This document shows, piece after piece, positions 1-64,000 of a DNA stretch of 64,000 nucleotides (position 1 is the stretch's first letter; each line of letters begins with the position of its first letter). The stretch is from Botryllus schlosseri. Taxonomy: Eukaryota. The stretch is from the NCBI GenBank assembly GCA_051294905.1, contig CM119372.1:21826001-21890000 (forward strand), given 5' to 3'. Under the pieces are notes generated by a model that saw only the letters and a list, made by a program, of their open reading frames with translations, did not search any database and was not told the DNA's origin. The position numbers and the translations under genes were made by a program.

Positions 1-2825
1 GGATTATAACACTGATCAACAGCGAATTTCAAATTAATATATGTACTTCGGTGATTTGAAAGGACTTGTTCCCTGATTTCAAATATGCCCTTATTTTTTC
101 AAGTTTTTGAGATATTTTCATTTTAAATTTCAACTGTTATACAATTATCTTCATAATCGGAACAGTGTGCAGTTCATTATAATCCAATTTTGACGGAACT
201 CATAAAGGATTATTTCTGACTGACTGATATCATCCATGAAGAAGGCAATAGCGAGGAGGTTCTGCCTCACATAATTACACCATAGTCATCCGTGGGGCAA
301 GTTTTTGTTGTAGTCAAATCCTTAGAAAGTTGCATTTATTTTTCACAAAAGTTACAGTAAAGAGTTGCATTTATGGATAAGTTCCTTGAAATTTTTAGGA
401 TATGAGATATTCGAATTGATTCGTATCCAAGGCACTGTAACAAAACTCAGTGTTCAAAACTTCAACAAAATCAATAGCTTGAAAAAATTGACCCGGTAAA
501 AATATAATTTTCGGCGGCCTAGCATGAATGTACGTCAAATCAAAAAGGACCTCAAATTTGAACGACAGTGAAGTAATCAAGCGATCTATTTACATATAGT
601 TCCAAATATTTGCAGTAAAAAGTTAGTTGCATGAAAAATCGAAAAACTTGCAAAAATTTACATGAAAAAATGGAGAAAAGTTGCAATATATGATTACTCG
701 AAACAGCTTAAAACACCATACTACATACCTTCTGAGTATTGAGGGAACTGCCGGAAGCTGTAAAAAAAGTTGAAAAAGTTGCAAAAATTGGGCCTATAGT
801 CATCATAGTTTCGAATTATATGCCATATAAGATTTTTTGAAAACTTGGCGCAGGTCTCGGATGTTTCCAACGCGCTGGATGATGAGATTCCTGATATAGC
901 AATGCTGTGTGTCATGCTTACGGCTATACATGGTCCCCTGATTGAGCAATGAAAGGCATTTTAAACGGCTGCATTCCCCAATTAAATGCAGTGAAACGAA
1001 ATCGTATTTTAGGACTGATGCAAATTTGATTTGCTCAGCTGTGATACGTGGAAGAATACGATCATTTCACAATTCGGTGTGTTGGTAGCATAAGTTGACA
1101 AAGATGCACTTGTCCGTACCCTTTTGATGCATCACGAAGTAAATATTTACGTGTGTACCGAGTACGTATACAAATTTAGCGTCAAATGTTACTCATTGCA
1201 CTCAATGAAGATTTATCAGTCGAACAACCATCGAAGTAAATAAAGAATAAGCTTGCATGTTCACAATTTCAAGATATATCATAAACAAACTTTCTCAAAA
1301 TAATTCGTGATATCATTGTCAACCGCAATCTGTATTCTACCGTATCATTACAAACTATCAGAAAAACTTCACCATTTGAAGGGATACCTGGATATCGTTA
1401 ATACTGTCGAAATCAACGACTGTCCAAATTCTATACCAGTGATGAGATCATATAGCTATATAGTAAATTTGTCATTCAGTCCGTACCATATCTCATACAC
1501 AGTTGACTCCGTTTACCCCGAGCACATTTGGTCTGCTCACTTTTGACCGAAATAAGCGGAATAAACTGCTTTGTCTGAGTTAAGCAGAAAATCAATTGCA
1601 CTTTACATGGTCGTGCGTAAAGGCCTAAAACGCATTGGAAATACTGTTCGTTGTATATTAAATGAATTGCAACTGCTCTATACTGCATTAATTTGTATTA
1701 ATCGCAATTACGCACAAGAGTTATACCTTATGGTCGTTGTATTGTACGTGTGCAGTACAATATTTTGATACTGTACGGCCCACAGGACGATTTCATCCGG
1801 CCCGCGAAGCAATTCCGAGTGAATGGAAATTGTTTGTATTATCCAACACATTTTTTCTAAATTTTTTTAAAAAGGCGTTTAGCAAGAAATACTTTGACGT
1901 GAAATCCCTCATAACAGCAACCGTCTAACATATTCAATGTCCATAAGCCACATTGAAACTATCGGAAGGCATCTTCTGTCGAACCGCTATATACCTTATT
2001 TTGACCCAAATGACCCTAGACCCGGTCTCTAGGGAAATCCGAATAGGGATTTAAAAATAATGAACAAAATTACAACGTCCATGTTTACCGGTAAATCTCT
2101 TGCATTCGTCATATGCTTACGCAGGGCCAACGCCGCATCACAAGTAAAACAAACGGAGCATAGCGATATGCCAATTATATCGTCGTTAGTTATTTTTGAC
2201 GTCCAACTAATAAACAGTTTTCCAGTTTGTATATATAGTCTTTGTCGTAGTTGCGGATTTTGAAAAGTCCGTAGTTCTAGTTCTAGTTGTGCATTTTAAA
2301 AAGATATTAATCTTCGCTTGACGTAAATCGTGACACCGATGTTTTTTGTATGATGTTCTTGCAGCCACTGCTCTATCAGACTCTGCACTACCAACAGTGG
2401 CATAGCCGGAGGAGGGATTTTGTGGGTCTCTCCCATTTCAAACTCCAGAATTTCTACCTAAGTGTTGGAGGTTTATCTAGGCTCTTCCTCGCCATCTCAT
2501 CTGTGTAAGCGGTGTCTTATAAAAGCCTAGAAGTGGGCCGAGGTACAAGTCGGCAGATATGAAATTAAAACGAAGCACATTGGCCTGGTGTTAATGACCA
2601 TATAGCAGTTGACAAACACCATGAATAAAAATACAAATTTATTAGTTTGCTCGTGAAATTAAATCTACTTCAGTATGGTTCTTAACCTTTAATGACCTGC
2701 TAACCCTGACGCTAATCTGTAAATCAGTTGCGTAGCTCCTAATTTGAACTTCGTGTCACAAAAAAACAAAAATCTACCACATTACAGATCTAATTACACA
2801 TTTAATACATTACTATACGCATTGC

Positions 2826-3247
2826 TAGGGCTGCATTTAAAACAAACGGTGTTTTAAAACACTTTGTTTAAAACATGTTTTAAACAATGTTTTAAAAGAG
2901 GGCCTTCTAGAAAAAAGTGTGTTTTTTCAAACTGTAGAATTATGCCATAATTGTACAAAAAAACATGTTGTATGAGCCTACGGACAATAACCACCCGATG
3001 TAGCCGACGTATATCGATATGGGATGGTTGGAACCCGCAAAATATAGTTGGTTCAACAGCAATGGTACATATTTTTCGTCAAAGGAGCAATTTTTACCAA
3101 TGTCAATCTACTATAACGTCAAAATTGAATATTCGTGACGTCATGGCTTTTAAAAAACATAAGAAACAATAAAAAACATGTTTTAAATTAGGGTCTTGTT
3201 TTAAACATGTTTGTTTTAAATTGATTTTTGTTTTAAATGCAACCCCA
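2826..3247. mobile_element. MITE with TTTAAAAC subterminal motifs
   Basis: TAGGGCTGCATTTAAAAC...GTTTTAAATGCAACCCCA; a second, interrupted copy lies at about 23070-25160. Confidence 0.7.
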
Positions 3248-4567
3248 CGCATCGCAATCACTAGTGGTCATGTAATGAATAGTTACTGGGCTGGAAGTGG
3301 TTATTTTTTTCAGATTCACGAATGAATTTCGTCATTGATATTAGTAGTTTCACATATTACTATCAAATATTGATCCTTTCTCAGCCGGTGTGATCAGATT
3401 CACCGGTAGAGTTGATGGAGGGTGAGTTTTCGAAAATTTATGGCAAGTTACAAATGATGATGCATATTCGGATGGGCCAATTGTTATTAGTCATTTTGTT
3501 GCAGGCTGTTATTTCTTGACCTCCCATCAGGATTATCGGTATAGTGGTAAGATATTGAAATCTCCCGAACGTAACAGAAACAAATTCCTTTCGTGGGGAG
3601 CACACGATTCCAAGTTGGTATTTCTATATGGGGTGCATCATATTCCTCCGCTGTTCGCATCTGTACTCTGGGGCTCTGATTGGAAAGGGCGCTACTGTAT
3701 TGAAATCGAAAAATGAAATCGTATTGAATCGCGAATTCACGATCAATTAAATCTCTAAAAAAATAATTAATCTCTCAAAAATTCTGGAGTCAATTCCTAA
3801 ATTCAATTGTCATGTCGACGGCCGCAATACATACTAATTGAATCACGTGTCCACGGCCGCTCACATTTCCTTCTACGGCCGGAGGTTGCCCATCCCAGCT
3901 CTACGCTATCCCGTCACGCAAAATCAAAACATTATAACGAATATTTATTTCAAATCAGCGAGAGTTCTGTTCTTTCCTTTCAGAGACCAGCAGTTAAAAA
4001 GTTAGAAACTCGAGGCCTCGCCTTGGAAAATGAAGAGCCATCGCATTTTTGAACTTACGTAACTAGTGCGATACCAATTGTGTAATTGCATAGTCAGCTA
4101 GTAACTATCGGATACATCATCGACATTTCACAATGACGCGGTTGCGATTCCCCACCCCAACCTCCCCTGCATACGCCACTGCAGTCGAGGTATCACCAGA
4201 ACAGTCGCAATTCGCCTAATGACCGAACCTTACTGCCTACAACCAATGATGGTCAAAACGAACGTGTCAATATGACATATCTCATGCATGAGCTGAGTGT
4301 GCGTCTTGACCTCCAGGGATCCCCTGAGAGTGGATCAGGGAAGTATGGGGGAAGTCTTAGATACGATTGCGAGTGTTAAAAAGTGAGTAGTTCTAGTTCT
4401 AGTTGAAGATTTTGAAAATCCAGTAGTTGGCACAAATCTGCGTTAGAGCCATTATTTTAATCGTTCAAGTCTATATTTAATCGGCCAATCATAGTATTTT
4501 TACCAATTCCGTTGTTTGCGAATAACGGCGTTGCCAGCAAAAAGTCGACATGGTGGATCACATAGTG

Positions 4568-6234
4568 CAGTGGTTCCCAACCTGTGGTACGCGTACCACT
4601 AGTGGTACGCGAAGGTCTTCCAGGTGGTACGCGAGTAGATTCTGTCTTTTTCGATCGAAGGGAGTTATTAGTTCAGGTGAGGTTGATTTTTCTCACGCTA
4701 TTCCCCAGCTGCTAATTTTCCCTTATGCGTGCTTTTGTTGTGTGTTGTTATTTCATTACGCTGTTTTTCCTGTGACTGGTGGTGAAAAAATACAATTCCA
4801 TACATCCCATCAACCCTGGCTGATAATGCCTAGTTCAGGGGTGTCAAACTCAAATTGCATCGCGGGCCGGATCGAAGTCATGAAATCGCTCGCGTGCCGG
4901 ACCAGTCAACGGAATCCAAAATTTTGCCGCGCGCCATTGATTCTCGCTGCAATACTTTATTATCAAGCATATATAGATAGGCTAATACACGGATCGTAGG
5001 GGTTTCATTCTAGCCAGCGAGTCGCAACACCATTATTTGCGAGCATGCGAAAATACGATGTTTGTCCGGTTGAATACAGTTAAGAACCGCTAAAACAATG
5101 GCATTACCGGCGTTACAAGTAGACATATTTAAGTGTTCCCTTTGCTTCAGTCCAGTGGTGGCAAACCTGCGGCCATAAGAGGCAATTTGTGTGGCCGTAG
5201 ACACGTAATTCAATTTGTATGTGTTGGCGGCCGTCGACTTGGAATTAAAATTTACGAATTGACTCCCGATTTCTTGAAAGATTTTAATTAATCTTGAAAT
5301 TTTCTTCGCGCTGGGCGCGATTCAATCCGATTTAATTTTTCGATGTTAATATAGTAGCACCCTTTGCAATCAGAGCCCCACAATACAGATGCGAACATCA
5401 GTGGAAAACGATGCGACTCACATGGAAATATCAGCTCGGAATCGTGTGCTCCTCACTATACTAAAAATCCTGATGGGAGGTCAAGAATTAACAGCATGCT
5501 ACAAAGTGACTAATACCAATTGGCCAACCCGAAGATGCACCATAATTTATAACTTGCTTTAAATTTTCGAAAACCCCCCTATACATCAACTCTACACCAG
5601 TACTCTATATCAATGACGAAATTCATTGGTGAATCTGAATTTTTTTCGCGCTTCGCGCGACGATGAGAGCTTCCTTTCTTCACATTACCAGTGACCACTC
5701 GCGATTTTGGTGCACAAACCACAAAGTAAGCCTATCATTAAATACATTAGTCCGGAGTTAACCAGAAATAATGGACATAGACACTTTAACCTGGGTATTT
5801 GGCGTCCAGCAGCTCGTTCATTACGACTATGCCCTGGATTGCGGCAGTAGGCTACACGACTAGTCGAAATGCGGCCGTGAATGGCAAAAAGGTTGGCCAC
5901 CCCTGCTTTAGTCATAATCTGGCGTTAGTCCTGCGTATGCGTTGTGATGAATACAAGATATATAACTGTCAACTGTCAACTGTCAATGTACTCAGAATTG
6001 CGATGCGGGCCGGATAAAATCGTCTGGCAGGCCGGATCCGGCCCACCGCCCACGGGCCGTATATTTGACATAACTGGCCTAGTTCAATGGAATTTGTTAA
6101 TACACCTCGCATATGTCAAATACGTGATTATGACGTCATAAATGGTGGAAACGCGCGTAACTTCATAGGTGGTACGCGAGCACTGCATAAAACCTTAAAA
6201 TGGTACGTGGGTGGAAAAAGGTTGGGAACCACTG
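4568..6234 (+). mobile_element. Non-autonomous hAT (Buster/Charlie-type) element with two nested hAT elements
   Basis: TIR CAGTGGTTCCCAACC, TSD ACATAGTG. Nested 4836-6076 (TSD GCCTAGTT) and 5153-5905 (TSD CTTCAGTC/CTTTAGTC). Confidence 0.9.
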
Positions 6235-6537
6235 ACATAGTGTATACGACTATATTATTTATATGCTGGATAATAAAGCATTCCAGTCAAAAACAAAGAT
6301 ATTGAACGATATTGAAATCGGAGACATGTTATGGTGCATGAAATTGAATAAGTGCATATTCCTGAATTCGAATATAGGGGGTGCTTTCACGCTTATATAT
6401 TATATATGGCGGAAGTTCGGAATTTCAAGACGAAAATATACAGACAGAAAGTGAAGAATGAATTTTCGAAAATATAAATATTCTGAGAAAGATATAAAAA
6501 TTCATAATAAAATATATTTGAAATTGCATAAGCAGTT

Positions 6538-6760
6538 TCAAGGAACGACACATGTACAACCCACAGGAACTCTTTCAGTGGTGACTTTGCATTCATCGGG
6601 CGTGCATTGCGAATAATGACGTATCGCGCCTTTCCGCCACTTCAGCACAATCATGGAAGCGTAGATTTCAGAGCTTTTGAGACTAGATATCGGATACCTC
6701 AAAAAGGGGTTGAGACAGGTCTTGCAAAGACATTTGGCAATCGGAAGATGACGAGGATAT
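6538..6760 (-). CDS. IL17: IL-17-like copy A, exon 2 (cystine-knot domain)
   Basis: 223-nt exon, open to TGA at 6540-6538; same length as copy B exon 2 and about 57% identical by hand count. Confidence 0.88.
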
Positions 6761-6969
6761 CTGTGAAGTTAGGAGGGGTACATCAGGATTAACAATCACA
6801 GACGAGATGCAAAAACATCACATCAATCTGTTGGAATTGTGGAATTACATCGTTAGTGAACACCTCAGTGCATGATTTCATAATTACAATGTCGGTGGTG
6901 GATGGAAAGTGGAAAGATAGTGTTTCGTACAAAAAATGACGATATAACAAAAGAGGTGGGAGATCCTAC

Positions 6970-7316
6970 CTATTTCGACGTTTCTACATGCAGATCGCCC
7001 AGGAGGATATGCTCCTTTTGTTTTCGTCAGTGATCGTATCTTGAATATCTCGGAATTTCGGACATCGACCACGACACGACCGACGCGAGCCAAGACTTCT
7101 TCTTTGTCTGCGTCTCCTTGCGGACATCATCAACGACTGCTCTGTTATTCTCAAACAAGATTGCCGGATGGAAGAATCGCTGAGCAGATCGCAATCTGAA
7201 GAATTGTACTTTTCGGCGTAAACGTCTGCGTCGAAATATTGTGCGTACGAATATCTTATCAAGGAAGCACCAGAACCTGCCAGCGTCAAAGCCGATGTAA
7301 TCAATGAGTATTTCAT
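6970..7316 (-). CDS. IL17: IL-17-like copy A, exon 1 (signal peptide, pro-region, start of IL-17 domain; interrupted by TAG)
   Basis: ORF 6984..7316, collinear with copy B exon 1; donor GT at 6969-6968. Confidence 0.8.
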
Positions 7317-8015
7317 TTCGGAAAAGACGTCTGCTAGTTGATCATCGGTGGAATGGTGATCTATACAATAGTGGATATTATATAGATAGTATATTCAGAT
7401 CAAGAGATATATATCAGTTAGTGGCCTGATTTGTCACTTATATAATAATAATGCCGACCACTATAATATCGCTTTGTGGGTCGCGTAATTTTCCGAGGGT
7501 ATACTTTGCATATAATCACATAGTTACAGTTGCGTTGTACGATCTACTAGTAACGTTCCGTTCGTTGCAAAATCAATGTATTCTCATTGCAGATATCCAC
7601 TATTCAAATAGCATTGAAATCAATCTAAAAATACGTGATTGGTTACGCATGACGTAGGTGATGACGTATATTTGTATGCTCTCGCAACAAGGCCCTATGC
7701 GTGGAGTAGATAAGGACATTCCTGATGTCTACTCTGCAAATCCACGAGTATATTTGAAATAAATATACTCCTGTGGCCTAATAGGATTGTACAGTTCATT
7801 GTATATCTAATAAAATAATCATGTAGTATTCCAAAAATAGTTCTTCAATGAATGCTGTTCCAACATTGTTGCACCAAATATAGTTGTTGTCCGGTATATA
7901 TAGAATTCATTCAAACAATATCGTTGTTGATACACCAAGCAAATGTTTAGGCTTTGGTATCAGCTTGGTTATTGGTTATTGATTGAAGGAATTTCGAATG
8001 CGTGAGCGCGAGAAC

Positions 8016-8025
8016 GGAAATCCCC
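8016..8025 (-). promoter_or_regulatory. NF-kB consensus site upstream of IL-17 copy A
   Basis: GGGGATTTCC matches GGGRNNYYCC, about 700 bp upstream of the ATG; TATATAA at about 7384-7378. Confidence 0.4.
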
Positions 8026-9760
8026 TAACTTTTTGGTGAGCGTGTCATATGAGAGAAAATAACAAACGAGAGAGACTATTATGTTCATTGTACCATAGTG
8101 TCCTATTTGGTGTCGACACAGGCAAATCTCACGCCTCAGTGAAATTGTATCACGTCACAATTTCCATTTGGCTACAGGCAATTTGACGGTCATTTTTGAC
8201 CGGCTTGCCGAGCATTAAATTTGGTAAAACGGGTATCAATCGAAAGCTGACTCTCCACTGATTACGAAAATATAAATTTTATTCCGCTCGTGGCCCTGGA
8301 ACTCCCGCAATCAGCCTCGAATTATTCATTGTTATGGAGATTGGCATTGGGACGCAACAATGCTGTCTGGCGAAACGAGAGAGTCGCTCAGGACGTAACA
8401 ATGCTGTCTGGCGAAACGAGAGAGAAAAAGAGCCAGACACCATTGTCATTTTTTTTTTACGTTAGACCTGTTTTAGCAGACCACCGTTGAAACTTTCTGG
8501 ACAAAAGTCATGAAATATATTTTCCGCTTTTTAGAAGTAGTATTTGTAGTTTTCTTCCAATTACGAGACTTATACGTTGAGTTTTATTTATAATTTCAGT
8601 TCTTTTGTCTGGAGAACATACATCTTGAAGTATAAAAGCAAGTGTAGTAATGCCTCATATTTTCTGAAAATAAAGCTATAACACTATATGGCATTTTTGC
8701 GATCTGCCATATTTTAAATTAGCGTATACTAATAGCGCAAAGTGTTGAAGCCGTATTCAACACAACTTCTCCGTATTGCTCTTCAAGTGAACTAGGGGCC
8801 TCATAATATGGTAATAACGCGAGTACTGCATAAAACCTCGAAATGGTACGTGGGCGGGAAAAGGTTGGGAACCACTGCCTTAAGGATATGCGGCCCCTCG
8901 TCATCTTCCTGGTCCGTACCGGATTTTCACAGGTGTGACGAATAAATGATTGATCGATTGATTATTTTATGTTGTGATTGTCAGGTTTCCATAACACTGT
9001 AATTGAAATTGTAATTGAGCAAAATTTTTATCAAATTACAATTACAATTACACAAAATAGAAATGCTTCAATTACAATTACAATTACAATTACATGAAAA
9101 AATGTAATAATTACATTCAGCTAAATTACAAATTACAATTGATCCAACTCTGATTGTAACCACTGGAATTCTTCACTGGGCCAGATTTCGTTAAAGTATT
9201 GCTTTTGTCATGTAAAAAGTTGCCTGTTTCTAAGCCAAAAACGTTTTTTCCGACCAAACTACTTCGTTAGGACAGCCAGTTCCAACCAGAAATGAAGATA
9301 AGGGTTACAATTTTAACATTATGTGGGAAAACACCTAATTTGCATACGTTAGGTCAAAATTCAGTTTGCTTAGGTCAAAATAAGTCAAAATTTTGATTTT
9401 TCAGGTAAAAAACCGCCCTAGTCATTATTTGTGAACGCGAATATTGTGCCACTTATTTATTAATGTAAATAAAGACTGTAAACCTAATCTCATCTCATAA
9501 TACTTCCAAACTACGGTGCGTAGGTTGACGGCATTGCTAATGGATTGATATCAACTACATCTGCAAACCCAATCGTCATTCAAACATAAGGACAAAATAC
9601 AAAAATATAGGCTTATGTTCTGCTGAATAATAAATAGAAGCAATTTCAAATGCGACGAACGTAGACTCACTGCACCATAGTGTCCTATATGGTGTGGACA
9701 CAAGCAAATCTCACGGCTCAGAAAAATTGGTCTACGTCACACTTTTCATTTGGTTAAAGG

Positions 9761-10290
9761 TAGGGCTGGGCACAATGATTCGAGTACTCGAATCTGAATC
9801 GAGTATTAATTTTAATGATTCGAGTCGAGTAGTAAAAGACGATTTTTTTCGAGTACTGAAATTATACGCTCCTCGCCACTGAAAGTTGATTTATCAACGA
9901 GGAGTTTATCAACGATCAACGAGTTTATACTAATTTCACTGTTGAAGCCTTGAAACCTTGATTGGCCGTATCGTAGCATACGAAACATGAAGTACAAAGC
10001 TACGAACGTTACTGGAAATAGCACATTTCCGAAGTCATGATCATCCCACAATATCGTCACCATGTGCAATGAAATCGGAATGGTCGAAAAAAATACCAAA
10101 GTATCCTTAATATGACGGATAACAGGTATTATATTCTTTGTGGTCGCTTAAAAGGTACATATTTGAACTTTGATAAATAATATTCTGCTATGACGTCATA
10201 ATGAGTGATACTCGATTACTCGACTCGACTCGAAGCATTTTACGTGATTCAGAATCGAATCACTCAGGTACTCGATTTTGCCCAGCCCTA
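9761..10290 (+). mobile_element. hAT-type MITE (TAGGGCTGGGCA family)
   Basis: TIR TAGGGCTGGGCA, perfect TSD GTTAAAGG; inserted in a CACCATAG-type repeat. Confidence 0.88.
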
Positions 10291-11129
10291 GTTAAAGGTA
10301 ATTTGACGGTAATTTTAGACCCGCTTGCCGAGCGCGAAATGTGGTAAAACGGGTATCAATCGAAAGCTGCCGCTGTACTGATTACGAAAATATAAATTTT
10401 ATTCTGCTGATGGCCCTGGAGCCCCCACAATCAGCCTCGAATTTTTCATTGCTATGTAGACTGGAGTAGTGACGCAACAATACTGTCTGGCGAAACGAGA
10501 GCGTAGCTCAGGAGCAAATGAGTGACGTGTTATCATGAGTCGGTGTTATATGCCGTAAAAACATCAAGGACAGAAATATACTACGTATTTTTCCTATTCC
10601 TATTCCTAAGCTCTAATAATAGTGTTATAAAGATATGAAAGGTTACAGTCCAACCCATGTGATATAGCATTTATTGTCGGCAGTTTGAAGTCATGGTAGA
10701 TGCATCGCATTATGTATTCCATCTATTGCATTTTTCAAATCATAACTGGTTGTGATTCTTGCAATGGCATGGAAATAGTATACATGGAGGTGCCAATCCG
10801 TACCTTTCAGTAATAGATGGCAGTAATAAACATCCAGACATTATCAACAGTATTGGATACAGAAGTGATTACCACTTTTGTTGGCTATATTCATCTTTCT
10901 GCTTTCGGTATAATTTCAACTACCATCATTTCTCTTATTAATGAGATATCAGAGAACATGAGCTTAATGCAGTATTCGGGAACCTTTTTGGGCCGAAGAG
11001 CCAGATTGACCCAATATTTTCAAATTTAAATCCCAAAGAGCCATAAATGTCAATCAACTGTTACGTCACAATTAAAATTTCGTGACGTAGGCTATTGGCA
11101 GCACGTTAACATGGAATTCGTATTGTGCA

Positions 11130-12440
11130 CAGAGGGGGTCAAAGTAGTCAAGAAAGCTACTCATGTAGAAGTAGAAGTAGCGACCGAAAAATCTACTCAA
11201 GTACGAGTAGAAGTACTTCTTCCATAAGCAATCTAAAACTACTTGAAGCAGAAGTAGAATTGACTGACTTCAAATATATACTCAAGTAAGTAAGTAGTTG
11301 TGAAAACGATCGTAATTCGTTCACTTGGATTGTCGAAAGGTGCAAATTGAGCTATGCGAAAGGTGCCGAGCTTGATTCTTATTGATGCATCCTAGGAGCT
11401 ATCCAATTTTCGACAGCATAAGCATTCGTCCGCACCATGGGATGAAAATGATAGTATTGATATGGAAATGCGATAATAATCCTCTGTTCACTCGAAAAGC
11501 ACGTTTTAGAAAATATCATGGTATGGCGCCCTCCTCCATATTATAAGGCCTGTAGAGGACGGAGAAGTTGTATAGGATACGGTATAAACACTTTGCGCGA
11601 CTAGTAAACGTTAATAAAAAATATGCCCGATCGTACCAATGCGATTCTGTGTAGCTTTATTTCCGGAGATTAAAGGCACTACTACACTTGCTTTTATACT
11701 TCAACATGTATGTTATCCAGACAAAAGAACTGACAGTAATTAGAAAGTAAAGTATATGATACTGGGAGTTGAAAGTGAAATATAAATACTACTTATAAAA
11801 GCGGAGCATGTATTTCATGTCTTTAGTCCAGAAATGTCGAAGGTTGGTATGCTAAAACAGCTCTAAAACTAAAAATAAGTCAGATTCCACTTTTCCAGAT
11901 GAGGACACGCCATGGACTGCTAGATTACGACATGATAATGATAAGTAAATGCTAGATTGCGAAACATCAGTTTCAAACGTTATGATGAGCCATAATATTA
12001 TATACTGTGATGAAATATTTGATATGGCGAAGGGAGACAATGCGGTGTGAACGGAACCACGCCAACCCGCTACTTAAATTATATTCACCGATACTATCGG
12101 GAAATATTACTGGTTACCCCATATCCACTGCGCGCGAAGTGCGACGAAAATTCTGGACTTTCTCAAATTTTATGAAAATCAAATGTTGATGCTCCGTGAA
12201 AACAGCCCCGAAATTCCTCAGGTTATCTTCCCGTTTGGAGGATTAAACTACTTCTACTTGACAAACTGAAAATAACGAAAAGTAAGTAGGTAGATCACAA
12301 AATATTTCGAAGTAGAAGTAGAAGTAGCGATAATTAGATCTACTTGAGTAAATACCAGAAGTAGAGGAAAATTACTTGAGTACTTTTCGCTATTTTCAGT
12401 TCTTCAAGTAGAAGTAGTTTAATCCCCCAATAAGAAAGAT
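11130..12440 (-). mobile_element. hAT-type MITE (CAGAGGTGGTCA / AGTAGA-repeat family), one end rearranged
   Basis: Reverse-complement similarity to 23159-24801 and 48641-49969. Confidence 0.75.
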
Positions 12441-12907
12441 AGTCTAAGGCAGTGGTTCTCAACTTTTTTTTAGACACGTCCCCCTTCATGATATTAAAAA
12501 CTTTCGCGCCCCCTTATCGTCATATCACAAAATCCAACCGGGATGCTAGCAACCCCAACAGGTTGTTTGATGGTATGGAAATTTATGACTATTGATAAGA
12601 GAATAACAAAATATGAATTTCGGTATATATAGAGAGAAACACGCTTGAATTGGAGGTAAATCGGGCGGAGCGCGATTTTCTTTTCAGTTGACCGCTTCTT
12701 CGCGCCCCCTTCAGATGCTTTCACGCCCCCCAGTTTAAGAACCACTGGTTTAGCCTATATTGTAATTCGCAAAGTTTTCTGTTGCTACGGAAGTATGGGA
12801 AACAGTTTAGCATGGCTGAATTATCTTGTTATAACGCGGCACGCATAGAACACCTATGTAAATAGGCTAATTATTACAGGTGGCGACTGGGTACTAAGGC
12901 CTTAAGG

Positions 12908-13368
12908 CATGGGTTCCCAACCTGTGGTACGCGAAGGTCTTCCAGGTGGTACGCGAGTGGATTCTGTTTTTTTTTCGACTGAAGGTAGTTAGTTCAGGTG
13001 GGATTGATTTTGAGATTGTTGAAGCCGTCGTCGTCGTCGTCGTGGCAAGGTCGTCGTCGTGGGTAGGGGCAATCCCACCAATGACGGCCTACGTGGAAGA
13101 GATCTAGTCGTAAAGCATTGGGATTCTCACCTAACCAAATTCCGTTTTCATATATTTGACCACAAGAATTCCAAATGGATCCACTACAGAAATCATATAC
13201 TGCGCCATAAAATGGGCAGTTTATTTTCTGTTTTGCTGCCTTCTGCAGCTCAACAAGGTGGAAACATTTTTGACCGCCTTCGGCGGTGTAGCTTATATTT
13301 TGGTGGTACGCGAGCACTGCATAAAACCTCTAAATGGTACGTGGGCGGGAAAAGGTTGGGAACCACTG
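12908..13368 (+). mobile_element. hAT MITE (CAGTGGTTCCCAACC family)
   Basis: Ends match 4568-6234; TSD CCTTAAGG/CCTCAAGG. Confidence 0.8.
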
Positions 13369-13449
13369 CCTCAAGGCTTTGCGGCCCCTCGTTATAGATA
13401 TGGTGTGACAAATATGTTTCAACGAAAGTATCGCTGAATATAATTTAGA

Positions 13450-14383
13450 TACCGGGTTGCATGGTTCCGTTCACACCGCATTGTTGCCTTTTTCAAATAT
13501 TTCATCACAGTAAATATGTCCCCCATAACGTTTTAAACTACCGTTTTGCAATCTAGCAATTACCTAATATACCTAGCAGCCTATGACGTGTCCCAATCTG
13601 GAAAAGTGGACTTTATTTTTTTTTTTACCTTAGACCTGTTTTAGCAGACCACCGTTGAAACTTTCTGGACAAAAGTCATGAAATATATTTTCCGCTTTTT
13701 AGAAGTAGTATTTGTAGTTTTCTTCCAATTACGAGACTTATACGTTGAGTTTTAATTATAATTTCAGTTCTTTTGTCTGGAGCACATACATGTTGAAGTA
13801 TAAAAGCAAGTGTAGTAATGCCTCATATTTTCTGAAAATAAAGCTATACACTATATGGCATTTTTGCGATCTGCCATATTTTAAATTAGCGTATACTAAT
13901 AGCGCAAAGTGTTGAAGCCGTATTCGACACAACTTCTCCGTATTGCTCTTCAAGTGAACTAGGGGCCTCATAATATGGGGGAAGGTGCCATGTTCTGATC
14001 TTTTCTAAAACGGGGTGTTCGAGTAAACAAAGGATTAGTATCGCATTTCCATATCAATACTGTCATTTACATCCCATGATGCGGACGACTGCTTATTCTG
14101 TCAAAGATTGACACCTCCTGGGATGCATCAATATGAATCAAGCTCTCTACACCTTCCGCATAGCTCCATTTGCAGATTTTGACAGTCCATGTAAACGAAT
14201 TACGATCGTTTTCACAACTACATACTTACTTGAGTAGATTTGAAGTCAGTCAATTCTACTTTTACTTCAAGTAGTTTTAGGTTGCCTATGTAAGAAGTAC
14301 TTCTACTTGCACTTGAGTAGATTTTTTCGTCGCTACTCTTACTTCTACTTGAGTAGCTTTCTTGACTACTCTGACCACCTCTG
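13450..14383 (+). mobile_element. Truncated copy of the CAGAGGTGGTCA family
   Basis: Ends GACCACCTCTG; similar to the right part of 48641-49969. Confidence 0.75.
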
Positions 14384-15435
14384 GGTGGTACACGCCGACA
14401 CGGAAACAGAACCTAACTCAGAATTCAATCGCAGTCACAAATCTTACGTGCCTAAAAGCCTATACAATACATACATGCCTTCCTACGCTCCTATTTACAT
14501 GCAAGATTTTGAATTAAAATGTTGCACTCGATTTATACCGCGAGATAAGTCTGAGGTAGGTGCCGGTTTCGTGTGGTCCAATGATATCCAAAGACAGATT
14601 TCACAATATATATATATATGTATATATATAAATCAACAGAATAGAGCGTACAAGCCAGATCGTTACCAACAGTCCATTTGTCCATTAACAAATATTTCAA
14701 ATGTACAGCCTGATACCGCAGCTGCCATCTGCTTTCAAAATATGTACTCACTCCGAGCAAAGGAAGTCGGTAATAGGTCAGTTCGTCACAGAACACTTTG
14801 AAAGTCAAACAGACGCTCAGGGACGAGAGTAACTGCAGGTGATGTAGGTAAGGTAAATGGTATTTTCCCACAGACTTTGCAGTGTGACAAAGGCATTAGC
14901 ATCGTTGTTGACCAATAGAGTTATCGGTATTATTGCGTCTATTAGCCTATACAGTGTTATTTCCAACAACTGCAACACAGAGAGTTCAATATAATGTTGA
15001 GGAGATTGCAGAACCAATAAAGTCTTACTTAGATGTTGTGTGCATGGGCAACCGCTTTATATATTCGGGTTACCAGGGGATTTATTTTCTAAAAGTAAAT
15101 GTCGACATGAATTATCTCGGACACTTCATGAATATCTCTTGCATGAGGTGCTGTGAACAATTTTGTAACTGTCGACGTCTGTCGCTATGTAGCGTTATAA
15201 GCCATATTCTACGGATCCGGCGTTCGTGTTCAGGCCCAGTAATTGTTGAACAATGCTGCAATGAACTCCTTGACACTGTGCCCTTGTAAATAAACTTCTG
15301 TAGATTAGTAGCTGTCGTCGGTGCAATCGAAAGGTTGAAGTATATGAAAACTAAATGGAAGTGTTTTTGTTACTGCATCAATACATATAGATGGAGCTAA
15401 TGTCATCCACACTCTGTGTATAACCAGGCGTCTGG

Positions 15436-17076
15436 CAGGACCGTAACTGCCGCACCCCAAACCGCACAATTGGGGGGCAAGCTCGAAGAGGGCCCAAAAT
15501 TATTCCGTCAATTATCATAAATTATCGAGTATATTTTTGACAATTTATGCAACTTTTTCAAAATTTGTTCGCGCTAGGCGTGATTCAATGCTGGCAAGTA
15601 AGCGGTCTCGTTTGTTGAGTACCCTTCCCCAAGAAAAAAAATACGCACGATTTATAGAAAGGGGCATTTCGACGTTGGATATTACCACACCACGACTAGG
15701 GCTGGGCACAATGATTCGAGTACTCGAATCTGAATCGAGTATTAATTGTGATGATTCGAGTCGAGTAGTAGAAGATGATTTTTCGAATACTGAAATTATA
15801 CGCTTTTCGGCGCGGAAAGTTGATTTATCAAGAATAATAATAGTTTCGACAGTACTTTTGACTGTAGAATCCTTGAAACCTTGATTGGCCGTATCGTAGC
15901 ATGCGAAATATGTAGTAGAAAGCTACCAACGTTACTGGAACTAACACATACCCGAAGACATGATCGTCTCGCAACATTGCCACCAAGTGCAATAAAATCG
16001 GTATGGTTGAAAAAATACCAAAGTATCTTTAAGGTGACGGATAACAGGCATTATTGTTCTTTGTGGTGGCATAAAAGGTACATATTGGAACTTTCACATA
16101 TTACGTTCTGTTATGACGTCATCATGAGTGATACTCGATTACGCGACTCGACTCGAAGCATATTACGTGATTCAGAATCGAATCACTCAGGTACTCGATT
16201 TTGCCCAGCCCTAGCCACGACCCACCAATACATATGACGAGATAATGTAGCGGTATGATCCGCGGCTGCAACAGCAATGGGTTGCGGGCTCGAGTCCGAG
16301 TCCGACCGAGGCCGATTCCAGAATTCCTACCTAAGTGTTGGAGATTTATCTAAGCTCCTCCTAGCACACCTGATCCGCGCCAGAGGCGTCTTAAAAAGCC
16401 TACAAGTGGGCCGTGCAGCAAGTCGTCAAATACGGAATTCAAATAAAGGCATCGGCCATTGATACCACAAACATACACACACTAAGAAGTTTCAGCCCAG
16501 ACGATATACTCCGAGAAGCCAGACGATTGGCAGAGAGAAAACCTTGGCCGAAAACGACTGCTCGAAAACTTCGATATATATACATATATGTTTAATTGTC
16601 CATAGGCGCCTAAATGGCTGAGGCCGAATGTTCCTGTCCTGGCAATCCCCACAAGAAAAATGCCATCCCGCAAAGAAAAATTATTTGCCAGTGAAGAACA
16701 ACCAATTTGAAATCGTGTGCGTCTTTTAGTTTAGTAGCCTATACGTTTGTACGATTTCGATATCTTTTGACATAGCAGACAGGAGGTCAAGAAATAAAGT
16801 TATGTAACGAAGTCAAATATTGATAGCAAAATATATATGCAATTCCGGATCATATTGACCGATTCAATCACGAATTATAGAAGGTTTTCGCCCTTCGCGC
16901 GATTAGGTGAAATTATGCGTCTCGCTAACCAGCACAACAAAACTCACTCACAGGAAGCGGCAAAAAGGTACAGCGTGATGGCGGGTCTGGGGGCCAAGTC
17001 CACAGAAGTTTGTTTTATCACCCAAGGGGTTAATGCCAGCGTTATGGGGGGCTGACGATGTGCTGTTTCGGTCCTG
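15436..17076 (-). mobile_element. hAT-type MITE (CAGGGCCGTAAC family)
   Basis: CAGGACCGTAAC...GTTTCGGTCCTG termini; internal similarity to 26411-27661; TSD not evident. Confidence 0.65.
15697..16213 (+). mobile_element. hAT-type MITE (TAGGGCTGGGCA family)
   Basis: Same family as 9761-10290; TSD ACCACGAC/GCCACGAC. Confidence 0.85.
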
Positions 17077-17673
17077 CGAGTGGGCACTGAATTGGCTCTT
17101 AGCCGGAGTTCCACCGAACCCTATAGTTTCGCGGAACCAGTCTCATGTGATTCGTGATGACATGACTGTCTTGGTCATAATTGGCTGCAGGGAATTTAGA
17201 CACGATCAGTAGTCGAATTGTGACTGCTGTGGTGATACGTAATGTGTAGTGACGGACGCATGGGAGGTTGGGATTTGAAATCGTAACTCTATTCTTTTGA
17301 AAAACCGATTCTATCTCATATTCATTAGCTTGTTTGCAATACAGTAATTGGTATCTCCCTGCTGCTTTTCGACCGAACATTACGCTGGCACTTCCCAGAG
17401 CAAAGCCTTACATTTTTGAAATTATGTCTGAAAGGAAATAGCAGTACATATTAATTAATATATCTTCCTTTTATGCAAAAATCATGTTGTTTACCAGTAC
17501 TATAGAGTAATGCATTAGACGTGTAGCTGGATATTTAATGTGGCAGATTTTTGTTTTGGGTACTCGGCTAAAATTTGAGTATCGCTGAAGGTTTAAGGTG
17601 TTATGCATATTTTAAATTTGTGAATGACGCAGCTTTTCACGTATAATAACGCAATATGTTGGTACACATATTA

Positions 17674-19480
17674 CACTGGTCTACAAATTTCAACTTTTTT
17701 TTTTCAGGTTTGGGTTTTGACAACTGATTTTGGCTAATTTTGGGGCACCGATTCCGAAAATGGCCTCAGATTTTCTTCATCACATCACGTTTTTGAGATT
17801 TGAAATATCCCTAATTTGAAGAAAAAAAATCAATTTTTGACCCCCTCTGTTTTCAAAACAAGGAAATCTGATGCAATAAACACTGTTTTATCTGCAATAA
17901 TCCAGCTTTAATTAGAAAACAAGTACTCTATATTATATTCAAACAAATTTGCGTTTTATTTATTAAAATTCCATGCCTTGGAATAAAAAATAAGCAGGCA
18001 AAAGAGCAACTAACAAAGCTGGTACAAGCATGACATTTTATCGCAATGAACAATGAAAGAAGATTATCAGAACATCTAAACCGTTCTCGAAAAGTTGTAG
18101 TAGCATGACCATGGCTGGCTCATCTGTCTAGATTTGAAAATGGTGAACTTTTTGCTGGGGCAACAAAGTGGCTACACTGAAAACCCATGTTTCCTATGAT
18201 ACCGGGACAGCAGGGTTAAGATCACCTCTGGAACAAAGATGAGTGGCCTCCTAGGCTCACCTTGACGCCTGGAGACAAAACTATCATACGTGATCAGTTT
18301 GTCGATATAAAAAAGATCCTCTTGCCTCCTCTTCACATCAAACTTGGTCTCATGAAACAATATGTAAAAGCTTTGAATTGTGAAGGGGGGTGTTTTAAAG
18401 GATATATGTTATGCTTTTTCTGGTCTCAGTGAAGAGACAAAAGAACTGGGATTTTTAATGAACCTCAAATTAGGCAATTGTTAAAGGATTAAAATCTTGT
18501 ATATAATCAATGTTGCCATTCGAGGCTAGAGCTTGGAATGCTTTCGGTGCTGTTTTTTAGGAAACAAAAAAGCAGAAAATTATAAAGATCTCTAAAGGAA
18601 GCTACTGCTTAGTTATGAAGATTTGGGATGCAGGATGAGCATCGAAGTTAACGATTTGATGAGGCATGTGGATGAGTTTAGACAAAACCTTGGGAAAGTT
18701 AGTGAAGAACAGGGTGAACGTTTCAGCCAAGATATTAAAATGGAGGAGGCACGTTATCAAGGTCGGTGGGATTTATGGATTCGTTTATTTCCCACACCAG
18801 TAAAAATCTGGTACAAGCAAGGACAAGGACACAGTCGCCACCTGTACCTGGATTTTCGTATGATAGCCGACTATTGATGGAGTTGGAAAAGAGAAATTCC
18901 AGATGCTGTTCGTAAAAGAAAGTCCCTCAAAAGAGAATTTTTAAGCTTATAAGTGAAGACTTCATATTTTATGAAAGCTCTTTTTTTACTGTTTTTGAAC
19001 TCGCCCTGCCTAAGTCCCTGTCTTCAGAATTTCTACACTTCATTGGAATGTCTATGTGCACATTGTGTGAACTCTAGGCTGTAATTCAGATAATAACTTG
19101 TTACTGTCCTATCCACATGTTCGTCAGCATAATGTAGCATTTAATTTTATTATGGTTGCTCTTTTGCACGCCTATTTTTGATTCCGGGGCATAAAACTTT
19201 AACAAAGACAACTCAAATTTGTATGAATATAACATAGAATGCTTGTTTTCTAATTAAAGCTAAATTATTGCAGGTAAAACAGTGTTTATTGCATCAGAAT
19301 TCCTTGTTTTGAAAACAGAGGGGGGTCAAAAATTGAATTTTTCAAAAATATTAGGGATATTTCATATCTCAAAAACGTGATGTGATGGAGAAAATCTGAG
19401 GCCATTTTCGGATTCAGCGCCCCAAAATTAGCCAAAATCAATTGTCAAAACCCAAACCTGAAATTTTGTGTAGACCAGTG
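17674..19480 (+). mobile_element. Chapaev3-like DNA transposon, decayed transposase
   Basis: CACTGG...CCAGTG termini, long (>250 bp) TIRs, TTA TSD. Remnants: VDIKKILLPPLHIKLGLMKQYVKAL (from 18301) and NLGKVSEEQGERFSQDIK..EARYQGRW...MIADY; frameshifts and stops. Confidence 0.85.
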
Positions 19481-22049
19481 TTATAATATACTGGGAATCA
19501 CAACCTTCCACCGTCGTCGTTTGCGTTTAATATGTTTTACTGATCCAACTCGTAGTCATATTACCTGACCTACATGTTGTGTAGGTTGAGATGTAGTTAA
19601 TGATTGCTAATAAATATTTGCACAAAATTGTGTAGTGTACATACGAAAATGAACAGCCGTTTTGAGTTTACGACTTACTATACGGGCGGTAGTCCATCAC
19701 ATTCGGATGATCCACTCAATTTCTCGACGCATACTAAGATAAGTAATAAAACACAATGAATAAAAAGTAACCTATGCATCACAGAGCCGATAAAATAAAT
19801 GCTATTGTTGTTGTTCTTCTTCTTCTTCCTCTTCTTCTTCTAAACCTCGATGGCGTGAAAGTCTCTTTAATGACAGGAACATTACCTGAGTTGAACTTTG
19901 ACTTTACCTGCTAAAACATCTCCTAACGTTCCTACTTATTATTACGGCTGGGCACTTGATTCGAATATTAGAATTAGAATCTGGTATTAATGGATATGAT
20001 TCGATGCCGCGTAACGCAATACAATTTTTACCAGTACTGAACTTATAGTCCTCGTACCACTAAGAGTTATTTAATCAACGAGTATTATAGCTTCGATAGT
20101 TTCTTCTTGGCATGGAAGCCTTAAAATCATAACAGCAGCCCAAATGGCTTTTACGACGGGGCAGCTCGCATTGGCGGATGCGACATTTCTGTGAAATAGT
20201 GATTGGTCAGTAGTCTTGCATTTGAAGCCATGTCAAATATATGTCGTCGCCGACTAACAGTTGCGTATTTGAAGCTTCCAAAGTCTTCATGTAGTAATGA
20301 CGTCATAATGACCCTGGTACACGATTTCGGTCCGATCTAGCTATTATATTGGCGTCAGTCAAGCCCGTCGTGTTAAGCCACGGACCGTGTCTCTCTTTGC
20401 AAATTGTACAACATTATTATTGTTGTTGTTGATGTTGTTGTTGTTGTTGGTAACATTGTTATCATACAATATTATTCAGAGTTTCGCGGTAACAATTCAC
20501 TCTATTACAAAAATCATAAACAGAGAATATTTCCCGAACCATGCATCCATACTCTATATATCATATCTATGTTCTCCATGGCATCAGAGCAAAAAGCGAG
20601 TGCCAAAACAGCGTGTGTCAGAATTGCGAGGCATTTACCAAAGCGATTGTCGAACAGGATGTGTCGTAATACCGAGGAATTCTGAATAGTTGGTGCCATA
20701 ACAGCGATGCATTTAAGAGGAGTGTCACAACAGCGGGTGCCATAACTGCGACCGCTTCAAAATAGCGGCAAGCCACTGAAAATAGTAAGAAAATCAAAAT
20801 AGCAAGTTACAGTTAGGTTTAGAATGGGTTACGTGTCAGGTTATGGTTAGCTTGGATTATTTTGAACAACTCACTTTCATGAACCCCCCCCCCTCCCCGC
20901 TATTCTGAAACTCGCTGTTTTGACACTCGCTATTTCGAATGCATTGCTGTTGTGGCACTCACTGTCCTGACACTTTTTATTTTACACGCGAGCCGTACTA
21001 TACGCATATACTTTTCGCAGACCAAATGCTCATTACCGTGTCATACTGAGTAGAGTTATACAGCTGGATTTAACGTGGCCAGCCAGACAAGGTCGGCATA
21101 TTGCTTTATTTATACAGAACTCGTTTTGCGACGCAGTGCGAGATGTTGGATCCGTATACACTTATCCACTCTGTTCTGTTGTTTCGGAAACACTAGATCA
21201 GTGCAAATCGGTCATCCATGTTCGTACTTTTGAAAACAGACTATAGTTGGTCAAATGAGCATTGGTTCTCCAACGTAAGTGCAACCACGCATTCCTGCTA
21301 CCTTATTACTAACTTACGGTTACCACGCGTCCTCTGTTAAGAGGAATTGTCCTCATTTTTTCAATTGATTGAAAACGTCCTCGGAGGACACCCAAATGTC
21401 CTCATTTTTGGGAATTTGTCCTCACTTTTCGGTCGAAAAATTTTGAAAATCACCAGGTTTTTGTCCGGTGCTGTAGTTTTCAAAATTTTTGAAAAGTTTC
21501 CTCTTTTTACGATCTCAAATATGGTAACCCTAACTAACTGGTCTACGCTTCATCTAATTGTGTGATCGTTTGGCGCGGAAGTTTCTTGGATGTATTATCC
21601 CCAGTATGGGATACTAAATTCATAAACGTCATTTGTGTACGTACATCGTGGAGCTTTACACTGTGATTCGACAATAATAATACGAAAATTTCAATCTGAT
21701 GATAAAATCGAAACAATTATTACAAAGCTTTTTTAATGTCATGACGATCTACCCGAGGCACGGAAATGCAGTATTGTGTATGTTATAACAATTACGTTAT
21801 GTTTCTTGTGTAGCAACGTAGCTGATCTTAAGTTTGGTTGGCTGCAAGAATCATTATGTGTCTGTTGCTGACATCGTTTGACTGAGATCTCAATCCATAG
21901 TCGTTTGCGTGATAAGCGCACTCGAAAAGGTAGGGTAATATGAGTCTCTGAAATGAGTGAATGATGCGCGCGTTTACATGCGATCGAGATTTGTAATGCG
22001 TACTTATCGGCTAAACACTCCATGCTGACTTATCTGTCCGTGTACCCCA

Positions 22050-22899
22050 CAGTATTGGGATGACTCGAGTCATGACTTGACTTGAGTCTGACTCGAGTCA
22101 CATTTGTCGAATGACTTGACTTGACTTGAGTTACTGTGCTAAAATGACTTGACTTGACTTGACGCGGCGTATCTGAAATATGGATTGACTCGTGACTCGG
22201 AGCAAAATTCACAAGTCAATTTCAAGTCATCAAGTAATCGGTGTCGACAAAAATCACTGAATCTTGTATATGTTCGCATTGTTCGCGAAACGCTGGTGGG
22301 TGCCTCCATTGTTCTCTCACAAATAAATTGACCGCAAACGAAGTGATCGAAGCTTACAGCTTACGCTGTCGTAAACTAGTATAGTAAAGTAATTATTCTA
22401 TGTTTTTACCTTAACCAAACCTCTTGTTTTATAGAAAGTAAATTCTAATATAGTTTATTTATTCCTCAACCATTGGCGCAAGCTCGAATTATATCATATC
22501 GGTTTATAAATGGGTAATGTATTGCATCATAGCAATTCGTATCTATTCTCTATTTTGCCTGGTAAGTATAAACTGTGGTTTAGCAGTTATACATATATGT
22601 GAGCGATACAGCACCTTCTTGCGTGTATATTTAACTCTATATTCGTTCACTGGTTCAAAATCAATGACCACTCAATCTGTATTTCAGACAGCTAGCAAAA
22701 TGCAATGACGTTATCATGCCCCATACTTCGAAAAGGCAACTTGACTTGAATTGTGTCTGGACTTGTGACTTGAATTGACTTGAGTCGACTTGACTCGAGT
22801 CTCCTCCAAAAATCGAGTAACTTGACTTGACTCGAGTCAAAATGGGCAATGACTCGAAATGACTCGTGACTCGAAGGTAGTGACTTGATCCCAACACTG
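22050..22899 (+). mobile_element. hAT-type MITE with GACTT/GACTCGAGTC subterminal arrays
   Basis: CAGTATTGGGAT...ATCCCAACACTG termini, perfect TSD GTACCCCA. Confidence 0.88.
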
Positions 22900-23158
22900 G
22901 TACCCCATGATAACCGGTTTGGTATACAATGTTTGCGACAAGAATGCATCAATTACAAGATTATCATTGCAATGCTAATTCAGAAATATCTAGGCCAAAG
23001 TAGTGACCCCGAACCTATGGACCGTGGCTGCCTGATCGCCCACAGCAGCTAATCGATGTGACTAATGTAGCTGTTTGAAAATTTTCAGAAGTTTTATATT
23101 TATGCCATAATTGTGCAGATACTGTTGAAAAAACAGGTATCATGAGGCTTGGAACAAC

Positions 23159-24801
23159 CAGAGGTGGTCAGTAACGAAGTACTTCTACTTTTTCGAAGTA
23201 CTCAAGTAGTTTTCCTCTACTTCTGGTACTTACTCAAGTAGATCTGATTTTCGCTACTTCTACTTCTACTTCCGAATATTTGGTGATCTACTTACTTACT
23301 CTTCGCTATTTTCAGTTTGTCAAGTAGAAGTAGTTCAATCTTCCAATCAGGAAGATAGCCTGAGAAATTTCGGGGCTGTTTTCATGGAGTATCAACATTT
23401 AATTTTCATAAAAGTTGAGTAAAGCGAAGAATTTTCGTCGCGCTTAGCGCGCAGTGGATACGGAGTGATCAGTATGATTTCACGTAAGTATCGGTGAATA
23501 TAATTTAGGTCGCGGGTTGGCGTGGTTCCGTTTACACCACAATGTCGTCCTTCGCCCATATGAAATAATTCATCACAGTATATATGGCTCATCATGACGT
23601 ATGAAACTGATGTTTCGCAATCTAGCATTTACTTGTCATATCGTAATCTAGCATGTCCATGGCCTGTCCTAATCTGGAAAAGTGGACTCTGACTTTTTTT
23701 TTAGTTTTAGAGGTGTTTTAGCATATCACCTTTGAAACTCTCTGGACTAAAAGCAGGGTTGTAACCAAGTAACAAGTCAATCTCACTTTTATAGTTTTGA
23801 CTCGAGTCAATTCGAGCCATTTTCAATTCAGTACCGAGTCAAGTCCGAGTCCAAGTCACGGAGTAGAGTGTCGAGTCCGAGTCATAGTGTTTTGACTCGA
23901 GTCCGAGCCCAAGTCATTGTGTTGACTACTCTGTTTCCAGTTAAAGTCTTGTTAAATCCACTTTTTATTACTCTGTTTGGTGATATCGAATGGCTCGCAT
24001 TTATAATATGCTAATTTTCCTCACTTATAACAGTTTTAGGTAGCATTTTCAAGTATTAGTACTGATAGACAAAATAATTATAGTGTGATAACTTTACTAC
24101 TCTTCGAAATTACAATGAAATGCCTGTCTTGGTAGACCCAGTCTAAAGTCATATGACTTGGTCCGAGACTCGGACTCCGAGTCATGCGCAATGACTCGAG
24201 TACAAGTCGAGTCAATACACAAATTGACTCGATTCGAGTCATTTTTCATTTTCAAGAAAATGACTCGAGTCAAGTCGAGTCACCAAAAAAATCGTGAATC
24301 GAGGGTAACTCGAGTCGAGTCATGACTCGAGTCATTACAACCCGTGACTAAAGGCATGAAATACATGTTCCACTTTTAGAAGTAGTATTTACATTTTACT
24401 TTTAATTCCCAGTATCATATACTTTGAGTTATAATTAATATCAGTTCTTTTGTCTGGATAACATACATGTTGAAGTATAAAAGCAAGGGTAGTAATGCCT
24501 TTAATTTCCGGAAAATATATCGAAAATTGGATACCTGTTGGTATGCATCAATATGAATCAAGCTCGTCACCTTTCGCATAGCTCAATTTGCACCTTTTTA
24601 CAATCCATGTGAACGAATTAGGATCGTTTTCACAACTACTTACTTACTTGAGTACTTTTAAAGTCAGTGAATTCTACTTCTACTTCAAGTAGTTTTACGT
24701 TGCTTATGGAAGAAGTACTTCTACTCGTACTTGAGTAGATTTTTTCGTCGCTACTTGTACTTCTACTTGAGTAGCTTTCTTGACTACTTTGACCACCTCT
24801 G
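23159..24801 (+). mobile_element. hAT-type MITE (CAGAGGTGGTCA family) with nested element 23754-24346
   Basis: TIR CAGAGGTGGTCA, TSD GGAACAAC/GGAACAAT; nested CAGGGTTGTAA element with TSD ACTAAAAG/ACTAAAGG. Confidence 0.87.
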
Positions 24802-25543
24802 GGAACAATTAGCACATACATATAATCGATGTATACGATATGGGATGGTGGGAACCCACGAACTCGTGATAGGTTCAACAGTACCACATAATTACATTTC
24901 ACTGGAACCGGATGGATGTTCTGATGATAATGACCACCGACCGTAAAAAGGCTGCATGACGATGTAGTTCCCATCTAAGAATTCTTTGATCCGTTTAAAA
25001 CGGTGGCTGGAAGCCATTTTCTTCAAAGGAGTCATATGGATCCTATATTTTCTGTTGTAATTCATGACACTATAAAAAAAATGGTGACATCATTTCTAAT
25101 AAAAAAACATAAAAAACACAATTGAAACATGTTTTAAACAAGGGTTTTAAATGCAAGCCTGTAATCATAGGCTTAGAGATTATCGGCTACCGGCGCCTAA
25201 TTTTGTAATCAACCGAGGAAAGAAGTCTGAAACTCTAGCTCTAACAAATATTTTATGATTGATACGATTGGTGTAAGTCACTACATTACGGTCTGTAACG
25301 TATTCTAAAACTTAAAATATAACATCAAATGTCACAAAACTGCGACGGAAATGTGCAATTGTGCATCGTTCTAGTACATGAAGGAGAATAGTATGTGCGT
25401 GTATTATATAGCTCACAATATGGACGGATTCTTCAAACATAACGTAGGAAATATAACCAATGCAACATTTCTTAAAATGGGCCGCTGAATCAACCATAGG
25501 AAATAGGAACAGTGCATATATATGTTCTCGCGCAAGTACGCAG

Positions 25544-25766
25544 CTAAGGAAGTACACATGTACACCCCACAGGGACTTCCTCTGTTGTGATTTGACAGGT
25601 CCTCCGTGTACAGGTTGAATAGTGAGAATTAGAATCATTCGGCCACTTGATCACGACCAGGGAAACGTTGATTGCGATACTCTTAAGACTTGGTTGCGGT
25701 AGGCCGGAGACGGGGTCGAGGCAGTGATCGCAGAGGCATTTAGCGACTGGTAACTGACGAGGGTAC
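25544..25766 (-). CDS. IL17: IL-17-like copy B, exon 2 (cystine-knot domain); spliced product 187 aa
   Basis: tcctgtcag|G TAC CCT gives YPRQLPVAKCLCDHCLDP...CQITTEEVPVGCTCVLP*. Phase matches exon 1. Not present in the supplied ORF track. Confidence 0.92.
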
Positions 25767-26410
25767 CTGACAGGAGAAATATATTCAAATATCAGATCCG
25801 TTATATACTATTTAACGGCATATTCTTATGCAATTGAATAGTAGTTTGAATAGCTACAAATGTTAAATGCGTCCGTGGATATTGGAATTTGCACTTGCAT
25901 AGTATTGCTAAGTTCGAGAGCTAAGCGATATAGTTGAGATCACAAATGTGGTAATCAGCTAAGTCAGGATTTTAACAATAGGATATGATAGAATCGATAT
26001 GAACCCTTAGAATCTATCTTTAAAAACAGTTTTCGTGAGATATAAGTTATACAAGATATATCATCCGAATGATAATTGTTCAGAATAGCCCAGTTCCTGA
26101 GCAAGGTTCAGTACTAAATGATTGCGACCGCTGAATCAGACACTATTTATCGAAAGATTACGCATACCTAATGCATACAATATATTTACCATTAGAATGA
26201 ATATTAAAGTCACAATCGAATTTTCCATATCGTCACTTTCTTGCCTATACGACCAACGACTCGAATCACGAATTCTATCGTAATTATGCGGGCTGAAAAC
26301 TTTTCATAAAGCATAGCCTATAGATGTAAGCCGAGGCGAGGTCAAAGCTAGCTTGGTTTACAATATAACAAAGTCCAACGAAATGAGCCAATAACTAGTA
26401 TTGGGATATG

Positions 26411-27661
26411 CAGGGCCGTAACAGCACTTCGCCAGCTAAAAAAAAACGTTGGTCTTGGGCCCCCATATGTTGATGAACCTAGCTTCTGGGGGGCTTCGTC
26501 CCCCAGACTCCCCTCAGGCTGTTCGCTTTTTACCGCTCTTACTTATTCTATACATTGGGGGACGTTTAGTGGGTAAGCTTTTCTCGCCTAGACGCGCCAT
26601 GCGCGAAAATTTTCTATATTTCATGATTCAATCGGTTAATATGATCGGGAATTGCATATATGTTGCTATCAATTTTTATCCTCTCCCTGCTCACGTAATC
26701 AGATTTACAGGTAGAGCTGAGTGAGGTGTGTTTGAAAAGGTAGGACCCCTCAATATTATATTTAAGCATCTTTGGGCGTGTGCCCGTTTGCAGGAATGAA
26801 ACAGCACTTCGTCAGTCCCCGCAAAAATCTTGGGTCTGAGGCTCCCATAGGGTGATAAACCTACCCCCCATCACCTTGTTCGCTATTGCCACGAAATGAA
26901 TTGTATACTGCTTAGTGAGCCAGCGCCAGGCGCAAAAATTTTCGAAAATTCATGATAAAATCGGTCAATAAGATTGGGAATTGCATATATATTGCTATCA
27001 ACTTCTTATCCTCTCTGCTCACGTAATCAGATTAACCGATAGAGATGAGTGAGGTGTCTTGGAAACTGTAGAGCCCGTTGGTATGACTCCTTAACATGAT
27101 GGTATTTCGTGACCTCCTCTCTGCTATATATAATAAAATATAATCGCCATAACGTAGGCTACGAAACTAAAAGACGGACACGATTTCAAATTGGTATTCT
27201 TCACTGGCATATAATTTTTCCCTGCGGGATGGTATTTGTCTTGTGAGGTTCAGATTGCCAAGACAGTATTTTGTAGATATAATGAAGTTTCCGGTCAGCA
27301 TTAGGGCAGTCCTTTTCGGCCAAGGTTTTCTCGCTGCCGATCGTTCTGGCACACTTCTTGGAGTCGCATGTTACATGGCCTACTTTATGTGTCTTGGTGC
27401 GTCGTGGCGCGGTAATGGCGAACGCCAATATGACCATTTCTATAAATCTTGCGTATTTTTTCTTGTGGGAAGAGTACTCAAAAATCAAGATAATTGGCAA
27501 CTTGAAATCGCGCCTACCGCGAAAAAATTTTGAAGAAGTTGCAGAAAGTTTCAAAAAATACTCTATAATTTGTGCTAATTCGCGAAATAATTTTGGGCCC
27601 CCTTTGAGCTCGCCCCCCCCCCCCCAATTGGGGGGATTGGGGTGCAGCAGTTACGGGCCTG
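26411..27661 (+). mobile_element. hAT-type MITE in the IL-17 copy B intron
   Basis: CAGGGCCGTAAC...GTTACGGGCCTG, perfect TSD GGGATATG; internal duplication of about 380 bp. Confidence 0.87.
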
Positions 27662-28100
27662 GGGATATGTAAAGTTCCCGTGTTATACAGGTTCCGATTA
27701 ATTCGCAACATACGGGGCGTTTGGCTTACCGCATCTCATAACAATGACTATGCGTAGTTACTAGTTTACGAAGTCGTTCATGAAGTTTTGTTTTTCGATA
27801 TAGAAAACTTTGACATTGGAATTGCAGCAGGTGCAATGCTCGTATTTCTTTTATATCGACTTAGTCACTTATCTGAGATGTAAGATTCTCTCTTGTACAC
27901 TTCAACTCCGTAGAGATCGCGTTGACACGATGTGATGCTAACGTCCAACTGGCAATATTTCGAATTTAGTAGCAGTAGGTCATCTATAATAATTATTTTT
28001 ACATGTTGTATAGCTGGTAAGTAAACCGTATAATAGGCATTTTACCGTGACTGTTACCGTGACCGTGACTGATATATACGACATCTCTATCGGTATAGAG

Positions 28101-29435
28101 CAGTGCTTCTCAACCAGTGGGTCGTGAAGCTATTTCAGGTGGGCCGCGAAGACGTTCTAACTGTTACACTTTCGTATTCAATTTTCCAACTATTCTAGAC
28201 ACTTTATATTCTCAAGATTAGAAGAGGTAATGCACATGCTCCTCCTCCACATTAAATTGTTTTGTGCCCACGAGCGCTACAAGCCACGTTGCCGTTCTCA
28301 CAATAATTCGGGAGTCAGATTTTCGTCACAGTCATATTAATTGAAGCGTGAAATCCGACAGTGCGTTATTGTGTATGCGTGAGATTGAAATTCATTTTTT
28401 CCTCCAAAGGCCTTGCGAACGCTGATCGGGAAATACAGCAATCCAGCCCGATTTGTCGTTATAATCATCAAACAATTGCCGCAACGCAAGTTAATCATAG
28501 CCCCTTTGTGTTCGACGTAAAGACGAATGGCTGATTATGCGCTTTCTCGTCTGTTGTTGTTCGTGGTATTCATGGACTCATGGTGTTTTTCTACTACAAT
28601 GGTCATTTACACCAGGCCGATATTCTTTATTATGATTCCGCATTTGACGACTTGGAGCAGGGTCCACTTCCAGACTTTTTTAAAACACCGCTTAAGCAGA
28701 TCGGATGGCGAGGAGTTTAGATAAGCTTTTTATGTCTGTAATCATCTGTTACATGCAGGACCTTAACTGCCCCACCCCAATCCCCCAATTGGTGCATCGA
28801 GCTTGAAGAGGGGCAAAAAATTTTCTCATGAATCATCATAAATTGTGGGGTATTTGTTCGGAGAGTTATTGACCTTCTTTCAAATTTTCTTCGCGCAGGG
28901 CGCGAATTGGCATTGTTAGATGTCTTGGTTTTAATAGCGGTATACCCACCCATCTCCCTAAGAGAATAATACGCATAATTCATAGAAATAGGCCTTTCGG
29001 TGTCGGCCATTAATGCCCCACGACACACCAAGACATATGAAGTTTCGGCTAACATGCTACTCCGCGAATTGTGTAGCCAAAAAGGTAGACAGTGAGAAAA
29101 CCTCTGCCGATAAGGATCGAAAACTTCGGTATATGTATGCCGAATTGTCAATGGACTATATACGGTAGGCGCCGAAATGGCTGTCTCCAAATATCGCTGT
29201 CGCCAAAAATTCATAGTAGTATATGTAATTGACAATATCATTGACCGAATGCCATCATGAATTCCGGAAATAGTCACGTTAGGCGCGACCAGATAACTGT
29301 AACGCGCTGACAACAGAAAAACTCGCACCCACGAGCAGTGGTTTAAACGTTAATCGCGAAAGGGCGTCTAGTGGGTCGCGCAATGAAATTTGGATGAAAA
29401 TTGGGTCGCGAACTGAAAATGGTTGAGAAGCACTG
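28101..29435. mobile_element. hAT-type MITE in the IL-17 copy B intron
   Basis: TIR CAGTGCTTCTCAACC, TSD GTATAGAG/GTACAGAG; contains fragments of other families. Confidence 0.87.
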
Positions 29436-29458
29436 GTACAGAGTACACCCTGTGTTAC

Positions 29459-29799
29459 CTGTTGCGTTCCTCTCTCATACAAGTTATCCACGGTGATAAA
29501 CTCTTTTTACTTTCGTCCGGAACTGTATCAGGAATGTTATCGAATGTAGGGCATGTAGTATTGAGGCAATCCTGTTCAGGCACTGCACTTCGTTTAAGCC
29601 TGGCACTCTTCATAAATGTAATCATCGGTTGATTTACTATCGTGAGACACGCATTCTGCAGTTCGGTATCCTTGAACACACTGCAGTCTGAATAGTCGTG
29701 TTTTTCTGGTGTGGAGTTTTCAGTATAATTCTCGGCAAATACTTTTGAAACTGGGAAAGTAACTGACATCACCAGCATCGTAATTAATAAATGCTTCAT
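29459..29799 (-). CDS. IL17: IL-17-like copy B, exon 1
   Basis: MKHLLITMLVMSVTFPVSKVFA (signal-like)...SARLKRSAVPEQDCLNTTCP...KKSLSPWITCMREERNR, ending AG|GTAACA (phase 2). Confidence 0.9.
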
Positions 29800-30892
29800 A
29801 ACGAGACAATTCGCAAGCAATATATTCACTGTATCGATAAGTAATATGTTTTTATTGCACCTAGATCATCTTTCCCTGACTCTTCCAATATATAACATAT
29901 ATTCATACATAATTTGTTGGATTATATAGTAGGATTCTCTGAGTGAGGGAGTAACGCATAAATTTCTTTTTGATCGACATATCTGCAAGTTCCAAATGGG
30001 TAGTCCCCTAATTCGTCTGGTATGCTTTTCTGTTTACTATCGTAATAGATTCCACATGACAATATATGAGTCATAAATGCGGACCTAATTATAAATACCA
30101 ATCATTTCCACGATCATATACAGTAATATCTATTTAGACCATGATAACAATGAAGAAATAATATGATGTTCTGAACCTACAACTAAAAATCACGCTCCGC
30201 GTCCCTGAATATTTAATTGTGACGCTTTCCCGAAACGAGATGAATGAGACGATTAAGATTCTTGTTGTTTCTCATGTCGCAAGATTTGAATTTAGGGATC
30301 GGCGTCTTCTTCATTATTTTCTCCACGATGATGATCATGATCAATGGCGGGTAATAGGGTAATGGGGAATTTTAGTTGAGCGCAATAAACATAGTTTTCT
30401 CCTAAACCGCAATGCCTAAGATTTTGTGTAACATACCGCAATATGTATCGCAGCATAAAATATAACGTGTATACGTGCGTCTTGTATTTATGCGTTACAT
30501 AAAATCGGAGCAAAATAACGAGAACACAATATGTTGTATTGGGCAGAAGTCCCCAATTGCTGATCTCTTAGAATTTGACAGTTAGGAAAAACATTTCTTG
30601 CTGGTCCTACCAAGAAGTCATACATACTATTCATTCTACAAAGCAAGATGCGTTGACGGGTTTGATGGGTATTCATAACTACGTAATTCGGTCCAAAATA
30701 TAAAGGTTCTGCACTTGCGAGTCACTATTCTGGCATGTCTTGTATCTGGCACGTCATAGATAACATTTAACTGACAGCGTCCATGTTCCAACATTTTGTA
30801 CCGAAAATGTCACATATATACCAACTCCTGTCATACCAGTATGCAGCGCCATGGAAACTGCATTACTTTATACCAGACGCGACGATATAGTA

Positions 30893-32420
30893 CAGGGGTG
30901 GGCAACCTTTTTGCTATTCACGGCCGCATTTCGATTACTTATGTAGGCTACGGCCGCATTCCTGTGCATAAGCCGTAATCAACTAACTGGGCATCAAATA
31001 CTCATGTTAATATGTCCATTTCTGCTGAACTCCGGACTAGTCTACTTTCTCATATCGGCTTACTATACACACAAAATTTTCGAGTGGCAATGTTTTGAAT
31101 AATAAACACTGGGAAACGTTATGATCGCGCGAAGTGCGAAAAAAATTTCAGATTCACAAATGAATTTCGTCATTATTATGAGCATATTCACATATTCACA
31201 TTTATCAGCACATGTGATCATATTCACTGGTGGAGTTGATGGAGGTAGTGTCTTCGGAAATTTAGGGCAAGTTGCACATGATGATGCATCTTCATGTGGA
31301 CCAATTGTTATTGGTCACTTTGTTGCATTCTATTATTTCTTGACCTCCCACCAGGATTGTCAATGGGCTTAGCGGAAATATATTGGAATCGCTAGAACCA
31401 GTTGTTCCCAACCTTTTTGGATGTCGGACCGCATTTCAAACTTCAGAGTACGAACGGAGCTACATGGAAACACTCGGGTGTAGGCTACTGATAACGAAAA
31501 CTTACAGTTATCTAGCCTACCTCTTCTCTCGCCAGCCAGCTAATTCAAAAGCATGCACAATTGCACATATTGCACATGGACTTCTATAGATTCTATATCG
31601 GTTATTATAGCATTGATACAAGCAAATTGGCGAGTACTATATAATGTCGTGATATGATAGCTCTTCAATCTTCATACATTCCAGTACTTTATGCACCAGT
31701 TTGCGGGGAATTATACGCTGAGGAATGTTGGACTTATTGCAATTTATACTTGTCTATGAGCCTTTATTTTGATGCTACTAAAATTGTGTCGAAATTTACT
31801 CTTCACAGAGACGATATATAAAGGTCTATGACCAGCAGAACTCAAGATACATCTTTGTCTGACGGGTAGGCCTATCCATCCATGCGTTTGACGCCAGTCT
31901 GCAAGAATTCTCCTTCCCTGTTTTCAGAAGCGGCCTTGGACGGCTTTAGACATAAGTAATATCCCTCATTTTAGCATTCATATACGAAATTGCCAATAGC
32001 TATTCATAGAAACAAACAACAACTGTCGTCTATTCTATTTTTGCGCATATTTAGAGGTCAATCAGAGCCGCAAGAAGGCCGCATGTGGCTCTGAGAGCCG
32101 CGACTGGGAATCACTGGCCTAAACGTACCAGAAACAAATTTCTTGCGTGAGAAGCACACTATTGTAAGTTAGTATTTCTATATGGGGCGCATCCTTTTTA
32201 TCTGCTGTTAGCGTCTGTAGTGTGAGGCTCAGATTGCAAAGGGCACTACTATGAAGTATACCATTGAATCGCGCGCATCGCGAAGAAAATATCAAGATTA
32301 TTTAATATTCAATTAATCAAAAATTCAATTTGCCTGTCGACTGCCCACAGCACATACTAATTATATTACGTGTCACGGCGGCACAAATTGCCTTCTACGG
32401 CCGCAGGTTGCCCACCCCTG
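30893..32420 (+). mobile_element. hAT-type MITE with nested element 31399-32116
   Basis: TIR CAGGGGTGGGCAACC, perfect TSD ATATAGTA; same family as 5153-5905. Confidence 0.88.
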
Positions 32421-33688
32421 ATATAGTATAACTCTCAATTTCAGAAATACGCTACCGCGACATGTGACTGGTGGAATGAATTCTAATTTACATTTTGAAC
32501 TATGAACCTTCACCAAAATCGTTTGCCCTGTCCTACACTCAGCTTCATCCAGAACAGTGTATTTGCTTACACCTTCAACCGACACGCTTACCATGGCATT
32601 AAAATCAGCTCACCTTTTCTATGCGATAACGATTAACATCATTGGGATACTCCGAGATCATTCAGTCTTGATGATCACTACGAACACGGATTGTGTTGTT
32701 AAATTTTAATGCCACTTCTTAACATCTTAATGATACCCCACCGACGTACGCACGCTGTCTATATTATCTGGAAACATCAAGGGATTTCATACACGTAATA
32801 TTCATCCGACTGTGATAAATAGGAATAAAAATACTACATAACGCAGTCATAGAGAAACGTAGTGTTTCAGACATGTGAAATCCTTCGATATAATCTCTCA
32901 ACCTCTAGTACACATGATATATTTGGAGAATTGCTTATTATAGAGAAGTCATACATTCGATAGTCAAAGAATCTTGGTTATAATGGCATACCAAGTTTGG
33001 ACTGCATACATGTTATACAGCCCATCCTACAGGAACTACTGGTAGGGGCATCAGTCTGCTGTTGTTGCTGCAGTCGTTTGGTTCTCGTTTTCAAGAGATG
33101 ATATATCTTTTATACTCCCCCAGAGCAACAAAGGCATTAGAGATAGTTGAACAGCTGCCACAGATTTTAAGAGCTTCCGGTGTCATTTCTGTTACGAAAA
33201 GCATGTTATTGTACAGGTTCACATGTTGATTACACATTGTCATTTGGTTGTATTGTTTGACAATATTCAAGAATGATCTCTGACAGGTTAACGACGGCCT
33301 ACATAATCGAACGTCGCGTTCTTAAGACGCACATTCGAAAGTATTTGCATATTCGCCCACGCGTGACGTACCGCATTCACTGTGAGTGTGAACACTGTGA
33401 ACTCATTGTTTGTGACGCACAGTACATTGAGTTGTCTGCAAAGTAGTGATAAATGATACGTTGATGAGCGTTTGACCGATAGATGATATTTTTCCAGATC
33501 GGATCAATTTATTGCTGTTTTGGTGTTCATGGTGTGCTACATAAAATCATTCTACATCAAGCCATATTAATGACTATCAATTCTGAACTGCCGACTTATA
33601 GCGGGGACCACTTTGATCTACTTGCTTTTGTAATATGCAGCTTACTCTGATCGTATAGTTAGTAAGAGCATAGATATGTCTCAAACAT

Positions 33689-33757
33689 AGGACGTCGGAC
33701 TCGAACCCGCGAATTATTGATATTGCAGTCGCAAAACGTGTCACTACGCTATATGGT
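33689..33757 (-). pseudogene. Degenerate tRNA-derived sequence (tRNA-Cys-like pseudogene or SINE head)
   Basis: Minus strand TATAGCGTAGTG (A-box-like)...GACTGCAATATCAA (GCA anticodon-like)...GGGTTCGAGTCCG (B-box); acceptor stem does not pair. Confidence 0.5.
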
Positions 33758-34394
33758 TGTTGCGCACATCGAGTAAGTGAAACAATAACCGGAAGCGGTG
33801 TGTCCCGAAGCTGCGATTGTCGGAAACAATGCCGATTTCGGACTTTGAGGGCGATTTTATGTGGCTTTCAGGGTTCTGACCAGATTATAATTTGCAATTT
33901 TGGAATCGATGCCACAGCAGCTTCGATTAAGACTAATTTCAATAAATTTTTCGGTCGGGTCGCCAAGCTGTAGGATCACCTCTCCAAATACCGTATAAAT
34001 ATGCCTCAGCCTCAGACTCGGTGTTGCTACACGCAAATTAGAGAGCACTGAATCGGTATGCTGCTTCCCGGCTAGTTTTTAAAGGCTATGATACGACTAA
34101 AGCGGTTGCACGGGCTTCAACCGAGCCCGGAACCAGGAATATATTAATTTATCGAGATTTCGACTATTAAAATTTTATTTCTTGGGGTGGGGGTACAAAT
34201 ATTAGAATCAAGACATCTAGAGACGCTAAATCACGAGAAGCACGAAGACAATTGATATATCTGAAAAAATATGCTTAATGTAAAATACACAAAAAATAGA
34301 GTGTGTGGCTCCTTTAGCTCCCTGCCAGCTTGAAATGTTGTTATCGTTTGATTCTTTAATATTTATGTATTATTTTTATTTTTTATGTGTACAG

Positions 34395-34545
34395 CAGGGC
34401 ATGGTATGGTATGGTATGAAACGAGAATTTTCCATACTCCATACTTGCCTTACTCTCTCCATACCATACTTGCAATTTTCCATACCATACCAACATTGTT
34501 CCATACCATACTTGATACATATTCCATACTTTCAAATACTTCAAT
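34395..34545 (+). repeat. CCATA/TATGG-array MITE end
   Basis: CAGGGCATGGTATGG terminus followed by degenerate (CCATA)n. Confidence 0.6.
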
Positions 34546-36097
34546 ATCATAAGTATAGTACCTTCTCTAGCACCTATATTATTGATATTTCGGATGTCAT
34601 TATTGCTTAAACTAGCCATGATGCGAATCTAATTCCTGGAAATAGTTTCACAGAGTCTGTTTTGGTGAGGTTTAGTTCACGGCGGTGAGGTGCCGTGTAC
34701 CTTTACCCTACAGCTTCCGCCAACAAAATGAGATGGTCAGCACACTGTTATCTAGGACCGTCCATAAAAGGGACTGGCAACAACAGCAACGATATTTTGT
34801 CCGGCCCGCGGACAGTTTCCCGTCTTATATGATGTGGCGCGCGGCCCCAGTCTGCCGAGATTCCCCACTACTTGCCTAAACGTCAAATCTTACTGACTGT
34901 ATGTTATTATATACGTGTGCGCACTGTGTAGCGTGCTAGAGTGGAGCTCACAGGTAAGTTCGTCGAATCGAGAAGATTTGCATTATCGGCATTTACGATG
35001 TACTCAACCCTAATGAATTGATATCTCGGTATATTTTGGGTACCGGGCTTATCAAACGCTTTGAAATCTTAATTAAGGATTGCACTGCGAGTTAGTTGAT
35101 CAGAGAGAAGCAGACATGGCGGCGCCTGTATGACAATGCTGTTCTTAAATCCACATTGTATTGTCATTATCGGCGAGAAATGGCTTTGAAGTGACATTGC
35201 TGTCGGTAAAATACATTCAATAAATACGATTTATTCCTTGTATATATGGGCGAATAATTTATCCATTCAGCAATCCAGCCCGCCAAGTACTTAATTATCC
35301 TATGTCCGGCCCGCCGATTGGAGAAGTTGCCCGCCCTGCTCCATAAGAATATCATCGCATTTCCAGTACGTTGGCATGAGGCACATGCAAGTTTCAAGTA
35401 AATACTCGCAAAATAATTCATAATATAGGTGCACCCCTAAAATATCCCAGCTGCAGGTGATCAATACTGCAGCGATCTGCGTACAGTATTTGGTTGGCAT
35501 TAGCGTGGCGAGAATTTCAATCTCTATCACCCCACTCCCTGATCTATAATCCTAATGCAAGATCGTTTGAAAGTAACCAATCAGATATATCGGAATGTAA
35601 ATAGTATAAATGTGCGGACAATGTTTCAGAAGAAATGCAATTATCCATCACATTGAGCATTAATTTTTTTTAGGAGTCTGGAGGAACCGCAGTAAACCTC
35701 CCCCCGTAACGCTTGTGACATGCTGCGGCTGTTACACCATTGCAGCAGGGCGTCACAAGCGCCGTAATAGGGTCCTTTTGTGTCGTGAGACACAGAAGCA
35801 CCCATTTCGGTGTTTGCTTCTCTGTTTTACTTCCCTTTTTGCGTCTCGTTGGGGTTCAAACAGCTGGCACAAGCAGGCTTTAGAGGGGGGCGTCTGCGGC
35901 CACTGATCCCTCCGCCACCATGCTTGTGCCTGGGGAGAACAGCCTTGAATTACGGGCTGCATACCCGGGGTCGGAATATGAAGGCCTGGCGGCCATACTC
36001 TTCCTGGGTTCATGAGACAGTTATTGGATAGTATTTAGGTTGGACCACTAGGGTTTCGCACCACCCAGCGTCCAGGAAGGCGGTGCTTACCTTAAGA

Positions 36098-37496
36098 CAG
36101 TGGTTCCCAACCATTTTCCACCCACGTACCATTTCAAGGTTTTATACAGTGCTCGCGTACCACCTACATAAGTTACGCGCACCGAAGGCGATAAAAAAAA
36201 TCCACCATTTATGACGTAATAATCACGTATTTGACCCATGCAATGTGTTATGACAAATTCTATTACACCAGGGGTGGCCAACCTTTTTGCCTTTCACAGC
36301 CGCATTTCGACCACTCATGTAGCCCACGGCCGCATTCCGGGGCATAATAGTCGTAATGAACGAGTTGGACGCCAAATACCCAGGTCAAAGTGTATATGTC
36401 CATTTCCGGTGAACGGCTTACTATACGCACCAAAATCGCCAGTGGTCACTGGTAATGGCAAGAGACTGCTCAGAGCCGCGCCAGGCGCGAATTTTTTTTC
36501 ATATTCACTAATGAATTTCGTCATTGATATTAGTAGTTTTACATATTACTATCAAACATTTATCTTTTCTCAGCCAATGTGATCAGATTCACCGGCATAG
36601 AGTTGATGCAAGGGGTGTTTTCAAAAATTTAGGGCCAGTTATAAATTATGATGCATCTTCGGGCGGTCCAATTGTTATTAGTCATTTTGTTGCATGCTGT
36701 TATTTCTTGACCTCCATCAGGATTGTCGGTATAGTGAAGAGCACACGATTCCGAGTTGATATTTCTATATGAGGCACATCAATTTCCTCTGATGTTTGTA
36801 TCTGTATTGTGGGGCTCTGATTGCAAAGGGCGCTATACTATATTATAATCGAAAAATGAAGTCATATTAACAAGATTAATTAAAAGCGTTCAAGAAATCG
36901 GGAGTCAATTCGTAAATTCAAATTGCATGTCGACGGCCGCCAAGACATACTACTTGAATTACGTGTCCACGGCCGCACAAATTTCCCTCCACGGTCGCAG
37001 GTTGGCCACCCCTGCACTAGGCATTATCAGCCAGGGTTTATGGGATGCATGGAATTGTTTTTTCACCACTAGTCACAAGATAAACAACATAATGAAATGA
37101 CAACAAAAGTCAATATATTTAATGCGATGGCTGCATTTGTTTATTTTCCACAGCTGGTCGATGCGTGGCATACGTTTGCTCACAGCGCATCGAAAGTCAT
37201 GCAGCATGGGCGCAACAAGTGGGTTTTGTTTCTTCGACTTGACAGTCATCGGGGATGAAAATCCTTGCTCGCACTCCCACGTAGAAGGGAAAATTAGCAA
37301 ATAGGGAATAGCGGGAGAAGCTAGCGTCGAGTATGAGGAGGTCATGCTAAGCCAGAAGTTTATTGGATAACAATCTTCTCAAAATCAACCCCACATGAAA
37401 ATACCTCCCTTCGGTTGAAAAAAAATAGAATCTACTCGCGTACCACCTGGAAGACCGTCGCGTACCACTACGCGTACCACAGGTTGGGAACCACTG
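36098..37496 (-). mobile_element. hAT Buster/Charlie-type element with transposase C-terminal remnant and nested MITE 36269-37014
   Basis: Perfect TSD CCTTAAGA. ORF 37073-37345 LLIFPSTWECEQGFSS..VKSKK.N.L...HDFRCAVSK.MPRIDQL is a hAT dimerisation region. Confidence 0.88.
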
Positions 37497-37869
37497 CCTT
37501 AAGACAACCAAATACCAAGTACGTTGCATCATGATTGCTTGTAAACTATCGTCACTTAAGAAATGAGGTAGTTCGAGTAGCCTACATTACCAATTATTGC
37601 GTCACATGATAGACTATACTCGGAGACGTCGTGTCTAGACTCAATAGAATATCGGATCAACATTACTGTTGTCAATATTACATCACAATTTCATGCCATT
37701 CCAAGTGCTCCTAAAACCGTTGCACGAGCACGAGCATGTATTTGTTCCTACGCAGCGTTCAATAGTTCACGTTCACACATAACAAGAGCGATCGTATTCC
37801 ATGAACAGCGAACAACGAACACGCTTCATGAAGCTTGCACAGATCACAATAAAATGTATAAAACACCAA

Positions 37870-38020
37870 AGTATGAAAGTATGGAAATGTCGTTCCATAC
37901 CATAGATTAAAATCTTCCATTCCATACCATACTTCCATTGTTCCATATTCCATACCAAAATATCGATCCATACCATACTTCCATACCATACCATACCATA
38001 CCATACCATAACATGCTCTG
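37870..38020 (+). repeat. (CCATA)n array MITE end
   Basis: CCATA tandem array ending CATGCTCTG, inverse of the 34395 terminus. Confidence 0.65.
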
Positions 38021-38709
38021 ATTCCAGCGCATGATCGTTCACTCCAGTAACGGTTTGTGAACGTAAATAGGGAAATGCATCGAAGCAACCCATAACGCCA
38101 TTATAGTCCGCATACAATTGTCACGATGCGAGCTAGTCAATGCGATGTCCGAACCTCCTGGCGCCGGTGTTGGATATAAGACGGCAATTAGTGGTTTTAA
38201 TTTGGATTCGCGAACTCCAATTTGTCATCATCAATTTTGTGTATTCATTCTTGTCTGCTTGATACACAATCGTATTCTTGAATTGTCGCGCTACGTCACT
38301 TGTGAGCTTGTAGTTTAATTCGCTAGCGACTTGTCACTTATGCAGTGCACGACGTTGAATCAAGTTGATAAATATTGATGCAACGCCAGATTCTTAGTGG
38401 CACTAATTCTGAGTTTATACGGTGCGTTTGAAGGGGAACCTTCTATATTCCACTAAACTTGGTCGACGACAGAAGGCCTTGTAACGAGCGCACCAATATC
38501 AAATATCCAACCATTGGGTATTTGGTAGAAAATGGATATATGCTGAAAAAAACCCACTCATGCCCAATGTACTCATTTCTGCAGTCCCTCCTGAACAAAT
38601 CACACCATTCCAAGATTAAATTAGATTGTATGTTTTGATAATTACGAGCGCAGTGCCGGTATTAAAACGTCCTGTCACTGTGTACAATGTGTACGGCGTA
38701 CGTAAACAT

Positions 38710-40276
38710 TAGGGCTCTTCAAAAATGACTTTTTTTCTCAAATCGAACTGGCTACTTGATAAATTTGTTAGGTAACCTAGTTTAAGCCTACATACCAAAT
38801 TTGGTACAATTCCAGCCAGTAGCCGCATTGCTACAGGAGAAGAAAGTTTCTATTTATTATATAAAAATAAACAGCAAAAAATTTGAAAATTTTCTGTTCA
38901 CCCCATGAAAGTGTTAGGTTGTGTATGGAAACGATGTTCACCAAATTTGGTTCAATTGCAACCGGTGGAAGCTGAGTTATTGCCGTCGAAAAAAATGGAT
39001 TATGAATAAAATAATATTTACGGTGACCAATTCTTTAATTATTATAGTGGTGCCCACCGTAAATACTATTTTATTCAAATCCAAATTTTTCGACGGCAAT
39101 AACCAGGCCGTGTTATTTTTGGCATTTCAGGAGCCAGATGCCAAAACTGCCAAAAATAAAAATTTGAAAATGCCAAAAATAACCAATTTTTGGCATATGC
39201 CAAAAATAACACGGCTTGCCAAATAGTGTGTTTCGTTCATGGTGTTGTGTTAACAGGACCGAATTACAAGCGAGAAGAGCGTGTGTGAAGGGCAGGTATC
39301 TTACTATATGGGTCCAGCCCACCCATTAGGGAGAAAGCATGGTGTCCTAAATGGTGTGGGCACAGCGAGATTGAACGGCTGACTGCACTTGGTTTACGTC
39401 ATACTTTCCATTCGTCCAAAGGCAATTTTACGGCCATTTTTGACCAGCTTGCCGAGCGCTAAATTTGATAAAACGGGTATCAATGGAAAGCTTCCGCTGT
39501 ATCTGATTACTAGAATATAAATTGTATTCTGCTCATGAATCTGGAACCCCCAAATTTCGTTGGGTGAAAAATTAATTCAGGAGAAACTTTGCTGACCTGA
39601 GTTTGGAAGCACTGTTACAGTGCAAACAATTTGAGTCTATTCAGAAGCGGTAACAATCAGGTGTTTATCGTGTATGTTAGGCTTCTCATTCTTTTTGCCT
39701 ATTGGCACCGATTCCGAATGGATACTGCACATTTTGTGGTTTCGTTTGATATTATGAACCTATGTAATCACTAGGTTTTTCCTTCTTATTATTGTTTGTT
39801 GGTACTGATTATTAGTGGATGCTGAACATTTTTTGGTCTCTTTTCATAAACTGACCCAAATAAAGCGTTTTCATGACTAATTCGAGTCTGAAAATATCTA
39901 TTTAGAGGTCGATGCCAAAACTGCCAAAAATAAAAATTGAAAAATGCCAAAAATAAGCTATTTTTGGCAGTTTTGGCATATGCCAAAAATAACACGGCCT
40001 GGCAATAACTCCTCTTCCACTGGTTGGAATTGAACCAAATTTGGTGAACATCGTTTCTATACACAACCTAACACTTTCATGAGGTGAACAGAAAATTTTC
40101 AAATTTTTTCCAATTTATTTTTATATAATAAATAGAAACTTTATTATCCTGTAGCAATGCGGCTACTGGTTGGAATTGAACCAAATTTGGTGTGTAGGCT
40201 TAAATTAGGTAACCTCACAATTTTATCAAGTAGCCAGTACGATTTGAGAAAAAAAAGTCATTTTTGAAGAGCCCTG
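38710..40276. mobile_element. Long-TIR MITE (TAGGGCTCTTCAAAAATGAC)
   Basis: Inverted arms of about 270 bp or more; TSD GTAAACAT/GTATACAT. Confidence 0.87.
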
Positions 40277-41154
40277 GTATACATAGCAATAGCATGAAGT
40301 AAAGTGCGGTCCCGTGTGGCTATGAAGTCATCGACAGACGACAAGAAGTGATTACACGTCACGGGACTTTGTATGCTCATACAAAATGACGGCTCCTTGC
40401 GACGGCAACGACCGAACCATTCGATAGTTTCCGTAGTCGAAGCCGGAGCTGGATCCGGAGCAGATGATATCAATGAGCTCCGGAGCTGGAGCCGGAGCTA
40501 ATTTATAATGGAAGAGAGCTCCGGAGCTGGAGCTGGAGCAGTTATAAATTTACGATTGCTCCGAAGCCATGCTTTCATGGCCGATAAAAGAACAATTTCC
40601 TTGTCGGCATGCCAGAATCTCACAGCCGGTTATGAATATTCCATGGTCGGCAATGGAAACCTTATTTTAATAGCTAGTCATAAATTAATATTAGTAGAGA
40701 GAGGGGTCGATTGGAGCAATGTGTGAGCAACATGTGTTGCATCAACAATGGCAGATGACGCGGGTTTCGACTCTACCAAACCGTTACGAGTCAAACGTTC
40801 GGCTGTTGCCACTCCTGGACAATTCCGCTGTAACGACGGCATTCCAAAAAGAAACATCGACGGAGTGAGCAGAGCTATAGCAATGAACACCCGCAGATAG
40901 ACGCGAGTAAAGACAGAATCAAGAAGGAAGTACACACTAAGGAATTAGAGCGGGGCAGGAACCGGAGCTGGGCTGCATCCGATCGGATTTTTTGACTTTT
41001 GACCTTAGCCGGATCCGAACTTCTTTGATACAGCCAGAATCGTTATTAAGGCTATTGATGAGCATGACTGTTGTAGATACCAACCATGCACGCCAGTAGC
41101 CGCTGACACAAACGCGTGTTCAATACAAACCTGTGAGTTTTTATTGCTTTTTAC

Positions 41155-42732
41155 TAGGGATGGTGTGAACCTATAGAAGGTTCAGGTTCGTGTGAACGCG
41201 AACCTTTTCGAAAGGCTCTGTGTGAATGCGAACGTGAACCTCATGACGTCACGTGACGATATATTGCCAATTCTACCCTGCATTTCAGTGAATTGATAGC
41301 CTTGTATAACATGTACAGTAGGGCTGTTCAAAAATAACTTTTTTTCCTGATTCCAGCCATTCACTGATTAAATTGTCAGGTTGCCACAACAAAGGCTGCA
41401 CACCAAATTTGGTTCAATTCGAACATGTCTAAGCGTCCGCAGAGCCAATTAAAATTTTTAATTTACTACGTGAAATTAAAAAAAAAAATTTCTCTCAACC
41501 CTATGAAAATGTTGAAATGTCTTCAAAGACCATGCAAATGAAATTTGAGTCAATTCCAACCAGTAGAAACGGAGTTACTTGAGTTTTTCGTTGATAATTC
41601 TCGGATTATCCACCAATCAAGGATAATTGGAGAATTATCAACGAAAAACTCCAATAACTCGACTTCTACTAGTCCGAACTGAGTCAAATTTTATTTGCAT
41701 CGTCTCTGAAGACAGCTCAACAATTTCATGGGGTTGACAGAAAAATTTGAATTTTTTTTTTTTTCAATTTTCCTGTATAAATTAAAAATTTTAATTGGAT
41801 CCGCGGAGTCCTATACTTGTTAGAATTGAACCAAATTTGGTGTGCAGCGTTTTTTAAGGCAACCTGACAATTTAATCACTGAATGGCTGGAACCGGAAAA
41901 AAAGTTATTTTTGAACAGCCCTAATGTACAGTTACACGCATGCCTAGCGACGACTCGGGCCACATAATTCCACAATGCTGAAGTACATATTGGCGTTTTA
42001 AACGTCGCCAAATGTATCAACTGGTACAATCAAATGATATAATAATCCCATAAAATCAATACCTTCCGCCGCTTTGTCAACAATTTCGATGATGACTTGC
42101 AAGGGAATATAAGCTTACGTCTAACGGTCTAGGCCAGACCGGACAATGTATTCGGCGTCTGCGTATTGCTACGTGGATATTGAGCAGAGTGTAAAACGGG
42201 TTTCTATACTTGCTACCGATATTACCCCATTATCAAGTTATACAGCAGTAGCAAACACCTCAATCGCACAGATTTGGTTTTTATGAAACAATAAACATAT
42301 GAAATCAAGATTGAATCCGTACGCCTGCTAGATTATTTACATCAGACAACGTCATCAATTTCATTGTTTGGTTTAATAAGCATCGTTCGCTGACTACCTA
42401 CATGTATTTCGCTCTTGATGTTGTGTGATGGCGGGTCAAGCTCACAGCAGAGAGTCACTAAATATTTACCGACGGGAAACTAGATGCATGCTCAAGCTGC
42501 ATGATCGTTTGGTGTTGATTGTTGTTTATGCTGCCAGCGCCATGCATACATAGAGTGGCCTTGAAATGCAATAAATTTCAACCAAAGATGTTATAATGAA
42601 GTGAAAATTGTAATATATGAAAAAGATTCACAGTGCAGAACCCACCAAGGTTCGTTTGTAAACCTGAACCTCTAAATTTCTGAGGTTCACACACAGAACA
42701 CGAACGTGAACCTCGCGATCACACCATCCCTA
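41155..42732. mobile_element. hAT-type MITE (TAGGGATGGTGTGA) hosting a palindromic MITE
   Basis: TIR TAGGGATGGTGTGA; GAACC subterminal motifs; TSD CTTTTTAC/CCTTGTAC. Confidence 0.78.
41319..41923. mobile_element. Fully palindromic MITE (TAGGGCTGTTCAAAAATAAC)
   Basis: Inverted arms of about 290 bp; perfect TSD ATGTACAG. Confidence 0.9.
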
Positions 42733-43347
42733 CCTTGTACCATAAGTATTCAAACTCGTACGGTATGATCTACTTTAATGTAGTTTACTATAGAAATAGG
42801 TACTCGCAGGTGATTATGTCGGGTCGGATATCGGTCATTTCAAGAATCTGGCCCAGGAGTCGGATCGGAGTCAAAATGTCATTAAACACATACTCAAAAA
42901 CGCGTATCCGTGGCCCACAAGGCCTAAATAATCGATATGCACCGCTCTTGTCGGTGTGTTGTACTATACCCACTACACCCACGTACATAAAGAAGTTGAA
43001 GCTGTTATATTTTTGCGAACAACAATATCCAATCTCTGCAATCTATAGGATCTCGACTTCAGAAAGTATTCGATAAAATTTCATCCAGTGGTCACGGCAA
43101 GTTGCTTCACACTGTAACAAGAAGAGTCGTTTAAACAAATGACCCGTGTAGGTGTTTGTGCGGTCATTTTTTTAACACATTGGGGTAAATGCTTATTATA
43201 AATTCCGGTAGAAGGACTCCGATCGTAATCGTACTGGCACTCCGATACGCAGTTTCCTGCCATGACAAACAATATGATTAGTGCTACACTTATCAATTTA
43301 GCTAGAAGGAGTGACTGTTAGTTAATGAAGTTTATATGAATTCATAA

Positions 43348-45268
43348 CACTGGTCAACAAAATAAAAAAAAGTTTTTAGGCAGAAAATCTGACAGCCTTT
43401 TCTGAAGTTTTTGAGGTTGCTTATTACAAATATCACATTAGTTTTGTCGGATTGGCTCTTTGTCAGAAGATATTTATATCCCTAGAGAAGCCCACAATTA
43501 CTATATTTACCCTGAAATATTTCACTAGGTAGAAAGAAAATCGTTGATTTTTCTAAATTTATACTGCGCATAAATATAAAATTGACTATGAAGAACCCTC
43601 ATGTCATTCTCAGTCATTCTATCAATATTAACATGACATGATGCGAAATATTTGTTTGTCAAAAAATGAGTTTGTCAAGCCTAAAAATTGTTCTTTTGCA
43701 CAACGGAATACATATTCTCCTGTATCAATTGGTCATTCTACCAAGATTAAAGAGGAGTATAAATCTATAAAATTTGTCTTTGAAAGGTTTAAAGGGGCAC
43801 TGCACTGTACAAATGATGTGGTCTCAAATTGAAGGACAAAACGAAAGAAAAATTTTGGCCGCAGCCGTTTTCTTCAGAACGCCACCGTAATGGAGCTGTA
43901 ATGCATTAAAATTTCCACAGATGCATCACGCTCCAGCAGTCACGCAGAGATCGAACTTTATATGGTTGTCAGCCGATGTTATGAAGGAAATATGTCGTAC
44001 ACGCCAAGGTGGTTTAGATACCGCGTTCAACAGAAGATGTCCAGTCAGAAGATTTATGTTAAAATCGGGCCTAGTGTATTCTATTTCCATCATAACATCG
44101 GCTGACAACTATATAAAGTTCGATCTCTGCGTGACTGCTGGAGTGTGATGCAACTGTGGAAATTTCAATACTTTACAGCTCCATTACGGTGGCGTTCTGA
44201 AGAAAACGGCTGCGGCCAAAATTTTTCTTTCGTTTTGCCCTTCAATTTGAGACCACATCATTTTTAGAGTGCAGTTCCGCTTTAACTACAATACTCATAT
44301 GCGTCTCATTTCTTTTGACTGGTAAATGGATAATTTTCCGATGAGTCAACAAAGTGGGTATACCTAGTAACCCTTTGGAACAAGAAGCTTAAATCTGGTA
44401 TCTGGTATATTCGAATACCGATGAAAGATTCCAATTTCACATTAGGAAGGAGTTCACTGCATGTAATTTCTCCTAAGATGTAGTAAATAAAACTTTTTAG
44501 ATGATCACAAAGCACCCAATTACAACTATTTGGTCCAAAAATTCGTATCTGCATATCGAAAACTTGAGCACGAACATGATCATAAAAGTTCACTTCCTGT
44601 TTAGTCATCTTGATATATTTCCTGATCACCTTGTTGATTAGCAAGGGGGGGGGGGTTCTACCAATACATCAGAACAACAAAAGACAGATATCAGTGCTGA
44701 TGAGATGAACAATTGAACATATTATGTCAGACAATTCTTGGAACCTTTCGAGAAATTGTCCTAAATAGGTTACAGGCGAAAATCGTACAAAAAACAATTG
44801 TGATTTAAAATATATTAATAATATTATATTCCAACTGATGATTTCAAATTTACAATAGATGGTCAATGTCAAACTGATTGAATTAATGCCACGTTATTTG
44901 AGTATATAGGTAAATACTTATATACATGACTGCAGTTTATTTATGTACATGATATCCGTGAAAGTCTGTAATTAAGATAAATCTGTTACCCCTAAGTATA
45001 GTATTGATGCTGTATTTTGATTTAAAAGAGTCTTCTGTGTGTAAAATTACCAAGTAGAGTGAATTTCGAAACTTTATAGTACGACTTGGCCGATTTTATA
45101 TCTAGTCATTACCGCGAAAATGGGAGATTTCGGTCAAAATAGCCCCATGGGTTATCCCCACAACAAGAGCCAATTTGAAAAAACTAAGGTCATATTCGGA
45201 ATCAGTGCCCTTCAGAACCCCCAAAACCACTCTTACTTTGTCTGCCTAAAAATATGTGTTGACCAGTG
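43348..45268 (+). mobile_element. Chapaev3-like DNA transposon, decayed
   Basis: CACTGGTCAACA...TGTTGACCAGTG TIRs, TAA TSD; remnant NTYSPVSIGHSTKIKEEYKSIKFVFERF|NYNTH split by a nested element. Confidence 0.78.
43793..44281. mobile_element. Palindromic MITE with TTAA TSD (Kolobok-like or piggyBac-like)
   Basis: TTAA|AGGGGCACTGCAC...GTGCAGTTCCGCT|TTAA; near-perfect inverted arms of about 215 bp. Confidence 0.85.
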
Positions 45269-45352
45269 TAATTAATGATGAAATTGTGATTGTAACGTAT
45301 AACAATCGCCATTTATTAAAACATTTATCTAAATTATTCAGTAGGAAATGAT

Positions 45353-45543
45353 CTAACATTGGCCAAAGCATTCCAGTTTTCCAATCGTATACCAAGCCAT
45401 CTCGTTGCCGCCACTCATATCGCCAACTTTGACTTCACGCAAAGGAAGTTTACTCTTATCAGTCAGATACCCATCATCAGATGCAATCGTGCTTTCGGAA
45501 TTCTGATCACAATTACATTTGTATGAATTGTCCAAACATGAAT
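45353..45543 (-). CDS. Caspr-type fibrinogen-like domain protein, terminal exon
   Basis: tcttttag|: SCLDNSYKCNCDQNSESTIASDDGYLTDKSKLPLREVKVGDMSGGNEMAWYTIGKLECFGQC*. Matches CNCD....D.G.L..K..LPV..V.VGD....G.L.C.G. AATAAA at about 45317-45312. Confidence 0.87.
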
Positions 45544-45651
45544 CTAAAAGACCAAGAAGAAGGCAATGCATTAGCCGACGAATGTCACGCAGTGGCGATG
45601 AAAATCGCACGAATTAGTTGGAATCGGTGGATAAAATCCCGATGTACTTAC

Positions 45652-45775
45652 TGCTTTCCCCGCATGCACAGTAACCACTCCGCGTTGCTCCTCCCCAGTA
45701 TGTCATCTTATCACCGTCCCTGGATACCCACCATGATACCTCGTTTCTTCGCAATTGTACGCCTTGACATCGGAG
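45652..45775 (-). CDS. Caspr-type fibrinogen-like domain protein, internal exon
   Basis: ccgcag|...|GTAAGT: LRCQGVQLRRNEVSWWVSRDGDKMTYWGGATRSGYCACGES; matches the Caspr motif WWV......YWGG......CACG. Confidence 0.87.
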
Positions 45776-45909
45776 CTGCGGACGGTTATAGAAGTCGGAA
45801 TGAAAAATATAAGGGTCACTAAAAATTCCAGTGATGCTGATGTTTTACACGTTAAGTTAAAACCCTTCACATCAGCGACGCTTTGCGCTCCCCTGTTGAG
45901 TGCACTCAC

Positions 45910-46067
45910 TTTAATATATTGCCTGCAGGACACTGAATTCTTTAAAATTTGCTCCAAGTCTTCTCCTTTCGCATCGTAATCTGGGGCAGCGCTGAAACAG
46001 CCATTAGATTCGCAACTTGAAAGAATTTTGGTCTCTATCATCCTGTCATGATGGACCTCCGTTGCGG
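45910..46067 (-). CDS. Caspr-type fibrinogen-like domain protein, internal exon
   Basis: tgtcatag|...|GTGAGT: AATEVHHDRMIETKILSSCESNGCFSAAPDYDAKGEDLEQILKNSVSCRQYIK; phases compatible with neighbours. Confidence 0.82.
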
Positions 46068-47495
46068 CTATGACAATGAAAATTTAATGTCATTTGAAAG
46101 GTTCTAGTTTCAAGGCGACGACATTCAATATGCAGACGGGGTTCACTGGGAGCTCGCTCTTCAAGGAGAGCTTAACAGACTCTAAGACTTCTGTTGATTG
46201 TATTCTTATTTCATTTAGATATAAGATTAGCCTTTTGGGAGTTGACTGTTGCTAGGAATGAAACAGCACTTCGTCAGCCACCCCCACCCCACCCATCAAA
46301 AGACGCTGGTGCCCCCTCCCATGCATAGGGTGCTAAGCCAAACTTCAGGGAGGCTTGGCCCCATACCCCCATAATTTGCATCATACCACTACGGTAGTGT
46401 TCTTGTTATCGGTGGTCGGCGTGCTATTGTTTAGCTACTCGCGCGAAAAAATTCATAGTTGAATTCGGCCAATGTAATTGGAATTGCAAATAATCCTGTC
46501 AATTTTTTAACTACTAGCCCACGTGCTCAGATTTACCGTTAATACCGACAGAATTGGTGTATTTGAAAATTTGAGGCCCGTATAGCTAATACTTACACAT
46601 CTGCGGGTAAGCCCGTTGATGTTATCAATTATTTTGATGTGTGCAAAAACTTCGTGACCTGCCGTCTGCTATATATAGTTAAATGATTTCGGAATCGCTG
46701 AAACGCAGCAGACCTAAAGAACTTCTTCCGTGCGACGCACACGTCTCAAAGTGGCATAACTTCACGGGGCGCATATTTGTTCCCTACGCGTGACATTTGT
46801 AATGTCGGGCTCAGATTGCCAGAATAAGAATATTAGGTGTGCGAACCTCAAAAATTTGGACAGATAGAGAGAGAGAAATACAGTCCAAAAGCATATCACA
46901 TGTCCGGTGTTGCAAGTATAGGCTATGACAAGGGAAGATCGATTCGATTTACTGGATTTCGGTTAAAAGACCAGAAGTAAATATACATTTACAGGGATCA
47001 TTTTCTCTCAATTGACATTGGCATAAAGACAAATCCACGAAAAAAAACTCGATTGGACACTACAAAGTGTGCACTGTACAGTTTACAGTACCTCCACACC
47101 CAAATGCAGGTGCTGAACTACGGGACCAATTTTGTTTCTACGAAATCTAGAATATTCCTTCATTATCATCATGCCATTGTGAATTTCAATCAAATTGTTT
47201 TCTTTAGTCTTTATTGATCTGACAGTTGGGGTAGTTGTAACTCGTGAGGGATGATGTGGGGCGTTTCTCAAGAAGCTCCACTACCACTATTCAACGAGGT
47301 GTTTCCAAAATGAAAACTTAGATTGTATAATACTACACATAACCTCGTTAACAAATGAATATTTTTACAAACTATATAGTTACTATATGTTCGAGTTAAT
47401 TATTGTCGCAATGAAACATCAAAATCATATGAATAAGCAGTTAAGCCTGCGTTACATTGTTTTGTTACGGAAACAACCAGATATAACATTCGTAC

Positions 47496-47621
47496 CCGGT
47501 GTCTGAGAAAAGTTACAGTAAACTCGAAATGGTGCAGAATCGGGGCGTTGAAATTCGTAGTAACCCGAATTCCTCGCGTTTGTCCGATATCGATCCTGTA
47601 TAGCTTGGCATGTGTAGATTC
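47496..47621 (-). CDS. Caspr/CNTNAP-type fibrinogen-like domain protein, internal exon
   Basis: ttttctag|...|GTACGA, 126 nt, phase 1-1: IYTCQAIQDRYRTNARNSGYYEFQRPDSAPFRVYCNFSQTP. Resembles the 'SC..Y...G..SG.Y.IDPDGSGP..PF.VYCN' start of this domain. Confidence 0.8.
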
Positions 47622-47779
47622 CTAGAAAAGGGTATTTAATAGACACGATGTAAATTCCAATCCGCTTAACTTGAGAGTTAAGTCTTAGTAGAAATATCGC
47701 TTTATGATGCCGTATGACAATCGCGATAGGAAATGATTGATTCTATTAAAGAATACTGATGAAAACATATTGATCACTT

Positions 47780-47916
47780 CCCTGCTGATCGCTTGGCATT
47801 CAATCATAGTGTTGGAGCGAACAACATCAACATCGTCTATATTTCGCAAAGAAAAAAGTTTAAAGCCGTTTTCAGTGTCTTCGTCCATATACACAGCGGC
47901 AGGAGACGAACATGGG
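47780..47916 (-). CDS. Probable upstream exon of the fibrinogen-like gene (3' boundary uncertain)
   Basis: aaatatag| then open frame PCSSPAAVYMDEDTENGFKLFSLRNIDDVDVVRSNTMIECQAIS; no phase-1 GT donor found. Confidence 0.4.
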
Positions 47917-48640
47917 CTATATTTAGACCATGGGTCTCATAACTCACACACGCGGCCCGGGAGATCATTTTGTGCGGCCCGCGTTGGTGTTTTTGGATTT
48001 TGAAGTATTCGACAATATTTAACTGCCACATATCTTTTTTGTTATTTGAGAACTTGAAATTAGCTCTAAATTTACTCCAAAACCTGAAACTACTCATTTA
48101 ACTTCACTATGACACATTCAAAAGTTACCATGAGGTGGAAGATCAGCTGTTATGTCACATTACCTGTTTATGATGGTAAAACATGACACGTTGATGATGC
48201 GGGTTTGAAAATTCTAATTTGGACTTGGGCACGACCTTTTGCAGAATTACTCGAACTCGGGCTAAATGGGTGATATAATAAAAATGACTCGAGTTGAGTC
48301 GGGTCAAATGTTACAATCGGAGAAGGACTTGTTTCTCGGAAATCCGTGACTTGGTACAACCACGGACGCAACAAACTATCAGACAGTTATGGGGAATAGT
48401 AATATATCAAAGGTCGTAGCTTGCGTTGCGTAAGGGTATTTAGCTATGTAAGCAGGTGGGTACGGCAATGGCAAGCATTGATATTCTGTTGCCCCTTGAT
48501 GTATAGTTAGTTACACCCTGCATCAACCTGGGTCCATGTTATTATCGCCAATTAAAGGTGGCGAGTAAGGTATAGTATTACGCTCCACAGCTGTAGGCCT
48601 ACCACCAATGGATTCTTCGGCGATTGAACAGTTCTATTAC

Positions 48641-49969
48641 CAGAGGTGGTCAGTAACGAAGTACTTCTACTTTTGCAAAGTACTCAAGTAGTTTTCCTCT
48701 ACTTCTGGTACTTACTCAAGTAGATCTGATTTTTGCTACTTCTAATTGTACTTCATAATATTTTTCGATCTACATACTTACTTTTCGCTATTTTCAGTTT
48801 GTCAAGTAGAAGTAGTTCAATCTTCCAATCAGGAAGATAGCGTGAGGAATTTTGGCGCTGTTTTCACGGAGTATATCGACATTTAATTTCCATAAAAGTT
48901 GAGTAAAGCCCAGAATTTTATTTGCGCTTCGCGCGCAGTGGATACGGCGTTGCCAGTATGATTTCACGAAAGTATCGATGAATATAATTAAGGTAGCAGG
49001 TTGGCGTGATTCCGTTCACACAGGGATATCTAGAACTAGATATCCCTGAGTTCACACCACATTGTCGCCTTTCGCCCATATGAAATAATTCATCGCAGTA
49101 TATATGGCTCATCATAACGTTTGAAACTGATGTTTCGCAATCTAGCATTTACTGGTCATATCGCATAATATGGCATGTCCATGGCGCTTCCTAACCTGGA
49201 AAAGTGAACTCTGACATTTTTTGTTAGTTTTAGCGCTGTTTCAGCATACCTCCTTTGAAACTTTCTGGACTTAAGGCATGAAAAACGTGTTCCACTTTTA
49301 GAACTAGTATTTATGTTTCATTTTCAATTCCCAGTATCATATACTTTGAGTTATAATTAATATCAGTTCTTTTGTATGGATAGCATACATGTTGAAGTAT
49401 GATAGCAAGTGTAGTAATGCCTTTAATTTCCGGAAATAAAGCTACACAATATGGCAATTTTACGGTCCACCATATTTTTTATTCACGTTTACTAATCGCG
49501 CAAAGTGTTTAGACCGTATCCTATACAACTTCTCCGTATTGCTCTTCGACTAACCTACGGACCTTATAATGGGGGATGGCGACATACCATGCTATTTTCT
49601 GAAACGTGCTGTTCGAGAAAACAGGATAAGTATCGCATTTCCATATCAATCCTATCATTTTCCTCCTATGATGTGGACGAATGCTTATGCTATCGAAAAT
49701 TAAATACCTGCTGGTATAAAGTGAATCAAGCTCGTCACCTTTCGCATAGCTAAATTTGCACCTTTATACAATCCACGAGAACAAATTAGGATCGTTTTCA
49801 CAACTACTTACTTACTTGAGTACTTTTAAAGACAGTCAATTCTACTTCTACTTCAAGTAGTTTTAGGTTGCTCATGGAAGAAGTACTTCTACTCGTACTT
49901 GAGTAGATTTTTTTCGTCGCTACTTCTACTTCTACTTGAGTAGCTTTCTTGACTACTTGATCACCTCTG
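48641..49969 (+). mobile_element. hAT-type MITE (CAGAGGTGGTCA family), full length
   Basis: Both termini present; collinear with 23159-24801 minus its insert. Confidence 0.85.
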
Positions 49970-51264
49970 CTTACTATATATTATTATACATGCGGTCTAC
50001 CTGAAATGATTATAAATGTCTATGTTGATTATATCCAGTGATGTGCAGTCAGGGGAGGCAAGTGAGGCACTGCCTCACCTGTCGCCTGGATGAGTAAAGC
50101 AAATTGTGAAACCCTTCAATGAATATTTGATATATACCCTCGATGTCCATGAATAACTAAATTTGAATATTTTTTTATCCAACATCACCAATTTTCATAT
50201 TTATTTTTCAAAAACACTGCGTGAAAGGAGGCGTGAGGCACGGGGGAGGCACGGGTGGGTCGTGCCTCACCTGCGACAATGCAATTCATCATAAACAGCT
50301 CAGAATTCGTGGTAACTGGTATTTATCAAATGCTATTGTCGCACCGATTCCGAAAATCCGAATATTAACCATCTTAGTGCACTGGAACCCCTCAAAATCG
50401 TCAAGGAATGTGAAATTCGGCTTGATTACGTACAATAGCAGCGCAGAAAAACAATAGCCAGGTGAGGCACAATCGAATTTGCCTCACTTACTATTCGCTA
50501 ACAATGGGACAATCGCAGCACAGTGAAACGCGCTATCGATTTCGGATTTCGGAAACAGAGAGTGTTGTATGAATTATATAGTAGCGATGGCCAATACGTT
50601 ATGCGGAGCAAATACATTCCCTTACTGATGTTGCTGTTATGTATTTTCCAGGTCAATATTCTATGTTTGATTCCATATCTGCCAACCTGTAGCACGGCCC
50701 ACTTTTAGTTTTTTGTAAGACACCGCTTACATGGAACAGATGGCGAGGTGTAGCCTCAAAAGCCTGCGTGTGAAGATGGCTAATGTGATAAGAAACAGGA
50801 TGCAAACTCAATCAGCTAACCTTCTAGGTTTTGTATATTTGCTAATCTTAATCCAAGAAAATCTGCATACCCAATCAAAATCATGAAACCAACCCTGGTT
50901 TTCCGCAGTCTGGACGATGTCTTCAACCTTCAACCGATGTTAGTGAATGACATATTTAGTTTTGTTGATACAGTGTCCATTTCAATCTTGTAAAAAAGGA
51001 GATTGGACAAACAAAGGGCAATAGAGAATATAAACCCGAAATTAGGACCTTAAATAAAATAATTTTAGGTTTTCCGTTTTATCGTTTTCGGTGAGAAATC
51101 TGTATTAAGTAACTAAATATTTCACTAATGGAAAAAATTTAAATATGTGCCGTAGAATGTAGAATTGCAACGGCTAACGGGGTGCAGAGAAAACGCTCTC
51201 GCCTACCGGCTTCTCTTTCTGCTGTTGTTATTCAATATTTGTGCATCGTTATTAGGTACTTTAC

Positions 51265-51299
<35 letters not shown>

Positions 51300-51304
51300 T
51301 GTGT
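51265..51304 (+). repeat. (GT)n microsatellite followed by poly-G
   Basis: About 20 GT units with one interruption. Confidence 0.95.
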
Positions 51305-53147
51305 CCGCGGGGGGGGGGGGTCAGAGCCTCACCAGCCATGAACCTTACCGCACGTCACTGATTACATCGTATCAAAATCTCGACGTGACAGAATTGAACA
51401 AGTATATGTGGAGAACTGGACATACCACTAGAATGAGAAAATGGAAATGGTGATGAACAGTCTATAACAGGGGTGACTAAACCGCAGCAAACTAGTCGTA
51501 TGTGGCCCTCTGAACCTTCGATCGATTGCGGCTCTTTAATGATTCCACAAATACACATGTATTTCTCCATCTTTCCGGGAGTTTTAATTTGATTTTAAAA
51601 CATTACACTCTATCATGCAATATGCTGCATATCGTATTCGTATTGTTTCTTGCCTTACCGGTTACGTAATTATCGGAGAATGTAAGCTAATGTGGCTACA
51701 CAGGATTGGACTTGAGCAACCAAACGAGAGCCGCATGCCAGTACGGGGATGAGTCGAGAGACATTTATTCAATAACTTGAATTGACTCGAGTCACTTTGC
51801 AAAACTGACTTTACTTGAAATGATAGAAATAGAAATTTGGAGTGACTCGTTACTCGGAGCATAATTTACTAGTCACTTTCAACTAATCAAGTGGTCCGTG
51901 TCGATTAAATCGCTGTATCTTGTATATGTTCGGATGGTTCACGATACGCTGGTGTGACCTGTGAGAGCAACCAGTCATTCATTGGAATTGACCCGTGACC
52001 AGAACCAGGGCTGCAGAGTCGGTAAATTTTACCATCGACTCCAACTCCGACTCCGACTCCAAACATTTTCAATATACCGACTAAACGTACCGACTCCGAC
52101 TCCGACTATTTTCTCAAGAGAACTCCGACTCCAACAGTAATACCAATTTACTTCGAAAATTTTGTGCCACAGTGACGTTTAAATGACTCTCATATCACCA
52201 TTAAACATATCCAAACATATGATTAACGATGTCATGCAAAATTGTTCCATTGTGGCACAGCTCGAATTATTCACTATGTCATTAACATGAAAAAAGGCCT
52301 TTTGAAATATCCATCATTTTTTCATATTTTATAAGTTTTTATATCATGAACTCTATAATATCATTCAATCATGACATATATCCAACCCTGTATAATTAAA
52401 ATGTAGATAAAACAATCGAAATGTCGCTCTTGTGTATGAGTCAGCAACTAATACGGAGATGTAACTTTCTAATTTTCTCATTACACACTATACATATTAC
52501 AGGCACACACACTCACACACCTAATAAACATTGGTCAGAAACGAAATTTAGGAAGTATTAGGAAGTAAAATATTTTTAATTTTGTCAGCGTCTGGTTATA
52601 TTTACATCAATTTTACAAAACCAGAAGATGTATTTATACTCATTCACAGTATCATGGTATAATTCCAAAAATTGCATCAATTTTTGACTGCATCGCGAAG
52701 ATGCATATTGCGATTTTCTTCCTCTATGCAATTGAATTGTAATTTGTAAATAATGTCCAATTTCCTCTTTATCAGGGGTCGCCAACCTTTTCGGCCAAAG
52801 GGCCACATGACATTTACGAACCATTGCGCGGGAAATTTGAATGTTGATGACCTTTTTTAGTCGTCCGATAGGAGCGAACAGAATTAGGTAACGTTGAAAA
52901 CAAGACTTATATTACTGCGCTTTAAAATTGATAACAATTATGTGATGAAAACTCTGTGTGCAACTGCGCAACGTGCATCCATGTCCCGGTAGCGCGAAGC
53001 GTAAATTTTTTTAAAAGGTAATGAATGAATGAATTCGATCAAGAAATATGTTACTTCATATATTGGGGGTCGCCTCTGTACACCAAAGGGCTCATTTGAC
53101 AAGGACAGGATTATTCCGCGTTTAGACATAGCAATATCGAAGGTTTC

Positions 53148-53405
53148 TGTTATGTTCTTGATCTTGTTCGAACAATAACTCAATACGACGAGGTTGCAAT
53201 ATGAAATCCGTATATATTAACAGCAGAATAACTTTAAGACAGGCGACACGATTCAGAGTTCAGTTAAATGAAAGACCACGAGACAACAGAACACAGGGTA
53301 TAAATACAAGCACGACACACAAGGAAATAATGATTGGCTGTAATTACTAATCCAATAGAACGAAAGAGTTGTACGACACTAAAACGTAAATGCACAAACA
53401 TAACA
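53148..53405 (-). repeat. 3' LTR
   Basis: Direct repeat of 55226-55477; preceded on the minus strand by PPT AGGGGAGGA (about 53407-53415). Confidence 0.93.
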
Positions 53406-53823
53406 GTCCTCCCCTATAAGTTGAGAGGGTTGCCCACATTTACGTAGGTCTGTAGAAATCGGTTTGCTTTCTGTTCCTGAGAGGATAACGTCTACCCGAC
53501 GTACGGGCAGGACTAGCTGCAGGGCGTTGTGCCCTATTCCTGACCAATGGTTGCTCAGCTTGGGACTGTTGAGGCTGAGCAACTTCCTGTGTGGCTGTAT
53601 CATTACTTGTGGAAATCAAGCGTGGTTGGAGTTAGTTTTTATGCTTTCTCCAATACCCATGATCTGTTCTTATAATGTACACAACACGCCCCAGTATTTC
53701 CGTCACCACGCCAGCAACCCACTTTGGTCCGCTTCGGTAACTGCGAGCGTAAACCGAGGAACCAATCTCGAAATGAGTGACTGATTGTCCAGGCGTAACG
53801 GGTTTCGATTTGTCGAAGGGCGA

Positions 53824-55170
53824 TCACAAACTTAACAAATTGCGCGGCTGTCGACCATGTAAAATCTCGGCAGGCGTTTTCCAGTCTATGCCCGGGTGCG
53901 GTGCACATCGGTACGTAGCGAGAAGTGTTTGGAGCGCGAAGTTGAGATCTTTTCCCCCAGAACCCACCTGCACGCTTACAGTGCAAATACCTTTCACTTT
54001 CAGTGGCTTGTCGCCATACGCTACGAAAGAGCAATGGTATGCAGAGAGTTTCGGAGAGCCCAAAGTTTTGTACCCAGTCAATCCCACCATGGCGGAGGGT
54101 GCACCAGTGTCCCACTGTGTCGGCAACGGAATGCCGTTGATGCTGGAGTTGATCCAGAGCTGGTTTCCTACGCGTCGATATAGTTGATCGATGTCGAAGG
54201 GGAGGAGCGGCACTGAGCAGAAATTGACGGATGTGACCTGTTGCGTGATACTAGGTTTGGTAGACATGCACACAGGTTTGATATGACCTTTACGACCACA
54301 TTTCTGACATACTGCATGTCGATATTGACAGTCTTTTCTCTGGTGATCGATGAAACAGCGGCTGCAGGATTTCAGTCTTTCCGGGAAGTTGCCTTGGATG
54401 GATTTGGAAGGTTTTTCCCCCTTCTGATAGCTTCCAGTCATTTTGTTGCCGATGGAAGTATCTTTACCGCTACTCTCGCCCTGGATAACCCTATCAGTTT
54501 CCAGCGTTCTCACGTATGTTGCGGCTACCTTGAGAACGTCGTCGAGGGATGGATTGGTTTGTGTTAGACAATGCCGTCTCACATCCGCGTGCGGCGTTTC
54601 TTTAATGATGAGATCGCGCATTAGCTCATCATCGTAGCTCTGATCACAGCCATCTCTTGAGCATATGAAGTTGCAATCCTTGGAGATCCCGCGTAGAGTT
54701 GCGATCCAATCGACGTACGATTGTCCCGGCTGCATTTTGCAATTGTAAAATTCGTACCTGGCTGCTTGCACATGAATGGAGTCCTTGAAGTGTGTAGACA
54801 ACTTCTCAGTCAACGCGTCGAAGGATTGTGCACTGACATCAGCAGCACCAAACAAATTACGTAGGAGCGAGTACGTTTCAGGTCCAACCCATGAGAGTAG
54901 ACACGCTCGTTTCTTCTCCATGTTGGAAATGCCGTAAATTGCTAGGTGATGGTTGAATCGCTGAAGATATTGGTCCCATTTCTCCTTTGATTTTACGAAA
55001 GAATCAAACTTGGGAGCGGTAGCTTCAGATGTTGACGCACCGGGACTCAACCTCTGCGTTAATTGCGCCATTTCTTCTTTGTGCTGTGCCAGCTCTTCTT
55101 TGTGCTGTGCTCGCTGTTCCGCCATCATTTCCTGTTGCTTCTCTAGAAGCTTCAATATACTTGCTTCCAT
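53824..55170 (-). CDS. gag: Gag-protease polyprotein fused in frame to an integrase remnant (448 aa from ATG)
   Basis: PKFD...WDQYLQRF Gag start; zinc knuckles CSRCFIDHQRKDC and CQKCGRKGHIKPVC; protease DTGA; then LLATYRCAPH...TPAEILHGRQPRNLL (end of the integrase core). Confidence 0.9.
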   Translation of the reverse strand: MEASILKLLEKQQEMMAEQRAQHKEELAQHKEEMAQLTQRLSPGASTSEATAPKFDSFVKSKEKWDQYLQRFNHHLAIYGISNMEKKRACLLSWVGPETYSLLRNLFGAADVSAQSFDALTEKLSTHFKDSIHVQAARYEFYNCKMQPGQSYVDWIATLRGISKDCNFICSRDGCDQSYDDELMRDLIIKETPHADVRRHCLTQTNPSLDDVLKVAATYVRTLETDRVIQGESSGKDTSIGNKMTGSYQKGEKPSKSIQGNFPERLKSCSRCFIDHQRKDCQYRHAVCQKCGRKGHIKPVCMSTKPSITQQVTSVNFCSVPLLPFDIDQLYRRVGNQLWINSSINGIPLPTQWDTGAPSAMVGLTGYKTLGSPKLSAYHCSFVAYGDKPLKVKGICTVSVQVGSGGKDLNFALQTLLATYRCAPHPGIDWKTPAEILHGRQPRNLLSL

Positions 55171-55203
55171 GATATATACAATATTCGTCGCAGAAATAAC
55201 TAT

Positions 55204-55223
55204 GAATCCGACTTCTGACACCA
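55204..55223 (-). promoter_or_regulatory. Primer binding site, tRNA-Leu
   Basis: Minus strand TGGTGTCAGAAGTCGGATTC, complementary to the tRNA-Leu 3' end (recalled as ...GAATCCCACTTCTGACACCA) with one mismatch. Confidence 0.8.
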
Positions 55224-55225
55224 AA

Positions 55226-55477
55226 GTTCTTGATCTTGTTCGAACAATAACTCAATACGACGAGGTTGCAATAAGAAATCCGTATATATTAACAGCAGAA
55301 TAACTTTAAGACAGGCGACACGATCCAGAGTTCAGTTAAATGAAAGACCACGAGACAACAGAACACAGGGTATAAATACAAGCACGACACACAAGGAAAT
55401 AATGATTGGCTGTAATTACTAATCCAATAGAACGAAAGAGTTGTACGACACTAAAACGTAAATGTACAAACATAACA
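55226..55477 (-). repeat. 5' LTR
   Basis: Direct repeat of the 3' LTR with about 3 substitutions seen by eye; lacks the inner-terminal ATAACA. Confidence 0.93.
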
Positions 55478-56265
55478 GTTTCGGTGAACATGCCTCTATC
55501 ATTTTGTGCAAATGTTTCATCGCCGACGATCTCGCTGCGAGCGCGCAAGCGAAGTCGCATGTTGGACGACACGTTATCTTCTAATTTCGAATATAGTAGG
55601 AGTAAATTCTGTAAATGACGTGTATTTATAATTTTCAGGGGGGCTCCAATATTAAATGCAAGAAGTCGAGTGACGATAAATCATACGAAGTGCTTAGAAA
55701 AATTCCAAGTCAAATAAATCTGCTATGGAATATTCTACTTTATGGTCATATACGAAGATCTGCGATAAATGCTGCTGGACCTTGGTTACGCCAATGCGTC
55801 GGAACTGATGTTTTAGTCATCATCAATTTTCGTAGTCAGGCTAATCAAATTTTGATTGGCCTTGCAATTTTACCTGATGATATAACTAATTTCGAGAATT
55901 ACCTCGCGGGCCACACAAAACCTTCTAGCGCGCAAAATTTGGCTAGCGGACCACGGGTTGGCCGCCACTGATCTATATCGTTACTAATAACAGTGATTGA
56001 TAGTACATAAAAATCCTATTTTAGTTATTATTAGTTATTTAAAGATACATTCGAAAGCAATTGTTTTCATGATAAAGAAGTTGGAGTCGGAGTCGAAGTC
56101 AGGGACAGTTTCACAAACTCCGACTCCGACTCCAGTCAGTATTTTCCCCACGACTCCGACCCCAACTCCAAGGCGTGCTAAAAAGAGACTCCGACTCCAT
56201 TAACCGAAAATTAGCCAAATTCTGCCTCCGACTTCACCGACTCCGACTCCGACTCCACAGCCCTG

Positions 56266-56323
56266 GACTTGACTTGACTTGACTTGACTTGACTTGACTT
56301 GACTTGACTTGACTTGACTTGAC
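56266..56323 (+). repeat. (GACTT)n perfect pentamer array
   Basis: About 11.5 perfect units. Confidence 0.95.
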
Positions 56324-56499
56324 TGGAGTCACCTCCAAAATCCGAGTGACTTGACTCGACTCGAGTCAACATGTGCAATGACTCGAGATGACTTGTAACT
56401 CGAAGATAGAAACTTGTTACCGACACTGTCCGCATGCTCAGTTTCATCCCAAAAAGTACGATCACTACACAGTTTCATTTTACTCATGACAAAACAGCA

Positions 56500-57370
56500 G
56501 TGCTCGGATGACTCGAGTAATGACTTGACTCGAGTCACATTGCAAATATGACTTCACTTGACTTGACTCGGCGCTTCAGAAATGTGGATTGGCTTGTGAC
56601 TCGAAGCAAAATTTACGAGTCAATTTCAAGTCAATAAGTAAACGGTGTCGATTAAATCATTGTATCCTGTGTATGTTCAGATTGTTCGAGATGCGCCAGT
56701 GCAACTTGTTGGGGCAACCAGTCACTAATTGTACGTTTGACTGATCGTCCATTGCTACATCACAAATAAATTGACCGCAAACGTAATTATCTCACCTGAC
56801 GATCTCGCAGTAGTATCAGATTAATCTAATAGCAACGTATCGCTGTTTATTAGACGACTCTGTGCTAACATTGCACAGCACTCACCTTTACCAACCCTCT
56901 TGTACGATTTAAACCGGACGAATATAGTTTATGCGTTTATGTTCTCACGGATGTGTAGATTTTTAGTGCATTGTACCATATCAATTTGTTTCAACTTCTC
57001 GATGCTTCGTATTCGATCCTCTATTTTGGCTGATAATAACAGAATGTAGCATGTAAGTATACAGTTACTCACGTGTTTTATTAACAGTTCTACGTGTGGG
57101 TGAGCGAAACAACGAATTATTGCATGTATATTTAACTTTATATCCAATATTTGATTTAAGATAAATTGCCAATTAATCTGTCTTTGACACAGCTAGCAAA
57201 ATGTAATGACTTTGAATGATCCTTCATACTTCGAAAATCCAATTTGACTTGACCCGTGACTTGACTTGATTTGATTTGACTTGACTTGACTCGAGTCACA
57301 TTAAAAAAACGAGTGACTTGACTTGACTCGAGTCAAAATTTACAATGACTCGAGATGACTCGGGACACAT
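56500..57370 (+). mobile_element. GACTT-family MITE copy
   Basis: Collinear with 22050-22899; right end degraded. Confidence 0.75.
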
Positions 57371-57416
57371 GCGAAATCACCGACTAGAACAGTGATGCTC
57401 AACGTGTGGTTGGGAC

Positions 57417-57934
57417 TAGGGCTGGGCAAAATCGAGTACCTGAGTGATTCGGTTCTGAATCACGTATTACGCTCAGAGTCGAGTCGAGTCAAATCTAGTA
57501 TCACTCATCATAACATCACAGCAGAATGTACTATGCCAAAATTCAAACATGTACCTTTATGCCACCACAAAGAACAATAGGCCTGTCATCCGTCACATTA
57601 AAGATACTTTGGTATTTTTTCGACCAGCATACTGATTTCACTGCACTTCTTGACAATGTATTGGGATGATCATGACTTCGGAAATGTGTTATTTCCCGTA
57701 ACGTTTGTAGCTTTGTACTATGTCTCCTACGCTGTGACACGGTCAATCAAGGTTTCAAGGCTTCCTCAGGGGAAAATAGTATCAAAACTATAATTCCCGT
57801 TAGTAAATTAACTTTCAGTTGCGAGGAGGGTAAAATTTAAGTATTCGAAAAATCGTATTTTACTACTTGACTCGAATCATTATAATTAATACTCGATTCA
57901 GATTCGAATACTCAGATCATTGTGCCCCGCCCTA
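57417..57934 (-). mobile_element. hAT-type MITE (TAGGGCTGGGCA family)
   Basis: Inverted copy of the same family; imperfect TSD GTTGGGAC/GTTGCGGC. Confidence 0.82.
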
Positions 57935-58612
57935 GTTGCGGCCCAACATCTTATCTGTGGAAACAACTTTCAAACTTCCACGATCACCGCTTAGAATGTG
58001 GCAGATGGCATATTGGTATAATGTGGGAGTTTGGCGGTAACGGTACTGACGATAAAAATTGCAGAAATCATGGGTTCGATAGTGAACAATATCTTGCCTT
58101 ATTTTTTTTTCTTAAATACATGATATTCTGGTCAAAACTACATCATGCATGCGATTCGCCAGTCGTAAGAATAAGGATTACCAAATACAAAGATATCGAA
58201 GCACTCATACAGCCGTTTTCTGAGACCATATTGCCAGGCGAAATTCTGCGTCCCATCAGATGGTAAGGCACGATGTGGATATTCGCAACGAAATTAGAGC
58301 AGTTGCTATTGATGGATATTGGCTAGTCATGCCTTATATTGTTATCACTGTCACTGTATACTCTCTAGCAAATCTATTTGACCTGTGCAGCGTGTAGCAA
58401 CGAAACCGTTCGAACATAATACAAGTGGACTACATGTTTTTGTTTTAGATTTACAAGTGGACTAGGCTTTGAGAACACCGCATGTGATCACATGCTGCTC
58501 GCGGGCAAAGCGCCCGAAAACTTACTGATTTTCATTATACGTCACAATCAATCTAAAAATGCAATGTCGTACAAAAGTTCCGCAAGCGCACCAACAATTC
58601 TATCCTATACAG

Positions 58613-60373
58613 CAGGGGTCGGCAACCTTTTGCTAGCCGCGGGCCAAATTTCGGGTGTACAACTTCTTGGCGGGCCGGAATTTTTCTTAGTACTATATTT
58701 TACGCTCACTTCGGTATATTATCCTACATTGCTGCAATCTCAATCATACCAATCAGAAGAAACATGTATTTACACTTCAACAACACAGAATAATTGTAAC
58801 AATTGACGCAGCTTGCTCTGTGAAAGGTTTTCAACTTCTGGTAACAAGTCAGATGAAACAAGAATCAGACCCTATTCAAAATGGACGTCAGAAATACGTG
58901 ATCTTAGCTTGCTCTTCGTGAATTTCATTGTTCGCAACTATTGTTCACATGCGTACGTGCTTCCAAAATTTGATGCAATTTCTTTTGCATTGCTGGTCAA
59001 GCTGGGATAAAGACCAATTTCAAGAACGTACTCTTTGTCAAAGTCATGCAGCGATATGCTCTTTGTATGAAATTTGTCATTCAATTCAACTGCATCGCAT
59101 TTCAGAAAGGCCCATTTGAAATTTTCAGGCAATGGTATTGGCGTCCACATTAAACAGAGTACTGAATAGTCAGAATTCATTATGTAGAGAAGGAATGTCG
59201 GAAAAGCGGGTGAATATTCAGTAGTTAAATTTCGTATCACAGTTACAAATGTAGTGTTGGTACTAGGTTTTCTCTCCTCCAGTATAGGAAATTGAGCATA
59301 ATTTTCTTTGTACTGTTGACATTTCCAGAGTCACAGATTTGTTTTGAATGCGCCTCAACATCTCATGTATTTAGTTGTTTTCCCGTCTGAAGTTGCAAAT
59401 TCAATTTGTTCAGATGTGACGTTAAATGTACCAGGATAGCAAGATGAGATACCTATTTTCGATTACAAGATTATGAGTCGGCGATATTTGTGTTTTCGAG
59501 GAAAGTTGCTATTTCATTTCTCAGTTCATACACTCGTGTAAGCATTGCTGCTCGACTTAATGAGCGAACATGACAGATATAGGCCTACATGACATCGCCA
59601 TATTGATTCTCTGCTTCTAGTAATATCTGGCGTAACTGATTCAGTCAATGAGACAAAAATCATATGAACAGTTTTCACCATTGTGGCCAAAACACTATTC
59701 AGGTTTTTTGTCTTGGCACACAATGCCTTCTGGAAAATTAAACTATAGACAGGCTAACTAACACACGGAGGCTAGTTATCTATAATTGAACAGTTTGAGA
59801 TTCCGTCATTGAGTCTGATATGTTCCAAGCGTTTTTGAAGCAAAGGAAGAACACCTTTATTGTCACACCCCGTTAGAATGTTTGTTTTTTTTGGGGGGGG
59901 GGGGTATTCATGGTGTTTGTCGACTGCTATGGTCATTTACACCAGGCCGATATTCTTTTTATTTTTCCGTAACTGCCGACTTATAGCACGGCCCACCTCT
60001 AGGCTTTTGTAAGACACCGCTGACGCGGATGAGGTGGCGAGGAGGAGCCTAGGTTAGAATGCCCCGTTAGAATGGTAAACCCTTTAAAAAAAGTATGGAA
60101 AACCTTCGGTTGCGAGATACACCCGATTGATAAGCACCGATCCAGTCTAGTCTCCTCCATCTCCTACTTCAACCACCTTCGTTTTATGGCGTAACAATAG
60201 ACTAATACGATGTAGGCTACTATTATATCGTGGCAATGCCGCATTTTGTCATGCAGCGCTGCACTGCAGATTGAAATTCATTATGAAACGGCGGGCCGTA
60301 TTCTTGTGATAACTAATTATTATGCCGCGGGCCGGACGATTTCCCTTGGCGGGCCGTAGGTTGCCGACCCTTG
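58613..60373 (-). mobile_element. hAT Charlie/GTF2IRD2-like element with decayed transposase
   Basis: TIR CAGGGGTCGGCAACC, perfect TSD CTATACAG; remnants YPSLTSNAKEIASNFGSTYACEQ and LCAKTKNLNSVLATMVKTVHMI. Confidence 0.87.
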
Positions 60374-61502
60374 CTATACAGTTAGGCTCCTTTCTAACAG
60401 CGTCAAATAAACGAATTTCTGGGAAAAGAAAAATATCCACTGAAAAATAGTATATCATAAAAATTATTCATGCAATATACATTTATTGTGCTTTAACCCT
60501 ACGACGAGATGCACCAATATGCATGAAAGAGCCGCATGCGGCTCGAGAGCCACGCGTTGACCGCCCCTCAACTAATTAATTATTCACGGTAGCGCAGGTC
60601 TCGTTAACTCTTACCATAAAACCGTTTCATTTGTATTTTAGGCTAATACCAGTAATAACTGCTGGGCTTCTCATCGCCAACCTCACCATAGTTGCAGAAC
60701 ATTTAAAAGCCCAGACTGAAAGTGAGACGTGCTACAAGTCGGCAGCAAGTACTGCGATGGGGACGCATGGGTGCGAGAGAGACTGACAACTGATCAACCT
60801 AATTTCAATCACCTTGTGAGATGGAGAATCGCAGTATCACCACACAACAATAATTATTATTATTGGATAGCCTGCACTTCAATGTGAGTAAACAAATTAT
60901 TATTTTTGATTTTTTTTTGTGTTGCGGCTCTTTTAAAATTGTTTGCGATGGAACAGGTCCGCCCCCTCCCCGGTCTATAACATGTGTTATCGCGGAACGT
61001 AGAGTGGCCTAAATCGTACACGATGACTGGTTTTGTCAATTCTAATTACTCACCCATAAATCCATTTTGTAGTTGACAATATTCGAAGGAACGATTCGCG
61101 GATTCTCTTGCTAATATGTAAAATCCGTCCACTGAAAAGTTGTAGGTGGAGAATAGCTGCTCACAAGAACCGACATCTGCATACAAGTTTCACATAAATA
61201 TATGTTTGATGTTTGCTCCTTATCCATGTATTAATGGAATTATAAATTATGTTTAATTAATTATCTATCGGCAAGATATATAGCGGGTCTAGTGTTCATG
61301 ACATCCAACCCAAGACTTGAATAAATGGTTAATAACCAATGCGAACACATAGTCACTTATAGTCCAGTATCCAGTAAAGTTTTTACTGAACAATACAATG
61401 GCTCTTTCTGAGGCAAAGCCTCGGATTTCAAACTCGTCTCAGAAATGGAATAGCATTTTTGCAATAACTATTCAATATAATGTTTTCGTTTTGTATGAAA
61501 AT

Positions 61503-63450
61503 CAGGGTTGTAATGACTCGAGTCATGACTCGACTCGAGTCAGACTCGAGTCACGATTTTTTTGTGACTCGACTTGGACCGAGTCATTTTCTTGAAATGG
61601 GAAAATGACTCGACTCGACTCAAGTCATTATTTGGATTGACTCGACTTGTACTCGAGTCATTACGCATGACTCGACCCAAGTCATTGACTCGGCTTATTT
61701 TATATGACTTGAAGATGAAGAAATTTGCGAATCGTAATGGTTAGATCAACGCATCTGACGAATTCTGCCGACATCGCTATTTGTCACCACTGCTTTCGTT
61801 GCACTCGTCTGATATCAGATATGCCGCCGTAAAAGTAACAGACAATGGTACCTGGCTAGTAGCAATGCATTGCACAAAATCATCCAGTGATGAAGAGGTA
61901 ATAGATCCTCCGCAATCAAAGTACTCAAGACTATACAATCAAACAATCGAAACATAGTTCAATTAGAGCCAATGAAATGACTCAGATGGTCAAGTACTTG
62001 GAAGACACTGATAAGCTCATGTGCGGATTTGAAGGCGATGATTCTTTGCATTTTTGGGCGACTAGAAAGAATGAGTATCCAATGCTCTTCAGTGTGGTTC
62101 AAAAATGCTGGTCAATTCCTGCATCTAGTGCGCTAGTGGAACGTGTATTCAGTAGATGTGGATTTATTATAAGTCCATGCCGCTTTAACATATCTGAGGA
62201 TCTCCCTTTCACTTTAGTAGTTCTGGAGTGTAACTCATTGATTTGATCTGCTGTCTGTGAAAACACACAATACCCTCCGTCCATTTGACGTTTTGTTAGG
62301 TATGTGCATTGTGCACGTGAGTAATAATGAATGGCTAATGTTGTGTAATGTTTGTACAATAGGGCTGTTCAAAAATAACTTCTTTTTTATTTTACTGGTT
62401 GGCTACTTGATAAAACTATTATGTAGCATAAAACGAACACTGAATCTGGCTTAATTTTGAAAAATAGAATCAATGATATGAGAGGAGAAAATTTTGGATT
62501 TGAAAATAAATGGAGTAATTTTAGTGAGAAATTCTTTCATATAATATAATTACATACTAGTAGTAAGCCACCCTAATAACTTCGCTTCTTCTAGTTGGAA
62601 TTGAGCCAAATTTGCCATGAATCATATTTTTACACAATCTAACCATATCACGAGGTAGCCGGTAGAATTCGAAAATCTCTATTTGTAATTAATCCAAAAT
62701 TTTCTCTCATAGCATTGCTTTCTACTGGTTGGGATTGAGCCAAAATTAAGTTATTTTAGGCAATCTAACAATTTCAAGAAGGAGCCTCCTTTTTGAGATT
62801 TTGTCCTCTTTTTTGAGAATTTTTGGTAAATGTAGGGCAAATTCGACTAAGATACGGTAAATCAGCACTGAAGTAACGCTCCGGCGGCTATTTCGTGAGC
62901 TGAGCAGGAAAGTTGACCTTTTTTTATTCAAATACCTGATAATGTGAAAGAAAAACTGTACCTCTACATCTACATAAACATGCATATGTTGATTCTCTAT
63001 CAGCTGATATCTAGACGTGAATTCGTTGGTTATCTATAAGTTATTTGTGAGCTGTCGTCGATGTGCTCGTAATAAAAACTGAATGTGATGTATCAGACTG
63101 ACAAGACAGATATTTGATTTAAAGTTCTACGATTAGTTAACTTATCATATTGGCGGCCTGTCTCGTCTATCTGTAGCATCGGTAAATGAGGCCAGGACCT
63201 GTCCGTCATCTGCCTAAACATACATGTGCCAAGACTCTGGTAGGGACGAAATAAGCATGTTTGGCAAGCAAGGAATTCGATATCGCCCTAGATGGATTGG
63301 GAACATAAGTTAAACATGACTTCAATGCTGTGACTTGGACTCGGACTCGAGTCGGTGATGAATTGAAAATGACTCGACTTGACTCGAGTCAAAACCACAA
63401 AAGTAAGATTGACTCGTGACTCGGAACCATGTGACTTGGTTACAACCCTG
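61503..63450 (+). mobile_element. hAT element with transposase dimerisation-domain remnant
   Basis: TIR CAGGGTTGTAA, perfect TSD ATGAAAAT. ORF 61977-62246 LHFWATRKNEYPMLF...SIPASSALVERVFSRCG is a hAT C-terminal dimerisation motif. Confidence 0.9.
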
Positions 63451-63794
63451 ATGAAAATCATACTCTAAAGCAGGGGCGGGCAACATACGGCCCGCTGGCC
63501 GGATCCGGCCCGCGACGAGATTTTGTCCGGCCCGCGGCAAGTTCCCTGTCTTACATGATAATGTGGCCCACGGCCACAGTCTGCCGAGATTCCCCACGTC
63601 AAATTTTAGTGACTGTATGTTATTATATACGTGTGCGCGCAGCGTGCGAGTGCAGTGCTTACGCGTAAGTTCGTCGAAGCGAGAAGACTTGCATTATCGG
63701 CATTTACCATGTGCTCAACCCTAATGAATTGATATCTTGGTAAATTTGGGGTACCGGGCTTATCGAACGCCTTGAAATCCTAACTAAGGATTGC

Positions 63795-64000
63795 ACCATA
63801 GTTTCCAATACGGTGTGGACACAAGCAAATCTCACGGCTCAGAGAAATTGGTCTACGCCACACTTTCCATTTGGCTAATGGCAATTTGACGGTAATTTTT
63901 GACCGGCTTGCCGATCATTAAATTTGATAAAACTGGTATCAATCGAAAGCTACCGAGGTACTGATTGTGCAAATATAAATTTTATTCCGCTCATGGCACT
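63795..64000 (+). repeat. CACCATAG-starting dispersed repeat (other copies about 8092-8440, 9672-10520, 39390-39550)
   Basis: Shared sequence ...GTGGACACAAGCAAATCTCACG...GGTATCAATCGAAAGCT...; superfamily not determined. Confidence 0.65.

What the first reader, a model, noticed from the sequence alone, without database searches (positions are those of the whole stretch)
25544..29799. IL-17-like cytokines with a Cys-paired pro-domain and furin-type cleavage site
Seen: both paralogues have signal peptide, then a ~45-50-aa segment with a conserved Cys pair (SDCSVFKDTELQNACL / SDCDLLSDSSIRQSCL), then a basic site (ARLKR|S; RRRRQRR|S), then the IL-17 domain. Established: R-X-K/R-R is the furin/proprotein-convertase consensus; pro-domain processing is typical of other cystine-knot ligands (TGF-beta, neurotrophins) and is not the standard architecture of vertebrate IL-17A/F. 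Inference: these are proteolytically activated pro-cytokines, possibly also releasing a disulfide-bonded N-terminal peptide.
Basis: partly seen in the sequence, partly recalled or inferred. Interest (0 to 1): 0.72.

Follow-up and report, generated by a model that had tools for sequence, protein, structure and literature searches.

The report
Sea-squirt IL-17 with likely furin propeptide
This is a real IL-17 immune cytokine gene, probably from a sea squirt, whose protein carries a small front segment followed by a furin cutting signal, a layout shared with other sea-squirt IL-17s and many vertebrate IL-17C proteins, which suggests that some chordate IL-17s are trimmed during secretion.

Summary
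Observation confirmed, with one omission. 25544-29799 (-) is a two-exon, 187-aa IL-17 gene (Pfam IL17 E 4e-13): likely signal peptide, 48-aa segment with C-x11-C, RLKR|S, then the knot. The layout is not peculiar to this locus: by eye, 4 of 5 published Ciona IL-17s have the Cys pair and 3 of 5 an R-X-K-R|S site at the same place; 11 of 17 vertebrate IL-17C(-like) hits have R-X-[KR]-R there (0.58 of 18 expected from shuffles). A Styela homologue and Ciona IL-17-2 keep the Cys pair but lack the site, as does human IL-17C, so an obligatory activation switch is doubtful. Best reading: convertase trimming of an untethered, internally disulfide-bonded helical segment (about 0.6); activation is unproven (about 0.2). 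Processed IL-17-domain precursors are already described (crustacean CFSH); I found no such description for chordate IL-17 in ten searches of an open-access library. No cleavage or expression was shown.

The parts
29459..29799 (-). IL-17 gene A, coding exon 1 (aa 1-113 plus 2 nt): signal peptide, pro-segment, basic site, first part of the IL-17 core
   Evidence: 34% identical to exon 1 of gene B
29734..29799 (-). Probable signal peptide, aa 1-22, small residues at -3 and -1
   Evidence: hydropathy only; no SignalP run
29590..29733 (-). 48-aa pro-segment (aa 23-70), 5.6 kDa, Cys39 (29685-29683) and Cys51 (29649-29647), two N-glycosylation sequons
   Evidence: same C-x11-C in B and Styela P0006
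29590..29601 (-). R-L-K-R (aa 67-70) followed by Ser: furin-type consensus, 12 aa before the CP cysteine
25767..29458 (-). Phase-2 GT-AG intron, 3692 nt, filled with repeats
   Evidence: same position and phase as in B; junction not seen in reads
28101..29435 (.). Non-autonomous element with 14-nt terminal inverted repeats and an 8-bp target duplication (7 of 8 match), hAT-like, ending 23 nt from the splice donor
   Evidence: 'hAT-like' rests on recalled family traits
25544..25766 (-). Gene A exon 2: IL-17 cystine-knot core with an extra C-x4-C pair
   Evidence: Pfam PF06083 E 4.1e-13; alignment
29922..29928 (-). TATA-like box about 130 nt upstream of the ATG
   Evidence: consensus match only, no chance control, start site not mapped
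6970..7316 (-). Paralogue B exon 1: same layout, Cys42/Cys54, R-Q-R-R|S at 7109-7098
6984..6986 (-). In-frame TAG at codon 111 of B, 14 nt before the splice donor
6538..6760 (-). Paralogue B exon 2 (IL-17 core, intact), behind a 209-nt phase-2 intron
   Evidence: Pfam E 4.4e-13; 56% identical to A

Best explanation
Gene A encodes an ascidian IL-17 cytokine made as a pre-pro-protein. After signal-peptide removal, a furin-type convertase in the secretory pathway cuts after RLKR, giving a 117-aa (13 kDa) cystine-knot chain that dimerises and binds an IL-17 receptor, and a 48-aa helical segment closed by its own Cys39-Cys51 bond and not covalently tied to the core. The cut most likely tunes the cytokine (folding aid, retention, half-life or affinity) and is not an on/off switch. 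Shown: gene structure, domain, motif, recurrence in relatives. Inferred: signal cleavage, convertase cut, disulfide pairing, dimer, receptor.
For: Canonical site with Ser at P1' in A and B and in 3 of 5 Ciona IL-17s, 3-4 aa before the CP cysteine (by eye). Same place in 11 of 17 vertebrate IL-17C(-like) hits; 11 of 18 rows against 0.58 expected from shuffles, 0 of 66 core windows, 2 of 34 further-upstream windows. In the model of Styela P0006 the Cys-pair segment is three helices (69-111; block pLDDT 77-90 over 71-100, 68 over 101-110) and the stretch aligned with the site is a low-confidence linker (113-131). The match to the receptor-bound IL-25 chain begins at the CP cysteine (model 135, Z 8.0, rmsd 3.9, 87 aligned), so the cut would spare the core. 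Even Cys counts on both sides: 2 + 10 in A, 2 + 8 in P0006, 2 + 6 in four Ciona proteins (by eye). furin1 is reported across all bilaterians in a survey that included Ciona (10.1101/802215). Precedent: CFSH.
Against: No cleavage was observed. The nearest full-length relative found (Styela P0006) and Ciona IL-17-2 keep the Cys pair without the site; 6 of 17 IL-17C hits and the human, medaka and both fugu IL-17C lack it. B's site is unremarkable against its own composition (35% of shuffles) and B carries a stop. The vertebrate rows are kin, so they are few independent events. The structural support is from a homologue that lacks the site; A's own exon-1 model is poor (mean pLDDT 52). The pro-segment is the least conserved part between A and B (25% identity against 44-57%).
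Confidence: 0.6

Rival explanations
1. Latent pro-cytokine: the helical segment blocks receptor binding until a convertase removes it, as for TGF-beta.
For: The segment is folded in the Styela model, its Cys pair recurs in 4 of 5 Ciona proteins, and the site lies just before the receptor-binding core.
Against: Proteins with the pair but no site (P0006, Ciona IL-17-2) would be locked off; the site is gained or lost among IL-17C orthologues, even between two pythons of one 90% cluster (P0007 without, P0037 with). The segment is 48 aa against 210-432 aa for TGF-beta-family pro-domains (PMC8589418).
Confidence: 0.2
2. No processing: the N-terminal helical module is part of the mature cytokine and the basic cluster is a surface patch (glycan or tunic binding) in a flexible linker.
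For: The Cys pair is more constant than the site among ascidians (pair in 7 of 8, site in 5 of 8, counting A, B, P0006 and five Ciona proteins). B's site is part of a wider Arg-rich run.
Against: A has one isolated R-X-K-R in an otherwise Arg-poor, acidic segment (0.2% of shuffles); all five ascidian sites have the exact P4/P2/P1 pattern and Ser at P1', which a mere charge patch does not need.
Confidence: 0.2
3. The released 48-aa disulfide-bonded peptide is itself a signal or antimicrobial peptide, and truncated B still makes it.
For: Same 48-aa length and Cys spacing in A and B; B's stop lies behind the site and only 14 nt before the last junction, which by the recalled 50-nt rule would escape decay; both listed differences in run X5 leave the Cys pair intact.
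Against: Low identity (25%) and opposite charge (pI 5.6 against 8.8); B's exon 2 is still intact with all cysteines (pN 0.28, pS 0.65), which points to a recent null allele or an assembly error, not a peptide-only gene.
Confidence: 0.07

Closest known systems
Ciona IL-17-1 (NP_001123347), IL-17-3 (NP_001123348) and model 203738 (PMC4517768, S1 Dataset)
   Same: Two exons, N-terminal Cys pair, R-X-K-R|S just before the CP cysteine, Ser/Ser knot.
   Different: Cys spacing 9, 5 and 5 instead of 11; six core cysteines instead of ten; site 3-4 aa from CP instead of 12. The paper has no hit for 'cleav'.
Styela clava XP_039267381.1 (P0006) and XP_039268648.1 (P0001)
   Same: C-x11-C and the following helix align; extra C-x4-C in the core; grouped with A and B at 98/96 with a long-branch warning.
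   Different: P0006 is 242 aa, has a 12-aa longer linker and no canonical site; lacks both Cys78 and Cys107. P0001 is an N-terminally partial model.
Vertebrate IL-17C
   Same: Commonest named hits; 11 of 17 carry R-X-[KR]-R 5-9 aa before the CP cysteine, among them frogs, axolotl, gecko, lungfish, pig, shrew, Tasmanian devil.
   Different: Typically one upstream Cys and seven in the core (bichir has lost one on each side), so a cut segment would stay disulfide-tethered; human lacks a canonical site.
Crustacean female sex hormone (CFSH)
   Same: Signal peptide, precursor-related peptide, basic site, IL-17-domain mature chain (PMC9662296, PMC6056722).
   Different: Dibasic KR site of a neurohormone, 22-33-aa peptide, 167-168-aa mature chain with eight cysteines; none of the 23 hits that I looked up by name is a CFSH.
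TGF-beta and NGF/PDGF pro-proteins
   Same: Furin-type removal of an N-terminal pro-region from a related knot fold (PMC8589418; NGF Z 5.1).
   Different: Other families; the same review says that among human interleukins only the IL-1 family has a pro-domain.

Membership tests
IL-17 family (PF06083) | Profile score above the curated cut-off | tested here: met
   50 and 49.9 bits, cut-off 24
IL-17 family (PF06083) | Four knot cysteines (C-x4-C, C-x-C) and, in chordates, two serines in place of the third pair | tested here: met
   Cys124/129/182/184, Ser102 and Ser143; Ser rule from PMC4517768
IL-17 family (PF06083) | IL-17 fold | tested here: inconclusive
   Shown for the Styela homologue (Foldseek E 4e-7; Z 9.0, rmsd 3.3, 83 aligned); the spliced gene A protein itself was not folded
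IL-17 family (PF06083) | Secretory signal peptide | tested here: inconclusive
   Hydropathy only
IL-17 family (PF06083) | Dimer that signals through a SEFIR-domain receptor | not testable with these tools
   No genome held; needs an assay
IL-17C orthologues | Groups inside IL-17C | tested here: inconclusive
   A and B group with Styela proteins, outside 18 IL-17C rows, but the tree holds no other subfamily and warns of long branches
IL-17C orthologues | One upstream Cys and seven core Cys | tested here: not met
   A has 2 in the pro-segment and 10 behind the site against mostly 1 + 7
CFSH | Precursor-related peptide and basic site before an IL-17 domain | tested here: met
CFSH | 167-168-aa mature chain with eight cysteines | tested here: not met
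   117 aa, ten cysteines
Furin-type convertase substrates | R-X-K/R-R in an exposed linker of a secreted protein | tested here: met
   Motif; linker from models, (the latter of low confidence)
Furin-type convertase substrates | Observed cleavage | not testable with these tools
   Needs protein work

The most novel reading that the evidence does not exclude
A convertase site in front of the CP cysteine is an ancestral feature of one chordate IL-17 lineage (amphioxus 127768, most ascidian IL-17s, IL-17C of amphibians, reptiles, birds and many mammals including pig) and gates or tunes cytokine activity, releasing the segment in ascidians and leaving it disulfide-tethered in IL-17C; humans lost the canonical site. 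This would be an overlooked layer of IL-17 control that differs between humans and animal models.
Probability: 0.25. Interest if true: 0.7.

Novelty: new variant of a known kind. Interest (0 to 1): 0.45.

Why it matters
Interleukins other than the IL-1 family are described as having no pro-domain in humans (PMC8589418). If ascidian IL-17s and many IL-17C proteins are cut by furin, recombinant full-length proteins used in invertebrate and livestock work may not be the native ligand, IL-17C results may not carry over between pig, chicken, frog and human, and IL-17 joins the other knot ligands in being made as a precursor. The test is cheap. If the cut does nothing, this is an ordinary new ascidian IL-17.

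Tried and rejected
Word-based homologue searches: exon 1 found no candidate, exon 2 none at E 0.001, the ascidian alignment only 2 proteins already held; so no true orthologue of A from another species was found, and conservation rests on paralogues and distant ascidians. Alignment A3 misplaces the exon-1 rows and was used only as a search query. The search for related loci gave no usable pattern. Atlas: no usable hit for exon 1 or for the Styela helical module; L27, saposin and LYR look-alikes of that module are at Z 4.4 or lower or under the tool's bar and were not accepted. A two-sequence profile found nothing in the PDB; the 26-row profile found IL-17A, F and IL-25. Complex prediction of the Styela module with its core dimer: no answer. 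Reads: no RNA holder listed; no read lay on gene B or on A exon 2 in X23 (about 6% read) or X21 (about 3% read); exon 1 of A was outside the stretch laid. One X5 contig spans B 6956-7544 with 15 differences but only two are listed (S61P and a silent change in Cys54), so whether the TAG is shared is unresolved. No third IL-17 copy in the window. No NF-kB consensus within about 600 nt upstream of either gene; the upstream regions share no more than 10 nt. Earlier findings: none by place, words or sequence. Rejected: tethering of Cys39/51 to the extra core pair Cys166/171, because four Ciona proteins keep the N-terminal pair without that core pair. Considered: a weaker in-frame donor in B (exon ending at 6988) would skip the TAG but delete six residues of the conserved hairpin; not excluded, not seen.

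Full report
Observation. The finding's span is the coding region of a minus-strand two-exon gene (A): 29799-29459 and 25766-25544, joined across a 3692-nt GT-AG phase-2 intron, 187 aa. A paralogue (B) lies 22 kb away on the same strand, 7316-6970 and 6760-6538, with a 209-nt intron at the same position and phase, which is the main support for the junction in A; no read showed it. Both second exons score as Pfam IL17 (E 4e-13). Signal peptides are judged from hydropathy alone. Its exon 2 is intact and A/B show pN 0.35 against pS 0.72 (near saturation), so the stop looks recent or is an assembly error; the read lay did not settle it. A profile scan of all six frames found no third copy.

What it is. 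Serines stand where non-chordate IL-17s have a third Cys pair (rule from PMC4517768), so the source is a chordate. An HMMER search with the two second exons gave 35 hits. I looked up 23 of the 35: two are Styela clava proteins, 16 are named vertebrate IL-17C or IL-17C-like, one is unnamed but clusters with bullfrog IL-17C, four are unnamed. A and B share an extra C-x4-C with the Styela and unnamed proteins and group with Styela at 98/96, under a long-branch warning and in a tree without other IL-17 subfamilies. An ascidian source is thus an inference. A model of the full-length Styela protein P0006 matches IL-17A best.

Is the layout more than chance? In A the motif arises in 0.2% of shuffles of residues 23-82; in B in 35%, because B is Arg-rich. 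Among 36 fetched proteins I dropped 16 without the S-x-S-P-W anchor and 2 with too little upstream sequence. Of the remaining 18, 11 have R-X-[KR]-R within 25 aa before the CP cysteine, against 0.58 expected from shuffling the preceding 60 aa; controls were 0 of 66 core windows and 2 of 34 further-upstream windows. All 11 are among the 17 vertebrate rows (frogs, axolotl, gecko, one lungfish, pig, shrew, Tasmanian devil); python, a second lungfish, stingray, bichir, opossum and squirrel rows lack it, and so does Styela P0006. Two rows are one bullfrog cluster and all are kin, so this is one inherited feature, not 11 events. In the S1 Dataset of PMC4517768, read by eye: 4 of 5 Ciona IL-17s have an N-terminal Cys pair, 3 of 5 have R-X-K-R|S 3-4 aa before CP; 1 of 8 amphioxus proteins has a site at that place; IL-17C has it in 2 of 6 (chicken, Xenopus; not human, medaka, two fugu); IL-17A/F has a canonical site in 1 of 16, directly behind the signal peptide. 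Some worm, mollusc and urchin entries have canonical sites at varied places; I did not count them. Two long entries per group were cut at 400 letters.

How it most likely works. The Styela model shows the Cys-pair segment as three helices followed by a low-confidence linker that aligns with the basic site; A's own exon-1 model is poor but puts helices at the same places and the site in coil. The match to receptor-bound IL-25 starts at the CP cysteine, so a cut after Arg70 leaves the 117-aa core whole. Cysteine counts are even on both sides in A (2 + 10), P0006 (2 + 8) and four Ciona proteins (2 + 6), so the pair most simply bonds to itself and the segment is free after a cut. IL-17C differs: mostly 1 + 7, with bichir at 0 + 6, which implies a tethered segment. 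furin1 is reported in all bilaterians surveyed (10.1101/802215). I therefore put convertase trimming with a tuning role at about 0.6, a true latency switch at about 0.2 and no cut at about 0.2. Against a switch: Styela P0006, Ciona IL-17-2 and human IL-17C have no canonical site, and the site differs between two pythons of one cluster. An inflammatory role is inferred from ascidian IL-17s induced by LPS, wounding and allogeneic resorption (PMC10087333; PMC8398012); expression of A was not seen here.

Comparison and novelty. A is an IL-17 family member by profile and residues; it is not shown to be an IL-17C orthologue and is not a CFSH. It works, if cut, like CFSH, for which signal peptide, precursor-related peptide, KR site and IL-17 domain are in print, so processed IL-17-domain precursors are known. 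For chordate IL-17 I found no description of convertase processing in ten searches (listings only, top 14-25 rows where more matched), and a review says that only IL-1-family interleukins have pro-domains in humans. The library lacks most subscription papers; the original Ciona and Botryllus IL-17 papers and the first CFSH paper were not seen and may mention processing; bioRxiv supplements are closed. What I saw: passages of PMC9662296, PMC6056722, PMC5457136, PMC8353272, PMC8398012, PMC8589418, PMC10087333 and 10.1101/802215; passages and the whole supplement of PMC4517768. Furin subsite preferences, the 50-nt decay rule and the hAT label are recalled, not from a call.

Verdict. A real, ordinary-family gene with a real precursor-like layout that is shared across ascidians and much of IL-17C. 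New variant of a known kind; interest 0.45. The value lies in the cross-chordate pattern, which one cleavage experiment can test.

Noticed in passing
window 6984-6986 (-): In-frame TAG in IL-17 paralogue B, 14 nt before the donor; exon 2 intact. Recent null allele or assembly error; a weaker in-frame donor just upstream could skip it.
   Followed up: partly
P0003-P0036, P0037-P0057 (vertebrate IL-17C): Polybasic furin-type site before the CP cysteine in frog, axolotl, gecko, lungfish, pig, hippo, peccary, shrew and devil IL-17C, absent in human; one upstream Cys with seven core Cys suggests a tethered N-terminal piece.
   Followed up: partly
window 28101-29435: Element with terminal inverted repeats and a near-perfect 8-bp target duplication inside intron A, ending 23 nt from the splice donor; an older inverted repeat pair at 27310-27661 / 28756-29116 overlaps it.
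   Followed up: partly
window 53154-55479: Young LTR retrotransposon remnant: 254-nt repeats 98.8% identical around a 475-aa minus-strand frame with weak gag and zinc-knuckle hits; no full pol.
   Followed up: partly
window 61905-62246 (+): hAT transposase C-terminal dimerisation remnant (Pfam E 7.6e-10).
   Followed up: no
window 10531-10586: About a thousand RNA reads in X23 match only this short stretch, with a poly-A-like loose end behind it; probably the 3' end of a transcript from elsewhere that shares a repeat.
   Followed up: no
window 7136 (+): All listed X5 contigs differ here, giving Pro at B codon 61, the residue that gene A and Styela P0006 have at the aligned place.
   Followed up: partly
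gene A Cys78 and Cys107: Both present in A and B and both absent in Styela P0006, which suggests an added disulfide in the mature chain.
   Followed up: no
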